From IMG/VR virus record IMGVR_UViG_2513237329_000013, positions 32,001 to 96,000 of that record: a stretch of 64,000 nt of DNA; one strand, written 5' to 3'. Both the position numbers and the translations under genes were made by a program. Below, in pieces: positions 1-64,000 of this stretch. Under the pieces are notes generated by a model. That model was not told the DNA's origin and searched no databases. It saw only the letters and a program-made list of their open reading frames with translations. Origin of the DNA: a virus. Its lineage: Duplodnaviria; Caudoviricetes. The first letter of the stretch is position 1, and every line of letters starts with the position of its first letter.

Positions 1-26
1 TTCAAGTCTCTTTTATCCACTTTGTA

Positions 27-491
27 TCACTCCCGATTAAAGTCAACGGTGCGATAGGTAAGAGAACGCCCATGAAAATCGTCAGCAGGTGTAAAACGAT
101 CCCATCCCATAAGCTCAACTCTGCCAAGACCGAATTCTCGACTGCCATTCATAAGCTTGTCTACTTCGCAAGACAGAAGATCCGTAACAAGCCCTTTCGG
201 TGTACGCATTGCTCTTTCATGAGAAATAATCCAGAAGTAAATACGGAAATCAGAAAAAGCACGGTCGATAATACGCGGAGCAGCAACATCAAAACACAGA
301 TATGTACCTACCTCTGTGGTCTTATCCACAATGTAGTCATATGGAAAAATGTATTTATAAGCCATGTCGGAAGCCTTCATATTTGGCTGATCCTCAGGCC
401 GAATCAAATCAATGATTGCGTCGCACTTACAAATCCTCTCCATAACGACATCTCTATATCTCGGTATCTCAGATAAATACATCAATACCAC
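27..491 (-). CDS. Putative tail-completion/neck protein
   Basis: ORF in the virion morphogenesis operon downstream of the head genes; assigned by position only. Confidence 0.55.
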   Translation of the reverse strand: MVLMYLSEIPRYRDVVMERICKCDAIIDLIRPEDQPNMKASDMAYKYIFPYDYIVDKTTEVGTYLCFDVAAPRIIDRAFSDFRIYFWIISHERAMRTPKGLVTDLLSCEVDKLMNGSREFGLGRVELMGWDRFTPADDFHGRSLTYRTVDFNRE

Positions 492-1525
492 CGTCCTATC
501 GTTAGAATAATCGACGCACTTACACCATACTCATCATTGCTCGCTTCAAGAGTAATTTCCTGACCAATATAATCTCGATTATTTAGCGCACGAACAATAA
601 TGTATCCGTCTCCAACTTCTTTAATCTCACCGTATTCATTACCGTCTGTCAGACTGGCATTGACCTCGAAAGAATCAATGGGAACACCATCCTTGAAACA
701 GTGCAGATCGACACGAATATCCTCACCAAATGTAACCTTGTTACCGGACGAATCCGTAGTTAATGTGATAGAATATCCTTCTTTGGGATCTTCTGGCTTA
801 GAATAAATCGACTTGCCATAATAATCGGCAATCATCAGTTCTTTGTTGTCAGTCTCTTTGTCGTACTGACTTTCAATAATCGTCCACTGCAGCAGTCCAT
901 CATCAGCACCGCACGAATAACCTCCGGAGTCCACCTGTGCAAGACGATATGCGGTAGGCTCTTCTCGGTTTTTATCAATCAAGAACCGAAAACCACTATC
1001 GAGCATAATTGTCTCAGAATTATATGGGATATAAACAAGATGCTGCGAAGTACCAATAGTCATATGTGTTTTGGCAGTTTCACCAGAACCATACTGCGTA
1101 CTATTGATATCGTAGACAGGATACTCAACCGCTTTGCCTGTAAGTGGCGAAATAAAGTAGATAGAGTATTTGCACTGCCACGCAATCGCCTTTTCATACA
1201 TTTTGTTGTTATCGGGGAGGGAATAAACCATCCAATACTGACCACGAGCCTTAATATACTGACCTGCTCGAAGCGTCCCAATACGACAAATAAATTGACG
1301 CATAACACTATTGTTATAGGTATCGCTTGTCACACCCTGAATGATTGCTCGTGTCTTCACCGGCTCAACGCTGAGACTCTTTTCAAAAATCTCAATATCA
1401 TCAGCAAGCTCAGACTCTAAAATTTCCTCAAACCCATCTGCGGCATAATTCGCAAACTCATCGCCCTCAAAACCACTGTTATAAGTAGGCTGCTTCATCA
1501 AATACCACTCAATAGGCATATACAA
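482..1525 (-). CDS. Putative head-tail joining/virion structural protein
   Basis: 347 aa, RBS AAGGAGG, SPbeta-like synteny after the capsid genes. Confidence 0.6.
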   Translation of the reverse strand: MYMPIEWYLMKQPTYNSGFEGDEFANYAADGFEEILESELADDIEIFEKSLSVEPVKTRAIIQGVTSDTYNNSVMRQFICRIGTLRAGQYIKARGQYWMVYSLPDNNKMYEKAIAWQCKYSIYFISPLTGKAVEYPVYDINSTQYGSGETAKTHMTIGTSQHLVYIPYNSETIMLDSGFRFLIDKNREEPTAYRLAQVDSGGYSCGADDGLLQWTIIESQYDKETDNKELMIADYYGKSIYSKPEDPKEGYSITLTTDSSGNKVTFGEDIRVDLHCFKDGVPIDSFEVNASLTDGNEYGEIKEVGDGYIIVRALNNRDYIGQEITLEASNDEYGVSASIILTIGRWY

Positions 1526-1533
1526 GCACCTCC

Positions 1534-1935
1534 TTAATCAAAACAGTGTTGTTTTAGCTTATGTAGTCGTTCTTTTACGCGCCCAATCTCAAATTCAAGT
1601 TCTTGCTTCGTTACTCTTTTCGTTCCGTCAGCACCAGTGATCTGGACATCCTTTGTATAAATTCCATTCAGCGCCATTACACGACTAAGCTCTCTTTGTA
1701 AATAGCTGACATACATCATGAGAGCAAGAACACGCACTGTTTGCCGATCCAATACAGAAGAGAAGCAATGATTCTCTTCGTCGTATTCAAGATCACAACT
1801 CAAATCGAGTTCATAATCTGCGACCGCAGATTTTAACCATTCCTGCTCTAACGCTGTCGGAATAATATACTTAGTTAAAGGCATGGAATGAAAGCTGGTC
1901 TCAATCTCTTCAAAAGTAGTTTTCTCCATACCCAA
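1534..1935 (-). CDS. Putative head-tail connector/adaptor
   Basis: 133 aa helical protein, RBS AAGGAGG, synteny. Confidence 0.55.
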   Translation of the reverse strand: MGMEKTTFEEIETSFHSMPLTKYIIPTALEQEWLKSAVADYELDLSCDLEYDEENHCFSSVLDRQTVRVLALMMYVSYLQRELSRVMALNGIYTKDVQITGADGTKRVTKQELEFEIGRVKERLHKLKQHCFD

Positions 1936-1945
1936 ACCTCCTTAA

Positions 1946-2419
1946 TTAAAGAGTGACTGACTCAGCAAGCTTGTTGATTGCATCCATCTTCCAGGCAGCG
2001 ACATCATCTCCGCCATTTTCCTTTGCAATCTGCGCAATCATTTTCTTTTCAGCATCATTAGTGACAAGAGCCTCAAGACGAGCGTTAAACTCATCTTTCT
2101 TTCTGATTGCAAGCAGCTCTCGCACAGAATCAGCATTCAAAACAAGAACATCGTCTGTGGTATCGGCATAGCCAAACAACGCCTTGCGCTGCGCATCATC
2201 TTGAATAAACAGACGAGCATGATCGCCAGGACGAGATGGATCGTTGCCAACAAACATTCTGTTCCCAGACTGAATCTGCATCTGTACCTCTGCAACATCC
2301 AGCATGGCAAATCCAGTTACCTTTGCTGGAATCCGAATATCTCCCACTCCATTTAGGCGGCGGAAGTATAGAGGCCAGCTACACAAATTATCAATTAAAA
2401 CCTTATCGGTTAGTTCCAT
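1946..2419 (-). CDS. Conserved phage protein (YonA-like position)
   Basis: 157 aa, RBS AAGGAG, immediately downstream of the major capsid gene. Confidence 0.6.
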   Translation of the reverse strand: MELTDKVLIDNLCSWPLYFRRLNGVGDIRIPAKVTGFAMLDVAEVQMQIQSGNRMFVGNDPSRPGDHARLFIQDDAQRKALFGYADTTDDVLVLNADSVRELLAIRKKDEFNARLEALVTNDAEKKMIAQIAKENGGDDVAAWKMDAINKLAESVTL

Positions 2420-2494
2420 TTACTTTCGCTCCTTGTTATGAAATAGGAGGGAGGAATATCCCCCCCTCCTTTATATTATCTAACTAATTCCTAA

Positions 2495-3607
2495 TTAAAG
2501 AGAAGGAACCTCAAAGTTAGTGTCGGACAGAAGACCAATCTGATCCTCCATGCCCTCAGCAACACCAGCGCCGATCTCCATATCAAAACGAGTCAAGTGC
2601 TGACGGGTTACAATATCATCACCAGTCATAGTGGTCATGCCGCCACGACGGAAAATCTGCAACGGAGCAACCTTGCCCTGAGGAATGAAGAACAGCAAGC
2701 CCTGTGGCATATACAGCTCGTAAGAAGTCTTGTCGGCATTCATACGAGTGAAGTCCAGAGCGTTGGGCAGCTCAACAATGTGAGAACCATTGTAGAAGCT
2801 CAGCAGGCCGGTCTTGCGGATTTCCTCGGCAACAGCGTCAGCACCAAACGGAATGGTGTTCGCACCGAAAGTCTTATAACCAGCAAAATCGTTGAACTGA
2901 GATACAACAGAATAATCGCCGCAAATGTTCACACGACCATAGCGACGCATCTTCTTCAGCATTTCATCAACAGCAGTCTGCGTAACACCGCTGTTCTCAG
3001 CAAAGTGCTTCACGCCCTTGGCGTTCTTCAGTGCATCGTACAGCTTTGCAATGACATAGTAAACTGCCTTGTTCTGCATGTCGATCTGCACCTGAGAAAT
3101 GCCCTCGGCAATAGTGCCATCAAAGTTGCCGCTCTGTAGCTCACGATAATCTACAGCATAACCAGAAGAAATGGTCTGAGTGCCGATAGGATACTCGCGG
3201 AAGCTGTGAGTAGCAAAAGGCACATCACCGCTTGAAGCCTGGAAACGAGAATCAATGCTCTCGTACTTATAGGTCTTCATCATAGGAACAGTGTCATAAG
3301 GAACGCTCTTGTATGTACCCATGAAATTGAAGATCTTAATAGCCTCGATCAACTTAGGCTCAATAGCAAAACGCTGAATGGCATTCAGCTCAGAAACAGC
3401 CTGATGATCGCCGTCGATAGCACGACCAGCAAGATCCTTGATATGCTCAACTGACTTATCAACGACCTTGCCATCAAAAGAAGACAGGCTCTTGCCCTGC
3501 ACCAACGCAGAGAAAACCTCAACCACCGGAGATGTAGACTTTACCTTAGAAGCGCCAACTTCATCTTTAACATTGTTGACGGTGTTCAGTTCAAAAATGT
3601 TATCCAT
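2495..3607 (-). CDS. Major capsid protein
   Basis: 370 aa, RBS AGGAGG, order portal-protease-decoration-capsid, followed by a hairpin at 2446-2470. Confidence 0.8.
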   Translation of the reverse strand: MDNIFELNTVNNVKDEVGASKVKSTSPVVEVFSALVQGKSLSSFDGKVVDKSVEHIKDLAGRAIDGDHQAVSELNAIQRFAIEPKLIEAIKIFNFMGTYKSVPYDTVPMMKTYKYESIDSRFQASSGDVPFATHSFREYPIGTQTISSGYAVDYRELQSGNFDGTIAEGISQVQIDMQNKAVYYVIAKLYDALKNAKGVKHFAENSGVTQTAVDEMLKKMRRYGRVNICGDYSVVSQFNDFAGYKTFGANTIPFGADAVAEEIRKTGLLSFYNGSHIVELPNALDFTRMNADKTSYELYMPQGLLFFIPQGKVAPLQIFRRGGMTTMTGDDIVTRQHLTRFDMEIGAGVAEGMEDQIGLLSDTNFEVPSL

Positions 3608-3631
3608 TTGTTTTTCCTCCTATACCTATTC

Positions 3632-4093
3632 TTACTGCGCAACAATCTCAGCAAGAATACCATCGTCCATATATGGAGTCTTGCAAATTACCTTGAAGCA
3701 AACAGCATAACCATCTGCACTTGCAGCCTTAACAATCTTACCATCAGTGCCAAACACCAACAGATCCTCAGCCGCCAAGCCAGTAGTGCCACCATTGATT
3801 TCAAAAGCAGCAAACTCAATTTCGAGACCATTTACGGTTCTCAGATCATCGGCACGAACATACTCGCCCTCGTTTACAACATAAGTCTCAGGGCTGTTGT
3901 GCAGCTCAGGCTTATCATTGATATTGGTAACGATGTATACGACCTTCTTTGCATCGTCCTCGGATGCAGGAAGAGTTGCTGTCTTTGCAACACGATCCAA
4001 AATAACGCCCATGCCGACCTTCATATCAGAAGCAGCCTTGCAATAAGGCACATTCTGTACATTCTTAAATGCACCAATAGTCTTGTACTTCAT
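3632..4093 (-). CDS. Head decoration/cement protein
   Basis: 153 aa beta-rich protein between the protease and capsid genes. Confidence 0.65.
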   Translation of the reverse strand: MKYKTIGAFKNVQNVPYCKAASDMKVGMGVILDRVAKTATLPASEDDAKKVVYIVTNINDKPELHNSPETYVVNEGEYVRADDLRTVNGLEIEFAAFEINGGTTGLAAEDLLVFGTDGKIVKAASADGYAVCFKVICKTPYMDDGILAEIVAQ

Positions 4094-4110
4094 TTCTATT
4101 ATCCTCCTTA

Positions 4111-5265
4111 TTAACCAAAGATATCTACGTCGCCTTTATCCTCAGGAGAAGAAACCCCTCCAAAGATATCCGGTGCGCCATTGTTCAATTCAGCGTTGTG
4201 AATTTCCTTGTTTTTGCGAACCATCTCAACGCAAATCTTGCTGGTAATACTGTTGATCTCAACAGTTGTAGGATCAGCCTTAAACGCATCAATTTCAGCC
4301 TGCGCAAGAGCCTGTTCCTCAGCGCTAAACTCTGACAGAGCAGAATTTAGCTCAGCGATTTTCTTCTCTTTCTCCAAAGTAGCATTTGTCTCTTTCAAAG
4401 AATTCAGTTCAGAAGTCTGTGCTTCCATAGCCTCATCCTTTGCGGCCAAATCCGCCTGTGCCGTCGCAAGCTTCTCATTCAGCTCAGCGATTTCCGCATC
4501 CTTTGCGGCCAACTGACCGTTCAACTCGGAAATCTGCCCCTCATACTGCTCGCCTTTATTATTAAGCTCAGTAATTGTCTGAGTAACAGAAGTCTTCACA
4601 AGCTCGACGAATTGTCCCATTACCTTTTCGTCCATAGGTGTTTCCTCCTTGCTGTTTTCCAATTTATTATTTAACTCAACAACGATTGCGGTATCATCTG
4701 CCGGTCTGATACCAAGAATGGCATATCCACTATAATCATAAATCTGAGGAATTCTGCCATGCTCTTTCCAACCGCCATCGTAAATAATACGATTATCATT
4801 TTCTGGGCGACCAACGATTTCAACCGATCCCTTTACGCTGCCATTCTTTAGCTTTTCAGCCAACCACGCAACGAACTTTGGATACCGCATTTCGTCAATA
4901 TATCCCTCACCGACAAGCACCTTTTTTGTTTCGCCGTCGATTTCAATATCTGTGATATAGCCTTTCTCGCAATGGCCTACCACAGTTGCATCCTCCATAT
5001 ATGGCATATTGTCCTTAATATCGGTCAAGCCATGCCCATACGGAAGACGTCGCTCTTCGCTTAGGAATTCAACACAGATGGACATATTCGTAACAGACTC
5101 GATGTTCTGTGCTGTGTATTCCTCATCCCAAGAAATTCCGTTCTCCTGCCATACATCATGAGATGGGAAAATCTCGTGTAATACAATTTTGATCTTTCTA
5201 CGACCAGTAATTTGCCGTTCATTAGAAAGCTCAAAAATACGACCCATAAAACGGTCTCCGTTCAT
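4111..5265 (-). CDS. Prohead protease-scaffold (YonD-like)
   Basis: ATG at 5265 with GGAGGTG RBS; HG...GSVEI protease-like motifs and C-terminal coiled coil. Confidence 0.75.
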   Translation of the reverse strand: MNGDRFMGRIFELSNERQITGRRKIKIVLHEIFPSHDVWQENGISWDEEYTAQNIESVTNMSICVEFLSEERRLPYGHGLTDIKDNMPYMEDATVVGHCEKGYITDIEIDGETKKVLVGEGYIDEMRYPKFVAWLAEKLKNGSVKGSVEIVGRPENDNRIIYDGGWKEHGRIPQIYDYSGYAILGIRPADDTAIVVELNNKLENSKEETPMDEKVMGQFVELVKTSVTQTITELNNKGEQYEGQISELNGQLAAKDAEIAELNEKLATAQADLAAKDEAMEAQTSELNSLKETNATLEKEKKIAELNSALSEFSAEEQALAQAEIDAFKADPTTVEINSITSKICVEMVRKNKEIHNAELNNGAPDIFGGVSSPEDKGDVDIFG

Positions 5266-5281
5266 TTTCCTCACCTCCGAA

Positions 5282-6901
5282 TTACGCCGATAGTTTTGGC
5301 GTATTATTTCCGCCGTTTGTCTTTTGCTGAACAGAAGATGGATTGTCACTATCCGTAGATGGTCTTCCGCCGTCATCACTCGACATCGTATAGGAAGTCT
5401 TATGCACCGGATATCTATTCTCAAAGTCTTCTTCCAGCTCGTGATCCATAAGAGCAATGTAATTATCGGGATTAAAGCCTGTCGCCGCAATCCAGGCATA
5501 TAGACTACCCTTACCGCGAGCATATAGCGACTCCATATATCCAACCATGTTGTTCTTATTCACCATAGTAATTGGAAGAATGTATAGCTCAACACGGCAA
5601 CTCGCATCACTGATGATGTTCTGATTGATACACTTATTCAGCTCATCAACAATGTCCTCAATCCATGAATACACATTGGCTGAAACAAGCTCCAAATTCA
5701 AATTTGCCGTAGAATAGTTACCTGTACTGCTTCCATCCAACGCACTTGCACTAATGCCAAGATCCTTGTTTACAGAATCAATAATGGAATTCTCGTTCTT
5801 CTCGTCCAGCAGAGAAACATCGAGAGAGATACTGTCCAACTTTGTGCCGGCCGCAAGAGAGAAGAAAGATGTGCCGCTCGAATTTCTGCTCTTGCTGGCA
5901 AGCGCATTCTTCACAAGATCGTGCTGCTGTTTCTGTTGCTTCTCACTTAGAGCAGATGTTCCTTTTTCCTTTCCCTCCGGAAAAGTCTCGTACACAATCT
6001 GATTGTTGACTGAATCCAGAACATTTCTTTTGGTGTCTACAAAATACTGCGCATAACTCACATCATCCAGAGCAGCAATCGCAAATGGGATGCCGAACGG
6101 ATCTGTAATTTCGCTCTTGATTTTGGTTACAATCGTTTTGTTGTTATTGAGACGCAACCACGGAGCATCAATCGTCTGGTTCTCATATGCGAGATATCCC
6201 TCTTGAATTTCTTTCGGGAATCCAGCAAGCTTTCTTTTCCTGACATCTTCACTTAGATTAGAAAAATACCGCAGATCAAAAGCTACCTGATAGCTATTGT
6301 TTCTGCGGCCAATAATTCTCACATAATCAATTGGAAGCGGAATAACCATTGCATTCATACCAATCGCGTTGATCTCTGTGATATTTTGAATTTCATAATC
6401 CGTTAAAGCAGTACGATAATCTGGCGTAGCATAATTTGTCTCAAAATAAGCTACATACATACCATCGTTTGCATTCTTAAAAATGGCATCACGGATTACT
6501 TGCTTGTATCGAATGGTGTGAAGAGTTGCCTCCATCTTTTGTTTGTTCATACGATAATTACGCGGTCTTTTACCGTCAGCTCGTTTTGATCTACTGACAA
6601 TAACGCCATCAAGCGTGTGCATCGTCCGCATATAGTCAATTCCGCTTGCAACAACGCCATTAGAATAATAAGCCCAATGCGCTAAATTTCTGATGGATTC
6701 AATATTCGCCATTGGATTTCTAATAAATGTTCTGATTTCCTGAATCGTATATGGCATACGACCAGAACTTTGTAGCATCCGAATATACGCAGTTTCTAAA
6801 TTCGTGTTGAACTCATATGTAGGATCTTGCGGCGCTGAATTTTCCTCGTATACTTCGTTGGTTTTCCAGAAAAACGGAAAGCGTCTTTTATTATTTGGCA
6901 A
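5282..6901 (-). CDS. Portal protein (YonE-like)
   Basis: ~540 aa directly after the terminase; TTG start with GGAGGTG RBS; C-terminal GGRP tail. Confidence 0.8.
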   Translation of the reverse strand: MPNNKRRFPFFWKTNEVYEENSAPQDPTYEFNTNLETAYIRMLQSSGRMPYTIQEIRTFIRNPMANIESIRNLAHWAYYSNGVVASGIDYMRTMHTLDGVIVSRSKRADGKRPRNYRMNKQKMEATLHTIRYKQVIRDAIFKNANDGMYVAYFETNYATPDYRTALTDYEIQNITEINAIGMNAMVIPLPIDYVRIIGRRNNSYQVAFDLRYFSNLSEDVRKRKLAGFPKEIQEGYLAYENQTIDAPWLRLNNNKTIVTKIKSEITDPFGIPFAIAALDDVSYAQYFVDTKRNVLDSVNNQIVYETFPEGKEKGTSALSEKQQKQQHDLVKNALASKSRNSSGTSFFSLAAGTKLDSISLDVSLLDEKNENSIIDSVNKDLGISASALDGSSTGNYSTANLNLELVSANVYSWIEDIVDELNKCINQNIISDASCRVELYILPITMVNKNNMVGYMESLYARGKGSLYAWIAATGFNPDNYIALMDHELEEDFENRYPVHKTSYTMSSDDGGRPSTDSDNPSSVQQKTNGGNNTPKLSA

Positions 6902-6915
6902 TCTTCTCACCTCCT

Positions 6916-8712
6916 TCAATTAAATAGTGGTACATACTCATACTCCGAACTATCCGACAACATATCGTGTTCAAGCATCTGAGCAAAATAATTACCGTAA
7001 GAGACCGAAGTATAGCGGTCTTTACGGTTGTTGTTGTTTACAATCTTAATAAGCCCTGTCTGTTCTCCACGCTCATATTCCAGATCAATCATCTCATTGA
7101 TAAGGGCAACCGTTTCAAGATATGGTCGCTCAAAGAAGAGCTGCGTGTCCACATCGGCAGTAGCATACTCAGGAATAAAGTTTGCAATTTCATCAACCGC
7201 CTCAGTATTACTAATTAACAGATCAATCATTCCGGAATTCAAAGCGTTTCTCATTGACTCAGCAATGTTGCTATTCGTTTCAAGCTGTGCTTTGATAATG
7301 TAAACATTTTCTTCTGCTCCAGCGATCTGAATACGATTAGCAACTTTCTCATCATTCATACATTTCCAAGGCTTATACTCCATATTGCGCTCTTCGTCAT
7401 ATAGAACCTTAGCAAGCATATCGTATACGGAAATACCTGCATTACGACCGTCCAAAACACAGTAATCCGCATTGAAATCAGTGTATAACTGCTTAATACG
7501 AATGGCCTGCTTGGTTGTTTCGCCGCCATGAACAGCCTCCATATAACTGACTTGCCGTCTATATCCACGCTTTACTTCGATATGTTCACCCTGAGTATCC
7601 ATAACTTTATACTCTTGGCTCTCCGGAAGTAAACGAATGCAAGAATAAATAGAGTTATCGGTGGCGTTACCGCCCTCCATAGCGATATCGCAAGACAAAA
7701 TACGAATTTCACCAACTTGCTTTGGAATATCATACTTGTTCTTCTGCTTCAAAAGCGCTTCGTCATTTCTTCTTGGATAGAAAGCTCTCTTCAATCTACG
7801 GTTACGATTAAGCTGTTCATAATTGAAGAAAGATTTTGCATTTTCCGCAATCATCTGGTTTTCATACTCAATCGCCCAGGAAATCGGATCGAGCTTCTTC
7901 CGTTCTTTGATCAAGAAGTTTCTCGTTTTGATATTGTGCTTCAGCGCAATGCTATAATCCATTGCAATTACGCACGAAGAACCATCTGTAAACATATCCT
8001 TAGTAAGAGTCTGGATGAGCTTCCACATCCAGTGGCTTTGATACCACGCAGAAGAAATATAAACTTCTTTTGGTTCTTCGACCATAGAAGAATACTCTGG
8101 AAGCTTCAGATAATCAGCCTGACGGATATATAGGAACGGCGAAAGAACACTATCAATGATATTCTTGACAATCATACGGAATTCTTCGTAGATCATTACG
8201 GTCGCACGATAACCACGAGCATTTTCATTTGCAGCAACAACAACAATGGAACTGCCATTCTTGAAAATCACTTCGATTTCATTTTGGTTATCTTTGAAAC
8301 TATCAATCTCAGCAGCCAATAACGGCGATTTTGGTATAAGCTCCTTTTTGATCTTCTCAGACACAATAAGACGAGCTTGCTTCTTGGTTGCAGACGCAAC
8401 AACAATTTTCGCCCCAGGTCGCAGAATAGCCTCTTTACATGCAAAGATAGCAATTAGAAATGATTTTGCCGCAGATCGCGCAGCGACAATACAAAAGCTC
8501 GGAACGAACTCCATCAAATACAAGATAATATGCTGATATAGATGAAGAACAATTCCAAAATAATGCTCTACAAATCTTGATGGGTTGCGACGATAGAATG
8601 TGATCCATTCCATAAGTCGCATAACATTCTCTGGCTTATGCAAATAATGCGTTGACGGAAAATGCTCATGTAGAGCAGCTTGCCGCTCATCCATTCTCTT
8701 GATATTATCCAT
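6916..8712 (-). CDS. Terminase large subunit (YonF-like)
   Basis: AARSAAKS Walker A-like, RGYRA..YEE Walker B-like, nuclease acidic motifs (CDIA, KDRY). Confidence 0.9.
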   Translation of the reverse strand: MDNIKRMDERQAALHEHFPSTHYLHKPENVMRLMEWITFYRRNPSRFVEHYFGIVLHLYQHIILYLMEFVPSFCIVAARSAAKSFLIAIFACKEAILRPGAKIVVASATKKQARLIVSEKIKKELIPKSPLLAAEIDSFKDNQNEIEVIFKNGSSIVVVAANENARGYRATVMIYEEFRMIVKNIIDSVLSPFLYIRQADYLKLPEYSSMVEEPKEVYISSAWYQSHWMWKLIQTLTKDMFTDGSSCVIAMDYSIALKHNIKTRNFLIKERKKLDPISWAIEYENQMIAENAKSFFNYEQLNRNRRLKRAFYPRRNDEALLKQKNKYDIPKQVGEIRILSCDIAMEGGNATDNSIYSCIRLLPESQEYKVMDTQGEHIEVKRGYRRQVSYMEAVHGGETTKQAIRIKQLYTDFNADYCVLDGRNAGISVYDMLAKVLYDEERNMEYKPWKCMNDEKVANRIQIAGAEENVYIIKAQLETNSNIAESMRNALNSGMIDLLISNTEAVDEIANFIPEYATADVDTQLFFERPYLETVALINEMIDLEYERGEQTGLIKIVNNNNRKDRYTSVSYGNYFAQMLEHDMLSDSSEYEYVPLFN

Positions 8713-8714
8713 AC

Positions 8715-9677
8715 TCAATCCTCCTTGGAGAGATTGAATTCTTTATCAAGCTCCTTTGAACCAGTAAGTAAGTTCTTTAATGGGCGGAAAATAAAACGAC
8801 TTGCATATCCACCAATACCGTCCGCATCTCTGTAAAGATCCTTGTCTTTGTAGTATTCAGCCGGCGTATATTTCTCAATATCGCTGATCCAAACACCGAG
8901 AGGATCTAACTTCACAGAGTCTTCTTTCTTCTGCTTGCGATCCTCCAACTCGGTAGTTGCAGCATTGATATACTCTTTATAAGTTTTAGCCAACGCACCA
9001 ATACCAGCATCGCCATTCTGAACGGACTTCTGAAGCTGCAATTTCAAATAACAGATACTCTTGTATAGCTCGTCTTGACGCTTATCCTCAGGTTCGCCAT
9101 ACTTGCTCACCCAATCATCGTATTCAAACTTCAAAACCTCATAGTCTTGCTCGCTAAAACCAAGACCAAATAGGCGAATGGTTTCAATAGGCACTTCAAT
9201 TTTAGGATTATCTTTTACTTGCTGCACAGAAGTTGCATTTTCAACCTTATTGGATCTTCGCAGCAAAATAGTATCTGCATATGACGCACCTTTCGTCTGC
9301 GCAAGATTCAGTTTTGAAAAATAAGCGCTGACACGGCTTTTGTTTGGCGGACTCTTTTTTGCATTTGTCCAAGCCGTTTCATCGAAACATGTGTTGATGG
9401 TAGCGCACAAAAAGTCCATCGCCTTATCCTGATCACCGTTAAAGACATCATCTGTGTAGTAATCAAATGACTTTTCTAAGCAGCGCTTACAGATAGGCAA
9501 ATAACCATTATTTCTTGCATAGTACGGAGATGGAGACACATTGAAATTATCTTTTTGCCTCATAAATCCCTTGCCACAAGAAGTACAATGAAACGGATAA
9601 CCGTCATCGTTCAAATATGCTTTCTCAGCAGATGCAGACTTTTTAGTACGGGTATTTCTTTTTACTTCTCCTACCAT
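8715..9677 (-). CDS. Putative terminase small subunit (YonG-like, Zn finger)
   Basis: CxxC...CxxC N-terminus, adjacent to the large terminase gene. Confidence 0.6.
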   Translation of the reverse strand: MVGEVKRNTRTKKSASAEKAYLNDDGYPFHCTSCGKGFMRQKDNFNVSPSPYYARNNGYLPICKRCLEKSFDYYTDDVFNGDQDKAMDFLCATINTCFDETAWTNAKKSPPNKSRVSAYFSKLNLAQTKGASYADTILLRRSNKVENATSVQQVKDNPKIEVPIETIRLFGLGFSEQDYEVLKFEYDDWVSKYGEPEDKRQDELYKSICYLKLQLQKSVQNGDAGIGALAKTYKEYINAATTELEDRKQKKEDSVKLDPLGVWISDIEKYTPAEYYKDKDLYRDADGIGGYASRFIFRPLKNLLTGSKELDKEFNLSKED

Positions 9678-9734
9678 GTCTCAACCTCCTTTCCATAAAA
9701 CAAAAAACTCAGAGCAAAGCACTCTGAGTTCATT

Positions 9735-9810
9735 TGGTGCGCCAGAAGGGATTTGAACCCTTGACTTGTCGCTTAAAAGGCGACTACTCTACCCACTGAG
9801 TTACTGACGC
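9735..9810 (-). tRNA. tRNA-Lys(UUU)
   Basis: Cloverleaf, anticodon loop CTTTTAA, 3' CCA. Confidence 0.95.
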
Positions 9811-9970
9811 TTATTCAGTTCCGGTTTGCACGGTTTCCCCACTTATTTTAACTCAGTTGGTAACTCCCATTAGAGTAGCAGTGCTTTCGGTCTGCCAGTC
9901 CGTCCGCTTTTCACGGAGGGCATACGTTCCCAATAGAAGCTCATAAAGAGCAAATTGCCATTTCTGGCTT

Positions 9971-10046
9971 TGGTGGGACAAGAAGGGATCGAACCTTCGA
10001 CGCGCAGGGCTTCAACCTGCCGCTCTTCCATCTGAGCTATCGTCCC
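9971..10046 (-). tRNA. tRNA-Phe(GAA)
   Basis: Cloverleaf, loop TTGAAGC (G37), CCA. Confidence 0.93.
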
Positions 10047-10127
10047 ATATAGAACCATTATGTATAACAAACCTTTCTATCGGAAATGCTCTTTCGTGTA
10101 AACTGATAGAAAAGGAGGCTATGCGTC

Positions 10128-10415
10128 ATGGTTGAATTTTCTCAAAGATTAAAACAACTGCGCAAAGAAAAACATTTAACTCAGGCGCAGGTTGCAGAAA
10201 GAATAGGAGTAACAGCCTCAATGGTGTCCTCATACGAAACGGACATCCGACTCCCATCCTACGAAGTTCTTGTGAAAATCGCTACGCTATTCGGCGTGAC
10301 AGTAGACTATATGCTCTGCCGTGAAGATAAAAGATTTATCGACATATCCAGTCTGTCCGATGATGAAGCTGCGGTTGTGTGTGATATGATAAACATACTC
10401 CTAAAAAAGAAGTGA
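10128..10415 (+). CDS. XRE-family HTH regulator
   Basis: Classic HTH_3 pattern, RBS AAGGAGG, antisense to the tRNA array, terminator at 10421-10444. Confidence 0.9.
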   Translation: MVEFSQRLKQLRKEKHLTQAQVAERIGVTASMVSSYETDIRLPSYEVLVKIATLFGVTVDYMLCREDKRFIDISSLSDDEAAVVCDMINILLKKK

Positions 10416-10451
10416 CTACCAGCCGTCCATTCGGGCGGCTTTTGTCATGTG

Positions 10452-10544
10452 TGGCGACGGAGGTAGGATTTGAACCCACGGACGGCTCATCACCGCCTCT
10501 TGTTTTCAAGACAAGCGCCATAAACCAGACTCGACCACTCCGCC
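10452..10544 (-). tRNA. tRNA-Ser(UGA)
   Basis: Loop CTTGAAA, long variable arm, CCA. Confidence 0.95.
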
Positions 10545-10664
10545 ATATAACTGGCTTTCATATGTATTTCAACGGGAATAGCCATACCCATCCATCCTAA
10601 GCCGCCCATATGCAGGCCAGAATCATATGATCTCGCACCTCATAAAGCGTGGTGCGACACGCTT

Positions 10665-10751
10665 TGGTGAGGGAGGTTGGATTTGAACCAACTCAGCCCG
10701 AAGGCAACGGATTTACAGTCCGCCCCAGCTCTCCAACTCTGGCGCTCCCCC
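10665..10751 (-). tRNA. tRNA-Tyr(GUA)
   Basis: Loop CTGTAAA, variable arm, CCA. Confidence 0.95.
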
Positions 10752-10786
10752 ATATAAGGCCGCATTAGCGACCATAAAAAACCACT

Positions 10787-10861
10787 TGGTACTGGCGGTG
10801 GGGATTGAACCCACGACCTTATGATTAAGAGTCATCTGCTCTTCCTCTGAGCTACGCCAGT
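10787..10861 (-). tRNA. tRNA-Lys(CUU)
   Basis: Loop CTCTTAA, CCA. Confidence 0.95.
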
Positions 10862-10868
10862 ATAAAAC

Positions 10869-10956
10869 AAGACACTTGTAAGGAAAAAGAAAGGGGTAGT
10901 GATACAATGGAGGTTGTAATAGGATGTTTCATTAAACAAATCGCTGCAAGTGTCTT
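10869..10956 (-). ncRNA. RCAGC-motif small RNA, copy A
   Basis: AAGACAC-TT-GCAGCGAT...GTGTCTT closing helix. Confidence 0.65.
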
Positions 10957-10958
10957 TT

Positions 10959-11033
10959 TGGCATGAGGTAAAGGAGTCGAACCCTTATTTACGGTTTTGG
11001 AGACCGCAGTGCTACCATTTACACCAACCTCAT
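10959..11033 (-). tRNA. tRNA-Trp(CCA)
   Basis: Loop CTCCAAA, CCA. Confidence 0.95.
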
Positions 11034-11038
11034 ATATG

Positions 11039-11115
11039 TGGCGACGTATACGGGACTTGAACCCGTGACCTCCGGCGTGACAGGCCGGTGTTCTACTCTT
11101 CTGAACTAATACGCC
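11039..11115 (-). tRNA. tRNA-Asp(GUC)
   Basis: Loop CTGTCAC, CCA. Confidence 0.95.
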
Positions 11116-11117
11116 AT

Positions 11118-11360
11118 TTATTTATCCCAATCTACAAGAGGGTATAAGTCATATGGACTATCGGCAGTTGCGATCTTCTCAAAACCACCATCAACAATGC
11201 ACCATAATGTGTGCTTGTGTTTTTCTGGATTCTGAGAAATGCAATATTCCTTTCCAGATCTGGTCTTGCATAAAACGCCAGTTCCACAATCTGATGCTGG
11301 AATTTTCTTTACAACCTTTCGTTCTTTATCAACTGATAATAAACTTGCTTTTCGCGGCAT
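11118..11360 (-). CDS. Hypothetical protein
   Basis: 80 aa, RBS GAGGTG, fills a tRNA spacer. Confidence 0.7.
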   Translation of the reverse strand: MPRKASLLSVDKERKVVKKIPASDCGTGVLCKTRSGKEYCISQNPEKHKHTLWCIVDGGFEKIATADSPYDLYPLVDWDK

Positions 11361-11380
11361 AGTTTACACCTCTTTCGTGC

Positions 11381-11457
11381 TGGTGATGCGTAAGGGATTT
11401 GAACCCTTAAATTCCGCCGTGAAAGGGCGGTGACTCTACCAATTCGTCCAACGCACC
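11381..11457 (-). tRNA. tRNA-Glu(UUC)
   Basis: Loop CTTTCAC, CCA. Confidence 0.95.
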
Positions 11458-11470
11458 ATAATATAAACTG

Positions 11471-11716
11471 TCATACTCTGACATATCCAGGTTTCATTCT
11501 ACCAGTACAGACATCATGAACCTTACCTATATGATATTTCGCACCGCTTTTATCAACGGCGACACAAAACACGGCTTTCCGATCATTTGGAAACTTCACA
11601 GAATATGACCCATCCGTTTCAAGATATATCGGAATTGGAAAATAATCAGATATTGCACGAGCTTTCTGACGAGCCTCTTTTAATGAAGCGAGTCCCTTCA
11701 TTTTCTTTCTCTTCAT
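11471..11716 (-). CDS. Hypothetical protein
   Basis: 81 aa, RBS AAGGA, fills a tRNA spacer. Confidence 0.6.
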   Translation of the reverse strand: MKRKKMKGLASLKEARQKARAISDYFPIPIYLETDGSYSVKFPNDRKAVFCVAVDKSGAKYHIGKVHDVCTGRMKPGYVRV

Positions 11717-11732
11717 AGATTCTCATTCCTTA

Positions 11733-11807
11733 TGGCTGGGGTAGTTGGACTCGAACCAACGATACGGGAGTCAAAGTCCCGTGCCTTAACCACTTGGCTA
11801 TACCCCA
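11733..11807 (-). tRNA. tRNA-Gln(UUG)
   Basis: Loop CTTTGAC, CCA. Confidence 0.95.
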
Positions 11808-11816
11808 ATATTGATT

Positions 11817-11893
11817 TGGTACGCCAGACAGGACTTGAACCCATGACCTAAAGATTAGAAATCTTTTGCTCTATCCGATTGAGCTACTGGCGC
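11817..11893 (-). tRNA. tRNA-Arg(UCU)
   Basis: Loop TTTCTAA, CCA. Confidence 0.95.
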
Positions 11894-11896
11894 ATA

Positions 11897-11983
11897 TGGT
11901 GCTGGCGGTGGGACTTGAACCCACACGGTATCTCTACCAACGGATTTTGAGTCCGTCGCGTCTGCCGATTCCACCACGCCAGC
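11897..11983 (-). tRNA. tRNA-Leu(CAA)
   Basis: Loop CTCAAAA, variable arm, CCA. Confidence 0.95.
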
Positions 11984-11996
11984 ATATTTTAATTGC

Positions 11997-12061
11997 AGAG
12001 CGCCTTGTTTGGCTGATCAGTTAAAAGTTGATTCCATAAATAAGGTTGCTGTATGCGCTCT
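11997..12061 (-). ncRNA. RCAGC-motif small RNA, copy B (Lys-UUU anticodon mimic)
   Basis: AGAGCGC-AT-ACAGCAAC...ATCAA-CTTTTAA-CTGAT...GCGCTCT. Confidence 0.75.
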
Positions 12062-12064
12062 TCG

Positions 12065-12147
12065 TGGTACGGGTAACAGGAATCGAACCTGCACGGTTGC
12101 CCACCAGATCCTAAATCTGGCGCGTCTGCCAGTTCCGCCATACCCGC
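12065..12147 (-). tRNA. tRNA-Leu(UAG)
   Basis: Loop TTTAGGA, variable arm, CCA. Confidence 0.95.
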
Positions 12148-12156
12148 ATATTTCCC

Positions 12157-12310
12157 ATCGCAATTATATAGCCGTCGCCATACAACAAGAGATGCGACCA
12201 TCTCATACGACAGGTTATATTCCACTTGGTTCTACATTCACTGACGGGCTGTGGACTACCGTGAGATTACCAACTCTCAAAAGGTTCGACGATTATTGAA
12301 TGCCTGCGAT
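12157..12310 (-). ncRNA. Putative ~150-nt structured RNA
   Basis: Closing helix ATCGCA/TGCGAT, internal hairpins; shares ordered motifs with 50292-50442. Confidence 0.45.
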
Positions 12311-12364
12311 CATAGCATTTCTCCAAACCAATTTGTCAAGTAGAGATGTCACAAATGTTCGGAG

Positions 12365-12441
12365 TGGAGTGGATAGCGGGATTTGAACCCGCACAGTCTG
12401 CTTGGAAGGCAGAAATGCTTGCCGTTAAACATCATACCCAC
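12365..12441 (-). tRNA. tRNA-Gly(UCC)
   Basis: Loop CTTCCAA, U73, CCA. Confidence 0.95.
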
Positions 12442-12492
12442 ACAAAGAAGACAATCATTTTTTAGAGTCTTAGTTGTCTTAATAATGACTCG

Positions 12493-12569
12493 TGGTGTCC
12501 CGTGACGGAATCGAACCGCCGACCTCCTGCTTGTAAGGCAGATGCTCTAACCTGCTGAGCTAACCGGAC
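12493..12569 (-). tRNA. tRNA-Val(UAC)
   Basis: Loop CTTACAA, CCA. Confidence 0.93.
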
Positions 12570-12729
12570 AAATAGGCCAATTCAAGGCATTGGCCTTGCC
12601 TCCAACTCTATGCTGTTGGGTCGCAGCAAGGTTTTACTCTAAAATCTTGCAAAAAGTCATCACTGCCAGACATGACGGTTTCATTCCCACTACGGTTTAT
12701 AGAGTAACCACCTCTTATGTGGACGGGCA

Positions 12730-12804
12730 TGGGGGCGGAGGTTGGATTTGAACCAACGACCACCAGCTTATGAGGCTGGTAAGCTACCACTGCTACACTC
12801 CGCT
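12730..12804 (-). tRNA. tRNA-Met(CAU), initiator-like
   Basis: Loop CTCATAA, A1-C72 mismatch, fMet-like D arm. Confidence 0.88.
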
Positions 12805-12869
12805 AAGTAAAATTGGCGCTGTCATCCATTCAGACAGTCATTAAGTCGCAGTACGTTGTGACACCAATA

Positions 12870-12944
12870 TGGCTGGAACGATAGGACTCGAACCTACAAC
12901 CCTCCGATTAACAGTCGGATGCTCTACCATTGAGCTACGAACCA
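12870..12944 (-). tRNA. tRNA-Asn(GUU)
   Basis: Loop CTGTTAA, CCA; two U-U mismatches in the acceptor stem. Confidence 0.9.
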
Positions 12945-12955
12945 ATATTCTCACC

Positions 12956-13038
12956 GAGACGCAACATCATTTACACCCAATAGATAAAATCAAACTCATC
13001 TTTTATGTATAGAAATTTGAAGTTGCTGTAAGCGTCTC
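12956..13038 (-). ncRNA. RCAGC-motif small RNA, copy C
   Basis: GAGACGC-TT-ACAGCAAC...GCGTCTC. Confidence 0.7.
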
Positions 13039-13048
13039 TAACAACTGC

Positions 13049-13110
13049 AAGGCACTTATGTACTTTCTATTATCCGCAAGAAAATCCTCCAAAGTTGCTG
13101 CGTGTGCCTT
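13049..13110 (-). ncRNA. RCAGC-motif small RNA, copy D
   Basis: AAGGCAC-AC-GCAGCAAC...GTGCCTT. Confidence 0.7.
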
Positions 13111-13113
13111 TTA

Positions 13114-13189
13114 TGGTCTGAGTAGCTGGTCTCGAACCAGCGACCTCGTGATCCCAAATCACGCGCTCTACCTACTGAGCTATACCCAG
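13114..13189 (-). tRNA. tRNA-Pro(UGG)
   Basis: Loop TTTGGGA, CCA. Confidence 0.95.
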
Positions 13190-13199
13190 ATTTGCTTTT

Positions 13200-13251
13200 G
13201 AGAGAATCAGTAAAAGCAGCATCGCCACGAGCAGGCTTCTCTCCTGATGCC
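13200..13251 (-). ncRNA. Minimal HDV-like (theta-type) self-cleaving ribozyme
   Basis: P1 GGCATC/GATGCT (G1-U wobble), P2 GAGAGAA/TTCTCTC, P3 GCC/GGC, L3 TGCTCGT, J4/2 CTGA; abuts the tmRNA 3' end. Confidence 0.8.
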
Positions 13252-13252
13252 G

Positions 13253-13667
13253 TGGAGCAGAGGGGAATCGAACCCCTGTCCGAAATTCCTACATGAACAA
13301 AACATTCTTACGCAATAGATAACAATTTGCATTTTGTCCTAAGACGAGCTGCGTGGTGCTATCAACCAGCTCAGAGCCGCACCAGTTTTGCGACCTCCAC
13401 CACCTTATTTCTTTTCACAGTGATAAGGAAAACTGCAATGTCAGTCTGATTCTTTATTACCGCAGATGCTTACCCAGACTAAAAGTGCATCGTTTAAGCA
13501 TTCATCAACTGCAATTAAGCAGCAATACCCTCCATAACAGCATACAGAGCGGGATGAATCATAACCACAATAGAATCGTTGTCATTTCATTTTTGTTTGA
13601 GCCTTAGGCGGTCTCCATACCTGCGTATTTCGTCCTATCAAAACCCCGTCGAACCCATTACTGCCCC
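13253..13667 (-). ncRNA. ssrA: tmRNA
   Basis: 5' GGGGCAGTAATGGGTTCGAC, 3' T-arm GGTTCGATTCC, acceptor with G3-U70, tag ORF ending IAA-stop; CCA not encoded. Confidence 0.95.
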
Positions 13668-13680
13668 ATATTTAATTTTA

Positions 13681-13756
13681 TGGTCGGAGTAGAAAGAGTC
13701 GAACTTTCGACCTCACGATTATCAGTCGTGCGCTCTACCTACTGAGCTATACTCCG
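13681..13756 (-). tRNA. tRNA-Ile(GAU)
   Basis: Loop CTGATAA, CCA. Confidence 0.95.
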
Positions 13757-13871
13757 AAATAGACCATGCGTCCGTAGAACCTCGTCTGCAGCAGATAGGT
13801 TTTTAGCTGGAATAGCAGTCAAGTAATGAACTGAACCGCACAAACGCCAACATAACCAACATGGCACGATT

Positions 13872-13947
13872 TGGTGGAAACAATGAGAATCGAACTCACG
13901 ACCTCCTGCTTGCAAGGCAGGCGCTCTCCCAACTGAGCTATGTCCCC
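13872..13947 (-). tRNA. tRNA-Ala(UGC)
   Basis: Loop CTTGCAA, G3-U70, CCA. Confidence 0.95.
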
Positions 13948-13991
13948 ATGTAACCGTCCTCTTTCGAGGACGGATTTTATTTGATTTGAGA

Positions 13992-14807
13992 TTAGGAGCT
14001 AAAAGCGGGGGCGAGGCCAAAAGAACCCCTGGCGTCGCCGGTGCCCGCGTTGCCGTTCGCGGACACACCGCAGAAGGTGCCGCTGGCGTCGTAGCACGGA
14101 GAACGCAACAGGTTACAACGACGATTTCCGTCATCATCTTCCTTATAGTAAGGAACATCCTCTTGCTTATAATATTCGTACCAATGCCCCTCGCCAGGCA
14201 TCGAATAGAAACAACGACCATACAGCTCTTTCTCGCTCTTGAGCCAAATCTTACAAACGCTCTTGATAATTTCCTTACTGCAATCGCCAGCGCTTGTAAG
14301 TTTAACAACCGGCTTAATAATTGCCTGCAACTCATCAGAGCAAAGAGAGAAGAACTCCGTATCCAGCCTACGTCTTACAACAGAAGCTTCATATCCGCCG
14401 CAATTCGTACTTTCGTCGTTCCACGACCAGTCCTCGTTGTAAACTCTGACCATATCCCAAGAGAGAGGTGCTTTTCCAGTCCCATCAGCAAGATCATCAT
14501 GGTTAAATCCGATAATCTGCCACACAGCAACAAATCCGTTCTTCATGTGGTCTTTCTTTTGTGCGCCAAGCGCAAATACTTCACGCGCCTTACCAGACAA
14601 TCCGATCTGATCAATTTCACCCCAAGAAAGATGGTTCAAATCCTTCAAAGGCATTGCAAGCGGCGCTTTACAAACAGTGTCAACAATATGTTCACTCGCC
14701 AAGCTATCATCGAAACTGAGAGTCACAGCATCGCCATCACAGACGATATTCATTGCCGAAAATTTGCTAAGATCCTTTGTTGCAATTTTGAACTGCATGA
14801 AACACAC
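13992..14807 (-). CDS. DUF6273-like C-type-lectin-fold protein, putative DGR target
   Basis: IIGFNHD...N.GGY..S...LRSP...FC.V..NG....A...FG.APAF pattern; NNC-rich 3' variable-region-like segment. Confidence 0.75.
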   Translation of the reverse strand: MCFMQFKIATKDLSKFSAMNIVCDGDAVTLSFDDSLASEHIVDTVCKAPLAMPLKDLNHLSWGEIDQIGLSGKAREVFALGAQKKDHMKNGFVAVWQIIGFNHDDLADGTGKAPLSWDMVRVYNEDWSWNDESTNCGGYEASVVRRRLDTEFFSLCSDELQAIIKPVVKLTSAGDCSKEIIKSVCKIWLKSEKELYGRCFYSMPGEGHWYEYYKQEDVPYYKEDDDGNRRCNLLRSPCYDASGTFCGVSANGNAGTGDARGSFGLAPAFSS

Positions 14808-14841
14808 CCCTATAAAAATTATTTTGCTAATTCCTTAGAAA

Positions 14842-15472
14842 GAAAATTCAATACTTGAATCATACCTATCATTGAGCCTTCGCTCTACCTCCATTACCTT
14901 CTCACAATGTTCAGCCACCAGGGAGATAAGTCTGAGCTTCAAGGAGCGACCTTTAACTTCTTACCCCAGCCTTACACAGCGAACTGTATTAGGCCAATTC
15001 CTGCGCGGGATTGTTTACCCGCAAATTTCACCGTTCGTTCAGAAAATTTGATAGTTTCATACAATTTCTTTTTCATCATATCGTATTAAAGATCAAACAC
15101 CAAAACTGTCCTACGGCTACTTTAACCGACGACTTTCGTTATAGTCGAGTTTCTTCGACATCAAGACAGGAGCGCATTGTTGGCATTTCCTCTGGTTGTA
15201 CTGGTTGCCACGCCAGTATCCTTGAGGATTATTCTCCACAGGAGCGTCTATTGCTGCGCCCGAAAGTTCCGTGCTTTTTGTAGCGATAACTCTTGGCAAC
15301 ACACATTTTCGTTGGCAGTTTCCGCCTCCCAGCAATACATCACTGCATCACTGCCGTCTGGACAATAAAAGGTATCCCTCGTAAATCCAGCGGGAACTAT
15401 TGTGCGTCTCGGAGTGCTGACACACTTTATTCACCGAGTTAATCATAAGCATGATTCAAATATTGAATTTTC
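14842..15472 (-). ncRNA. Large ornate ncRNA, probably ROOL family
   Basis: ~630 nt with no convincing ORF; 28-bp terminal helix needing G-U pairs on the minus strand; phage tRNA-array context. Confidence 0.7.
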
Positions 15473-15480
15473 AAAGATCA

Positions 15481-15556
15481 TGGAGCTGGCGACAGGACTT
15501 GAACCCGCAACCTGATGATTACAAATCACCTGCGCTACCAATTGTGCCACGCCAGC
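15481..15556 (-). tRNA. tRNA-Thr(UGU)
   Basis: Loop TTTGTAA, CCA. Confidence 0.95.
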
Positions 15557-15589
15557 ATATTGTTTAACTATGTCCTCTTGACATTATTG

Positions 15590-15618
15590 AGTATAACATA
15601 TAAGCACACGGTTGTCAA
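15590..15618 (-). promoter_or_regulatory. SigmaA-type promoter of the tRNA island
   Basis: TTGACA-17 nt-TATACT. Confidence 0.75.
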
Positions 15619-15648
15619 TAGGAATTAGCAAAATAATTTTAGATTTTT

Positions 15649-15724
15649 TGGTGGCTGAGGCTGGACTTGAACCAGCGTCTCCGCTTTATGGGAGCGGCAA
15701 GAAAACCAGCTTCTCCACTCAGCC
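15649..15724 (-). tRNA. tRNA-Met/Ile2(CAU)
   Basis: Cloverleaf, loop CCCATAA (atypical C33), CCA. Confidence 0.85.
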
Positions 15725-15756
15725 AAATAGGGAGGGGCAAAAGCCCCATCCCATAG

Positions 15757-16041
15757 TCATTCTCGAATACTTCTTAAAAGTTCTGCTCCGGACTTAAACA
15801 CGACATTCTGGAACTCCGGAACAACGATGCTCTCTTTCGTCACTGGATGAAGAGCTGGATGCGACTTATACTTTTTCACATCAAATGTTCCAAACCCATA
15901 AATCGAAACTCGATCTCCGTTTCTAAGAGCATTCGCAATTTCATCAAAGATATCGTCAACGATATCCTTGACCATATACTTCTTATACGCCTTATTCTTC
16001 TGAGCAAGCGTATTTACCAAATCTGCTTTATTGATATTCAT
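15757..16041 (-). CDS. hup: HU family DNA-binding protein
   Basis: NKADLV...GDRVSIYGFGTF...HPVTKE.I.VP...V.FK.G..L. Confidence 0.92.
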   Translation of the reverse strand: MNINKADLVNTLAQKNKAYKKYMVKDIVDDIFDEIANALRNGDRVSIYGFGTFDVKKYKSHPALHPVTKESIVVPEFQNVVFKSGAELLRSIRE

Positions 16042-17276
16042 GCTGATGTATCGCTCCTTTGCGGGCGATAACGAGTCGTATCAAAGTCAATATCGTAAAA
16101 TGCTTTGACACCATTATAATCACAGACGCAAACCAACTGTTGCTGCGCTCCATAAATGCGCTTTCCAACACAGTAGTCATCCATACCGAGAAAGCTGCCA
16201 GCCATAATCGTTTTCACGCCTTGAACACTATCGGTCTTATTGTGATGCAAATGACCTGAAAGAATGGCGTACACAGGTTCTTTTGCCATTGTCTGAAGCG
16301 ATTGAACTTTTCCAGCAGATCCATCATAATCGCCATGTACACCAAGATAAGTCTTGCCGCGAATATCAAGCAAATACATCGTATCGTCGATCTTTCTGTA
16401 ATGATCAAACGACACATTCTCAAAAGATTGTAGACGAGCTTTCAAATACCACTCAACTAAATCGTCAAGACGCTCATGAATCGAGGCAACATCTTTCTCT
16501 TCAAGCCGAGAATGATTCCCAGCAACAGAAGAAAAGTAAACATTCTTAAAGTACCGGCTTAATGTAGACAAAAACTCCGCAAGAAGTTCAGACACTCCAA
16601 CGACCTGTTGAATAACATTTTCTCTGTTCGACACGGCAATAGACTTATGAATATTTCCGCTAATCAAGTCTCCATTTGCCCATACATAACAACTTTCCGA
16701 TCCATGCAAGGCGGAGATTTCAAGGATGCGATCCAGATATTCATTAAGAAGTTGCACACAAACATCGGAATTATAGTAGTTCCAATAGTTGTCCACACAC
16801 GCTCCAAAATGCAAATCGTTTAAGCTTACAAGCAAATCGCTCCCGCTCGACTCCATTACACATGGAACATAGTCAAGCCGAGGAATTACACCAGAAGTAA
16901 TTGCCCTCTCAAAAATATCAGAGTTTTCATCCTTGCGAGCCAGGTCACGCACAACTTTATTAAGAGCATTTCTCTGGTCGAAAAACCGCTGGCGTTCTTT
17001 CTTGAATTCAAGCATCTTCTGCTCAATCTCGTCAAGATATGCACTTCCGAGATCTTGCGTAGCTTTCTGCTTGAAGTATTTCATCACATGATAGCCAGAA
17101 TACGGCGTTACATTCGCCGCTTTACGAAGGCTGTCGTAATGAACATCAAGACCAAGCAGGTCAACGATATCCGACCACTCTAAGTCAGAAGGGTTCTGCT
17201 CAACCTTTATTTCAATCAGTCGTAGGCCATACTCATAACTATCTTCGTTTTCAAGCTGTTTATATTTTGGATTCAA
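16038..17276 (-). CDS. Metallophosphoesterase (YonJ-like)
   Basis: DLHFG, GDLI, GNH, HGD, GHLH motifs. Confidence 0.88.
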   Translation of the reverse strand: MNPKYKQLENEDSYEYGLRLIEIKVEQNPSDLEWSDIVDLLGLDVHYDSLRKAANVTPYSGYHVMKYFKQKATQDLGSAYLDEIEQKMLEFKKERQRFFDQRNALNKVVRDLARKDENSDIFERAITSGVIPRLDYVPCVMESSGSDLLVSLNDLHFGACVDNYWNYYNSDVCVQLLNEYLDRILEISALHGSESCYVWANGDLISGNIHKSIAVSNRENVIQQVVGVSELLAEFLSTLSRYFKNVYFSSVAGNHSRLEEKDVASIHERLDDLVEWYLKARLQSFENVSFDHYRKIDDTMYLLDIRGKTYLGVHGDYDGSAGKVQSLQTMAKEPVYAILSGHLHHNKTDSVQGVKTIMAGSFLGMDDYCVGKRIYGAQQQLVCVCDYNGVKAFYDIDFDTTRYRPQRSDTSA

Positions 17277-17476
17277 TATTCATTCCTCCCATCATTGGGC
17301 GGCAACTGAATACTGCGGCGAATTGTCAGAGTAACGCCAACAACGCCGTCCCAGCGTTTTAACAGCTCTAAAAGGCTGTATGTTCTTACGGAATCAGTAT
17401 CATATTCTGTGATTGTCATATCACTGGTGTCAATTATGGCATTTTCAAAGCTTTCGCTTTTAACCACCATTGACAT
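17273..17476 (-). CDS. YonK-like protein
   Basis: 67 aa; TITEY...TYSLLELLKRWDG...LTI....LP pattern and SPbeta synteny. Confidence 0.7.
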   Translation of the reverse strand: MSMVVKSESFENAIIDTSDMTITEYDTDSVRTYSLLELLKRWDGVVGVTLTIRRSIQLPPNDGRNEY

Positions 17477-17711
17477 TATGCTTTCCTCGCTGCTGAATGA
17501 TTCGTTTGCGACGAATCTCACGCTCTCGATCAATCCGTGCAACAATTTCGGCGGCGAGATGGTTCGTACTCGCAATCGCCCTCATGTTTCCTTCACTCTC
17601 TGTTGCGTAGTAATGATGCCGCTTTGAATCCTGCATCATTGTTCGCGTCACCTTGTACTCAGGATACAATTCTCTGAGAATACGAGATTCTTCCTTAGTT
17701 ACTGGAATCAT
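17460..17711 (-). CDS. Hypothetical protein
   Basis: 83 aa, RBS AAAGGA, coupled to the next gene. Confidence 0.7.
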   Translation of the reverse strand: MIPVTKEESRILRELYPEYKVTRTMMQDSKRHHYYATESEGNMRAIASTNHLAAEIVARIDREREIRRKRIIQQRGKHNVNGG

Positions 17712-17841
17712 ATAAAGTCTTCATTCCTTTTCAAAAAAGATGTCTGGGCTGCGGGTATCGCACCGCAGCCATAGACAGGAGAATCCCGAATAGTTTAGTA
17801 AATACGGTTTTCTTCCCTTAAAGGTCTTTTTCTTTTTGGTT

Positions 17842-17940
17842 GCAAACATTCCGTTGAACAACGGGTGTTTCGTCATATTTACCAAGCGTTATTTGACAAA
17901 TTGGATAGGCAAACATTCCGTTGAACAACGGGTGTTTCGT
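17842..17940. repeat. Two 32-bp direct repeats, each containing the palindrome CGTTG-AA-CAACG
   Basis: GCAAACATTCCGTTGAACAACGGGTGTTTCGT at 17842 and 17909. Confidence 0.9.
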
Positions 17941-18003
17941 AATATCAGACTTCAAAATAAAACATGGGGACATTTTGTGCTATTTAGCTAATTCCTAACA
18001 ACA

Positions 18004-20778
18004 TCATGCGACGCTACGCTGACGTCGTTTCTTCTCACGCTCATAATTGCGAATATGGATAGCCTGACAGTCATCGCAGCGCTTCTTATTTTTCACGATA
18101 CCGTCTACCTCAAACTCTTTTCCACAATCAATACACCGCAGTTTCTTTTTGCCGAGTGGGTGATATCCAGAGCAGCTCGTACATACCTTTTGCTGCGGTG
18201 AAAGAGGAACAAAACGCTCTCCACATTTCTTGCACTGAATAGAACCATCTGGGATATTTCGCTTGAGGTTTTCCAGAACGATATCACCAAAGCACATCCA
18301 GAAAACATTTTTCCTACGGCTATTCTTACTATGAAATAGATATTTCACAAGAATGTCGCAAACATCTAAGCGCTCAAGACAAATCTCGTCGAATTGCTTC
18401 AAGATATTGTCCCGAATATATGCAAAGTTCGAGTCATCATCATAAAAGCTGATCGAATAGCGATACTGCTTTTCCACATCATTGTACAGGTCAGTCACAG
18501 ACGATAGTAACTCAACCTGTTTCATCGGGTTACTAAGCATATACTGATATCTGAAGACACCAATATTCTTCGCGGCAAAAGACATCCGCTTATTAGGAAC
18601 GATGTGTTCAAGCTGATTCACAACACTATTGTTCATTCGCTGAACCTGAAATTTTGTTTTCTTTTTAGCGTGGATAAAAAAATGCGGCGCTTTCATACTC
18701 GTAATTCTTGCAAGACGAGCATTGATTTCATCTGGTCGAGTTGGCTTATACAGCGTCTTGGCATAGTCGATACAGAAGTTATTCTCCATACATAAGATTT
18801 TAATTGCTTCTATGTCAACATCCTCACCGTTCCAAATCTTCGTAATATCATTGCTAATAACACCGATATTGCCACCAGTCCATGCGGCGCGAAGCCCTTT
18901 GAAAATTTCCTCTGGTGTAATCGTAACAGCGCCAGCCTTTGCCATCTCGTAGTATAAAGGAACGATTCCTTCCATATTGCGCTCAGCAATAGACACAAGT
19001 AAGGAATCAGCGCATACGAGACTTTTATCTCCGTCGCAATCAAATTGTAGGATCTTTGAAATTAGATCATGACAGCTCGTATAGATAGCATTTTGAGAAA
19101 ACCACTTTTTCGTTGCACTGGTTACAACATTTTTACGAACAGCATGTTCACGATATAAGTGGGGTGAACGCAGACAGTCCAATTTACTCACTGTGCGATA
19201 AAGATAGCAAGACACCTCTCCATCTGCAAGCAAGCCAACAGGACTGCGATTTCCAAGAAACAGCCATTCGCAGAAAGCATAGAGATCTGGAATCAAGAAC
19301 ATATACTTTGCGCTCAAATCAATCTTTGCTGCTCTTGCCTCAGTAACAAGATTCTTCTTGATTTGCCGTAGCATCTCTTTTGTGTATGGGTCGGAGAGCA
19401 ATTCCGGATAGATACTAAGACACTCCTGAAAAGCATTCTTATTGCGATACTGTGTAGAAGCCCCGAACACATCCAGCATAGTATTCTTATCCGATGCAAT
19501 TTTAGCAATTTTGTCAATCGTCTTTCCAGCAAGCTGCTCAAGTTCATCTGTACTCAAATCTGTGAGTGTTTGAAGCATTTGATAGTTAAGCTTTGCATCA
19601 GGAATGAAGTCCTCTTCCTCATTACACTTACCGACAGTGCATCCATTTGCTAAAAACAAATCAATGTACTCTTGCCAATTCGCGTAATACTTGTACATCT
19701 TAAATTGACTTTTTGTAAAAATGACCTGGATACCCTCTGCGATTACATCATGTTCAAAACCATAGATGTCTGTTACCAAACCATGATTTACGGACGGATC
19801 GCGTTCGTTTGATTCTAAGATAAACTTATCAAACGGGAATACAGCAAGAAGCCCTTTTACCCACGGAAGACGAACCATAGTGTTTTTTGCATTACAAGAG
19901 GGAAGAACCATTCCGCAGCCATCCGTATGTGTAATTGGAATCTCCATATCTCTGCGCTCAACACTGTATGTTTTGTGATCAATAAAATCAACAGTTCCAC
20001 CAACCATCGTTTCCATATCATCTACAACGATAGTCTTTCTAATATCGAAATCTTCCCACAAATCAGTTGCGCTATTGCACAGTGCAAGATACGCCAGATA
20101 CTTATTGATATTGATTCCACCAAGCTCGTTGATTTTTTGAACGCTCAGTCCACACATAATGGTTTTTTGATACTTCTCCCAAACTCTTTCCTTAATGAAA
20201 ACAGTTTTCTTTGTTCTGATCTGTCCAGCAGATGCCGTAAAACAAATGTAGCGTTCTCCGTTAAAGGTATACCCATTTAGGATAAGATCTTCAATCACAT
20301 CGAAATAATATGTGCGAATAACCATGAAATCGTCATACAGCTTTCCTGTTTCCATGCCAAGTGTTCTTGTAAGCATCGACTCAAAAACAGAAATCACATT
20401 CTTATCAACCACATATTCAGTCCGTAACTCACGTTGCGAGCGATGTGCTTGAAGAAGTGATACAAGTTCAGACTTCTTAATCTTAATCATCTGGTTCGTA
20501 CCGCGAATTTCTTTCGCAATCTGTTTTACACGGGAACTATCCATCGCAACAGAAATCGGATCTGACTTTCCCATGCCATACAATTTACGAAACTGAGATT
20601 CAGCCTTCTCTTGTGTTATTTCTCCAGCACACAGCCGCTCAATAATTTCTCGCTCTGATTTTAATTTCGATTTTGAAGAGCAGTGCTTATTGATCTCAAC
20701 CTCAAGTGCCTTTTCTTCGTCGGTGTAAAACGCACTCGTGTCAAAACTATAAATATGGATTTGCCGATCAAGACTAAT
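18004..20778 (-). CDS. yonO: Single-subunit DNA-dependent RNA polymerase, YonO family (ATT start inferred)
   Basis: RSPHLYREH and catalytic FDCDGD; frame open to 20778 encoding QIHIYSFDTSAFY, resembling the YonO N-terminus; C-terminal Zn ribbons. Confidence 0.9.
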   Translation of the reverse strand: MSLDRQIHIYSFDTSAFYTDEEKALEVEINKHCSSKSKLKSEREIIERLCAGEITQEKAESQFRKLYGMGKSDPISVAMDSSRVKQIAKEIRGTNQMIKIKKSELVSLLQAHRSQRELRTEYVVDKNVISVFESMLTRTLGMETGKLYDDFMVIRTYYFDVIEDLILNGYTFNGERYICFTASAGQIRTKKTVFIKERVWEKYQKTIMCGLSVQKINELGGININKYLAYLALCNSATDLWEDFDIRKTIVVDDMETMVGGTVDFIDHKTYSVERRDMEIPITHTDGCGMVLPSCNAKNTMVRLPWVKGLLAVFPFDKFILESNERDPSVNHGLVTDIYGFEHDVIAEGIQVIFTKSQFKMYKYYANWQEYIDLFLANGCTVGKCNEEEDFIPDAKLNYQMLQTLTDLSTDELEQLAGKTIDKIAKIASDKNTMLDVFGASTQYRNKNAFQECLSIYPELLSDPYTKEMLRQIKKNLVTEARAAKIDLSAKYMFLIPDLYAFCEWLFLGNRSPVGLLADGEVSCYLYRTVSKLDCLRSPHLYREHAVRKNVVTSATKKWFSQNAIYTSCHDLISKILQFDCDGDKSLVCADSLLVSIAERNMEGIVPLYYEMAKAGAVTITPEEIFKGLRAAWTGGNIGVISNDITKIWNGEDVDIEAIKILCMENNFCIDYAKTLYKPTRPDEINARLARITSMKAPHFFIHAKKKTKFQVQRMNNSVVNQLEHIVPNKRMSFAAKNIGVFRYQYMLSNPMKQVELLSSVTDLYNDVEKQYRYSISFYDDDSNFAYIRDNILKQFDEICLERLDVCDILVKYLFHSKNSRRKNVFWMCFGDIVLENLKRNIPDGSIQCKKCGERFVPLSPQQKVCTSCSGYHPLGKKKLRCIDCGKEFEVDGIVKNKKRCDDCQAIHIRNYEREKKRRQRSVA

Positions 20779-20931
20779 GGCTAATCACTCCTTGCCGTTA
20801 TTTATTCTGTATCTCTTATCTTTTAACAAACCATTTTCAACATACCGTTGAACAACGGGTTATTTAGAAGCAGTCTGAATGAGGTTCATTCAGATGACCT
20901 CTTCGGAAAGCCATTTTTCAACCAAAACGAG

Positions 20932-21297
20932 CTACTCCGCCAAATCCACTGAACTATCAATCTTTTGCAAATCACCAGTCCAGAAAAGCCAGCCATCTGG
21001 ATCTTCTTTCAAGATAACAACCGAGTTTAGCTTTTGAATAGAAGCAGATCTATCATACTGCACGGTAAAGACATCTCCAGCATGAGTTTCTACAAAATCA
21101 CGATAGCGCTCGGACAGACGCAAATAATCTGGATGTTTCATGATCTGTTCAACATTCAATCGAACCAAATCACCCTCATGTAAATCCTGCGGTGCAGAAC
21201 CACGATTTCGCATAGAAATATACATCTCAGCCAAACTGTGAGAAATGCCTTTCTTCTTCGCCAGGCTCCTAAACTTCCTTGTTTGCGATCTGTTCAT
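20932..21297 (-). CDS. Hypothetical protein
   Basis: RBS GAGGT, co-directional with the operon. Confidence 0.7.
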   Translation of the reverse strand: MNRSQTRKFRSLAKKKGISHSLAEMYISMRNRGSAPQDLHEGDLVRLNVEQIMKHPDYLRLSERYRDFVETHAGDVFTVQYDRSASIQKLNSVVILKEDPDGWLFWTGDLQKIDSSVDLAE

Positions 21298-21298
21298 A

Positions 21299-21847
21299 TC
21301 AACCTCTTGCCGCAATATAGCTATCAAGCAAATCAAGAATCTCTTCTACAAGAGATACCCAATTCGGATCAATCTTAATTTCATCCTTGTGATTTCGGTA
21401 ATACTCCGGAGCAGAATCACCATTAACATACCCCATAGCTTGCCAATCACAAATCATTTCCAGATAAGCACAGATTTTCGTGTCAACATCGTAATAGGAC
21501 ATAAAGTCTCCATTACAATCAATCCAATACTGCCAATGATGATCGTTAGTACGATAATGGCGCTCCCATGCCAGTTCAAAAGCCGCGTCATCAACCACTT
21601 CGCCCGCAACAGGATAAAAATGTTGACGATACGGTAAGAATTCTTCCTCAGACATCTTGCTGTCATCGTGATTGCGGATACGCCATTCCATCTCATCAAG
21701 AATTTTAGGACGCTGGAATAAATCAATTCCCTTTAAGGCATCACGCAATTCCAGCCATGCTTTTCTAATGTTCTCCTTGTGCTGAGCAATGTAATTCATA
21801 TACTCAGTTGTCTTTTCTAATAACTCTGTCTTATTAAACTCGCTCAT
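21299..21847 (-). CDS. DUF5662-like HD-type protein
   Basis: H...HDDSK...H...N.HH..YW...EMICDW. Confidence 0.7.
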   Translation of the reverse strand: MSEFNKTELLEKTTEYMNYIAQHKENIRKAWLELRDALKGIDLFQRPKILDEMEWRIRNHDDSKMSEEEFLPYRQHFYPVAGEVVDDAAFELAWERHYRTNDHHWQYWIDCNGDFMSYYDVDTKICAYLEMICDWQAMGYVNGDSAPEYYRNHKDEIKIDPNWVSLVEEILDLLDSYIAARG

Positions 21848-21855
21848 ATTTCCTC

Positions 21856-23022
21856 CTATGACCTGTACATCTTTCTGATTCTAACGATATTCTTTCCAAG
21901 CAATTCGGCGGCACGAGTGACTTCTTCAACCGTCGTATTCCATCCGAACGAAACTCTAATTGTAGACTTCGCCTGCGTATAATTCCGCCCAATGGCGCTT
22001 AGAACATGACTTGGTTCTAAACTGCCGGCAGAGCAAGCAGAAGCAGCAGAAATACATACACCGTCCGAATTCATCAGATGAAGAATAGCCTCAGATTCAA
22101 CATCATTTATTGTAATACTCAAAATACTGCTTAGCTGATATGATTTCTCATAATGCTCATTGACCTTGATTCCTTCGTCGCATACAGAATATAGCTTTTT
22201 CAAAAATGCTTTCCGTAGCACCAATGCGTCACGAGAAAATTCGGTTGGTATTGAAAACTTTGCTGCAGTACCAAGCGCAACAATACCAGCTACATTCTCC
22301 GTGCCGGCTCTCACGCCAAATTCTTGTCCGCCGCCGTATATAATCGGCTCAATATGCTTTTTAAGCCCGCCGCGCACATACAAAGCTCCAACACCAATCG
22401 GCGCACCGAACTTATGCCCACTGATAGACAGCATATCAATTCCGTAAGCATTTACATTGACATCAATATGCCCAACCGCTTGCACTGCATCTGTATGGAA
22501 TACCGCACCATAGCAATTACAAAGATCTGCAATGCTTTTTATGTCCTGAATAACACCGATTTCGTTATTTACCCACATGACAGACACAAGACCTACATTG
22601 TCTTCTTTGAGATATTTTTCAAGTTCAAATAAATCAACCTGACCATATGTATCAACGGAAAGCGGTTTCACGACTATTCCAAGGCGAGTCAGTAAGTTAC
22701 ACTGGTTCAAAATGGCGTGATGCTCAATTTGGCTAACAAGCATTACATTATGATTCGTTGCATTTAGAGCAGATGCCATTCCTGTGAGAGCCAAATTATC
22801 TGACTCAGATCCACCAGAAGTAAAAATGATTTCTTCTGGGCTATCCGCACCGATTAGCTTAGACACATCAAAACGAGCCTGATAAATGGCTTGGTGTGCT
22901 TGTCGGCCAGCGGAATGAAGAGAACTTGGATTGCCACATTTTCCAGAACTATACCAATAATTCAAAGCTTCATATACAGGCGGTCGAATGCTTGTTGTCG
23001 CTGCATGATCTAAATAAATCAT
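21856..23022 (-). CDS. iscS: Cysteine desulfurase (IscS/NifS family)
   Basis: YLDHAATT, GNPSSLH, HTDAVQ, SGHK (PLP Lys), SACS (catalytic Cys). Confidence 0.93.
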   Translation of the reverse strand: MIYLDHAATTSIRPPVYEALNYWYSSGKCGNPSSLHSAGRQAHQAIYQARFDVSKLIGADSPEEIIFTSGGSESDNLALTGMASALNATNHNVMLVSQIEHHAILNQCNLLTRLGIVVKPLSVDTYGQVDLFELEKYLKEDNVGLVSVMWVNNEIGVIQDIKSIADLCNCYGAVFHTDAVQAVGHIDVNVNAYGIDMLSISGHKFGAPIGVGALYVRGGLKKHIEPIIYGGGQEFGVRAGTENVAGIVALGTAAKFSIPTEFSRDALVLRKAFLKKLYSVCDEGIKVNEHYEKSYQLSSILSITINDVESEAILHLMNSDGVCISAASACSAGSLEPSHVLSAIGRNYTQAKSTIRVSFGWNTTVEEVTRAAELLGKNIVRIRKMYRS

Positions 23023-23102
23023 CGTTTTCTCCTTTATGGGTGGACGGGCAAAGCCCGTCCGCGCCACGCTATCACAAAAATTACACACTAACATTTAGAT
23101 TG

Positions 23103-23279
23103 TTAGTATAGGTCGCCTACACACTCCGAAAAATATGTCTCTTGGTTTTCTTGCAAGATGCTTTCGTAATACGGAATATCTTCCGATTGCTCAATAGGAG
23201 TAAAATCTTCACATCTTTTATCACATAAACACTTGTCAACCCAATAACATCCATGACAAGTCAAAGCATTGTCGTTCAT
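23103..23279 (-). CDS. Small Cys-rich hypothetical protein (58 aa)
   Basis: MNDNALTCHGCYW..., RBS AAAGGA; below the ORF-track cutoff. Confidence 0.55.
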   Translation of the reverse strand: MNDNALTCHGCYWVDKCLCDKRCEDFTPIEQSEDIPYYESILQENQETYFSECVGDLY

Positions 23280-23616
23280 ATTTCATTGTTCCTTTCATCT
23301 GTCACATGCGCATCATCTCCTAACATCTCCAATCTTTTTAACCTGCCCCTTTCAAGACGCGCTTTGGAGGCGGCAATCTGCTCCTCCGTCAAAACTACCT
23401 TCTTTTTGGTTTTACCTTGAACCATTCCGCTGGAATATGAGCAATCAAACTTCCGTCCGGATTCACATGCCGAATCTCTACTTCATCTGGGTATTGCTCT
23501 TTAAGCTTCCATATTTGATTGATCCATCTTGTTTCGCTACTAAAGAATGTTGCAATCTTTTCTCCTGCAACATGATCAATAGCTGTCTCTCTAATATCAC
23601 CCGTCATGTGCTTCAC
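23276..23616 (-). pseudogene. Hypothetical protein with an apparent -1 frameshift near 23405
   Basis: Frame stops at KPKRR*, but the -1 frame continues KKVVLTEEQIAASKARL up to the next gene. Confidence 0.45.
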
Positions 23617-23806
23617 CTATATATTCCAATAGAAATTTCTTGATTTTTCTTTGACACTGAACTTCTGGCTTATCAGAGAAGCCCTGAATTGCACAGCACC
23701 TTCCGCCACAAACAACATCGCACAATGTAAAAATCGGAATCGCAGCCAAAAGACAGGAAACATCGTCTATATCAACTAAATTCTTATTTTTGCTCTCCAT
23801 TGTCAT
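23597..23806 (-). CDS. Hypothetical protein
   Basis: Overlapping operon gene. Confidence 0.6.
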   Translation of the reverse strand: MTMESKNKNLVDIDDVSCLLAAIPIFTLCDVVCGGRCCAIQGFSDKPEVQCQRKIKKFLLEYIGEAHDG

Positions 23807-24356
23807 CCTCTACATAAACACATCGGTCAAAATCAAAAACCCAAACAAAAGGATTTTGCTCCCATCCGATCTTGGATCGTTTCTTCTCCGATACCCCACT
23901 GTTCCACTTAGAAGCAAAGGCAAGCTCAGGCGATAAAACACCTGGCAACCAAATACCTTCTCGTTCGATATCATTAAGTGAGATATCCTGTAATCGTTCT
24001 ACACGAACATCTATGATTCTTATAAAATGCCTTGCAGCATCATTTTGCATTTGAACAGATGGTTTCCAATTGAACAAGAGATAGCCTTGCGGTGGATCTC
24101 TATCCAAACGATACACATACTTGTCACCAATCATTGCCCATGTTTCTTTTAGAGCAAGAATATCTCCATTTTCGTATGGCGGCTTAATGACCTTGCGCTC
24201 TTCTTCTGCATCTTGCGCATCCAATAAAAATCCCGCTTCGGTCATTTCTCCACCTGAGATATCTTGCTTATTCATGGCAATGCGAAAACAATGCTTTTCA
24301 TTTTCAACGATTTGTCTTAGCGCATCGCCATTAAGCCTTATGTACTTCACGCTCAT
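23784..24356 (-). CDS. ASCH/PUA-like phage protein
   Basis: PY..GD.L..KETW, WKPS..M, VRVERLQDI, W..NP.VWV..F. Confidence 0.7.
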   Translation of the reverse strand: MSVKYIRLNGDALRQIVENEKHCFRIAMNKQDISGGEMTEAGFLLDAQDAEEERKVIKPPYENGDILALKETWAMIGDKYVYRLDRDPPQGYLLFNWKPSVQMQNDAARHFIRIIDVRVERLQDISLNDIEREGIWLPGVLSPELAFASKWNSGVSEKKRSKIGWEQNPFVWVFDFDRCVYVEDDNGEQK

Positions 24357-24376
24357 ATTCGCACTCTGATTCCTCC

Positions 24377-24973
24377 TTATACATGAGTCCATATCTGACC
24401 ACTTACTATTTTAGAAATTAAATTCGCAGACACTCCATATTGATTTGCTAATTCCTTTCTGTTACACCTTACACCAGAACCTCTTGGTATATAGTTCATA
24501 CGGATTTCTCGCACATCATCCTCAGTCAGTTTCGACATACCATTACAGCTTCCGGTATAAGCGCCAAGGTGTGACAGATATCCGAGTTGTGCCGGTACAT
24601 CATAGTCGATCAGTTCAAGGTCAACGGCATGAAAATAATTTTCCTGCCTTGTACACCATTCGAGGTTATCTACCCAATTATGCTGCTTGCAGCCGTCAAT
24701 ATGATTGACGATTTCATACCCAATAGGATTCGGAATAAAAGTCTCAGCAACACACCGATGTATTCTCACATTAAGCCGACGTCCAAACACAGAAATGCAA
24801 ACTTGCTGATATCCGCCAGCACCATAACCGCAAGAGTAGATCTTGCCAGTAATGGCATTTCGTATTCTGCCGAAAGTAGACACTTCAAACCGCCATGAGT
24901 AATCGACACCCTGATATACAGCACCTTGCCATACTTCGCTATCGAAATCACGAAACACCAAATCACTTCCCAA
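24377..24973 (-). CDS. HNH homing endonuclease
   Basis: IHRCVAETFIPNP...VNHIDG.K.HN..DNLEW, C-terminal HTH. Confidence 0.9.
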   Translation of the reverse strand: MGSDLVFRDFDSEVWQGAVYQGVDYSWRFEVSTFGRIRNAITGKIYSCGYGAGGYQQVCISVFGRRLNVRIHRCVAETFIPNPIGYEIVNHIDGCKQHNWVDNLEWCTRQENYFHAVDLELIDYDVPAQLGYLSHLGAYTGSCNGMSKLTEDDVREIRMNYIPRGSGVRCNRKELANQYGVSANLISKIVSGQIWTHV

Positions 24974-24975
24974 TA

Positions 24976-25218
24976 TTATTGTGCCAGAACCTTATCCGCT
25001 ACGGAATCGTAATATCGCATCCAAAGATGTTGAATGAGAGCTTTTCTATGCGGCTGCTCCAAACGATCAAGCACATCAAGAAGCCCTTTAATCGCTGTGT
25101 CATTCTTCTCAACGATGTTCAAAACACGCCACACTTCGATTCCAAACTCATTTCCGTAATTCTTTTGCAGCTCAGCCGGCAAAATCTGTTTAGCAACTCG
25201 TTCACTGATATTACCCAT
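24976..25218 (-). CDS. Hypothetical protein
   Basis: RBS AAGGAG, operon-coupled. Confidence 0.6.
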   Translation of the reverse strand: MGNISERVAKQILPAELQKNYGNEFGIEVWRVLNIVEKNDTAIKGLLDVLDRLEQPHRKALIQHLWMRYYDSVADKVLAQ

Positions 25219-25480
25219 TGGCTTCACCAGACTCCTTTGGAGTAAAACCATTACAGTTGCGTAGCCATATAGGATCGAAGTTGACAGGCCACATAAACCA
25301 GCCGCTCATAACGCCATGCTTCTCAGCACGAATATCCAGCTTTGCGGCCTGAAGAAAATTTGTCGGCTCAAACATGGAAAATAAATTCGTATCGTTCCCA
25401 GGATAGCAACAACAACTATGTGCATCGCCTGGAACATCACCCCTATATTTGCACTTATAACACATTCCTAACTCATACAC
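25211..25480 (-). CDS. Cys-rich hypothetical protein
   Basis: CxxC...WP.NFDP.W...C.GF. Confidence 0.65.
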   Translation of the reverse strand: MYELGMCYKCKYRGDVPGDAHSCCCYPGNDTNLFSMFEPTNFLQAAKLDIRAEKHGVMSGWFMWPVNFDPIWLRNCNGFTPKESGEANG

Positions 25481-25758
25481 GATTTTTCACCTCGCAAAGA
25501 AGACCGACTAAGCCGTTCAACAGACTTACGCAATCTTAGGTTTTCTTTTTCAAGCTCGTGAAGCTGGACATCATAACTAACAACAGATCCAGCAAGCTCT
25601 AAATTTTGTTCTTTCAGGTCTTCAACGCCGGTTCGCAGCGAAGCAACAAAGACACACGCACTGTAATCCTCGATCCACCACGCACACTGTTCTCCGATGC
25701 ACTTTGATCCAACACCGCCCCTGATAGAAGCAAGAGGACAATACTTCTCATTCTCCAT
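25468..25758 (-). CDS. Hypothetical protein
   Basis: CPL...C....CAWW, RBS GGAGG. Confidence 0.65.
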   Translation of the reverse strand: MENEKYCPLASIRGGVGSKCIGEQCAWWIEDYSACVFVASLRTGVEDLKEQNLELAGSVVSYDVQLHELEKENLRLRKSVERLSRSSLRGEKSCMS

Positions 25759-25760
25759 GC

Positions 25761-26216
25761 TTAATAAACCTCCCACTTATAGTCAAAAGAACGCCGATAT
25801 CCGCCTTTGCCAGCACCACCGATTTTTCCTCTACGAACCAGACGATTTGAATAATTGCGGTAATACTTTTTGGCTTTTGAATTCTTTGGATAGACGATAT
25901 ACGCACCCTTGCGATGCCAGATATCTCGCACATAGCATCCTTCAATAGCCCGCATCAAATCATTGCGCTTTTTCACGCGCATCTTTCTTCGATACGCCTT
26001 GCCAGTCTTACGCCTTCCAATTCGTTCAAAATCATCTTTCTGGCAAAAGGCATCATCACAATAACCACCAACAAAGAAAGGATAATCAATCTTATCACAT
26101 CCGCAATGGTCATATTGAAAAGCGCCGGCTTCATCAGCATTGCGATATCTTCTTTCTACATCCTCCGAAATAGGGCATTCATCACAGCAGAAATAAGCAG
26201 ATCCAACATCAATCAT
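25761..26216 (-). CDS. Hypothetical protein (Cys-rich N-terminus, basic C-terminus)
   Basis: RBS GAGGTG, operon-coupled. Confidence 0.65.
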   Translation of the reverse strand: MIDVGSAYFCCDECPISEDVERRYRNADEAGAFQYDHCGCDKIDYPFFVGGYCDDAFCQKDDFERIGRRKTGKAYRRKMRVKKRNDLMRAIEGCYVRDIWHRKGAYIVYPKNSKAKKYYRNYSNRLVRRGKIGGAGKGGYRRSFDYKWEVY

Positions 26217-26657
26217 TCAGCTCACCTCAGTATCGTAGTTGTTTTTAAGGACTTTCTTTACCATAGCCCATCCATCGTCAGTTAGCTTCTTCTCATAACC
26301 ATAGCGTGTCAGCGCCCGCTCGTAAAAACGAAAACGCCGATGATCTTCACCATAAACAACGATTTTTGTCTCAAATGTCTCTGACAGAAAGACTTCATTC
26401 TCAAATTCGAGAAGTTTATCCCTGCACCAGATCAGAGCCTCAGCGCCGCAGCGTCCAGTGTACTTCAAAGAAATATTGTTATCCTTGGTCTGATTGAAAT
26501 AGCCATTTAATGCTTTCTTCTTATCTGCTACAGCGAATACGACCTGATACTCAACGGATCTCGACCGATAGAAGCGATAGAACGCGATCATGCAATACTG
26601 CCCGTTTGAGAGCCTATGTCGCTCGTAGTAGCACTCGTTTTTACTGTTCCATATCAT
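26217..26657 (-). CDS. Hypothetical protein
   Basis: Operon-coupled ORF. Confidence 0.6.
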   Translation of the reverse strand: MIWNSKNECYYERHRLSNGQYCMIAFYRFYRSRSVEYQVVFAVADKKKALNGYFNQTKDNNISLKYTGRCGAEALIWCRDKLLEFENEVFLSETFETKIVVYGEDHRRFRFYERALTRYGYEKKLTDDGWAMVKKVLKNNYDTEVS

Positions 26658-26822
26658 CAGCGTGATTCTGCGGATGACAGCGCGGAAATGGGCAGTTATC
26701 ACAATCATTGCCATCGCAACACTCGCCGTCATTTCTAAGTGCGCGAACAATCACATAGCAAATAGCGAAAATAGCAAAAATCAGACCAATAAGAGTCAGT
26801 ACATCATCAATTTTCATATGGT

Positions 26823-28061
26823 TTAACTAATTCCTTTACTCGTTTTTTCAATCCACTCCGTAAGCAAATCCCTCATGCGCTTACTTGGCAGATATAAGCT
26901 GATTTCTTCACCGTTTCTAATTGCAGAACGCCAGATCCACTGAATCATAGTTGACAACGCATAATGGTCGTTATCAAAAATTACACCCTTACTCGCGTAA
27001 TAGTGAACGATATCGCCATTCGCAAAAAGATTGATTGGGTAGGCCAGCGCCCGACAATGGCTAAATTGGTTGGTTGCCTTTGCATTAAAGACTACAGATG
27101 AGTTCCAATAGCCCTTTCCTCTGATTCTCCCCCAATACTCCTTGTAAGTACCGCACATTCGCTCTTGTGCTGGAATATCACCGCTTCGCTTTTGAAAGTA
27201 GTTCATCAAATTGCGGCGAACCTGATTCACACCATCTGTTTTTGACTTGTACCAGTTCATAGAAAGCGCGTGTTTCATATCGCCAACACTATTGATTCGC
27301 TGACCGTCATCAATATGAATCATGTCTTTCAGCCGATACACATAATCCGGAACATACTCTGGTTTGTCGGAAAAGATATACCCTCCGCCCTCTGTACGGC
27401 GAATACCGATATTCACATATGGGATATTGTTGATCTGCATAAACAGATCCATTTCAGAGTTTTTGAACAGATAAGTAAGCACGAACACATCATCAACAGC
27501 TTCCAACAGCTCTTTGGAGAATAGCCAGTACCACACGCACCCATTCTGCTTGGATTTGTTATAAACCAGCGGTCTTGATGCCATAAGGCGAAACATGTGA
27601 GAAAATACGCCGCCGTCATACGGCTTATCGGTTCTACGGTATTCGTCCGGAGCAGCCTCATAAACATATCCGGCATCAATAGCGAGCTGGATATCGGAAT
27701 AGGCGATCTGTTTATCCGCCTGTAGCACGGTCACTTCCTCGTCGATGATAATACAGTATCCATTTTCCTTTAGGAGCTGGATCGTCTCTGGCGTATAGTA
27801 CATAAGGCACTGATGTGTCGATGTAATATTGCGCCCCTGCCGAATCAGCCCTAATGTGTGCATAGCCTTAGAAAATAGGAATTCCGGAATCCTGTCACTC
27901 GGCTCAACGAAATCTGCCTGAGGACAGTTATTCTTAATTCTTTCCGCTTCTGGGAGGTACGGCGTGATATAGAGAAACTTCTTTTCCGGATGTGCGTTAA
28001 TATAGCCAATCGTCGCGCTGGTCTTGCCACTGCCCATAATAGCATCACACACTTTGACCAT
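26823..28061 (-). CDS. SF2-like helicase / phage replication protein
   Basis: DAIMGSGKT Walker A, IIDEE Walker B, QWIWRSAIR motif VI. Confidence 0.8.
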   Translation of the reverse strand: MVKVCDAIMGSGKTSATIGYINAHPEKKFLYITPYLPEAERIKNNCPQADFVEPSDRIPEFLFSKAMHTLGLIRQGRNITSTHQCLMYYTPETIQLLKENGYCIIIDEEVTVLQADKQIAYSDIQLAIDAGYVYEAAPDEYRRTDKPYDGGVFSHMFRLMASRPLVYNKSKQNGCVWYWLFSKELLEAVDDVFVLTYLFKNSEMDLFMQINNIPYVNIGIRRTEGGGYIFSDKPEYVPDYVYRLKDMIHIDDGQRINSVGDMKHALSMNWYKSKTDGVNQVRRNLMNYFQKRSGDIPAQERMCGTYKEYWGRIRGKGYWNSSVVFNAKATNQFSHCRALAYPINLFANGDIVHYYASKGVIFDNDHYALSTMIQWIWRSAIRNGEEISLYLPSKRMRDLLTEWIEKTSKGIS

Positions 28062-28392
28062 CTTCGTCTACCTCGTCATCAAAGCCTTCTTCAAAATAGT
28101 CGCAGTATGTTTCATCCGGAACGCAATACGAATACGGTTCCCAGAAACTCACACGATCTACGGAGATATAATCGACCGAAGCATCGTCACCATAGCGGAC
28201 TTTCAAACAAACCGGAATGCCCAAGCGGTTTCTGATAATGGACTCTACAACACCGGCCTGCTGCGAAGAAGCAGCTTCAACATAACAGCCCTTATGAACA
28301 TTGTCGATCAGATTCCGATAAGAGTATGTGGACATTTCATGGCTTTCCAGCTTCATAATATCCTCGTATGCGGGTTGTGTTTTACGCCTCAT
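28045..28392 (-). CDS. Hypothetical protein
   Basis: RBS GGAGG. Confidence 0.7.
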   Translation of the reverse strand: MRRKTQPAYEDIMKLESHEMSTYSYRNLIDNVHKGCYVEAASSQQAGVVESIIRNRLGIPVCLKVRYGDDASVDYISVDRVSFWEPYSYCVPDETYCDYFEEGFDDEVDEDGQSV

Positions 28393-28551
28393 TTTCAGCC
28401 TCCAAAGTCACTCGATTTTCCGTGTTTTCGACCGAGTTGGTCGAAAATTAAGAAATTTAGATGCCAAACATACCGTTGTTCAACGCATTTCTTGTATCCG
28501 TACCCCTTAATACCAGACAAATCTTTTTTGTTTGTAGCAATGGAATAATCA

Positions 28552-29316
28552 TCACCCTACGAAATCATGATCTGAGACTACATTGATGCACATGTTTTTG
28601 TAGAGAGCTTTGTCTTCCTCATCGGTAATACCGAGGTAGCGCAAGGTCACTTCTGGAGAACTATGTCCAAATGCTCTTTGCAACATGGTAATGTCCAAAT
28701 TTGCCTTTTCACTATTGTACTTGTACTGATGCCATCCCCATGTTTTACGGCAGGTGTGAGTACCGATATTCTGTTTCAGTCCGCAAGCTGCCGCTGCTTC
28801 TTTCAAAACCTTACGGAAAGTACCAACCTGAATAGCACCGCCCTCTCTTGATGGAAAGAGATATTCTCCAGAGTGTAGATACGCACCTTTGATTGGAAAT
28901 GCCCACTCAAGAGCATCCTTACAAGCAGTATTCAGGAAAACAGTTCTATGTTTCTTTGTTTTGCTCTGGTAGATGTCGATTCCGTCTGAGGTGTTTTCCT
29001 CATCCTCAATCAGCCTTACAGAACCATCAGGGGAGAATACCTGGTTCATCTTCAAATCCAAAAGCTCATTTGCTCTTAATCCGAGATTGATGCCTAAGGT
29101 GAATGCAAGCACATACTTATTATTCTTATGCTCATACAGCCAGTTTGCCATAGCAATAATGTCCTTATGAGTTTTGATGGGATATACAGTTTGGCGTTCA
29201 CCAGTTTTGCAGTTATTGGGTTTCTTCTTGCTAAGCAGCTTTTCAATCTCCGGATGTAAGGTTATTTGTAGGATCGCACCTTCGGTAGACTGCCCCATAT
29301 TCACCACTCCTTGCAT
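28552..29316 (-). CDS. Tyrosine recombinase/integrase
   Basis: Catalytic R (GLRANE), K, HTCR, GHSS, Y (RYLG). Confidence 0.92.
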   Translation of the reverse strand: MQGVVNMGQSTEGAILQITLHPEIEKLLSKKKPNNCKTGERQTVYPIKTHKDIIAMANWLYEHKNNKYVLAFTLGINLGLRANELLDLKMNQVFSPDGSVRLIEDEENTSDGIDIYQSKTKKHRTVFLNTACKDALEWAFPIKGAYLHSGEYLFPSREGGAIQVGTFRKVLKEAAAACGLKQNIGTHTCRKTWGWHQYKYNSEKANLDITMLQRAFGHSSPEVTLRYLGITDEEDKALYKNMCINVVSDHDFVG

Positions 29317-29380
29317 ATTGTTTAGCTAATTCTTTAGTGGAAGAAAAAGCGTTGTTCAACGAACAATCCTTACATAAGAT

Positions 29381-29408
29381 ATTATACCACAAATCGGTCT
29401 AAAGTCAA
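29381..29408 (-). promoter_or_regulatory. SigmaA-type promoter of the left arm
   Basis: TTGACT-16 nt-TATAAT with extended -10 TG. Confidence 0.65.
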
Positions 29409-29779
29409 TAAAAATCGGATAGAAAATATTGTTTGGCTAATTCCACTGATTTGCAAATTCGATAGAAGTGCGTTGATTAAGGCGTATTCCGTAGCATAAA
29501 AATATGAAAATGTATTTTTGCATGTTGCCAAGAAGACGAAGAATAAGCGTTGATTAAGGCATTCTTCCGAAGAGAAGTCTGTAGCAGAGGATATTTATAT
29601 TTGTAAGGAAATATATCGTTGATGAACGGTGTGTTTGTGAGATGATGGTTCGGTGAAAAAGATAGAGGCGTGGAGAAGAGGGTACAAAGCCAAATTTTTG
29701 GCGTTGGTGAGGTCGTGAAAATATGAACCGTCCCCGCCTTCCGTATGGTCAAAACTGGCGTTGATCTCCGTTGATTCCG

Positions 29780-30240
29780 CATACTCCACAAAAGCGGAAC
29801 CGAAAAAGGCGGCGTTTCTGCTGCTGTCCGTGTCTGTCGGTGCTGGGCTGGCTCTGGTGGTTGATCTGCTGGGCGTTCGGTGAGACGGGGAGAAAAGCGG
29901 CGTTTTACTGTCGTTTTCTCTTCGTTCCCTCTCTTCTCATGGTCTACAGTGCCGCGCTTCTGGCTCTCTGGCTCTGGCTCGATCTCTGCGGCTCTGGTGG
30001 GGCTTAGTGTCTGCTGGGCGGTCTTGTCTCCGCTGCTGCCGTCGTGCTGGCTCTGGCTTTTCTGGCGTTTCGCTTCTGGGCTTGATCTCTGGGGCGGCTC
30101 TGCCGCTGGTGCTGTCTCCGTGTCCTTTCTGTCCGTGTGTCGCTTCTGGGGCTGGCGCTTCGTCCGCTCCGGTGCTGTCTGAGCGTGTCCAGGCGTTCCC
30201 GTGTCCAGTGCTGCGGCTCTGGTGGGGCTGGGCTGGGAGA
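29780..30240. repeat. A-poor, GC-rich non-coding tract with oriented GCTCTGG repeats
   Basis: 19-bp direct repeat CTGCGGCTCTGGTGGGGCT at 29986 and 30211; several more GCTCTGG copies. Confidence 0.65.
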
Positions 30241-30385
30241 CGATGCAGGCCAAAAGGATATAGCAGAATGCACAATTCTGAAATGGTGTATTTGTATGAT
30301 ATGCTAATGGCATATTGCACAAAAAGATGCTGTTTTTGACTTGCTATTTTTACATTCTGTCAAGATATTATTTAGCTATTCCCTA

Positions 30386-30414
30386 TTGCAAATTCCGCTT
30401 TTGTGTGGTATAAT
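30386..30414 (+). promoter_or_regulatory. SigmaA-type early promoter
   Basis: TTGCAA-17 nt-TATAAT with extended -10 TG. Confidence 0.75.
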
Positions 30415-30510
30415 CCTTTATGTAAGGTAAAGGAAACGAGATCGACGGCGGCGGGTGCGCCGCTGCTGGACGGTCTAAGGAAGTAGTTAAATAATACGGA
30501 GGTTATAATC

Positions 30511-30858
30511 ATGAATAAACTGTCGGCTCTCGTCCCTCTGAAAAGCAAAATCACTGTCTATGTTCCCGCTACGGTATCCGTAGATCAGGAGATCGACAAT
30601 GCTGCATACGTTGAGCGCGTCGCGCGTACTCTCTCCGCCTGTTTCGGCGGTGCTACGGCTTCGCCGGTGCGCGGTTATTGGGTTTCCGACTCTGGGGAGC
30701 TGGTAAAAGAGGCCACAACAATGGTTTTCGCGTACTGCTCCACGGCTGACGCTGAAAAGTATATTGATGATGTTGTTTCCCTCTGCTACGAGCTGAAGCG
30801 CGAAATGGGTCAAGAAGCGATTGCCCTTGAATATAACGGCGAGATGTATTTCATCTGA
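30511..30858 (+). CDS. DUF3574/SAM-lyase-like small protein
   Basis: FGGAT...GYW...G.LV.E...L....QEAI pattern; RBS GGAGG. Confidence 0.55.
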   Translation: MNKLSALVPLKSKITVYVPATVSVDQEIDNAAYVERVARTLSACFGGATASPVRGYWVSDSGELVKEATTMVFAYCSTADAEKYIDDVVSLCYELKREMGQEAIALEYNGEMYFI

Positions 30859-30923
30859 TTGAGTAAAACAGCGGCGGCGGGGTCATTCCCGCCGCGCCGG
30901 TAAAATGAAAGCGGGGTTTTGAA

Positions 30924-31211
30924 ATGAAAGCAACGAGAAAGCAAATCAAGGCGGCAAACGAGATCGCGGCGCGGTTTAGCGGATGGCACGAGCCGCACGA
31001 GATCGCGGCGATGTATGACGAGCTGGAGAAGATCGGCGTTTCTACTGGCTGCATCACAAACCGGCAGGACTTCCCGAATCTTGGATGCTGGCAAGGCCAT
31101 TGCGAGTGGTACATAAACGGCGAGGAAGTGGAAAACAGCGTTTTTGTGTACTCCGTCTATGAAGGAAATCCGAATATCACGCGCAACGATTACAACATTT
31201 ACTTTTCTTGA
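30924..31211 (+). CDS. Hypothetical protein
   Basis: 95 aa early-region ORF. Confidence 0.7.
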   Translation: MKATRKQIKAANEIAARFSGWHEPHEIAAMYDELEKIGVSTGCITNRQDFPNLGCWQGHCEWYINGEEVENSVFVYSVYEGNPNITRNDYNIYFS

Positions 31212-31213
31212 AA

Positions 31214-31274
31214 TCCCGCCTGATGATGGTTAGATGGTAACTAACCGAAACGGCCACGGCTGGCCGTCGTGGGA
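31214..31274 (+). ncRNA. Type I hammerhead ribozyme
   Basis: TCCCGC-CTGATGA-T-GGTTAG/CTAACC-GAAA-CGGCCA/TGGCCG-TC-GTGGGA; predicted cut after 31268. Confidence 0.85.
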
Positions 31275-31326
31275 AACCGAAATTAAAACGCGCTGCGGCG
31301 CTGGTCAATGAAATGAGGTAAACGAA

Positions 31327-32109
31327 ATGAAAAAGTACAATGTCAAGTCGATCATGTCACGCGCCTGGGCTATCTATCACGAAACCGACAAAGGCGATGG
31401 CCTGCGCCCTGTGTTCTCTCTCTGTCTGGCTATGGCGTGGGAAGACGCAAAGAACACGCCGGAAAACATCCTGCATCAGTGGGCGGCGATGGATACCAAA
31501 GCGCAGATCAACATGCTGACGGCTAACATCAAGAAGGCGGCAAAGAACGAAATCGGATACAGCACAGAAGATCACTATGCAGAGTTTAACGAGACTGTCG
31601 CATGGTTCTTGAATCATCACGGGATCGACGGCCTTGTAAATGAGGCTTGGGTAAAGCTGGCGGAACGGCTGGATGCTGACTATCTGGACAAGCTCAACGC
31701 AAAACGCGCCGCGTCTGGCAAGGTCAATATTTCTCTGGTGGCTCTGGTGTATCGCAGTGCGAAAGATGCAATCCGCGCCGTATATCGTGACGATATCAAA
31801 CACGGACGCGCCCGCGTTCACGAGATCACCGACAAGAACGGCGAGAGCCGCGACTATCTGGACACGATGGCAAGCACCGGCAAGGATGAGACGGCAAGCA
31901 CTGCAACGCTGCGCGTAGCGCTGGAACAGTTTGTAAACAGCCGCGATGAAATCGACCGCATGATTATTGAATGCAAGCGCGACAATTACACGGAACGCGA
32001 GATTGCGGAAGTTGTCGGAATCAATCGCGCCGCCGTTCATAAGCGCATTGACAAGATGCGCGAGGCTCTGCGGAACATCGGCCTTACACCTGCGGAAGTT
32101 GCGGCGTAA
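31327..32109 (+). CDS. Phage sigma70/ECF-like factor
   Basis: Region-2-like LVNEAWVKL, C-terminal region-4 HTH YTEREIAEVVGINRAAVHKRI. Confidence 0.7.
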   Translation: MKKYNVKSIMSRAWAIYHETDKGDGLRPVFSLCLAMAWEDAKNTPENILHQWAAMDTKAQINMLTANIKKAAKNEIGYSTEDHYAEFNETVAWFLNHHGIDGLVNEAWVKLAERLDADYLDKLNAKRAASGKVNISLVALVYRSAKDAIRAVYRDDIKHGRARVHEITDKNGESRDYLDTMASTGKDETASTATLRVALEQFVNSRDEIDRMIIECKRDNYTEREIAEVVGINRAAVHKRIDKMREALRNIGLTPAEVAA

Positions 32110-32310
32110 GGAAGTAGTTAAACAGTATGAGCGCCGCTCCGGTAGGAGCTGGGGCGGCTGCTCTGAAAAAATCTTGAACGACGGTAAGCAAACGGCGGAA
32201 ACGCTTGGAGGGTGTAGAGGATGGATGCAAACAAAGCTTTTCAGATGATTGAAAAAGCCTTTTCAGATAAGCGGCTTGTACTGGTAACGGATGGAACGGT
32301 AACGCATGGA

Positions 32311-32341
32311 AAAAGCCTGAGAAATTCTCAGGCTTTTTTTT
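32311..32341. terminator. Rho-independent terminator (possibly bidirectional)
   Basis: AAAAGCCTGAGA-AAT-TCTCAGGCTTTTTTT. Confidence 0.8.
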
Positions 32342-32349
32342 GTTGCTTG

Positions 32350-32385
32350 GTAAGCAAAATCAAGTTTTTATCGGTAGTTATAGTG
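32350..32385 (+). promoter_or_regulatory. Phage-specific promoter motif GTAAGCAA-N15-GGTAG (first of ~10 copies)
   Basis: Also at 33515, 34465, 35449, 37220, 38824, 41541, 44650, 53104, 56086 with an invariant 15-nt spacer. Confidence 0.8.
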
Positions 32386-32875
32386 TGGAGGCAAAGCGCC
32401 GCTTGAAATCGACATGCTGGCGTTCAAAGCAAGAGCAGATATCAGATCGCAGGCCGGTTTTCTTTCGATTGAAAAAACGGTTTAGTGTGTTTGTGATTTG
32501 TTTTTGGCTTGCCTCTGCAACGAAAAACTGTTCGGATTCATAGCCGCTTTTCGTTATGTAGTTGATCTGAAAAACGATGATCGGCTTGCTACGTGATGTT
32601 TTCAGCCCGATATATGTATGGCAGTCGGAAATGATGTTTCCAAAGGTGTCTGAATGAGTCGCTTGCATTTTCTGCATCTCTTTAACGGTGTAGCAGGTTT
32701 CCAGTGCGTCGTTGATGATGTATTGCTGGATGACCTGTGGAAGATCGCCGGTATACGGAAGCAGAATCTTGTCATGGTATGCGCTGATGAATTGGATGTC
32801 GCGGAAAGAGATTTGCAAAGCTGCTTTTAACGGGCGAATGCGGAGAGCGAGATCGCATTTTGTATTGTTATTCAT
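32378..32875 (-). CDS. Hypothetical protein, antisense to the early operon
   Basis: RBS AAAGGAG and its own sigmaA-like promoter near 32900-32935. Confidence 0.6.
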   Translation of the reverse strand: MNNNTKCDLALRIRPLKAALQISFRDIQFISAYHDKILLPYTGDLPQVIQQYIINDALETCYTVKEMQKMQATHSDTFGNIISDCHTYIGLKTSRSKPIIVFQINYITKSGYESEQFFVAEASQKQITNTLNRFFNRKKTGLRSDICSCFERQHVDFKRRFASTL

Positions 32876-33065
32876 TTGTTGTACGCTCCTTTCATGCTCT
32901 AATAATAGCATAAAAGCGGCGAAAACTCAAGCAAAATGCACATTTTTGAGATGATTTCGTGCAATTTATTGTATATTTTGCACAATGAGCATCGGTGAAT
33001 AAAATTCAGAGTTTTATACATGAACAGCAGCTACAAATGTTGAAAGGTCTGGAGGAAGATACTAA

Positions 33066-33515
33066 ATGACTTCGTTTGATGGAGATAAAAAGATCGAAAC
33101 GAAATATACTGCGGAATTTGTCACGGATAAAAAGGACTATGCCTATATTATCGGTGGTCGTTATAACGATGGCGAGCCGTGGGAGAAATATCAGAAAAAA
33201 GAGTTTGATGACCTGGACAAAGCGCTGGAGTTTTATATGCGCGGTCTTGTGGATGATTCCTTTTTAGATATCAAGCTTTTTGAGCAGATTTTTGTAGACG
33301 GCGTTTGTCAAAGAGAGTCGTTTATCGAGCCGCCGAATACACTGCGCTTCTATCTCCGTACAACGGTCAATAAAGAGTTGGAGAAAGAAATCCGCTCTTT
33401 GCGCGAGAAAAATGAGCGATTGAATGAGGTCGGAGAGCTGATGCGCGAGTTTGTTCGTATGTATCACATGGAAAATCATCTTAATGAGTTTATCAAAGAA
33501 AAATCAAAAATTTAG
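33066..33515 (+). CDS. Hypothetical protein
   Basis: RBS GGAGG. Confidence 0.75.
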   Translation: MTSFDGDKKIETKYTAEFVTDKKDYAYIIGGRYNDGEPWEKYQKKEFDDLDKALEFYMRGLVDDSFLDIKLFEQIFVDGVCQRESFIEPPNTLRFYLRTTVNKELEKEIRSLREKNERLNEVGELMREFVRMYHMENHLNEFIKEKSKI

Positions 33516-33582
33516 TAAGCAACCGCTCCATTTGGAGGGTAGTTGTAATAGGGAAACCTAAAAATTAAAGGAGGATTCAAAA

Positions 33583-33828
33583 ATGTCTGTCAATCTCAAC
33601 AAGTCTGGTCTCGGTAAGTTTGCTGGTATGCGCGGTACGATTTTCAAGTCGGAGATCGCCGCTGCCAAGCCCAGCAAGCAGATCGTCGGCAAGGGTATCG
33701 GCAAGGGCTGCAACTATCCGATGGATTCCGATGCGGAGTTTGAGAAGCGCCTGCGCCGCTATGAGCGCAAGAAGCAGGCCGAGGAAGCTGCTGCCGCTGC
33801 TTCGGCGGCCAGTACGATGGAGGCGTGA
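33583..33828 (+). CDS. Hypothetical protein
   Basis: RBS AAGGAGG. Confidence 0.75.
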   Translation: MSVNLNKSGLGKFAGMRGTIFKSEIAAAKPSKQIVGKGIGKGCNYPMDSDAEFEKRLRRYERKKQAEEAAAAASAASTMEA

Positions 33829-33831
33829 GAT

Positions 33832-34143
33832 ATGTTTAATGGCAAGCCTGTCTGGAAGCAGGACAATTTCACATATGAAGCTGTAAAGGTTGGTGACTAT
33901 GTGGAGCAGGCAATCGTAGATGCTGCAATGGATTGTGTGCCGCCCGCTTGTATGCGGGCAGACTGCTCCCAGATGGGCGAGCCTTATTCTGCCAGGATGG
34001 ATGAAAAGACCGGCAGATGGAGAGACACTTACGAAACTTTCCGTAAGGTCGGTGGAGAGTGGCCTAATGGCATTTGGGAGTATTGCGGTCACTGTTTCAG
34101 AGGTGAAACGGTTGAGCGTGGAATCGAGCCGTATCATATCTGA
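33832..34143 (+). CDS. Hypothetical protein
   Basis: RBS GGAGG; QMGEPYS motif. Confidence 0.75.
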   Translation: MFNGKPVWKQDNFTYEAVKVGDYVEQAIVDAAMDCVPPACMRADCSQMGEPYSARMDEKTGRWRDTYETFRKVGGEWPNGIWEYCGHCFRGETVERGIEPYHI

Positions 34144-34159
34144 GATGAGAGGTGTATGT

Positions 34160-34375
34160 ATGAATGATATCGAAAAGATCAATGTAGCTCCCAATAGTTA
34201 TTTCCAGCGTATTGTAAAGCCGTGTTTGCTGGATTTGCGCAAGCGCAAGGACAATGCAAAGACGGATATGGAGCGCGGATATTACGAAGATCGCTATGTT
34301 GCACAAGCGAAAGACTTCGCGGAGGCGCTACATATTTCTGCGGAGGCGCTGGATGAATTGATCGGAGGTGTTTGA
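34160..34375 (+). CDS. Hypothetical protein
   Basis: RBS GAGGTG. Confidence 0.65.
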   Translation: MNDIEKINVAPNSYFQRIVKPCLLDLRKRKDNAKTDMERGYYEDRYVAQAKDFAEALHISAEALDELIGGV

Positions 34376-34513
34376 AATGAAGAAGATCATCGGCTAAAAG
34401 CGGCGCAGTTTTGGAATGGTGTCTGCGAAATCAAAAACCATACCCCATTTTTTTCATTTTATGAGTAAGCAAAACTCAGCTTTTGAGGGTAGATATAATA
34501 GGAGGTGTTTTCA

Positions 34514-34966
34514 ATGAAAACTTGTAAGATTTGTGGTCGATCTTTTGACGATGAGAACTGTGTGGGCGTTGTTGTCAACGAAGGTACGGATAACGAATAT
34601 TTTGTTTGCGAGGATTGTGTTCCGGATGAATGCAACAATGGGCATATTATTTCCTGTGAAAATTGTGGTTCGTATTTTACTCCTGATAGGCTGCACGATG
34701 AGCATATTGGGGGCTTTACTTTTACCGAATGTCCGGCCTGCGGGAAAGATATAGTGGAATGTGTATCACGAGAAGAGTTTGAGGAAGAGCATTTTCTTTC
34801 TAAATATTCCGTCATTGTTAGAATGGGCAATTATTCCCGTGGATATGTAATTTCTGCGCAGAATCCCACTGACATGATGAAAAAGTTGATGCGTCGTACT
34901 GAGCTTTGCTCCGCCGCTGAGATCTCATATTCCGAAATTCTTATGGATGAGGATGTGATAAAATGA
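34514..34966 (+). CDS. Zn-finger hypothetical protein
   Basis: Four CxxC pairs, RBS AGGAGGTG. Confidence 0.75.
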   Translation: MKTCKICGRSFDDENCVGVVVNEGTDNEYFVCEDCVPDECNNGHIISCENCGSYFTPDRLHDEHIGGFTFTECPACGKDIVECVSREEFEEEHFLSKYSVIVRMGNYSRGYVISAQNPTDMMKKLMRRTELCSAAEISYSEILMDEDVIK

Positions 34967-35199
34967 GCGCTTTTACACTGAGAAATAAAATCGAAGAGTC
35001 AAAAGCAATGTATTTAGAGCGTTGTGGAAAGCTTGATTGGCAGTGGACGGACGAGGGACTTCCTTATGCAATCATGGACTATCATAGCTGCGTCGGTTCG
35101 ATTTTGGATTTCACAGATGATGACTGGCAGGCCGCTGAGGAAAATGGATTTTCTCGTGAGGAAGTCATTACTTTATGCGAAGATCGTGAGGATGAATAA
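34963..35199 (+). CDS. Hypothetical protein
   Basis: ATGA coupling. Confidence 0.65.
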   Translation: MSAFTLRNKIEESKAMYLERCGKLDWQWTDEGLPYAIMDYHSCVGSILDFTDDDWQAAEENGFSREEVITLCEDREDE

Positions 35200-35436
35200 A
35201 TGACAGAAAAAGATATTGTGAATGTGCTGTATCGTGACGGATATCACGCTGCGGCAAAGCTGATCGAAAAGAAGTCTGAGACAATCGAAAGCAGAAAATC
35301 TCTGATACTGTGGAAAGATGATTTTACCAGTGAAAACAAGTGGAAATCACTTTGTGTGGCTCTTGATGTTCCGGAAGATACAGTCACGCTGGAGCTGAAA
35401 TGCAATGTTGTAGCAGTATTTCCATATAAAAAATAA
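35200..35436 (+). CDS. Hypothetical protein
   Basis: Coupled ORF. Confidence 0.65.
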   Translation: MTEKDIVNVLYRDGYHAAAKLIEKKSETIESRKSLILWKDDFTSENKWKSLCVALDVPEDTVTLELKCNVVAVFPYKK

Positions 35437-35538
35437 TTTCAACGGCTGGTAGGCAAAGCCGAAATTTTAGGGGTAGATATAATAGAAAGCCCAAAACAAT
35501 CATCACAAATTACTTTCTACTTTAAGGAGGATTCAAAA

Positions 35539-36465
35539 ATGGCAGCAAATGTCGAAACTATGTTCTATGTGCGTGAAAAGCCCTGGCACGGTCTGGGTGT
35601 TGAGGTTCAGGAAGCGTTGAATAGCGCTGATGCGCTGAAAATGGCTGGTCTTGATTGGGAGGTCAAGCAGAGAAACATTCAGGTATGTGGCGGTGCAAAG
35701 ATCGAGAATTACAAGGCGAATGTTCGTAGCACAGACGGTCGTGTGCTTGGTGTTGTCTCTGACCGCTATCAGATCGTGCAGAATAAGGATGCTTTCAGCT
35801 TTACCGATGAGCTGATCGGCGGCGATGTCCGTTATGAGACCGCTGGTAGCTTGCAGAATGGCAAGAAGATTTGGCTGCTGGCAAAGATGCCTGAGCGCGA
35901 GGTCGTTGGCGATAAGGTCGAGCCGTATCTTTGCTTCTCGAATACGCACGACGGGAGCGGTTCTATCCGTGTCTGCATGACTCCGATTCGTGTTGTCTGC
36001 AACAATACTTTGAATCTTGCGCTGAATAGCGCGAAGCGTCAGTGGGCAACAAAGCATGTCGGCAATATCGACGAGAAGATGCAAGAAGCGCGTATGTGTC
36101 TCCAGCTTGCGGATGCCTACATGGATGAGCTGGCTGTTTGCGCAGATCGCCTTGCAAATACGACAATCACCGATGAACAGCTTGATAAGCTTCTGGATGA
36201 GATGTTCCCTGTTGACGATGACGATACCGAGCGCAAGAAGAACAGCGTGAAAAAGGCAAAGGACGAGTTTATGATCTGCTATTTCCGTCCGGATATCATG
36301 AAGTTCCTTAACACTGGTTGGGGCGTTGTGAATGCTATGAGCGATATGATTTCTCATTCTGCCCCGCGCCGTCAGACTGGCAGCTACCGTGAAAACAACT
36401 GGAACAGAATCATGGACGGGCACAAGATGCTCGACCGCATGACAGAGCTTGTTTGCGCACGATAA
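35539..36465 (+). CDS. DUF932 family phage/plasmid protein
   Basis: PWHGLG...AGLDWEV...ETAGSL..GK...HDGS...TPIRVVCNNTL. Confidence 0.9.
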   Translation: MAANVETMFYVREKPWHGLGVEVQEALNSADALKMAGLDWEVKQRNIQVCGGAKIENYKANVRSTDGRVLGVVSDRYQIVQNKDAFSFTDELIGGDVRYETAGSLQNGKKIWLLAKMPEREVVGDKVEPYLCFSNTHDGSGSIRVCMTPIRVVCNNTLNLALNSAKRQWATKHVGNIDEKMQEARMCLQLADAYMDELAVCADRLANTTITDEQLDKLLDEMFPVDDDDTERKKNSVKKAKDEFMICYFRPDIMKFLNTGWGVVNAMSDMISHSAPRRQTGSYRENNWNRIMDGHKMLDRMTELVCAR

Positions 36466-36475
36466 ACAGTGATTG

Positions 36476-36503
36476 AGAGCCGCCCATTCGGGCGGCTCTT
36501 TTC
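36476..36503 (+). terminator. Rho-independent terminator
   Basis: AGAGCCGCCC-ATTC-GGGCGGCTCT followed by TTT. Confidence 0.8.
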
Positions 36504-36518
36504 GTAGAGAGGTGTAAC

Positions 36519-36710
36519 ATGGAAGAAAATCGCGTTGTCTGGTTCAAAACACATTTAGATGCAATTCCGGATAGCTGCAAAGATTGCGCCTGTCACTGGT
36601 GCTATCTTCCGTTGAAAAAGCGGAAGTGGGGCTATTCTGATGAGTTGAAAAAGAAATACTTGACTCAGCGGCACGAAGATTGTCCGCTGCATTTGGAGGT
36701 TATGAAATGA
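36519..36710 (+). CDS. Cys-rich hypothetical protein
   Basis: RBS GAGGTG; P.SC.DC...CPL. Confidence 0.65.
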   Translation: MEENRVVWFKTHLDAIPDSCKDCACHWCYLPLKKRKWGYSDELKKKYLTQRHEDCPLHLEVMK

Positions 36711-37144
36711 AGCTTTTCCTTTTGATTCATGAACAGGATACGGATGCCGCTTGGGGTTCGTCTGTCGATCTTTTCTCGACGCTGGAAGCGGCGCAGGCCA
36801 AGATGAAAACGGTTTATGAGAAGACAGTCGAAAGTTGGGATTTCGATATTGAAAATCAAACGGACGATTATTGCTGCGAGTTTTCCGATATGGATGCCTC
36901 TATTCGAGACGGTTCTGATGTTGAGGTGTGGCGTATCGAAGAAAAAGAGCTTGATGTCAATATCGCTGTCAAGGTTCATGGCGGGATGGTGCAAGAGGTG
37001 TATTCCGATGCTGATGTCGGTGTCGAGGTTTATGATCTTGACTCTTCTGATTTTGCGGAGGAAAGCGAGCTGACCGAAACGGAGCAGCGTGAGCGCGAGC
37101 TTGACGAGCAGATTGCTCAGCCTGGTTGGAGAGCTGTATGGTAA
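36707..37144 (+). CDS. Acidic hypothetical protein
   Basis: RBS GGAGG. Confidence 0.7.
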   Translation: MKLFLLIHEQDTDAAWGSSVDLFSTLEAAQAKMKTVYEKTVESWDFDIENQTDDYCCEFSDMDASIRDGSDVEVWRIEEKELDVNIAVKVHGGMVQEVYSDADVGVEVYDLDSSDFAEESELTETEQRERELDEQIAQPGWRAVW

Positions 37145-37146
37145 AA

Positions 37147-37203
37147 CTGTCCTGATGAGTCTTTGGAAAGTAAGACGAAACTGCCCTATTGGGCAGTCGG
37201 CAG
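37147..37203 (+). ncRNA. Type I hammerhead ribozyme
   Basis: CTGTC-CTGATGA-GTCTT/AAGAC-GAAA-CTGCCC/GGGCAG-TC-GGCAG; predicted cut after 37198. Confidence 0.92.
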
Positions 37204-37267
37204 AAAAAACTATATTCTGGTGGGCAAAAGCCTATTTGAATGGGTAGATATAATAGGAGGCGATAAT

Positions 37268-37801
37268 ATGTCGATGCCAAATTTTAATACGATGAGAAAT
37301 TTTCCTCTCTATGTGAGAGATTTCGTTTCTGAGGTGGATTATTGTCCAGCTTGCAATACATATGGAGAAGATGGTGTATGCCCGATTTGTGGCGCAGCCA
37401 CGGAGCGGAAAGTATATCTGGATGAGGTAGCAGCATTTGAGTTCGCGGAAGAGATGGAGACGCGGTTGAGTGATGCAAATGCAAAGCTTGAATTTCATTC
37501 TATTTCAACTGTTGGCGGAAAATATTATGGGGTTCAGTTCTATGTGGAGGAAAAGCATGACCCGAATGAGTATGATAATGACGATTGCCATTATTATTTC
37601 GATGTATGCCGTAGTGTAGCAATTCGTCGGTATAACAGTGAGATCAATAAGATCAATCGAATTTTGAAAATGCTTGCGAAAGAATATGGGTTTGATGAGG
37701 TCTATTGTTCCGCTGTATTTGGAAACGGTGAAGCGATTTACACAAAGGTGGAAAATACACAGCGAGCGCGTATTGTTCGCGCCATAAAAGAAATTGCGTG
37801 A
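37268..37801 (+). CDS. Hypothetical protein (Zn ribbon)
   Basis: RBS AGGAGG; the ORF-track start upstream overlaps the ribozyme. Confidence 0.75.
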   Translation: MSMPNFNTMRNFPLYVRDFVSEVDYCPACNTYGEDGVCPICGAATERKVYLDEVAAFEFAEEMETRLSDANAKLEFHSISTVGGKYYGVQFYVEEKHDPNEYDNDDCHYYFDVCRSVAIRRYNSEINKINRILKMLAKEYGFDEVYCSAVFGNGEAIYTKVENTQRARIVRAIKEIA

Positions 37802-37814
37802 TGGAGGGATTACG

Positions 37815-38036
37815 ATGAAATCAAAATGCTTGACTTATACCGTGGAGCTTACACGAGAAGAAATAGACACTGTAACGACAGCGTTAAATAGCGAGTACAA
37901 ATTCTTGAAAGAAAAATATGCAAATGCGCGTCAACAGAATGCTGCGGAAGTATATGAACGCATGGATGAGGCGCGTACTTTGCGGAATGATTTTGCAAGG
38001 CTCATCGGTGTGACTTTTATGGGCGAAGATGCCTAA
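37815..38036 (+). CDS. Hypothetical protein
   Basis: RBS GGAGG. Confidence 0.65.
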   Translation: MKSKCLTYTVELTREEIDTVTTALNSEYKFLKEKYANARQQNAAEVYERMDEARTLRNDFARLIGVTFMGEDA

Positions 38037-38083
38037 ACGATTCTTGAAGAAAAACGGAAATGATGATATAATGCGGAGGTAAC

Positions 38084-38551
38084 ATGAACGGAAACAAGGT
38101 GATTCGAGTGACTTTTGGTGAACGGGTTGAGCAGGCCAAGAAAAAAGCTGAGGAAGAATATCAGGAGAAGCTGGAGCGCTCAAAGCAGTCTGATGTTGAT
38201 GTAAGAGATTTTTTTGATGATGAAGAGCTTGACCGCATTCTTTCGGATAACGAGTTTTTCAATGGAAGAGTTGCCGATCTGTCTAAAATGCAGCGGTATG
38301 AAAAGCTGAAGCTTGCAGCTCGATGGATGAACGATCATAGCATGGAGGTCGTTTGTGTTGACATTGACAAGCCGTCTCAGTCCAGACCGAATGTGGTCGT
38401 TTCGATGGAGCTACGACGTCTCTCTTCCCTTCGCGGACGCGAGTTAAAAATCTTTTCTGCAATGAATGCACTGGCAGACACCGTATTTTTGAGCGGTCTG
38501 AAAGATGAAGCTATTCGTTTCAGCTTTGGAATTGAAAGCCTCTGGCAGTAA
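38084..38551 (+). CDS. Hypothetical protein
   Basis: RBS GGAGGT. Confidence 0.7.
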   Translation: MNGNKVIRVTFGERVEQAKKKAEEEYQEKLERSKQSDVDVRDFFDDEELDRILSDNEFFNGRVADLSKMQRYEKLKLAARWMNDHSMEVVCVDIDKPSQSRPNVVVSMELRRLSSLRGRELKIFSAMNALADTVFLSGLKDEAIRFSFGIESLWQ

Positions 38552-38561
38552 GGAGAAATAT

Positions 38562-38768
38562 ATGAAAGTCCTATATCCGTGGAAAATGATTGGCAGATAT
38601 GCTGATGATGAAGAGATCGAGGTCGGCGGCTTTGACGAAGAAGATTGCATGACACGTCTGATTTCCATGATAGATAAGCATGGCGATTTAGTCTGGTATT
38701 CCGGTGTTTCTGACGAGGATTATGTAGCTGGTGAGTATATCGGACGAGAAAACTTCATCTACGATTAA
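38562..38768 (+). CDS. Hypothetical protein
   Basis: RBS AAGGAG; terminator at 38784-38815. Confidence 0.65.
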   Translation: MKVLYPWKMIGRYADDEEIEVGGFDEEDCMTRLISMIDKHGDLVWYSGVSDEDYVAGEYIGRENFIYD

Positions 38769-38891
38769 CTGAATATAACGACGAAAGACGCTGGAAAAAC
38801 CAGCGTCTTTTTTTTGCACTTTGGTAAGCAAATAGAATTTTTACAAGGTAGTTGTAGTGAGAGAACAACACAACGAGAAAGGATGATTTTG

Positions 38892-39611
38892 ATGACAGTC
38901 AATTACGATAAGTCCTATTTGCCTGCGGGCTATGAAAGGTTCGTGTCTCGCGGATGCGCTGCTGAGGACATTTACCACCTGCGTTTCAACTTCTGCTACA
39001 CGGACGCACAGAGAGATGAAAACAGGCGCGAGCATGACACACTTCCGGAGGACGCTTTGCGCGAGCGGCACAGACAGGCTTGTGAAACCAACAACACCTT
39101 CATGCACAAGGTCATGGAGACCATCGCACAGCAATTTATCTGCTATCAGTACGACAAAGAGCAGGAGCGCAAGATCAACTATGACAGCAATCAGTGGGAT
39201 TTGTTCTTCTGGTGCAGCCATTGGACGAAAGAGAGCGGCTTGACCGGTCGCGACTATACCTACTTCACCCTCGGCATGAATAAGGCGAATACGGTGGAGC
39301 AAAACGCAGAGCTTTGCAAGGAGCTGTTGGAGTTGCTGGAAAGAGCTTTCGGCGACAGCGAAAACCTTGATGTCGCGATTCAGTATTGTCTCCGCTGGGA
39401 TAAGGAGAGGCTGGCAAACGATGCCAAGCTCGCCGCGAAAAAGCTCGTGGGAAAGCGCGTGTCCTTTTACGGCATGGATGGACGGCTGGTGGAGTCAAAC
39501 GGCAAGGTTTATTTTATGAAAAAATATGCAAAAAGCAAGGGCTGCCTGGTTGACGATTCTGATTTGATTCGTTTTGCGGATGAGCTGGAAGAAACGGAGG
39601 CTTTACAATGA
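38892..39611 (+). CDS. Hypothetical protein
   Basis: RBS AAAGGA, downstream of a promoter motif. Confidence 0.7.
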   Translation: MTVNYDKSYLPAGYERFVSRGCAAEDIYHLRFNFCYTDAQRDENRREHDTLPEDALRERHRQACETNNTFMHKVMETIAQQFICYQYDKEQERKINYDSNQWDLFFWCSHWTKESGLTGRDYTYFTLGMNKANTVEQNAELCKELLELLERAFGDSENLDVAIQYCLRWDKERLANDAKLAAKKLVGKRVSFYGMDGRLVESNGKVYFMKKYAKSKGCLVDDSDLIRFADELEETEALQ

Positions 39612-39970
39612 GATATTTCAGTACACAGCGTCCCGTAGCGCCTGGGGCATTTCCAAAGCCCGCTGATAATAAGGTGCTGGCCGTGGACAACTTCGACACC
39701 TTTGATGGGCGCAAGTTATGCCCAGCTATTGGGCTGGAAGCTTACGGTTATATTGACTATGAAAAACCTCTGACGGCAGAACAGTCAGCCGATTATGAGC
39801 TGATTCCGCAGAAGTTCCCGCAGTATGTTAAGACATATGATGGATATATTGGCGTTCTGGTTGGCTTAGACTACGGGGAATTTCCAATCTATCGTTTCCC
39901 AGGCGGCGAGCGGGTTGCAGATCGGTACGAGATTGAGACTGGCAGCAACGCCCGCTCCGATCTTGAATGA
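39608..39970 (+). CDS. DarA C-terminal-like domain protein
   Basis: YFSTQRPVAPGAFP...GYIDYEKPLT.EQ..DYEL pattern. Confidence 0.65.
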   Translation: MRYFSTQRPVAPGAFPKPADNKVLAVDNFDTFDGRKLCPAIGLEAYGYIDYEKPLTAEQSADYELIPQKFPQYVKTYDGYIGVLVGLDYGEFPIYRFPGGERVADRYEIETGSNARSDLE

Positions 39971-40137
39971 AAACATAGGAGGTATGAACATTGGCTGTAC
40001 TGTGTTTTGTTTTTCTGGTAGTCAAGCTGACTTATGATGGTTGTAAAACGGCGTATGCAAAATGGTACGCGGAAAACTGTAACCCGTACCGCGCATATCG
40101 TCAGGCAGTGAATGAGAACAGATGATGGAGGTCATAT

Positions 40138-41052
40138 ATGAGCTTACTTGATAAGTTTAACAGTATTGAGGTAAAGGCGGATACTCGTATTTCGGAGTGT
40201 GATCGTGAGTTTTGCATGGTCTATCATGAGGCTTATGTCAAAGGTCGCGCTGCATTGAAGTCCTTGCGTCAGTCAGTTGAGGAATATTTGAATGAGCAGC
40301 AGTCGATCATCTCTCGCGTTGTTCCAAAAGATGAGATGTACGACAGGTCGTTTTTTCTTGGGGACAGCGTACATGTCCATGATATCACAAGCCGTTTGCG
40401 TAACGCACATCATGTTCTCATTAGCGTCCTTGTTTCCTACTTTGAGAGAACATATAAGGTTTCGTTGGAGGCAAGCAAAATTGAAGAAGTTCTTCTTCCG
40501 AAAGAGCCAGATCGTTATGCGTCGCTCAGCAGTGCTGAATACAAAGAATATTATGATGCTGTGGAAAACACGGAATTGAAGTACGAAGACATTCTCGACC
40601 AAATTTTCATTCAGCTTGGCGGTTTTTCGTTCCAGGAAAAGGCACTGAACGAGCTGAAGCAGAAAGCTCACGATGCTGCATGGAACAAATATTACGGGAA
40701 CAAGTGTTATGAACAGAAAAAGGCTGTCATTTCCTTTTCTCACTATGCTTGTAGCTTTGATAGCTGGCACGAAGAGTATTATCACGGTGAGCATGAGATT
40801 CAGCTTACTGACGGAATGAAAAATGTCGTTCGCGCTCTTGCATATTTTGAGTGCGGCACTGCGGATAACATTCCTTGGATGCTCAATACTCTGCTTGGAT
40901 ATCAGTGGAAAACTTACAACACGGAAATGCAGCTTGGATTGGAAAAGCTGAAGAGTATCAAGTGTTTCAAAAACGGTCGCGTGGATGTTCGCTTTACCAG
41001 CGAGGCATTCGCCCGTGAGTTTGCAGAGATGTTTCTTGGAAATGAACTTTGA
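40138..41052 (+). CDS. DUF4942-like protein
   Basis: C-terminal IKCFKNGRVDVRF motif. Confidence 0.6.
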   Translation: MSLLDKFNSIEVKADTRISECDREFCMVYHEAYVKGRAALKSLRQSVEEYLNEQQSIISRVVPKDEMYDRSFFLGDSVHVHDITSRLRNAHHVLISVLVSYFERTYKVSLEASKIEEVLLPKEPDRYASLSSAEYKEYYDAVENTELKYEDILDQIFIQLGGFSFQEKALNELKQKAHDAAWNKYYGNKCYEQKKAVISFSHYACSFDSWHEEYYHGEHEIQLTDGMKNVVRALAYFECGTADNIPWMLNTLLGYQWKTYNTEMQLGLEKLKSIKCFKNGRVDVRFTSEAFAREFAEMFLGNEL

Positions 41053-41064
41053 TGGAGGTACGTT

Positions 41065-41259
41065 ATGACAAAGCAAGAACGGCTTATTGTATCGGCTTAT
41101 ACCGGTGTGTTGATGTGTGACTTTTCGGAGTTTCAGATTTATGTGGAACAGCTCTTACAGCGACCAATTTTCACACATGAGCTTGCAATGGCAGATGTAT
41201 GGCAAGAGATCAAGGAAAAATCTAAACCGGCGTTTCTGGCTCTATGTCGGGATGAATAG
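41065..41259 (+). CDS. Conserved phage hypothetical protein
   Basis: SAYTG.L...F....E.LL.RP..THEL. Confidence 0.7.
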   Translation: MTKQERLIVSAYTGVLMCDFSEFQIYVEQLLQRPIFTHELAMADVWQEIKEKSKPAFLALCRDE

Positions 41260-41268
41260 GAGGCATAT

Positions 41269-41544
41269 ATGGGAAAGTGCATTACAAGTTGTGGGAAGGA
41301 CAAAGCTCGTTGCTGTACAGATGATTGTTTTCTTCGTGTTACAGAAGGTAGCCGCCTGAGAGATTTGAAGTACAACAATATTGCGTGTTTCTGTAGCGGA
41401 TTGTCCATCTATGATGACGGAAAAGAGGTTTCCTGCGGTTTTATTGGAGAGGTTCTTCGTTCCGTTGCACATCTGGCGGATCGTGAGGTCGAGAGCTGCA
41501 ACACATTTTTCGATATGTTTGTGATTCGCCTTAAAAAGAAGTAA
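41269..41544 (+). CDS. Cys-rich hypothetical protein
   Basis: RBS AGGAGG. Confidence 0.65.
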   Translation: MGKCITSCGKDKARCCTDDCFLRVTEGSRLRDLKYNNIACFCSGLSIYDDGKEVSCGFIGEVLRSVAHLADREVESCNTFFDMFVIRLKKK

Positions 41545-41591
41545 GCAAATCAATATACCAGTGGGTAGTTATAGTGTATTGGAGGTGTAGC

Positions 41592-44500
41592 ATGAAATAC
41601 AAATATTTAGGCCAGTCGATTCCGCAAGATAGCCGCCGTGAATTAAATAATAAGATTCTTTATCTTGTAGATAACGATTTGGTTGAGTCTTCCGGTATTA
41701 CCTGCGAGGATATCTATAACGCTTACACTGGCGATGGTGGATTGCACGGTCTGCGCTATTCTGATTACAACAGCTATTCCGAATACTCCAGCGCAAAGAA
41801 AGAAATTGAAAACGGTCAATTTTTCACACCGGATAGCGTGTGCAAGTTTATCATGGATTGTCTCTCGTTGAGCAATCAGGATGTTTTTGCAGATCTGACA
41901 TGTGGGATGGGCAATTTTTTCAATTACGCACCGATGGAGGCAAACGCTTATGGTTGCGAATTGGATGCGAAAGCTTATAAGGTTGCACATTATCTATATC
42001 CAAAAGCAAATTTGACCTGTGGAGATATTCGCAGTTATGAACCTGGTATCAAGCTGGACTATGTTATTGGGAATCCTCCTTTCAATCTTCGTTGGTGGGT
42101 GGATGGCGCACAGATTCTTTCTCAGCTTTACTATTGCCAGAAAGCCGCAGCTTTGCTAAAGCCTATGGGCATTATGGCGCTTGTTGTGCCGAAGTCATTT
42201 CTTGCGGATGATTTTAGTGATAGCGGATTGATTAAGGAGATGGAAAAGCATTTTAGTTTCCTTGGTCAGTTTATGCTTCGCGCAGATACTTTCGCATCAA
42301 TGGGAGTTGCCGATTATGAGACAAAGGTGCAATTTTGGCAGCGTAATAGTGATATGGATAGCTGGAAACGGAATCCGTACTCCACAGAGATGACAATGCA
42401 AGTGGATTGTATGAACGCAGCTATGGTCAGAAAGGTTCGTGAACAGATCGTAGCGGATGCTCAGGCGGTATTCGTGAAAAATCGTTCGCACATTTTACTG
42501 GAACTCGCAAGAGATCATGATTCATCTGCTGAGTTTTTGTACAATGTGAAGAAATACCTATACGCAATTAAAACGCACCCAAATCTCAAAGAAAAATACA
42601 CGAAATGCTGTGAATATCTCAATCGTTACTATACGGAGAAACAGCCTGAAAGTATGTCTTATGAAGAGTGGTGTCGCGTCCGCTTGACTGAGGCAAAAGT
42701 ATTGGCTTATTTACGGAATGTCGTAAAGTATCAGCACCCCGCTCAGTACGAGGATAAAATTTGTCTTGTAAAACGAGACTATGATCTTGTGTATAAGGCA
42801 TATAGCCCCAAAATGGCGCGTCAATTATCGGATGAGATGAAAACGCCTACTCCGATTTATGATATTGCCATCAGTGAAGAAGATACAGAGCGATATGGAA
42901 GATACGCTCGGCTTTTGCGTCGCAAACAGCACGAATACAGTATTGAACAGCAAAAGTTTTCTGAAATGATTGAAGATGCTGACATTAAGTCGTGGCTGGA
43001 TGGTTTTGTTCTGCATGATGAAGAAAATGAAGAAGATATTATGCTGAACAATTTGCAAAAACACGACATCAATCTTGTTCTACAAAAGCGATATGCTCTT
43101 TTGCAGTGGGAACAGGGCTGCGGTAAGACTCTTGCTGGTATTGCTATTGGGCGTTATAGGATGGAACAGAAGAATGCGTTTTGCACGTTTGTTGTCTCTT
43201 CTGCAATCTCAATCAAGAACACCTGGGATGTCATGCTCCCTAATTTCGGAGTCAGATATGTTATGGTGAACAAGCTCGTTGATCTTGACAAGGTGCAGCG
43301 TGGAGATTTTGTCCTTATTACGCTGAACAAGCTTGGCAAATATCGTAAACAAGTAAAGCGCTGGGTGAGGATTCATAATCAAAATGTCGCACTTTGCTTT
43401 GATGAGAGCGATGAGATGACGAATCCATCCAGTTTACGCACGAAGTCTGTTCTGGACTGCTTTCGACGCTGCCGTTTTAAGCTTGAGATGACCGGTACAA
43501 GTACACGGAATAATATCAGCGAGTTTGCGCCGCAGTTGGAATTGGCCTATAACAATTCGTTCAACATGATTTCCTGGTGCAATACAATCTATCATTATGA
43601 TCGAGCCAGCAAGAAAGACGGCGTTGAAGAAGGTCTCCATGTATATGGGAATCCGTATTATGGACAGCCTATCCCCGCATATCACAAGGGGTATAACCTT
43701 TTTGCAGATTCTCACCTTCCGGAAAAGATCACGGTCTTTGGCGTTGGACAGAGAACACAGGATATTTATAATGCGGACGAACTGGATAACATTCTTTCCA
43801 GATTTGTGATTACACGGACGCTGGAAGAAATATCAGGCAGAGATATCAAGCGTATCCACCAAGTCCCCGTTCGTTTTACGGAAAGCGAACGCGCGGTTTA
43901 TACCAAAGCGATTGAAGAGTTTCATGTCATGCGTGGTAATTATTTTGCTTCGACTGGAAATTCTCGCAAGGATTCCATGATGCGGCTTATTCAGCAAATT
44001 ACGCTATTGCTCAGAATCAGCGCAGCCCCTAATACAATTCGTGAGTATGACGGAGGTTTGCCGACGAAAATTGCAAAAGTGATTGAAATGCTGCAGAGCA
44101 TGAGCGGTGAGATCGTAGCAATCGGTGTACGGCACAAGGTTGTTGTTGATGCTTATGCAAAGGCAATTCGAGAGATCATGCCAGACAGACCTCTGTTTGT
44201 TGTTACGGGATCTACCACGACGCTTGCAAAGCGTAGAGCATTGCGTAAGACCTTAAAAGAAAGCAAGAATGGAATCTTACTTTGTACACAGCAAAGCTTG
44301 CCAAGTTCTGTGAGCTTTGAATATGTGGATAAGGTAATAATTCCGGAGCTGCACTACAACAATTCTCGGATGAGCCAGTTTTATATGCGTTTTATTCGCT
44401 TTACTTCTAAGCGGATGAAGGATATCTATTTTGTTACCTATCTTGGTAGCATTGAGTCGAACCAGATGCAGATGGTGCTTGCCAAGGAAAAGATCAATAT

Positions 44501-44645
44501 GTTCATGCGAGGGAAAGATACCGACTTGGATGAAATCTATAATCGGTTTGGTGTGGACTATAATCTTCTGTCTGCTCTGATGTCACGCGAGGTGGATGAG
44601 AACGGGAAATTCCATATCAGGTGGGGCGAACAAGAAATTGCATGA
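41592..44645 (+). CDS. N6-adenine methyltransferase-SNF2 helicase fusion (DarB-like)
   Basis: GQFFTP, DLTCGMGNF, GNPPF; QGCGKT, DESD, TGT, motif VI QFYMRF.R. Confidence 0.85.
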   Translation: MKYKYLGQSIPQDSRRELNNKILYLVDNDLVESSGITCEDIYNAYTGDGGLHGLRYSDYNSYSEYSSAKKEIENGQFFTPDSVCKFIMDCLSLSNQDVFADLTCGMGNFFNYAPMEANAYGCELDAKAYKVAHYLYPKANLTCGDIRSYEPGIKLDYVIGNPPFNLRWWVDGAQILSQLYYCQKAAALLKPMGIMALVVPKSFLADDFSDSGLIKEMEKHFSFLGQFMLRADTFASMGVADYETKVQFWQRNSDMDSWKRNPYSTEMTMQVDCMNAAMVRKVREQIVADAQAVFVKNRSHILLELARDHDSSAEFLYNVKKYLYAIKTHPNLKEKYTKCCEYLNRYYTEKQPESMSYEEWCRVRLTEAKVLAYLRNVVKYQHPAQYEDKICLVKRDYDLVYKAYSPKMARQLSDEMKTPTPIYDIAISEEDTERYGRYARLLRRKQHEYSIEQQKFSEMIEDADIKSWLDGFVLHDEENEEDIMLNNLQKHDINLVLQKRYALLQWEQGCGKTLAGIAIGRYRMEQKNAFCTFVVSSAISIKNTWDVMLPNFGVRYVMVNKLVDLDKVQRGDFVLITLNKLGKYRKQVKRWVRIHNQNVALCFDESDEMTNPSSLRTKSVLDCFRRCRFKLEMTGTSTRNNISEFAPQLELAYNNSFNMISWCNTIYHYDRASKKDGVEEGLHVYGNPYYGQPIPAYHKGYNLFADSHLPEKITVFGVGQRTQDIYNADELDNILSRFVITRTLEEISGRDIKRIHQVPVRFTESERAVYTKAIEEFHVMRGNYFASTGNSRKDSMMRLIQQITLLLRISAAPNTIREYDGGLPTKIAKVIEMLQSMSGEIVAIGVRHKVVVDAYAKAIREIMPDRPLFVVTGSTTTLAKRRALRKTLKESKNGILLCTQQSLPSSVSFEYVDKVIIPELHYNNSRMSQFYMRFIRFTSKRMKDIYFVTYLGSIESNQMQMVLAKEKINMFMRGKDTDLDEIYNRFGVDYNLLSALMSREVDENGKFHIRWGEQEIA

Positions 44646-44747
44646 TGTGGTAAGCAAACGCAATATCTTGTGGGTAAATATATCAGAGGACACAAAAAGC
44701 CTTTTATCTTAGCAAAGGAGTTAGCAAATCAATATTGGAGGTGTCAT

Positions 44748-44888
44748 ATGAGCTACTCTTTCATCCATCGCGGAGGGCATATTGAAGTTGTTGACGCTAT
44801 GGGACGATTTGTTTTGTCGGCAGATACAATAGCGGAAGCGTATAAGGAGTTGGCAAAAGAACTGGAAGCGTCAAGAAAGATCGAATAA
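44748..44888 (+). CDS. Small hypothetical protein
   Basis: RBS GGAGGTG. Confidence 0.6.
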   Translation: MSYSFIHRGGHIEVVDAMGRFVLSADTIAEAYKELAKELEASRKIE

Positions 44889-44929
44889 AATAAGCCTCCC
44901 CGAAACGGGGAGGCGGAAAGAGAGCATAT

Positions 44930-45133
44930 ATGGAAGAGACTTTCGTAAGAATGCGCAAAGCAAATGGTGTAACGCAGCGAATGAAAGATTTCTGGACGGT
45001 TTCTGTGAAGGATGGAAAATATGTGATATCAGCTAATGGACAACCGATTTGTCATGGCACTGTTCAACTTGGACAGACATGCGAAGTCATTCTTCGTGAG
45101 TGTTGCGGCGGAGTTTTCAGTAGGGTTAGTTAG
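44930..45133 (+). CDS. Hypothetical protein
   Basis: 67 aa ORF, weak RBS. Confidence 0.45.
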   Translation: MEETFVRMRKANGVTQRMKDFWTVSVKDGKYVISANGQPICHGTVQLGQTCEVILRECCGGVFSRVS

Positions 45134-45740
45134 TAATTCTCTTCTGAAGATATACACGGCGCATGTCATTCTCCCAGGCGGTTTTTCTGTGATATCTTGT
45201 CCATTTCACATATTCAGACCAGCGGTGTTCAGATGCTTCTTTGGATAGGCCAAATACGCGCTTGATATCTGATGGAGATTCAATTCTGAGTATCTCATAC
45301 AGCGGCATAGGGCAAAGTAATGTGGCGGCAAATTGATCTGCCTCCGATTCAAACTCCGGAGCAGTAAGGTTGTTAAAACCGTTTTCTGCAAGCATTGGTT
45401 CTGCGACCAGCGGAAGGTGCTTTAGGATGACATGTCCAAGTTCATGTGCTTTTGTCCATAATCTTCTCCCATCAACATTGTTATCGGCGCAATCTTCATT
45501 CCACAAGATAAGATAACGGTCATTTGCAATGTCATAGTGCGTACAGCCAGATTTACTTTCACACAGAATGATTACATCCAGAACGGTACACTGGTTGATT
45601 GTAGCAAACTCCTGATAGGTCAGCGCTCTACAGTTTGGCAATTGTGCAAGGATATCGTAGGTGCAGATTGGGAATGAGATGCTGTCCATTCCCCTATACA
45701 CTTGCAATACTTGATTGTATATGTAAGGATATCTAATCAC
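45126..45740 (-). CDS. ImmA/IrrE metallopeptidase
   Basis: RRLWTKAHELGH...E.EADQFA..LLCP. Confidence 0.9.
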   Translation of the reverse strand: MIRYPYIYNQVLQVYRGMDSISFPICTYDILAQLPNCRALTYQEFATINQCTVLDVIILCESKSGCTHYDIANDRYLILWNEDCADNNVDGRRLWTKAHELGHVILKHLPLVAEPMLAENGFNNLTAPEFESEADQFAATLLCPMPLYEILRIESPSDIKRVFGLSKEASEHRWSEYVKWTRYHRKTAWENDMRRVYLQKRITN

Positions 45741-45796
45741 GGATATATACCTCCAGTGGGATGTAGTATATCATATTCGGTGTCCAATAAAGCGGA

Positions 45797-46144
45797 CTAA
45801 TTCTCGTCCTTAAAGGCATATTCAAAGCCAAGACGGATCATCTTCATCATTTTTTCACGATCTTGTGCTGACATTTTTGATTTTGCTCGCTGCAAGGATA
45901 CAAAATCATCATCCGATAACAGTTCTTCCGCAGATGACGGAATGTCTGATAGTCCAATTAAGTAATCAGATGAAACGCCAAAGTATTTTGCGATGATCTT
46001 AACCTTATCAATAGACGGTGAAGTGTTTGTTTTCCATTTGCGGATTAAGGATGTCCCGATTCCGAGATCTTCTTCCAATTTTGCCATAGTGATCCCGCGC
46101 TCAGCGCAAAGCTCCTTTATTCTAAGATACAAAATTGATTCCAT
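45797..46144 (-). CDS. XRE/CI-like repressor
   Basis: HTH_3 pattern, paired with the ImmA gene. Confidence 0.9.
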   Translation of the reverse strand: MESILYLRIKELCAERGITMAKLEEDLGIGTSLIRKWKTNTSPSIDKVKIIAKYFGVSSDYLIGLSDIPSSAEELLSDDDFVSLQRAKSKMSAQDREKMMKMIRLGFEYAFKDEN

Positions 46145-46160
46145 ATGGTTGTCCTCCAAT

Positions 46161-46245
46161 GCAGATAATATTTTCACGCTTTTCTATTGACAGCGATAAG
46201 ATATTCTGCTATACTGCGTAGTGTCGATAAGATATTATCGCTATG
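46161..46245 (+). promoter_or_regulatory. Divergent promoter with putative repressor operators
   Basis: TTGACA(46187)-17-TATACT overlapped by the repeat CGATAAGATATT (46194, 46226). Confidence 0.7.
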
Positions 46246-46313
46246 GTTGAAATTATAGACCATATTTTCGCGGCTGTCAACATGATAATCAATATTGGAG
46301 GGTGTGTATCAGG

Positions 46314-46745
46314 ATGAATGTATTAAACGGTTCAGAGCAGTATGAGATGAGAGCAGAAGATTTTGGTATGGAGAGCGCACAGTCCGATAAGATCGTCCTC
46401 CCGTATCTTGGGATGTTATGGGGAGATTTTCTTTTGGATATTATGAACGCCGTATCTCGAAAGATGACGCTTCCTCATGACGCATTGTATGAGCAGCTTG
46501 TAAAACAAGTTTCTGCTGGATTCTCTTTTAATGTTCAGCCGGCGCAAATTCGTATCATTGCCTATGTTGATGTATTCCCGTTTGACGGAACATCGTTTCG
46601 TGATAGAGTTTTTGTTCAGGCCAGTAATGATGAGATTGCCTCGGTGTTGGACAGGTTTTTTCAATGTGGTTGTTGTGGATTGGATGATGACTATTCTACA
46701 TATTATCACGAAAAATATATGGCGTGGCGCGAAGCAAAAAAATAA
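46314..46745 (+). CDS. Hypothetical protein
   Basis: RBS GGAGG. Confidence 0.65.
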   Translation: MNVLNGSEQYEMRAEDFGMESAQSDKIVLPYLGMLWGDFLLDIMNAVSRKMTLPHDALYEQLVKQVSAGFSFNVQPAQIRIIAYVDVFPFDGTSFRDRVFVQASNDEIASVLDRFFQCGCCGLDDDYSTYYHEKYMAWREAKK

Positions 46746-46849
46746 AACTTATTTAGCAATTTCCTATTGACAAACGGCTTCCGCTGCGCTATACTATCAC
46801 TTGTAAGGAACAAGTTAAACAACTTATAATTTGAATAGGAGGGTGGCGC

Positions 46850-47809
46850 GTGGATAACAGTAGTTACCGTAGCCAGTATATTGCCTCTGATACTGCGAAA
46901 GTGTCTGAACAGTCCGCAAATGCGGTAATTGCATTTTGGAGGCGTGTCGCAAAGGCAGAGGGTGAAATCGGAAAGAATCTGGAAGATGGGTATTCAAAAG
47001 CAGAATACATCGAGCTGATCTCGAAGTTGAATATCACAAGCCCCAACGTCCTGCTTCCTACAAAAAGCCGAATCGGAAAGTATTTGAAGTGGCTGCGAGA
47101 AAAAGGTGTTCTTGAAAAAGAGTATGTCGATAATCTTTACGCCATTCGATACAATGCGATTAACGCAAATCATGTTTACGACAGCAAGTATTTCAAGGAT
47201 TTTGAGTCGTTACAATCTGCGATTGAATCTACCTTGTGGGCTGCTGAGAAAGTTGATGATAGCGTCTTTGCTCTTCAAATCTCTGCAATTTACTTTGCGT
47301 GGCTTGGTTTACACATCGAGGAGGCACTTCAAATCAAGAAAGATGATATTAAAGATGATTGTGTAAAAATCGGAGATCGAACCATCATTCCAAACAGTAC
47401 GATTATGGCGTATCTTTGTGATTACCGTGATGCGGTTGACTACGAGTCTCAAGCAAAGGGTGTCATTCGTTTGAAGTATACAAACTCCGAATGGCTGTTT
47501 CGCACCGCTCGCTCGACGCATGTGGATGTACCTAAGGTAATGAGGATCTTCATTCGTAACTTCGGTTTGGCCGGCAATGAAGAAGCAAATATCTTTAATT
47601 ATGATAAGGTGTACTGGTCTGGCATATTCAGCCGTGCGTATGAATATGAGCAGGAAAACGGTGAAATTGAGGCTGGCAACATCCCACTTCTTGAAAATTT
47701 GTTTAATGAAAAGTATCCATCTGTTTCTGTAGCGCATAAGCGTTTGCATGAATATCAAGGTTTCAAGCAGCATTTCTTTTCTGATATCGCCTCCAATGAG
47801 GAAGCTTAA
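46850..47809 (+). CDS. MrpR/YopR-like repressor (degenerate tyrosine-recombinase fold)
   Basis: LGL..EE.LQIKKDDI and VYWSG segments, no intact catalytic set; promoter TTGACA(46767)-17-TATACT. Confidence 0.65.
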   Translation: MDNSSYRSQYIASDTAKVSEQSANAVIAFWRRVAKAEGEIGKNLEDGYSKAEYIELISKLNITSPNVLLPTKSRIGKYLKWLREKGVLEKEYVDNLYAIRYNAINANHVYDSKYFKDFESLQSAIESTLWAAEKVDDSVFALQISAIYFAWLGLHIEEALQIKKDDIKDDCVKIGDRTIIPNSTIMAYLCDYRDAVDYESQAKGVIRLKYTNSEWLFRTARSTHVDVPKVMRIFIRNFGLAGNEEANIFNYDKVYWSGIFSRAYEYEQENGEIEAGNIPLLENLFNEKYPSVSVAHKRLHEYQGFKQHFFSDIASNEEA

Positions 47810-47858
47810 AAGGCGAAAAGCCTTTTAGGTTTTACATAGGAATTAGCTAAACAAGATA

Positions 47859-47916
47859 TGTCTGAATAGTTTCCGGTGAAACGCAGTTGAGAGCAGGTTC
47901 AACTCCTGAGCGGATA
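47859..47916 (+). ncRNA. tRNA-like element lacking an anticodon arm
   Basis: Acceptor-like TGTCTG/CGGATA, D-like arm, T arm CAGG-TTCAACT-CCTG. Confidence 0.4.
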
Positions 47917-47929
47917 CAAAGCTAATCTT

Positions 47930-48208
47930 ATGAACGAGAGAGGGGTGATGCGATTGGTTGGGTGTCAGTATTGCAAGAAAGCTCGTGCTTTCTGGGCTTA
48001 CGATAGCCACGGAAGTCCTCACGGAAGCTATCAGAACGCACATATTGAGGTTGGAACGAATATCTTCCACGATACCGCTGGGCGGCAAATGCGCATTCGT
48101 TACTGTCCTATGTGCGGAAGATCTCTGCTGGATACCTCAGATGCGGGGGGGGTAACACAAGTGTTGTTTCCATTTTTGCAGCCCCGAAATCGTCTCGCCG
48201 TATCCTAA
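47930..48208 (+). CDS. Zn-ribbon hypothetical protein
   Basis: CQYC...IRYCPMCGRSL. Confidence 0.65.
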   Translation: MNERGVMRLVGCQYCKKARAFWAYDSHGSPHGSYQNAHIEVGTNIFHDTAGRQMRIRYCPMCGRSLLDTSDAGGVTQVLFPFLQPRNRLAVS

Positions 48209-48230
48209 CTTAAATTAAGGAGTGTATGAA

Positions 48231-48470
48231 ATGGCTAACAAGCGAAACGACAGCGGTTACTTCTGGGTTGATAAGACTTTGACCTGTAACGGCTGTAAGT
48301 TCCTCAACTTTTACAAGTGTGGTTGCCGACGCAACCAAGAGCCTGGAAAGGTTCGTCCGCTTTCGTCCTATACCAATGGCGATGATTATGTCGCGGTTCT
48401 CAAGCCTACGGACTGCGATTATCAGAAAGAGCAGAAGCCGCAGGTTAAGGATGATAAGGAGAATGAGTAA
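48231..48470 (+). CDS. Hypothetical protein
   Basis: RBS AAGGAG. Confidence 0.65.
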   Translation: MANKRNDSGYFWVDKTLTCNGCKFLNFYKCGCRRNQEPGKVRPLSSYTNGDDYVAVLKPTDCDYQKEQKPQVKDDKENE

Positions 48471-48640
48471 TGCCCATATTTGTTCTCCTTGTGTTTGTGG
48501 GTGCAGCTCTTTTGTGGCTGCTACTGTCCTTTGGCTTTATCCCTATCGGTAAGTTGTCCAACAGACTTCTGAAAGATGCTTCTGATGCAATGTCAAAGGA
48601 TGAAAAAGATGAAAAAATTGAAGATAAGGAAGAAAAATAA
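48470..48640 (+). CDS. Small membrane protein (56 aa)
   Basis: Hydrophobic N-terminus, coupled to the SPFH gene; not in the ORF track. Confidence 0.6.
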   Translation: MPIFVLLVFVGAALLWLLLSFGFIPIGKLSNRLLKDASDAMSKDEKDEKIEDKEEK

Positions 48641-48643
48641 CCT

Positions 48644-49543
48644 ATGAGAAAGAATGGTTTTGTTGGTGCTATCGTTTTGGCGATCATCATTTTTGGCGGC
48701 GTGATTCTCGGTTTTAGCTGTACATCGCGTGTCCCTACCGGTTATGTCGGAGTCGTTTATAATATGAACGGCGGCGTTGATGGTGAGGTTCTGAGTCAGG
48801 GCTGGCATCTTGTAGCGCCTACAAAGAAAGTAACCACCTATTCTATCGGTTTGGAGCAGTCCTACCTTACAAGCGAGGAAAAGGGTGACTCTCCGAACGA
48901 TGAGAGCTTTTCCATTCCGACGTCCGATGGCAAGACTGTTCGTGTAAATCTTGAGTTCTCTTACAGATTTGACGAAGAGCGTGTTGCTGAAACATTTACG
49001 ACTTTCAAGGGCAAGTCTGGAGAACAGATTAAGGATACATTTATTAAGCCTAAGATTATTGCGTGGACGCAGGAGGTTTCTGCAAATTACCCCGTCACTG
49101 ACATCTTTGGCGATAAGCGTACTGAAATCAATGCTGAGTTGGACACCTATTTGCGTGATAAGTTCGATAAGTACGGCATTATTATCGACACAGTAAACTT
49201 CACTGATATCAGTGTAGATGATGAAACCGCCGCCGCAATTCAGAAGAAGGTCACTGCGCAGCAGGAACTTGAACTGGCTAATATCGAGGCTCAGACTGCC
49301 AAGGTTCAGGCCGAAAAGGATCGTCAGGTTGCTGAAATCAACGCTGAGAAGCAGATCATTGATGCAAATGCGAAGGCTGAGGTAACGCGCATTGAAGCAG
49401 AAGCAGAAGCTCAGGCAAACCGTGAGATTGCCGCATCCCTCACCCCAAATCTGATTGAGAAGATCAAGTACGAGCGCTGGAATGGTGAGCTTCCTACCGT
49501 ATCTGGTTCTGGAGCAATCGTCAGTATTGACGGCGTTGACTGA
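48644..49543 (+). CDS. SPFH/prohibitin (Band 7) protein
   Basis: N-terminal TM, VPTGYVGV, AEAEA repeats, WNGELP. Confidence 0.9.
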   Translation: MRKNGFVGAIVLAIIIFGGVILGFSCTSRVPTGYVGVVYNMNGGVDGEVLSQGWHLVAPTKKVTTYSIGLEQSYLTSEEKGDSPNDESFSIPTSDGKTVRVNLEFSYRFDEERVAETFTTFKGKSGEQIKDTFIKPKIIAWTQEVSANYPVTDIFGDKRTEINAELDTYLRDKFDKYGIIIDTVNFTDISVDDETAAAIQKKVTAQQELELANIEAQTAKVQAEKDRQVAEINAEKQIIDANAKAEVTRIEAEAEAQANREIAASLTPNLIEKIKYERWNGELPTVSGSGAIVSIDGVD

Positions 49544-49556
49544 TCGGAGGATATGA

Positions 49557-49841
49557 ATGAAAAATAAGGTTCGTGATATCCTTGCGGATAAGAAAGTGAA
49601 GCTGCAAGAATTGACTGCACAGGCAGAAGCGGCGGTTGATCTTGTAACGAGAACAATTTCTGGTTTGGAGCTTGTCAACCAAGAAATTGATGACACGGTT
49701 GCAGAAATTGACAAGTATTCTGCTGAGCTTGCGTGTACGCGAGTGGAGCTTAGCAAGAATCGTACACACAATGCTGCGATCATTGCAAATTTTGCAAGAC
49801 TTCTGGAAGTTCCGGAAACAGAAAGTCAGCCAGTAGCCTAA
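49557..49841 (+). CDS. Coiled-coil hypothetical protein
   Basis: RBS GGAGG. Confidence 0.7.
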   Translation: MKNKVRDILADKKVKLQELTAQAEAAVDLVTRTISGLELVNQEIDDTVAEIDKYSAELACTRVELSKNRTHNAAIIANFARLLEVPETESQPVA

Positions 49842-49853
49842 TAGCTACTTGTA

Positions 49854-49909
49854 ACGACGCGAACAGCAATTTTCTTACATATATTTGGGTTATATCGTAC
49901 ATGCGTCGT
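49854..49909 (+). ncRNA. RCAGC-motif small RNA, copy E (Pro-UGG mimic)
   Basis: ACGACGC-GA-ACAGCAAT...ATATA-TTTGGGT-TATAT...GCGTCGT. Confidence 0.78.
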
Positions 49910-49937
49910 GTGAAATAAAACTTGGAGGAATAACATC

Positions 49938-50117
49938 GTGAAGCTGAAGTTCAATGTTGGTGATCGTGTTTTTGATAAGAAGTACGGTCATGGTGTGGTT
50001 CAGAGAGTTGATGCTGGAAACAGCGAGTTCCCGTATCTTATCTTCTACGAAGATGGGACGAAGATCTGGTATAAGGCAAAGGGTGTAACTCTTGCCCCTG
50101 CGGAACAGCAGGATTAA
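49938..50117 (+). CDS. 59-aa Tudor/SH3-like protein (PcrA/UvrD C-terminal-domain-like)
   Basis: KFNVGDRVFDKKYGHGVV; GTG start, RBS GGAGG; not in the ORF track. Confidence 0.65.
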   Translation: MKLKFNVGDRVFDKKYGHGVVQRVDAGNSEFPYLIFYEDGTKIWYKAKGVTLAPAEQQD

Positions 50118-50127
50118 GTAAGTTAGA

Positions 50128-50184
50128 AAGACGCAAACAGCAATCTAACAAAATCAAACTTGAAATTTGACAGATAAGCGTCTT
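50128..50184 (+). ncRNA. RCAGC-motif small RNA, copy F (Ser-UGA mimic)
   Basis: AAGACGC-AA-ACAGCAAT...TCAAA-CTTGAAA-TTTGA...GCGTCTT. Confidence 0.8.
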
Positions 50185-50196
50185 GTGGTGTGATAT

Positions 50197-50287
50197 GGAG
50201 TAGTAATCCTAACTGGTAAGGAAGTAGTTTGCTAAACTACCAGTAATCGGGAACGATGTGCAGGTTCGAGTCCTGTCTACTCCGCCA
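50197..50287 (+). tRNA. tRNA-Ser(GCU)
   Basis: Loop TTGCTAA, variable arm, CCA. Confidence 0.92.
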
Positions 50288-50291
50288 ACAA

Positions 50292-50442
50292 AAGCAAGTA
50301 GACAAAGAGAAAGTCTGTTCGCAATCGAAGCCGGCAATCATTGATTATTTTGTCCGCTTTCTTCACGGTAACTGCATGGCAGGAGTGCGAATACAAAACA
50401 GATTGGGTTCTGTTGTATGGGAGCGTGGCCTATACCTTGCTT
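50292..50442 (+). ncRNA. Putative ~150-nt structured RNA
   Basis: Closing AAGCAAG/CTTGCTT; TCACGGTA and ATACAA/TTGTATGG as in 12157-12310. Confidence 0.45.
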
Positions 50443-50449
50443 GATATAT

Positions 50450-50536
50450 GCTGATGTGATGGAACTGGCATACATGGGGGACTTAAAATCCCCCGCCGAT
50501 TGTGGATTATGGGTTCGACTCCCATCATCAGCACCA
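50450..50536 (+). tRNA. tRNA-Leu(UAA)
   Basis: Loop CTTAAAA, variable arm, CCA. Confidence 0.93.
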
Positions 50537-50617
50537 GCCGTTGTGATGATCGGCTTTCATCTCCTTCTTTGTGTGACGGTGGGACAGACCACTACTGCCG
50601 TGTAAGTGCGGCATAAA

Positions 50618-50730
50618 TGAGGGCGTCTGGATGACAGCTTTAAGGTGTATCGAACGGCGGACACCTACAGCAATGTTCTTTAAGAAAACTGGAATTTTTC
50701 TGCTTGCGGGTTCGATTCCCGTAGCTCTCA
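50618..50730 (+). ncRNA. tRNA-like RNA with RCAGC insert, copy G (Ser-GGA loop)
   Basis: Acceptor TGAGGGC/GCTCTCA, T loop TTCGATT, ACAC-CT-ACAGCAAT, AGAAAA-CTGGAAT-TTTTCT. Confidence 0.7.
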
Positions 50731-50799
50731 AAGCCGTTAAATAATCTTCTCGAATTGGTGAGCAATTCACAACTTCTCTGGGAAGATGTAATAAGAAAT

Positions 50800-50910
50800 G
50801 CAGAGGTAGCTCAGTCGGTAGAGCATCAGACAAAAAATGTGCTAAGCATTAGCACTAACAGCAATGTTAAAGGAATCCGAGTGTCGGAGGTTCGAGTCCT
50901 CCCCTCTGCG
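50800..50910 (+). ncRNA. tRNA-like RNA with RCAGC insert in the anticodon loop, copy H
   Basis: Canonical acceptor, D and T arms; GTGCTAA/TTAGCAC-TA-ACAGCAAT inserted. Confidence 0.8.
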
Positions 50911-50917
50911 TCTATAT

Positions 50918-50989
50918 TCGTGTGTAACATTTACGAAAGTACACCGTGGATGCGATTGGTATATGTCAGTTCGATTCTGACCGCACGAG
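50918..50989 (+). ncRNA. Degenerate tRNA-like element
   Basis: Acceptor TCGTGTG/CGCACGA and T arm intact; D and anticodon arms aberrant. Confidence 0.5.
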
Positions 50990-50997
50990 CCTATAAT

Positions 50998-51112
50998 GCC
51001 AGGGTAGCTCAACTGGTAGAGCGCGTAATAATGCGACTTGTTAAGCCGCTTACAGCAAATTTCTTTTGGTCTGTTAAACCCGTGGTTGCAGGTTCGATTC
51101 CTGCCCCTGGCT
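50998..51112 (+). ncRNA. tRNA-Asn(GUU)-like RNA with RCAGC insert in the anticodon stem, copy I
   Basis: CG-[hairpin-TT-ACAGCAAA]-GGT-CTGTTAA-ACCCG; canonical D and T arms. Confidence 0.8.
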
Positions 51113-51198
51113 CAACGTGAATGACTGCTTAAACCATTCTAAACCGACACGACAAAAGGGTAGAAATGGTGACAGCTCGGAGAGACGGGCATCTATAT

Positions 51199-51316
51199 AC
51201 GGCAGTGGTGAAGCGGTAACACAGCAGCCATACAAATGCGAAAAGTGGATTTTCGCTAACAGCTATTTCACACTCCAAGCTGCCAATCGTAGGTTCGATT
51301 CCTACCTGCCGTTCCA
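51199..51316 (+). ncRNA. tRNA-Gly(UCC)-like RNA with RCAGC insert in the anticodon loop, copy J
   Basis: GCAGC-[GCGAAAA/TTTTCGC-TA-ACAGCTAT]-CTCCAA-GCTGC; ends U73-CCA. Confidence 0.8.
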
Positions 51317-51376
51317 CGGGTATAGAGTTGACTTTTCCGTTCAAACAGCCCCTTATAAAGTTGGTAGTAACGGTAT

Positions 51377-51440
51377 GAGACGCACACAGCAATTTGTAAG
51401 TAAAGTATTTGGCCTGATAAGCGGATTTCTTTTGCGTCTC
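51377..51440 (+). ncRNA. RCAGC-motif small RNA, copy K (Ile-GAU mimic)
   Basis: GAGACGC-AC-ACAGCAAT...TTGGC-CTGATAA-GCGGA...GCGTCTC. Confidence 0.78.
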
Positions 51441-51450
51441 GCCCCCTCCT

Positions 51451-51490
51451 TTAAGACACAAACAGCATCGAGTGTGAAATGGTGTCTTGA
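51451..51490 (+). ncRNA. RCAGC-motif minimal copy L in the DUF2828 leader
   Basis: AAGACAC-AA-ACAGCATC...GTGTCTT, 53 nt before the start codon. Confidence 0.65.
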
Positions 51491-51543
51491 AGGCTATTTC
51501 AAGCGAAAAGAAATTAGTTAAACAATTCAAGGAGGAAGTAGGT

Positions 51544-53088
51544 ATGAGTGGTTTTATGTCTGCTATGAAAAGCACTTTGAACGATGAGTTCAATGTTTCT
51601 GTTACTGAGAACGGTGCTATTGGCTATCGCACTACTGGCAAGGAACTGTTGGATCTCAACTTTGCCGTTGCATCTCTTCGTAAGGCATCTCCGAGCGATA
51701 TTGCAAATCGTTTCGTCAGAGCGTTTTTCGAGGATAAGATCACGGCAATGAAATGGCTGTTCTTTGCGCGTGATGTTCGTGGAGGTCTTGGTGAACGCCG
51801 TTTGTTCCGCATTGTGTTTCAGCGCATGGCTGAGGAAAATCCGGAATACATCATTCCGCTGCTTCCTCTCGTTCCTGAGTATGGACGCTATGATGACCTG
51901 TGGTGTTTGTTTGATACAAAGCTTGCACCTAATGTACTGAACATCATTGCGCAGCAGCTCCGCGAGGACATTCAGAACTTGAGTGATGGCAATGGTATTT
52001 CTCTTCTCGCAAAGTGGCTTCCGTCTGCGAATGCTCATTCCGCTGACGCAAAGCGTTATGCTAAGCAGATTTACAAGTTTATGGGCATTTCTGAGCGCGA
52101 CTACCGTAAGGTGCTGTCCAAGCTGCGTTCTAAGCTGGATATCGTGGAGAAGAAAATGTCCGAAAAGCGTTGGGATGAGATTGCGTATGAAGCTGTCCCG
52201 TCTCGTGCAAATCTGATTTACAACTCTGCGTTCCTTCGTAACGACGAAGATCGTCGCCGTGATTTCCTATCCCGTTTGGAAAAGGGCGAAACGAAAATCA
52301 ATGCGTCTACGCTTTTCCCGCATGACATTGTTGCAAAGTATAGCGATGGTTGGCGTGGTCTGAAGCCTACGGATAAGACGCTTGAAGCTCTTTGGAACGC
52401 GCTTCCCGATACCGTAAACGGATGCGGCAATACAATTGTTGTTGCGGATGGCAGCGGCAGTATGACCGTGAATGTTGGCGGCGGCAATGTTACTGCGCTG
52501 GCTGTGGCAAACGCGCTTGCAATTTATTTCGCAGAGCGTTCCTCTGGTCAGTTCAAGGATAATTACATTACATTTTCTGAGCGTCCTCAGCTCGTCGATT
52601 TGAGTAAGGGTAAGAATCTCCGTGAGAAGATTCAGATTGCGCTTAAACACAGCGAGGTAGCAAACACAAATATCGAAGCGGTGTTTGATCTTATCCTGAC
52701 TACGGCAAAGAAAAACAATATGGAACAGAGCGACCTTCCCGCAAACATCCTTATTATCTCCGATATGGAGTTTGACTACTGCGCAACATCGAATGGCGGA
52801 AGCCGATATACTCGTGGTAGTGTTGATTCTCGTCTGTTTGACAAGATTGCAAAGCGCTACGAGGACGCTGGGTATAAGTTACCAAGGCTTGTGTTCTGGA
52901 ATGTGAATAGCCGCACGAATACTATTCCTATTAAGGAAAACGAGATGGGAGTTGCGCTTGTAAGCGGTTTTAGCCCGAACATCGCAAAGATGGTGATGAG
53001 CGGTCAAACCGATCCGTATGAGTGCTTGCTTGAAACGCTGAACTCTGATCGTTATAAGCCTATCGGTGACGCTCTGGAAAATCAGTAA
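51544..53088 (+). CDS. DUF2828 family protein (helical domain + vWA, Ro60/TROVE-like)
   Basis: ARDVRGGLGER, YGRYDD, AKWLPS, MIDAS DGSGSM, T, SDMEFD, VFWNV; RBS AGGAGG. Confidence 0.88.
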   Translation: MSGFMSAMKSTLNDEFNVSVTENGAIGYRTTGKELLDLNFAVASLRKASPSDIANRFVRAFFEDKITAMKWLFFARDVRGGLGERRLFRIVFQRMAEENPEYIIPLLPLVPEYGRYDDLWCLFDTKLAPNVLNIIAQQLREDIQNLSDGNGISLLAKWLPSANAHSADAKRYAKQIYKFMGISERDYRKVLSKLRSKLDIVEKKMSEKRWDEIAYEAVPSRANLIYNSAFLRNDEDRRRDFLSRLEKGETKINASTLFPHDIVAKYSDGWRGLKPTDKTLEALWNALPDTVNGCGNTIVVADGSGSMTVNVGGGNVTALAVANALAIYFAERSSGQFKDNYITFSERPQLVDLSKGKNLREKIQIALKHSEVANTNIEAVFDLILTTAKKNNMEQSDLPANILIISDMEFDYCATSNGGSRYTRGSVDSRLFDKIAKRYEDAGYKLPRLVFWNVNSRTNTIPIKENEMGVALVSGFSPNIAKMVMSGQTDPYECLLETLNSDRYKPIGDALENQ

Positions 53089-53185
53089 AACTCCAACCCA
53101 AAAGTAAGCAAACCACGAAATAAGTGGGTAGTTAAGTAGGGCGGCGGGTGTCCGCCGCCCTATCATTATATCCGGAGGTTCGTTT

Positions 53186-53470
53186 ATGGACTTGGTTACA
53201 AAATATATTATGACGCATTCTGATGGTCGCAGTCATCCTATTTGCGGTTCTGCTATTGCTGCTGCATTTTGTGTGTCGAGCGTTGAAGTGAGACGGCTTG
53301 TAAACGCCGCTCGTACAAATGGTGATCCGATTTGTTCCAGTGGGCGTGGATACTACATTGCAAAGGACAAAGATGAAATCCAGAAGACAATCGAGTCTCT
53401 ACAAGGTCGCATCGCTGGCATGAGTAACGCTGTGTCCGGACTGCAGCAGTATATGGAAGGAGCGCTCTAA
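53186..53470 (+). CDS. Winged-helix DNA-binding protein
   Basis: VRRLVN.AR..G.PICS...GYY. Confidence 0.7.
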   Translation: MDLVTKYIMTHSDGRSHPICGSAIAAAFCVSSVEVRRLVNAARTNGDPICSSGRGYYIAKDKDEIQKTIESLQGRIAGMSNAVSGLQQYMEGAL

Positions 53471-53781
53471 TGCCAGATGTTGTTATGACGAATCATAGCG
53501 TGAAGCGAACAAAAGAAAGAATCGGACTAAGCAAGAAAATTGCCGATAAGAATGCGCAGAGAGCGCTTGAATACGGTATTACACACTCTGAGGCAAAGGG
53601 TGGTTTGTGTCGGTATCTTGATAAGCTGTATCTGTCGAATGGTAATGCAAATAATGTTCGTGTTTATCACAGATATGTATATCTCTTTCGTGGGAACACG
53701 CTTTTGACAATCATTCCATTACCAAACAAATTCTATGCTCTGGCGGACAAACTTCAAAAACAGAAAGGCGAAGTAGAATGA
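53470..53781 (+). CDS. Hypothetical protein
   Basis: TNHS..R..ER pattern, coupled. Confidence 0.7.
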   Translation: MPDVVMTNHSVKRTKERIGLSKKIADKNAQRALEYGITHSEAKGGLCRYLDKLYLSNGNANNVRVYHRYVYLFRGNTLLTIIPLPNKFYALADKLQKQKGEVE

Positions 53782-54734
53782 GGATCGTAAAAACACATAC
53801 CGGAAAAATTTATGTTGATAAGGATAAGAAACTGGAGTTTTTAACGGTTGGCGACTATGGCAAGGAAAACAATATTAAAGCAAGTTTTCTTGGTTTGAAC
53901 AAAGAAATCAATGGTGTTCGACATCATGCGGTTGACCTGGCGGATAAGTGGGTTGCTACTATCAGCACTCAGAAAGGTTGCCCGATGAATTGTCAGTTTT
54001 GTGATTGTCCGAAGTATGGATTTCACGGAAATGTATCTCGTGAAGAACTGGTTTATGAAATTGAGACAATTCTTGCAAACGAACGAGTAACACATACTAA
54101 TCGTTTCAATGTTCACTTTGCTCGTATGGGTGAACCTACATTCAACGATGCCGTTCTTCCGTTTGCTGAATTTGATTTGAAGTCGCTGGTGAATCGGTTC
54201 ATTACGGCAGACACAATTCATCCTGTTGTTTCAACTATGCTTCCGAAAGTAAATGCCAATTTGAAGTCATTCATCATGGAATGGTGTCGCATCAAGAACA
54301 GTGTGTACAGTGGAGAAGCTGGTCTGCAATTTAGCATCAACTCGACTGATCAGGCGCAGCGTAATGAACAGTTCAACGGAAAGAGCTTATCATTATCAGA
54401 AATTTCAAGTCTCGCATCTAAGCTTCCTATGCCAGTCGGTAGAAAATACACATTGAATTTTGCGGTAACGGCTGACACGATTTTGGATGCGGTGGAGCTT
54501 GGAAAGTTGTTCGATAAGGAAAAGTTTATCGTAAAAATTACGCCGATTCACCAGACAAATGCAGCCATTAAGAATGGATTTGATGTGACCACGGAATATA
54601 CCGACTACGATGTTTACCGCAAGTTTGAAGATCCGCTTGTTGCTGCTGGATGGGATGTCATTGTGTTCGTGCCGAGCGAGGAAGAAGATAGCGACCGTAT
54701 TACTTGCGGAAATGCCTTAATTTCAGATAAGTGA
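53778..54734 (+). CDS. RlmN-like radical SAM RNA methyltransferase
   Basis: STQKGCPMNCQFC, MGEP, C-terminal TCG. Confidence 0.78.
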   Translation: MRIVKTHTGKIYVDKDKKLEFLTVGDYGKENNIKASFLGLNKEINGVRHHAVDLADKWVATISTQKGCPMNCQFCDCPKYGFHGNVSREELVYEIETILANERVTHTNRFNVHFARMGEPTFNDAVLPFAEFDLKSLVNRFITADTIHPVVSTMLPKVNANLKSFIMEWCRIKNSVYSGEAGLQFSINSTDQAQRNEQFNGKSLSLSEISSLASKLPMPVGRKYTLNFAVTADTILDAVELGKLFDKEKFIVKITPIHQTNAAIKNGFDVTTEYTDYDVYRKFEDPLVAAGWDVIVFVPSEEEDSDRITCGNALISDK

Positions 54735-54742
54735 GGTGCAGG

Positions 54743-55150
54743 ATGTACAAGCACTACGAAAATATTACAAGAGAAGTTTTGGATACGATAAAGGCTGGAG
54801 ATTTGGTTAGAGTAAACGATTGGACGTGTCCAATGCTTGTGAAAGCAGTATCTAAGAATTTCTTTGTAATGACTTGTAAGAAAGAAAAAGATACATATTA
54901 CTCTGTGTGTTCAAAACTGCCGTGGAACGGTATTCGTCACAACGCTATGGTTGGCGGCATGTTCCATTGTGGATGTGATGATTGGATTTTCGGGACACCT
55001 CTTGGAATTAGACACGAAAACATCTACCAGTTTAATGATCCGGAGTTAAATAGATTGTATCTACAAGAGTTTGAGGATGGTAAAACGCACATTTCTGAAC
55101 GAAATGGAGTTGCTATCTATGACTTGTATGTAGAGCGCTGTGATGACTAA
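54743..55150 (+). CDS. Hypothetical protein
   Basis: RBS GAGGTG. Confidence 0.7.
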   Translation: MYKHYENITREVLDTIKAGDLVRVNDWTCPMLVKAVSKNFFVMTCKKEKDTYYSVCSKLPWNGIRHNAMVGGMFHCGCDDWIFGTPLGIRHENIYQFNDPELNRLYLQEFEDGKTHISERNGVAIYDLYVERCDD

Positions 55151-55164
55151 GGAGGTTATGCAAG

Positions 55165-55440
55165 ATGGTGGTAAGCCTACGCGAGATTGTGATGTCACAT
55201 GAAAAGATTTATTCGCTGCTCTATTCTCCGTGTAAAATCGAGAGTGACCCGATTGAAAAGCAGATTGTAGAAATTAGTACGAAGTCTCTGCGTTGGTCGG
55301 ATGATGGGACAATGTTTGTCTATGTTTGGGGTTGGCCTGGGCCGGACTTTAACAGATATTCTGCACAGACATACGGAAAAGGCTGGGCATTTACAAAACA
55401 AGAAATCATTGATGCCTGGGAGAACGAGAATAGGAAGTAG
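55165..55440 (+). CDS. Hypothetical protein
   Basis: RBS AAGGAGG. Confidence 0.65.
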   Translation: MVVSLREIVMSHEKIYSLLYSPCKIESDPIEKQIVEISTKSLRWSDDGTMFVYVWGWPGPDFNRYSAQTYGKGWAFTKQEIIDAWENENRK

Positions 55441-55543
55441 TAAATCAATCCTATGTACAGTTCATTTCTTAAAATAATTCACTGAAAAACACAGAGTTTT
55501 TCGTTGCAAGCAAGCGCAACTAACGATTGGAGTGTAATTTGCC

Positions 55544-55924
55544 ATGCCCATTAAAACACATGAATCACAGCGAAGAATGGCTGAAATGCAGCACATGAGA
55601 GACTGCGGATTTACTTTGCAGCAAATCGGAGATCAATACGGAATAAGCCGAGAGCGAGTTCGTCAGATTGTAAATAACATTCACAAGAAAAAGCGTACTT
55701 GTGGTGTGAAAAATATCTGCTATCCAAATTTCAAAAAATGGGCGCTTGATAATGGGTATTCCACTTTAACAAAGCTGGCTAATGATATGGATATGTGTTC
55801 ATCTCTTGTTAGAAGTCTTCTGATTAAGGGTGAATCCCCTACAAAGCGCTCAATTAGGAAGATAACTGAATTCACTGGAATGTCTGCGGATGAAGTGTTT
55901 TATCTACCAGATGTTGCAGCATAA
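55544..55924 (+). CDS. HTH protein (sigma region-4-like plus second HTH)
   Basis: TLQQIGDQYGISRERVRQI. Confidence 0.75.
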   Translation: MPIKTHESQRRMAEMQHMRDCGFTLQQIGDQYGISRERVRQIVNNIHKKKRTCGVKNICYPNFKKWALDNGYSTLTKLANDMDMCSSLVRSLLIKGESPTKRSIRKITEFTGMSADEVFYLPDVAA

Positions 55925-56137
55925 AGAGCTGTAATCTCAACAAAGCCTTGGAGACCAAGTGGTTGTTTGTGTACTCGGTGTAACGCTGAGTTAGATAGAG
56001 AGTTCAATACTCTTTGGCGATTCAAAGGCAACGCGATATCAGAATCAAATGATTTTCTTGTTATCCAAATGAATCGCAGAACTTAGTAAGCAAATTGTTA
56101 TTACGATGGGTAGTTATAACGAAAGAGGTGTGTTTGC

Positions 56138-56449
56138 ATGAGCGGTCTTGGTGAGGCTGTGATGATAACATGGGCTGAATATGGTCTGAAAATCGAAAAT
56201 ACGAGCGAAACAACAGAGTCGCTTGTGATTTATGTCTCTGTTCCAGAGCATAGCTACAAAAGAAATGCAAAAGGCTCTGAAATGGCTGCTATGGATCTCG
56301 CAAAACGATTTAAGACCGTAATGACAGAGATGGGCGTTAAGCGTTTGACCGTTAAAGCCCGCGTTCGTGCTGGTGAATACTGGACGAAAGAAATGGCTGA
56401 TAGCGCCAATATCGAGATGCGAAAAAACATCTATGGAAGTCAATATTAA
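56138..56449 (+). CDS. Hypothetical protein
   Basis: RBS GAGGTG after a promoter motif. Confidence 0.65.
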   Translation: MSGLGEAVMITWAEYGLKIENTSETTESLVIYVSVPEHSYKRNAKGSEMAAMDLAKRFKTVMTEMGVKRLTVKARVRAGEYWTKEMADSANIEMRKNIYGSQY

Positions 56450-56463
56450 GGAGGGTGTAATAG

Positions 56464-57543
56464 GTGATTAAGAAGGTTGATCGGAAAAATCGGTTTGTAG
56501 CGATGTTTAATCCTACGACTGGCTTTTATGCTCGTAGCGGTGTGATTGATGAGAATGGTCATGACACCGGCGTAGATCCGTTTATGACAGCGTTCCCAGA
56601 GCTGATTGATGTCGGCGTGATGGGGCATTGTGTTCACGGAGCAAGCGGTCTTTGCTTTAAGTCTGGCGTTCAGTGCTATCAGAACGGATTAAAAACCAAA
56701 GAGCCAAATATGACGCTTGAAAATTTCAAACGCATTGTTGACGAATGTAAGGGTAAAACATTTCAGCTCGCGCTTGGCGGTCGTGGTGATGTTGACCAGC
56801 ACGAAAATTTTGCTGAGATTTTGCAGTATTGTAGGGAAAACAATATCGTGCCGAATTTCACTTCTTCTGGGCTTGGCTTTACAGATGAGATTGTAGATCT
56901 GTGTAGAAGATACTGTGGTGCAGTAGCAATCTCCTGGTATCGTCAGAAACATACATACCGTGCGATTCAGATGCTTTTGGATGCTGGCGTAAAAACGAAC
57001 ATTCATTATGTTCTTGGAAACAATTCTGTTGAAGAAGCAATTATGCGGCTAAAAAATAATGGTTTTCCTGCTGGCATTAACGCAGTGATTTTCCTTCTTC
57101 ACAAACCCGTTGGACTCGGAAGCGAAGAGAATGTTTTGCAGATGGATAACCCGCTCGTAAGACAGTTCTTTGAGATCGTGGATACACAGAAATTCAATTT
57201 CAAAATTGGCTTCGACTCATGTTCTATTCCAGCCGTTTTGAATCTGACTCACAATATTGACCACGATAGTATTGATACTTGCGAGGGTGGCAGATGGAGC
57301 ATGTATATTACAAGCGATATGAAAGCTTTGCCTTGTAGCTTCGATAATCAAGAGCTGCGTTGGGCGTTTGATATTAGCAATGCAAGTATCGAAGAAGCTT
57401 GGAATAGTCAGCAGTTTGAAAGCTTCAGAAGCCATTTCAGAAATTCTTGCCCGAATTGTCAGTGCCAACACGCTTGTATGGGCGGTTGTCCGATTCGTCC
57501 GCAAGTAGTTTTGTGCGATAAGGTAGAAAAGGAGCTGTATTAA
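56464..57543 (+). CDS. Radical SAM/SPASM-domain protein
   Basis: Expanded Cys motif C-x7-C-x6-C (CVHGASGLCFKSGVQC), GGRGD, SPASM CEGG...PCSF...CxxC...C.GGC. Confidence 0.85.
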   Translation: MIKKVDRKNRFVAMFNPTTGFYARSGVIDENGHDTGVDPFMTAFPELIDVGVMGHCVHGASGLCFKSGVQCYQNGLKTKEPNMTLENFKRIVDECKGKTFQLALGGRGDVDQHENFAEILQYCRENNIVPNFTSSGLGFTDEIVDLCRRYCGAVAISWYRQKHTYRAIQMLLDAGVKTNIHYVLGNNSVEEAIMRLKNNGFPAGINAVIFLLHKPVGLGSEENVLQMDNPLVRQFFEIVDTQKFNFKIGFDSCSIPAVLNLTHNIDHDSIDTCEGGRWSMYITSDMKALPCSFDNQELRWAFDISNASIEEAWNSQQFESFRSHFRNSCPNCQCQHACMGGCPIRPQVVLCDKVEKELY

Positions 57544-57732
57544 ATGAGAGATCCGAAGCGAATCCGAAAATTCTGCAATGAGCTTGCAGATTTATGGGAG
57601 AGCAAATGTCCAGATTTGAGATTTGGTCAGATAATGGCTTATGTTTCAAGCAAATGCGGAGATCCATTTTATACGGAAGATGAAGAGCTGATGAATCAGC
57701 TAAAGAAAATATTTGAACGAGGTACAATATGA
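57544..57732 (+). CDS. Conserved phage protein (MRDPKRI...PDLRFGQ)
   Basis: Recognisable small phage family motif. Confidence 0.7.
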   Translation: MRDPKRIRKFCNELADLWESKCPDLRFGQIMAYVSSKCGDPFYTEDEELMNQLKKIFERGTI

Positions 57733-58280
57733 AAAATAAAACTACATGGATTATCGTTGGCATTGTCCTTGCCGTCATCATTCTGATTGTCGGCATTTTT
57801 GCCGGTGCGAACAACAAAGCTATATTTTTGGAAGAGCAGATTAACGGCGCTCAGGCCAATATCAATGTTGCCGAAAAACGCCGCGTTGATCTGGTTTATA
57901 ACCTCGTGGATGCAGTGCAGGCATATCAGGATTATGAGGGCAAAACGCTTGAGGCCATTACCGCTGCCAGATCCAGTGTGAGTAATGGCGATATTGATGA
58001 GGCTAAGGTGTCTATCAATGCCGTGGCAGAAGCGTATCCGGAGCTGAAAGCAAATGAAAATTATCAACAGCTTATGAATGAGCTTGCTATGACAGAAAAC
58101 CAGATCGCACAGTATCGCAATAATTATAATGAGCAAGTTCGAGCATATAACAAGATGATTCGTTCTTTCCCAAACAATGTTATCCTGAGTATTCTTGGAT
58201 ATGAACGAATTGAAACGATCTATACCGATTATGGTGCGCCGGTCGATGCACCGCAGAATCTCTTTAATAATGGTAATTAA
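57729..58280 (+). CDS. lemA: LemA family protein
   Basis: TM helix, RR.DL..NLV, EAYPELKANENY, YN..IRSFP. Confidence 0.9.
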   Translation: MKNKTTWIIVGIVLAVIILIVGIFAGANNKAIFLEEQINGAQANINVAEKRRVDLVYNLVDAVQAYQDYEGKTLEAITAARSSVSNGDIDEAKVSINAVAEAYPELKANENYQQLMNELAMTENQIAQYRNNYNEQVRAYNKMIRSFPNNVILSILGYERIETIYTDYGAPVDAPQNLFNNGN

Positions 58281-59025
58281 AAAACGAGAACTGCTTTTCA
58301 GCGTAATTATTGTCTGCGTCCTACTTTGCCTTGGTCTATTTATAAGTGGAAAGATTTCATATGGCGCGGCGCAGACAGCGGAGAAGTATGCAACCGCAAC
58401 GATTATTGAGGATCATTCACAATTCCGGTACGGTATGAATACTGACTTCGGCAATGTGTTGCTGTATGGAGAGCTGAGTACGGATTCGCCTGTGACTTTC
58501 GATGAGATTGGTAATGGTTATATTTACATTGAGAAAGTTCGTGAGGATTACACAAGACATACCAGAACCGTTACAAAGAAAGACAGCAATGGCAATACAT
58601 ACACAGAAACAGAGGTCTACTACTCATGGGACTATGTTTCCAGTGAACATCTTGCTACGGATACGATTGTGTTTTTGGGTGAACCATTTTCATATGGCAC
58701 AATTTCTTTGCCAGTGCGACGTCTGAACTTAGCTGATGCAGGTGTTGAAAAGCAGCGATGGAACTATATTTATAAGAACAGCGATACAAGGTACTATTAC
58801 AATGTAACAGATGTATCTCTTGTCGGGACTGTCTTTGCTACATTGAGTGATGGGACAATAAAGAACGCTTCTTCTCTATACGAAAATGACACTCCGGTGG
58901 AAGTGATTGAATCTGTACAACAGTCAGAAACGCTTTATTTGATTTTCTTTTGGCTGGCTTGGGTTGTTTTTATGGCCGGCTGTGTTTATGGATTTTTGTA
59001 TTTAGAGAATCGTTGGCTCGATTGA
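58270..59025 (+). CDS. LemA-associated membrane protein
   Basis: N- and C-terminal TM helices. Confidence 0.75.
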   Translation: MVIKKRELLFSVIIVCVLLCLGLFISGKISYGAAQTAEKYATATIIEDHSQFRYGMNTDFGNVLLYGELSTDSPVTFDEIGNGYIYIEKVREDYTRHTRTVTKKDSNGNTYTETEVYYSWDYVSSEHLATDTIVFLGEPFSYGTISLPVRRLNLADAGVEKQRWNYIYKNSDTRYYYNVTDVSLVGTVFATLSDGTIKNASSLYENDTPVEVIESVQQSETLYLIFFWLAWVVFMAGCVYGFLYLENRWLD

Positions 59026-59044
59026 ACGTCTGGAGGACAATGAC

Positions 59045-59251
59045 ATGAACCTATATGCTGTTTTTGCAGATTATAGAAAGAACAATGAGCATAGATATCC
59101 GTATTATGTTCGTGCAAATTCTATTCGTGAGGCTCGAACAAAATTTCAAGACAAAATATCTTGGCTTACGATATTAAAGATCGAGCCTGTAACGGATAAG
59201 GAGCTGTGTCATAAGGTTTTCAGCAATCCATTGGGGTACATTTTCTTTTGA
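59045..59251 (+). CDS. Hypothetical protein
   Basis: RBS GGAGG. Confidence 0.65.
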   Translation: MNLYAVFADYRKNNEHRYPYYVRANSIREARTKFQDKISWLTILKIEPVTDKELCHKVFSNPLGYIFF

Positions 59252-59270
59252 TTTGTTTTGGAGGGGCAAA

Positions 59271-59882
59271 ATGATTATTGAAGACAAACGATACGAGATT
59301 GATGAAGTCTTTCGTATGATCGGAGAAGAGTATTTATCTCTTGACACAGATAAAGGGAAGAAAAACTCAGATATCGTAGTGGACGGGTTTCGCGTTCATC
59401 CGATTTCTCTCCGTTATATGACTTTCTATCAGAAAGGTACTGCATGTGCATATTGCGGAAAAGTCGGAACGCATTTTAAGCTTTGTGGCGATCCAGATTC
59501 GCAGCGTAGACATTTCAACTTGTTTGCAGATGACGGCTCTCTGATTACGAAGGATCATATTGTTCCGAAAAGTAAAGGCGGAAAAGACTGTGTTTCTAAC
59601 ATGCAGCCGATGTGCAAGGCGTGTAATGAATAGAAAGGTAACTATCATCCTGAAATTAAAGTTGATTACATCGCAGCATTCAATCAGAGAACGGGTAACA
59701 CTTCCCTTTTTAGAACAATTAACAAAGCAGCATACCATGTTATTTCTGCGCATTTGCGTCCACCCAAGAAAGACAAGGATCTTATCATTAACACCTCGAT
59801 CAATGCGGTACTTGCAATTCAGAACGCTATCAAAACTGGCTGTTCGTATTGCGGATACACATGGTCTATTGAGCAACGGTAA
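59271..59882 (+). pseudogene. HNH endonuclease interrupted by an in-frame TAG at 59631
   Basis: TKDHIVPKSKGG...NMQPMCKACNE*KG; frame continues 82 codons to TAA. Confidence 0.7.
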
Positions 59883-59915
59883 GGAGCTTGTTAAATAATA
59901 TCAAGGAGTGAAATT

Positions 59916-60431
59916 ATGAAAGTTAGGCGCGATTTTGTGACAAACAGTAGCTCCAGCAGTTTTATTATCGCTTTTGCGGATAAGGCTGATGGTCTACAAC
60001 AGATTGATGATCTCAGACATAGATACGGCTCTGATTATGTCGATCAGCTTTTGACGGACTTCTCAAACAGCGAACCGATTTCTCATGACAAAATCAGAGA
60101 GCGTTTTGAGGATGAGTTTGAGTGCGAAGCAAGTTACATTCTCAATTATGGTAGTGATGGTTGGTGGTCTGACGATAAACCGACCTTTAGAAAAAAGTGG
60201 GAGGACGCTCATCCTGGCGCAACTGGCGCTGATTACTATAATTCTCCGGAACGGAAAGCTACTATCAAAGAGTATGTGGAAAATGCTTTCAAGAAGTTGT
60301 TTAACGACATTGATTCTTCTCCATATTTGGTTGAGCTTGAATATGAAGACCATACGGATGTTGGCAGTGCGTTAGAACATGACATTCTTCCAAACTGCGA
60401 TTTTACGGTGCGCAGATTCAGTCATCATTAA
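59916..60431 (+). CDS. DFVTNSSSSS-leader protein 1
   Basis: MKVRRDFVTNSSSSSF. Confidence 0.8.
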   Translation: MKVRRDFVTNSSSSSFIIAFADKADGLQQIDDLRHRYGSDYVDQLLTDFSNSEPISHDKIRERFEDEFECEASYILNYGSDGWWSDDKPTFRKKWEDAHPGATGADYYNSPERKATIKEYVENAFKKLFNDIDSSPYLVELEYEDHTDVGSALEHDILPNCDFTVRRFSHH

Positions 60432-60445
60432 AAGGAGGATACGAT

Positions 60446-61006
60446 TTGAAGTTTCGCAAAGATTTTGTAACCAATTCCAGTAGTTCCAGTTATACATGTG
60501 ATATCTGCGGTGCAACGGAATCTGGTTGGGATATAAGTTTAGAAGAAGCCGGCATGGTTGAATGCGTAAATGGGCATACAATCTGCAATGATGAGTTACT
60601 TGAGATTCCGCGCAAAGAACTGATTAAAAAGATTTTGGAGTCAGGCTACGAAAAAGAAAGTGAAGAAGAGCTGAATGGTCAGTACGACGATGATTCACTT
60701 CTCGATATCTTCTGGGATCAGGCAGACAATCGTTATGCTGCTCCGGAAGAGTTTTGTCCGATTTGCCAGTTTATCGAGTATTCGCAGTACGACCTTGGAA
60801 AGTATCTCGAAAAAGAATACAAGGTTTCCCGCAGTGATGTATTTGCAAAGGTAAAAGCAGTGAATAAGCGTCGCAAGAAGCTGTACGATAGCGAATATGT
60901 GACAGAGGTATGTAAGCAGTTCGACCTTAATCCTGTCGATATTGTAGCTGGCCTGAAGAAGAGATTTGTTACCTACCGTGCATTCAGCGATTATATTCTG
61001 AGGTAA
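60446..61006 (+). CDS. DFVTNSSSSS-leader protein 2 (Cys-rich)
   Basis: MKFRKDFVTNSSSSSY, TTG start. Confidence 0.8.
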   Translation: MKFRKDFVTNSSSSSYTCDICGATESGWDISLEEAGMVECVNGHTICNDELLEIPRKELIKKILESGYEKESEEELNGQYDDDSLLDIFWDQADNRYAAPEEFCPICQFIEYSQYDLGKYLEKEYKVSRSDVFAKVKAVNKRRKKLYDSEYVTEVCKQFDLNPVDIVAGLKKRFVTYRAFSDYILR

Positions 61007-61011
61007 TTGAA

Positions 61012-61446
61012 ATGAAAATTAGAGAAGACTTTGTAACGAATAGTAGTAGCTCAAGCTATGTTATCGCCTATAAAGCATCTCCAAACTTCGACGAAGAGAC
61101 TATTCGGCGTTATCCAATTCTGAAAGGGGTTACAACCGTTTTAGAGAGTGTTTTGCTTGCCGCAAATGATTATGGCGACACGACAGAGGGTGAACAGATT
61201 AAAACTGTTGAGGAACTGGATAAATATTTTGTCGGATGCTATGGATATGGGGAGATCAATACGCTTCCCCGCATCTTGGATGATGACCATTATCTAAAAG
61301 AGCATTATGATAAGTGTTCTAAGCTGTTAAACGATGGTTATAACATCGTTTTCAAGCAGGTTGATTATAATGATAGCACTTTTGATTCTATCATTCGTAA
61401 CCTGGCAAACACAGATGGCATTGTTCAGATTATTGCTGATGAATAA
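61012..61446 (+). CDS. DFVTNSSSSS-leader protein 3
   Basis: MKIREDFVTNSSSSSY. Confidence 0.8.
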   Translation: MKIREDFVTNSSSSSYVIAYKASPNFDEETIRRYPILKGVTTVLESVLLAANDYGDTTEGEQIKTVEELDKYFVGCYGYGEINTLPRILDDDHYLKEHYDKCSKLLNDGYNIVFKQVDYNDSTFDSIIRNLANTDGIVQIIADE

Positions 61447-61459
61447 TTGGAGGTGAATT

Positions 61460-62899
61460 ATGTACGCAGCATATGTAACTCGTATTAAGAATTTGCGCAA
61501 ACATTCAAACGCGGATCGACTTCTCTGCGGTGAATGTTTTGGCAATACGGTAATTGTGGGCTTGGATACAAAGCCAGAAGAGCTTGGTGTTTATTTCCCC
61601 GTAGATGGCAAGCTTGGAACTGAGTATGCGGTGAAGAATGACCTGCTTCGGCGTAAGGATGAAAACGGTAAGCCGGCTGGTGGTTATCTCGATCCTGAAA
61701 AGCGCAATATTAAGGCGTTGAAGCTTCGTGGCGAAAAGAGCGATGGCTTGTTTATGCCGTTGTCCAGTTTGAACGGGTTTACGGATATTGCAAAGCTCCG
61801 TGAGGGCGATGTAATTACCATTTTGAATGGTGTCACAATTTGTGAGAAGTATATCCCACGTCGTAAGAAGAGTACCATTATGGTTGGGGGGGGTAGGACT
61901 CGTAAGCATCACGATCCTATTGCCCCGCTCTTTGCGGAACATGCTGACACGGAACAGCTTGCATATAACCTCAGCGCATTTCACCAAGGCGATCTTGTTG
62001 AGATTACTTTGAAAATGCACGGTACATCTCAGCGAACCGGATATCTGCCAACGCTTAAAGGATATAAGAGGACATTGCTTGATAAACTCCTACATCGCGT
62101 TGGTTCTCCGATTTATAATTGGGGATATGTAACTGGCACTCGTCGTGTTGTTCTGGATGATTTTGACGGCGGCTTCTATGGCAGCAATGCTTTCCGTGAA
62201 CAGCATAGCAAGGTTTTTGAAGGTAAGCTTCATAAGGGCGAAACCGTGTACTATGAAGTCGTTGGCTTTACGCAAGACAAGCAGCCTATTATGGCATCTT
62301 GCGACAATAAAAAAGTCGGTGATAAGGAATTTGTTAAACAATACGGAGAAAAGACAGTGTTTAGCTATGGTTGCTATCCGGACGGTGTAAAGGAAGTAAC
62401 AAATCCGAAAATTACATACGCAACAGTAATGATTGGCGATACCTCTTTTACAGCAAATGAGATTACGGAATATGAATCTGCTCCGCAGTCTGATTTTTAT
62501 GTGTATCGAATGACGATGACAAATGAGGATGGCGATGTTGTCGAATACACACCTGACTTTATGCGTTATCGTTGTGAGCAGATGGGTGTTAAGTGCGTTC
62601 CGCTATTCGCTCGATTCATCATTCCGGATTACATCCAGCTTCCTGATGCTGTTGGATCTCCGATGGCTGTCAATGCTGGCGAATATGTCAAGGAGATTGC
62701 CGAAAACTTCTATGATGGTGCAGACCCGATTGGTAAGTCGCATGTCCGAGAGGGCGTTGTTTGCCGTATCGTAAACCGCCCAAAGTTTACAGCATATAAG
62801 CACAAGAATTTTGCATTCAAGGTACTTGAGGGAATTGTAAAGGATATTGCGTCTGCTCCGGACATGGAAGAAGCGCAGGATGAGACAAGCGCCGCGTAA
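61460..62899 (+). CDS. RNA ligase (Rnl2/DRB0094-like) with N-terminal tRNA-binding OB fold
   Basis: HSNADRL, LRGEKSDG, motif I KMHGTS, YYEVVG, FYVY, REGVV, YKHKN. Confidence 0.85.
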   Translation: MYAAYVTRIKNLRKHSNADRLLCGECFGNTVIVGLDTKPEELGVYFPVDGKLGTEYAVKNDLLRRKDENGKPAGGYLDPEKRNIKALKLRGEKSDGLFMPLSSLNGFTDIAKLREGDVITILNGVTICEKYIPRRKKSTIMVGGGRTRKHHDPIAPLFAEHADTEQLAYNLSAFHQGDLVEITLKMHGTSQRTGYLPTLKGYKRTLLDKLLHRVGSPIYNWGYVTGTRRVVLDDFDGGFYGSNAFREQHSKVFEGKLHKGETVYYEVVGFTQDKQPIMASCDNKKVGDKEFVKQYGEKTVFSYGCYPDGVKEVTNPKITYATVMIGDTSFTANEITEYESAPQSDFYVYRMTMTNEDGDVVEYTPDFMRYRCEQMGVKCVPLFARFIIPDYIQLPDAVGSPMAVNAGEYVKEIAENFYDGADPIGKSHVREGVVCRIVNRPKFTAYKHKNFAFKVLEGIVKDIASAPDMEEAQDETSAA

Positions 62900-63018
62900 C
62901 GACATTACGCATCTTATCCATCAATGCTGAACGGTGTGCTGGAATATGCACGAATTTGTAGTTCCAGCACACTGCAGGCATATTGCCAGAGATTGTATTT
63001 TGAAAGAGAGGTGCTGTG

Positions 63019-63840
63019 ATGAGTGACAGAGTAAAGATTATGAAACGGCTTTCTGAACACCTCGAAGCAGTAAGAGACAAACACCCTGAGTGGGTTGGTA
63101 TTTTTCTTCAAGGTTCACAAAACTACAACTTAGACTATGAGGGAAGCGATATTGATTCCAAGCTGATTGTCCTCCCTTCGTTTGAAGATTTTGTTTTGAA
63201 CAAAAGACCATATAGTTACACACACATCATGGAAAACGATGAACATGTAGATGTTAAGGATATTCGTCTGATGCTCGATTGCTTCAAAAAGCAGAATGTA
63301 AATTTTGTTGAGATTCTTTTTACGCCGTACCGTATCTTGAATCCAAAGTACGAAGCTTTGTTCCAGCCGATTCTTGATATTGCAGAGAGAGTCGGTCGAT
63401 ATAACAACTATGCCGCATTGAATTGCATGGTAGGAATGGCGCTCGAAAAGCAAAAGGCATTGTGCCACCCATATCCTGCAACAAAAGACAAGATTGATAA
63501 ATACGGGTTCGATAGCAAACAGTATCATCACATTGAGCGTCTTTATGAATTCATGCAGCGTTGGCTTAATGGCGAGCCATATCGTGATTGCCTCGTTTCT
63601 AAACAAGTGGAGCGTCTTAGAGAAATCAAGCTTTATATTAACTGCGATCTTACAACGGCGCAGGTCAATTCGGATAGAATCGTATCTGAGATGAAATCAA
63701 TCAAGGACACTTATATGCAGCAGAATCCAGTTGTAGTAGACCGTGAGGTTGATTCGGTTTTCAATAAAGTTCTGCTTGATTTATTTAAGTTCAACTTCCA
63801 GTGCGAGCTTGGTAACGACTCGCCCAATAAAAAGGAGTAA
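63019..63840 (+). CDS. Pol-beta-type nucleotidyltransferase
   Basis: LQGSQNY.LD...SDIDSK, N.NFVE.L. Confidence 0.82.
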   Translation: MSDRVKIMKRLSEHLEAVRDKHPEWVGIFLQGSQNYNLDYEGSDIDSKLIVLPSFEDFVLNKRPYSYTHIMENDEHVDVKDIRLMLDCFKKQNVNFVEILFTPYRILNPKYEALFQPILDIAERVGRYNNYAALNCMVGMALEKQKALCHPYPATKDKIDKYGFDSKQYHHIERLYEFMQRWLNGEPYRDCLVSKQVERLREIKLYINCDLTTAQVNSDRIVSEMKSIKDTYMQQNPVVVDREVDSVFNKVLLDLFKFNFQCELGNDSPNKKE

Positions 63841-63844
63841 GAAT

Positions 63845-64000
63845 ATGTCTATCTTTTTTATGATGGTAGGTCTTCCGTACAGCGGAAAATCTGTTTATGC
63901 GGAGGGGCTGCGAGAGAAGTTCGGCGCAGAGATTCATTCCAGCGATGCAATTCGAGCAGAGATTCTTGGAAATGTACAGGATCAGACAAACAATCAGATT
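63845..64000 (+). CDS. Polynucleotide-kinase-like P-loop protein (partial)
   Basis: MVGLPYSGKS...SSDAIR; truncated by the window end. Confidence 0.8.
   Translation, partial: MSIFFMMVGLPYSGKSVYAEGLREKFGAEIHSSDAIRAEILGNVQDQTNNQI

What the first reader, a model, noticed from the sequence alone, without database searches (positions are those of the whole stretch)
50618..51316. Chimeric tRNAs carrying a circularly permuted copy of the motif in the anticodon arm
Seen: four tRNA scaffolds (50618, 50800, 50998, 51199) have intact acceptor and T arms. Each carries a ~40-nt insert made of an A-rich linker, a hairpin ending CRC, 2 nt, ACAGC(A/T)A and a U-rich linker. The insertion point differs: anticodon loop (H, J), 5' strand of the anticodon stem (I), or in place of the D region (G). 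Here the helix is closed as a local hairpin rather than enclosing the payload, so it is a permutation of the stand-alone form. Normal Asn and Gly tRNAs exist separately in the left array. Inference: these are either tagged tRNA mimics tethered to DUF2828, or a new mini-intron class excised and rejoined by the phage ligase to give conditionally activated tRNAs.
Basis: partly seen in the sequence, partly recalled or inferred. Interest (0 to 1): 0.85.

Follow-up and report, generated by a model that had tools for sequence, protein, structure and literature searches.

The report
Handle-tagged tRNA mimics for Ro60-like protein
Four tRNA-shaped genes in this gut prophage each carry a small conserved RNA "handle" beside the anticodon; they are most likely unspliced tRNA mimics that dock the Ro60-like protein encoded just downstream, which would make them an undescribed, inside-out relative of the Y RNAs.

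Summary
Windows 50619-50730 (G), 50800-50910 (H), 50998-51112 (I) and 51199-51316 (J) are tRNA scaffolds. Each carries a hairpin ending CRC, 2 nt, ACAGC(A/T)A and a U-rich tail. The graft replaces the D region (G), sits in the 5' part of the anticodon loop (H, J), or sits between nt 28 and 29 of the anticodon stem (I).

The same four types recur upstream of the DUF2828 gene in about 70 viral contigs whose DUF2828 is 55-99% identical. The tRNA arms and the handle hairpin both covary. The handle has the same logo as the stand-alone stem-ACAGCAA RNAs found beside DUF2828 in Bacillus, Listeria, Staphylococcus, Enterococcus, Mycobacterium and E. coli phages.

An RNA-first scan found 38 viral records with such chimeras. 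Of these, 31 encode DUF2828, including all 8 that are at least 90% complete. The DUF2828 model matches Ro60 structures.

Best reading: these are Y-RNA-like partner RNAs with a tRNA body, not introns. The graft boundaries are not fixed, J lacks U33, and the same handle occurs outside tRNAs. Binding, expression and function are untested.

The scan reached the same reading earlier on other DNA. I found no publication describing it.

The parts
50619..50730 (+). Chimera G. Acceptor stem 50619-24 / 50724-29. The 5' segment UCUGGAUGACAGC (50626-38) stands where the D arm would be. Handle hairpin GGUGU 50644-48 / ACACC 50661-65. ACAGCAA 50667-73. Anticodon-like stem-loop 50683-50701 (loop CUGGAAU, GGA). 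T arm 50706-22.
   Evidence: In family alignment A4 of 20 homologues the hairpin, the anticodon-like stem and the T arm all covary.
50800..50910 (+). Chimera H. Full acceptor, D and T arms. Anticodon stem UCAGA 50826-30 / UCCGA 50876-80, with one A.C mismatch. A 45-nt loop holds the A-rich linker, the handle hairpin GUGCUAA 50839-45 / UUAGCAC 50849-55, UA, ACAGCAA 50858-64, a linker, and ends AAAGGAA.
   Evidence: Rfam tRNA 52.6 bits; fold; homologues; coordinates.
50998..51112 (+). Chimera I. tRNA-Asn-like body. A 42-nt graft (51026-51067) lies between nt 28 and 29 of the anticodon stem and holds the hairpin GCGACUU 51033-39 / AAGCCGC 51043-49, UU, and ACAGCAA 51052-58. The 7-nt loop CUGUUAA (51071-77, GUU) is intact on a 2+3 bp stem.
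   Evidence: Rfam tRNA 46.8 bits. In alignment A3 of 26 homologues the hairpin and the 3 loop-proximal stem pairs covary. Coordinates.
51199..51316 (+). Chimera J. tRNA-Gly-like body with an encoded U73-CCA end (51313-16). Anticodon stem GCAGC 51224-28 / GCUGC 51279-83. A 50-nt loop holds the hairpin GCGAAAA 51238-44 / UUUUCGC 51250-56, UA, ACAGCUA 51259-65, and ends ACUCCAA (UCC, with C at position 33).
   Evidence: Rfam tRNA 48.6 bits. In alignment A2 of 20 homologues 15 of 28 pairs show double changes, including in the anticodon stem and the hairpin. L001 has a G-C to A-U swap in the anticodon stem.
49854..49908 (+). Stand-alone handle RNA: ACGACGC-GA-ACAGCAA-payload-GCGUCGU. The payload has a Pro-like 7-nt loop UUUGGGU.
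50128..50184 (+). Stand-alone handle RNA: AAGACGC-AA-ACAGCAA-payload-GCGUCUU. The payload hairpin UCAAA-CUUGAAA-UUUGA has the triplet UGA.
51377..51440 (+). Stand-alone handle RNA: GAGACGC-AC-ACAGCAA-payload-GCGUCUC.
51453..51488 (+). Short stand-alone handle variant: AAGACAC-AA-ACAGCAU-...-GUGUCUU.
   Evidence: (z = -3.5).
51544..53088 (+). DUF2828/DUF7788 (vWA) protein of 514 aa, with a Ro60-like fold. It is the presumed partner of the handle.
   Evidence: Pfam PF11443 and PF25043; phrog_850 'RNA-binding protein'. The AlphaFold model has pLDDT 71.6, and its top 13 PDB matches are all Ro60/TROVE, E 2e-9 to 5e-6, aligned over the full length.
61460..62899 (+). RNA ligase, a possible functional associate.
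   Evidence: phrog_968, E 2.4e-64. Its homologue lies about 1.3 kb downstream of DUF2828 in 15 related loci.

Best explanation
G, H, I and J are tRNA-bodied members of a family of phage small RNAs that share a handle. The handle is one helix end (GYG...CRC), 2 nt, single-stranded ACAGCAA, and a short U-rich tail.

Shown here: the tRNA arms and the handle hairpin are under selection as RNA on the + strand. The handle is the same motif as in the stand-alone stem-ACAGCAA RNAs. Handle RNAs and DUF2828 genes co-occur whichever one is used as the search query. DUF2828 has the Ro60 ring-plus-vWA fold.

Inferred: the tRNA scaffold gives the RNA defined, stable ends through RNase P, RNase Z and CCA addition. 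J encodes its own CCA. DUF2828 docks on the helix end plus ACAGCAA. This can work whether the helix is closed by the RNA termini (stand-alone form) or by a loop (grafted form). The RNP then carries a complete tRNA shape with an anticodon-like triplet 6-14 nt downstream of the handle.

This mirrors bacterial YrlA, where a tRNA-like domain hangs on the Ro60-binding stem, but with the opposite topology: here the RNA ends lie in the acceptor stem.

Most likely purpose (weakest step): to bring the Ro60-like protein together with factors that recognise tRNAs. Candidates are host anticodon nucleases, as bait or decoy, and the phage's own tRNA repair enzymes. The grafts are not removed.
For: 1. tRNA scaffolds: Rfam hits of 46.8-52.6 bits.
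2. Conservation: all four types recur on the + strand just upstream of DUF2828 in contigs with DUF2828 at 55-99% identity. ARAGORN insert-bearing tRNAs there, and 116 unique ones hold ACAGC[AT].
3. Covariation: it is seen in the acceptor, D, T and anticodon stems and in the handle hairpin. Of the 116, 62 have exactly 7 contiguous base pairs ending 2 nt before ACAGC. There are 63 distinct stems, and offset controls average about 3.3 bp. G.U pairs are common in the hairpins, so the + strand RNA is what folds.
4. Same logo in 154 stand-alone and 116 grafted handles.
5. Stand-alone handles flank DUF2828 in 7 of 8 distant phages examined: FADO, EF1, LMTA-34, Tsamsa, 6ec, Faith1 and Alf5.
6. In six whole viral records the motif occurs almost only in clusters: one directly upstream of DUF2828, and in three records a second on the opposite strand, which in the window's own genome is the tRNA array. 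Two isolated hits were seen in G005. The reversed control gave 0.
7. RNA-first test: 31 of 38 records found by the pattern handle-hairpin plus T arm encode DUF2828, and 8 of 8 that are at least 90% complete do. The base rate is 711 of 50,697 phage records.
8. The DUF2828 model matches Ro60 structures.
9. Precedent: Ro60 partners YrlA and Yrn1 mimic tRNA (PMC4201824). A Ro60-like gp130 that lies directly upstream of the tRNA genes of a Felixounavirus counters the Ppl defence (bioRxiv 10.1101/2024.10.10.617714). DUF2828 has the same position in Felixounavirus Alf5.
10. Canonical Asn(GUU) and Gly(UCC) tRNAs exist in the same phage.
Against: No binding, expression or processing data exist. No RNA run holding the locus was found, and the contigs laid on it look like DNA.

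The partner could be another conserved neighbour rather than DUF2828. An RNA ligase and a Metallophos 'exonuclease' also recur nearby.

In the PhageMaP preprint, gp130 alone, expressed from a plasmid or from T7 without its phage's RNAs, countered Ppl. So at least one activity of the protein may not need these RNAs. I did not verify by sequence that gp130 is a DUF2828 protein.

Type I would become a flawless tRNA-Asn if the graft were excised, and J keeps Gly-like identity elements plus CCA. A decoding role after processing is therefore not excluded.

The DUF2828 model is of moderate confidence (pLDDT 71.6, TM about 0.45 to Ro60).
Confidence: 0.68

Rival explanations
1. Mini-introns. The grafts are excised, by an unknown nuclease possibly guided by DUF2828, and the halves are rejoined by the phage RNA ligase. 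This would give conditionally activated tRNAs.
For: Excising 51026-51067 from I gives a perfect tRNA-Asn(GUU) anticodon arm, and this holds across 26 homologues. Some H-type relatives end their loop with a canonical AUGGGGA. The phage has an RNA ligase, which is adjacent to DUF2828 in 15 relatives. Related phages also carry other 47-83 nt inserts placed inside otherwise normal anticodon loops, so interrupted tRNA genes are a theme in this group.
Against: The graft position differs by type: D region, nt 28/29, nt 31/32, nt 32/33. No junction motif is shared; the conserved part is internal. J-type RNAs have A or C, not U, at position 33, and the window's H ends AAAGGAA, so no precise excision gives a standard loop. 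G has no D arm to restore. The identical handle occurs in 154 stand-alone RNAs with no tRNA exons. Canonical Asn and Gly tRNAs are present. No joined form was seen in the contigs laid, but those were probably DNA, so this says little.
Confidence: 0.08
2. The grafted RNAs still work as tRNAs. The handle, with or without bound DUF2828, shields the anticodon arm from host anticodon nucleases while the tRNA goes on decoding.
For: The L-shape determinants are intact: U8, G18G19, the T-loop UUCGA, and covarying stems. J encodes CCA. I has a canonical 7-nt loop. Phage tRNAs are known to evade anticodon nucleases through changes in the loop (PMC10264068, PMC11555353).
Against: Anticodon loops of 45-50 nt without U33 (H, J) and a 42-nt branch on the anticodon stem (I) are hard to reconcile with the ribosomal A and P sites; this rests on established structural knowledge and was not tested. 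G lacks a D arm. Canonical isoacceptors are already encoded.
Confidence: 0.07
3. The hairpins are features of the other strand or of the DNA, such as minus-strand intrinsic terminators or protein-binding or recombination sites. In this reading the chimeras are decaying tRNA genes invaded by a mobile module.
For: On the minus strand the H and J hairpins score as terminator-like, because of the A-rich linker on the + strand. Indels of whole modules occur between close relatives.
Against: The terminator count is no higher than in shuffles: 4 found against 3.9 expected. Many hairpin pairs are G.U on the + strand, which would be A.C mismatches on the minus strand. The motif is strictly co-oriented with the tRNAs and DUF2828. 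All tRNA arms keep pairing through compensatory changes across contigs with 55-99% identical DUF2828, which decaying genes would not do.
Confidence: 0.03

Closest known systems
YrlA-type Y RNAs with Ro60/Rsr of bacteria and mycobacteriophages (Rfam RF02553; Chen et al. 2014, PMC4201824)
   Same: A small RNA is encoded next to, and on the same strand as, a ring-plus-vWA protein. It combines a protein-binding helix with a tRNA-like domain that has D and T arms.
   Different: In YrlA the RNA ends lie in the Ro60-binding stem, the acceptor is closed by a loop, and the motif is GNCGAAN0-1G. Here the ends lie in the acceptor stem, the binding helix is closed by a loop, and the motif is CRC-NN-ACAGCAA. 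The anticodon triplet, or a whole anticodon loop, is kept. The protein is DUF2828/DUF7788, not Pfam TROVE. RF02553 scores 21 bits against a 69-bit cut-off.
Deinococcus radiodurans Yrn1 and the Thermus phage phiLo Ro60-Yrl1/Yrl2 complex (PMC4201824, PMC12135203)
   Same: These are Y-like RNAs encoded upstream of the Ro60 gene. Binding was shown biochemically, and the complex is tethered to an exoribonuclease (PNPase).
   Different: Those RNAs have a 5'-3' stem with a CGAA bulge and no full tRNA body. Nothing comparable has been shown biochemically for DUF2828.
Stand-alone stem-ACAGCAA RNAs beside DUF2828 (uncatalogued; seen in this window and in FADO, Tsamsa, LMTA-34, EF1, 6ec, Faith1, Alf5)
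   Same: They share the logo RRGRCRC-NN-ACAGCAA-NUU, the 7-bp helix, and the neighbourhood.
   Different: In the stand-alone form the helix is closed by the RNA termini and encloses a payload of 10-134 nt. In G to J it is a local hairpin grafted into a tRNA.
Bas63 gp130, a Ro60-like counter-defence protein of a Felixounavirus (bioRxiv 10.1101/2024.10.10.617714)
   Same: A Ro60-like protein is encoded directly upstream of the phage tRNA stretch. The authors guessed that some of those 'tRNAs' are Y RNAs.
   Different: No RNA motif or partner RNA was identified there, and gp130 worked without its phage's RNAs. Family identity with DUF2828 is inferred from the gene's position in Alf5, not tested.
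tRNA introns (bacterial group I; archaeal and eukaryal BHB introns)
   Same: Extra sequence lies in the anticodon arm of an otherwise good tRNA gene.
   Different: The grafts are 38-43 nt, far below group I size. The positions vary and include the D region. There is no conserved junction. The conserved element is internal and also occurs outside tRNAs.

Membership tests
tRNA (RF00005) | Cloverleaf scoring above the Rfam gathering cut-off | tested here: met
   H 52.6, J 48.6 and I 46.8 bits against 29. G is not hit, because it lacks a D arm.
tRNA (RF00005) | Uninterrupted 5-bp anticodon stem with a 7-nt loop, U33 and a purine at 37 | tested here: not met
   H has a 45-nt loop ending AAAGGAA. 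J has a 50-nt loop with C33. I has a canonical loop but a 42-nt branch in the stem.
YrlA Y RNA (RF02553) | Score at or above the family's gathering cut-off (69 bits) | tested here: not met
   The best match is 21.3 bits, E 0.43, in a register that spans two neighbouring elements.
YrlA Y RNA (RF02553) | Ro60-binding motif GNCGAAN0-1G in the terminal stem (PMC4201824) | tested here: not met
   The conserved motif is CRC-NN-ACAGCAA. Only the hairpin loop of G contains UCGAAC, without the required G.
YrlA Y RNA (RF02553) | Encoded within a few kb of, and co-oriented with, a Ro60 (TROVE) gene | tested here: inconclusive
   The neighbour is DUF2828/DUF7788, with no Pfam TROVE hit at E <= 0.01. Its model does match Ro60 structures over the full length.
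ACAGCAA-handle RNAs associated with DUF2828 (uncatalogued) | Helix of about 7 bp ending CRC, 2-nt spacer, ACAGC(A/U)A, U-rich tail | tested here: met
   All four chimeras have it. The logo is identical to that of the stand-alone members.
ACAGCAA-handle RNAs associated with DUF2828 (uncatalogued) | Genomic linkage to a DUF2828 gene | tested here: met
   The chimeras lie 230-925 nt upstream of DUF2828. In the RNA-first test, 31 of 38 records and 8 of 8 near-complete ones have DUF2828.
ACAGCAA-handle RNAs associated with DUF2828 (uncatalogued) | Physical binding to DUF2828 | not testable with these tools
   This needs RIP, CLIP or EMSA.
Group I tRNA intron | A ribozyme core of 200 nt or more (P1-P9) | tested here: not met
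   The grafts are 38-43 nt. There was no Rfam intron hit at E <= 1.
BHB (archaeal-type) tRNA intron | Bulge-helix-bulge at both junctions, and a splicing endonuclease | not tested
   I noted only that the junction positions differ between types and share no sequence. I made no formal search for BHB motifs or for the endonuclease.

The most novel reading that the evidence does not exclude
The phage keeps a panel of tRNA and anticodon-loop baits, four grafted tRNAs plus several stand-alone handle RNAs with different triplets, all plugged by one universal handle into a Ro60-like ring. The RNP would intercept, or report on, host nucleases that cut tRNA anticodon loops, or hand cut loops to the phage RNA ligase. 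The displayed triplets would change quickly between related phages as the targets change.
Probability: 0.25. Interest if true: 0.88.

Novelty: new variant of a known kind. Interest (0 to 1): 0.72.

Why it matters
Ro60 and Y RNA are a long-studied but functionally murky RNP. DUF2828 proteins occur in at least 711 sequenced phages, including model phages such as Felix O1-like, A511/P100-like, Tsamsa and cluster L mycobacteriophages, and no RNA partner is known for them. A short, easily mutated handle gives a direct experimental grip through EMSA, CLIP and cryo-EM. So does a natural series of RNAs that place a whole tRNA, an anticodon loop or nothing next to that handle.

If the RNP acts on tRNA-targeting defences or on tRNA repair, it would link three current topics: phage tRNA arrays, anticodon-nuclease immunity, and Ro60 biology. 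There is also an annotation consequence. These genes are either missed by tRNA finders or called as intron-containing tRNAs with arbitrary anticodons.

Tried and rejected
- **RNA evidence.** No RNA holder was listed for window 50100-51560. The four runs laid were contigs that look like DNA. They showed no joined form, only the 144-nt strain variant at 50994/50995. This says nothing about expression or splicing.
- **Matching to canonical tRNAs.** I tested whether the triplet shown by each chimera matches a canonical tRNA in the same locus. The result was 14 of 80 against 11.1 +/- 2.3 in shuffles, which is not significant. The loci are only +/-4 kb, so the test is weak.
- **Variability in close relatives.** Chimeras against spacers gave a mixed result. 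Two 'spacers' are even more conserved than the chimeras, so I did not use this as evidence.
- **Sequence search of DUF2828 against PDB chains.** No hit at E <= 1. The relation to Ro60 appears only at the fold level.
- **Eight distant DUF2828 phages (L008-L015).** Within +/-5 kb I found stand-alone handles in 7 of 8 but no grafted tRNAs. L008 showed no clean handle.
- **Kin search.** The genome search does not draw relatives for a virus record.
- **Burroughs and Aravind 2016 (NAR 44:8525).** The paper is not held. My recollection that it treats DUF2828 as TROVE-like is unverified.
- **Bas63 record.** A guessed accession turned out to be another phage, so gp130 was not compared by sequence.

Full report
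**Setting.** The window is part of a 127-kb provirus record. It has a 21-tRNA array on the minus strand at 9.7-15.7 kb and a second RNA-gene array on the plus strand at 49.8-51.5 kb. The second array ends at a 514-aa gene (51544-53088) that matches Pfam DUF2828 and DUF7788/vWA, and PHROG 850 'RNA-binding protein'. An RNA ligase (phrog_968) lies at 61460-62899. A YonO-like RdRP-fold polymerase lies at 18004-20583.

Rfam's tRNA model hits 50800-50910 (H), 50998-51112 (I) and 51199-51313 (J) at 46.8-52.6 bits, with insertions of 44-55 nt in the anticodon region. ARAGORN sees them only when introns are allowed, and then gives arbitrary anticodons.

- G (50619-50730) has an acceptor stem, a T arm and an anticodon-like stem-loop, but no D arm.
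- Each of the four contains a hairpin whose 3' strand ends CRC, then 2 nt, then ACAGC(A/T)A (coordinates).
- CRCNNACAGCW occurs 12 times in the window against 1.5 expected.
- In the whole provirus a longer form occurs 9 times, all in the two RNA arrays. The reversed control gave none.

**Anatomy from comparison.** A profile of DUF2828 homologues retrieved 75 further viral contigs with DUF2828 at 55-75% identity, plus 7 at 95-99%. ARAGORN with introns allowed finds 232 insert-bearing tRNAs in them. All are on the DUF2828 strand, and nearly all lie within 1.6 kb upstream of the gene. Of these, 116 unique ones hold ACAGC[AT]. Four types recur.

- **J-type.** These are tRNA-Gly-like bodies with a covarying 5-bp anticodon stem, for example A-U in 10 and G-C in 9 sequences at one pair. 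The graft follows nt 32. The loop ends UCCAA or GCCAA, but position 33 is A or C. Several encode CCA.
- **I-type.** These bodies carry the graft between nt 28 and 29 of the anticodon stem. The 7-nt loop is intact (U33, A37, A38), and the three loop-proximal pairs covary. The triplet is usually GUU, but UUU, UCU, UGU, GCU and UGA also occur.
- **H-type.** The graft lies at the 5' edge of the loop, which ends AUGGGGA, AUGGGAA or AAAGGAA.
- **G-type.** About 35 unique members have a conserved 5' segment GUCYGG-N-GRCAG in place of the D arm, then a 4-5 bp handle hairpin with a conserved loop, then ACAGCAA, then a covarying anticodon-like stem with a 7-nt loop, then the T arm.

In the close relatives, one compensatory G-C to A-U change falls in J's anticodon stem.

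**The handle.** In 62 of the 116 unique chimeras the hairpin has exactly 7 contiguous pairs ending 2 nt before ACAGC. There are 63 different stems. At other offsets the mean stem is about 3.3 bp. The logo is C(-5) R(-4) C(-3) N N ACAGCAA N N U U. The 154 unique stand-alone elements in the same loci give the same logo. In those, a 7-bp stem is closed by the RNA ends and encloses a payload with a median of 38 nt.

The helix end and its 3' single strand are the same; only the closed end of the helix differs. G.U pairs are frequent in the hairpins, which fixes the folded strand as the + strand RNA. This argues against the minus-strand terminator look of two hairpins.

**Link to DUF2828, tested in both directions.**

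- *Protein first.* Stand-alone handles with perfect, covarying 7-bp stems lie next to DUF2828 in Bacillus FADO and Tsamsa, Enterococcus EF1, Listeria LMTA-34, Staphylococcus 6ec, Mycobacterium Faith1 and E. coli Alf5.
- *Whole genomes.* In five further viral records of 55-170 kb the motif occurs almost only in clusters: one directly upstream of DUF2828, and in two records a second cluster on the opposite strand. Two isolated hits were seen in G005. Controls gave 0.
Among the first 80 loci, 48 matches have a hairpin of at least 5 bp in register. Of the 38 records holding these, 31 encode DUF2828, and all 8 that are at least 90% complete do. Several of those proteins are distant relatives, including ones in phages of about 400 kb. 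The base rate among sequenced phages is 711 of 50,697.

**The protein.** Sequence search against PDB finds nothing. An AlphaFold model (pLDDT 71.6, pTM 0.60) has Ro60/TROVE structures as its 13 best PDB matches, aligned over the full length with E 2e-9 to 5e-6. They include Xenopus, human, Deinococcus and Thermus-phage Ro60. vWA/MIDAS domains follow.

**Interpretation.** Ro60 proteins bind Y RNAs. Bacterial YrlA and Yrn1 contain tRNA-like domains that are modified and processed like tRNAs (PMC4201824). A phage Ro60 binds two Y-like RNAs encoded upstream of its gene (PMC12135203).

The simplest reading is that the handle is the docking site of the Ro60-like DUF2828, and that G to J are partner RNAs with a tRNA body. 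They are the inverse of YrlA: the RNA ends lie in the acceptor stem and the protein-binding helix is capped by a loop. They are not members of RF02553 (21 bits against a 69-bit cut-off; the GNCGAA motif is absent).

A preprint reports that the Ro60-like gp130 of a Felixounavirus, encoded directly upstream of the tRNA genes, counters the Ppl defence. It guesses that some of those tRNAs are Y RNAs (10.1101/2024.10.10.617714). In Felixounavirus Alf5 the gene in that position is DUF2828, followed by three stand-alone handles. In that study gp130 worked without its phage's RNAs, so the role of the RNAs is open.

The anticodon loop shape is conserved (U33, A37) while the triplets vary. The phage RNA ligase lies nearby, directly downstream of DUF2828 in 15 relatives. 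These facts make a role around tRNA-targeting nucleases or tRNA repair attractive, but that step is inference.

**Why not introns.**

- The graft positions differ by type, and no junction motif is shared.
- In J-type RNAs and in the window's H, no precise excision gives a loop with U33.
- G has no D arm to restore.
- The same handle is found in RNAs without tRNA parts.
- Canonical Asn(GUU) and Gly(UCC) tRNAs are encoded elsewhere in the phage.

Only I-type RNAs would become perfect tRNAs after excision. No RNA data could be obtained, so the intron model is disfavoured but not excluded.

**Earlier notes of this scan.** Earlier notes on other genomes describe the same handle-in-tRNA arrangement and reach the same reading. 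A note on this genome describes the stand-alone units in the left array. I used them as leads only; the tests above are my own. I found no published description of the ACAGCAA handle or of tRNAs carrying it.

Noticed in passing
window 50918-50988 (+): A fifth, minimal tRNA-like element lies between H and I. It has a 7-bp acceptor stem (UCGUGUG/CGCACGA) and a T arm (50965-81), and a hairpin GUGUA...UACAC followed by CG-UGGAUGC instead of the ACAGCAA motif. It may be a decayed or variant handle. It is kept in all 7 close relatives.
   Followed up: partly
L002:3308-3452 (and L003-L007), inserted at window 50994/50995: Close relatives carry an extra 144-nt element with an acceptor stem (GCGGUG/CACCGC) and a T arm, a large non-tRNA body, and no clear ACAGCAA. 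One metagenome contig shows the same variant.
   Followed up: partly
L005:2078-2495 (also L006, L007), at window ~50195: A roughly 417-nt insertion carrying a small ORF sits at the 5' end of tRNA-Ser(GCU). It is flanked by a duplicated ATATGGAGTAGT and looks like a small mobile gene that targets the tRNA gene.
   Followed up: no
L043:5786-5921, L034:5597-5729, L048:5785-5908, L064:6370-6502, L037:8562-8684, L038:8033-8155, L077:8996-9127: Related phages have a second class of interrupted tRNAs. Inserts of about 47-56 nt lie inside otherwise normal anticodon loops (Leu UAA, Pro UGG, Glu UUC, Thr UGU). They lack the handle but share a hairpin with a 7-nt loop (GGCAGUA or GUCAUCA) and a 3' ...ACCA(U/A). 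Removing them would restore perfect loops. There is no Rfam family. These are better candidates for a real mini-intron.
   Followed up: partly
L027:931-1074; L048:2001-2142; L032:2819-2959: These tRNAs (His GUG, Thr UGU, Ser UGA) have anticodon-loop inserts of 49-71 nt that themselves contain an acceptor-like stem plus a T arm. In effect a tRNA minihelix is nested inside a tRNA.
   Followed up: no
L101:~1300-1420; L134:~1900-2030 and ~12030-12150 (minus strand); L140:~7500-7620: A further topology: the closing stem of the handle doubles as the acceptor stem, and the payload is an anticodon-like loop plus a T arm with no D arm. This shows a continuum between stand-alone handles and tRNA chimeras.
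   Followed up: partly
window 51113-51198 (+): The 86-nt 'spacer' between I and J is invariant in all 8 aligned relatives, which makes it more conserved than the chimeras. It contains GGUGACAGC, like the 5' segment GGAUGACAGC of G. It may be another functional RNA or part of J's precursor.
   Followed up: no
related loci, e.g. L026:6842, L049:6831, L061:6832: In 15 related contigs the homologue of the window's RNA ligase (61460-62899) lies about 1.3 kb downstream of DUF2828. A homologue of the Metallophos 'exonuclease' (window 16038-17276, next to the left tRNA array) lies beside DUF2828 in FADO, Tsamsa and 6ec.
   Followed up: partly
window 18004-20583 (-): An 859-aa ORF matches Pfam RdRP (PF05183, E 4e-15). 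This is the fold of the YonO-type single-subunit RNA polymerase of SPbeta-like phages.
   Followed up: no
L048:1887-1998: A drum RNA (RF02958, 59 bits) lies directly in front of an insert-bearing tRNA in a related phage.
   Followed up: no
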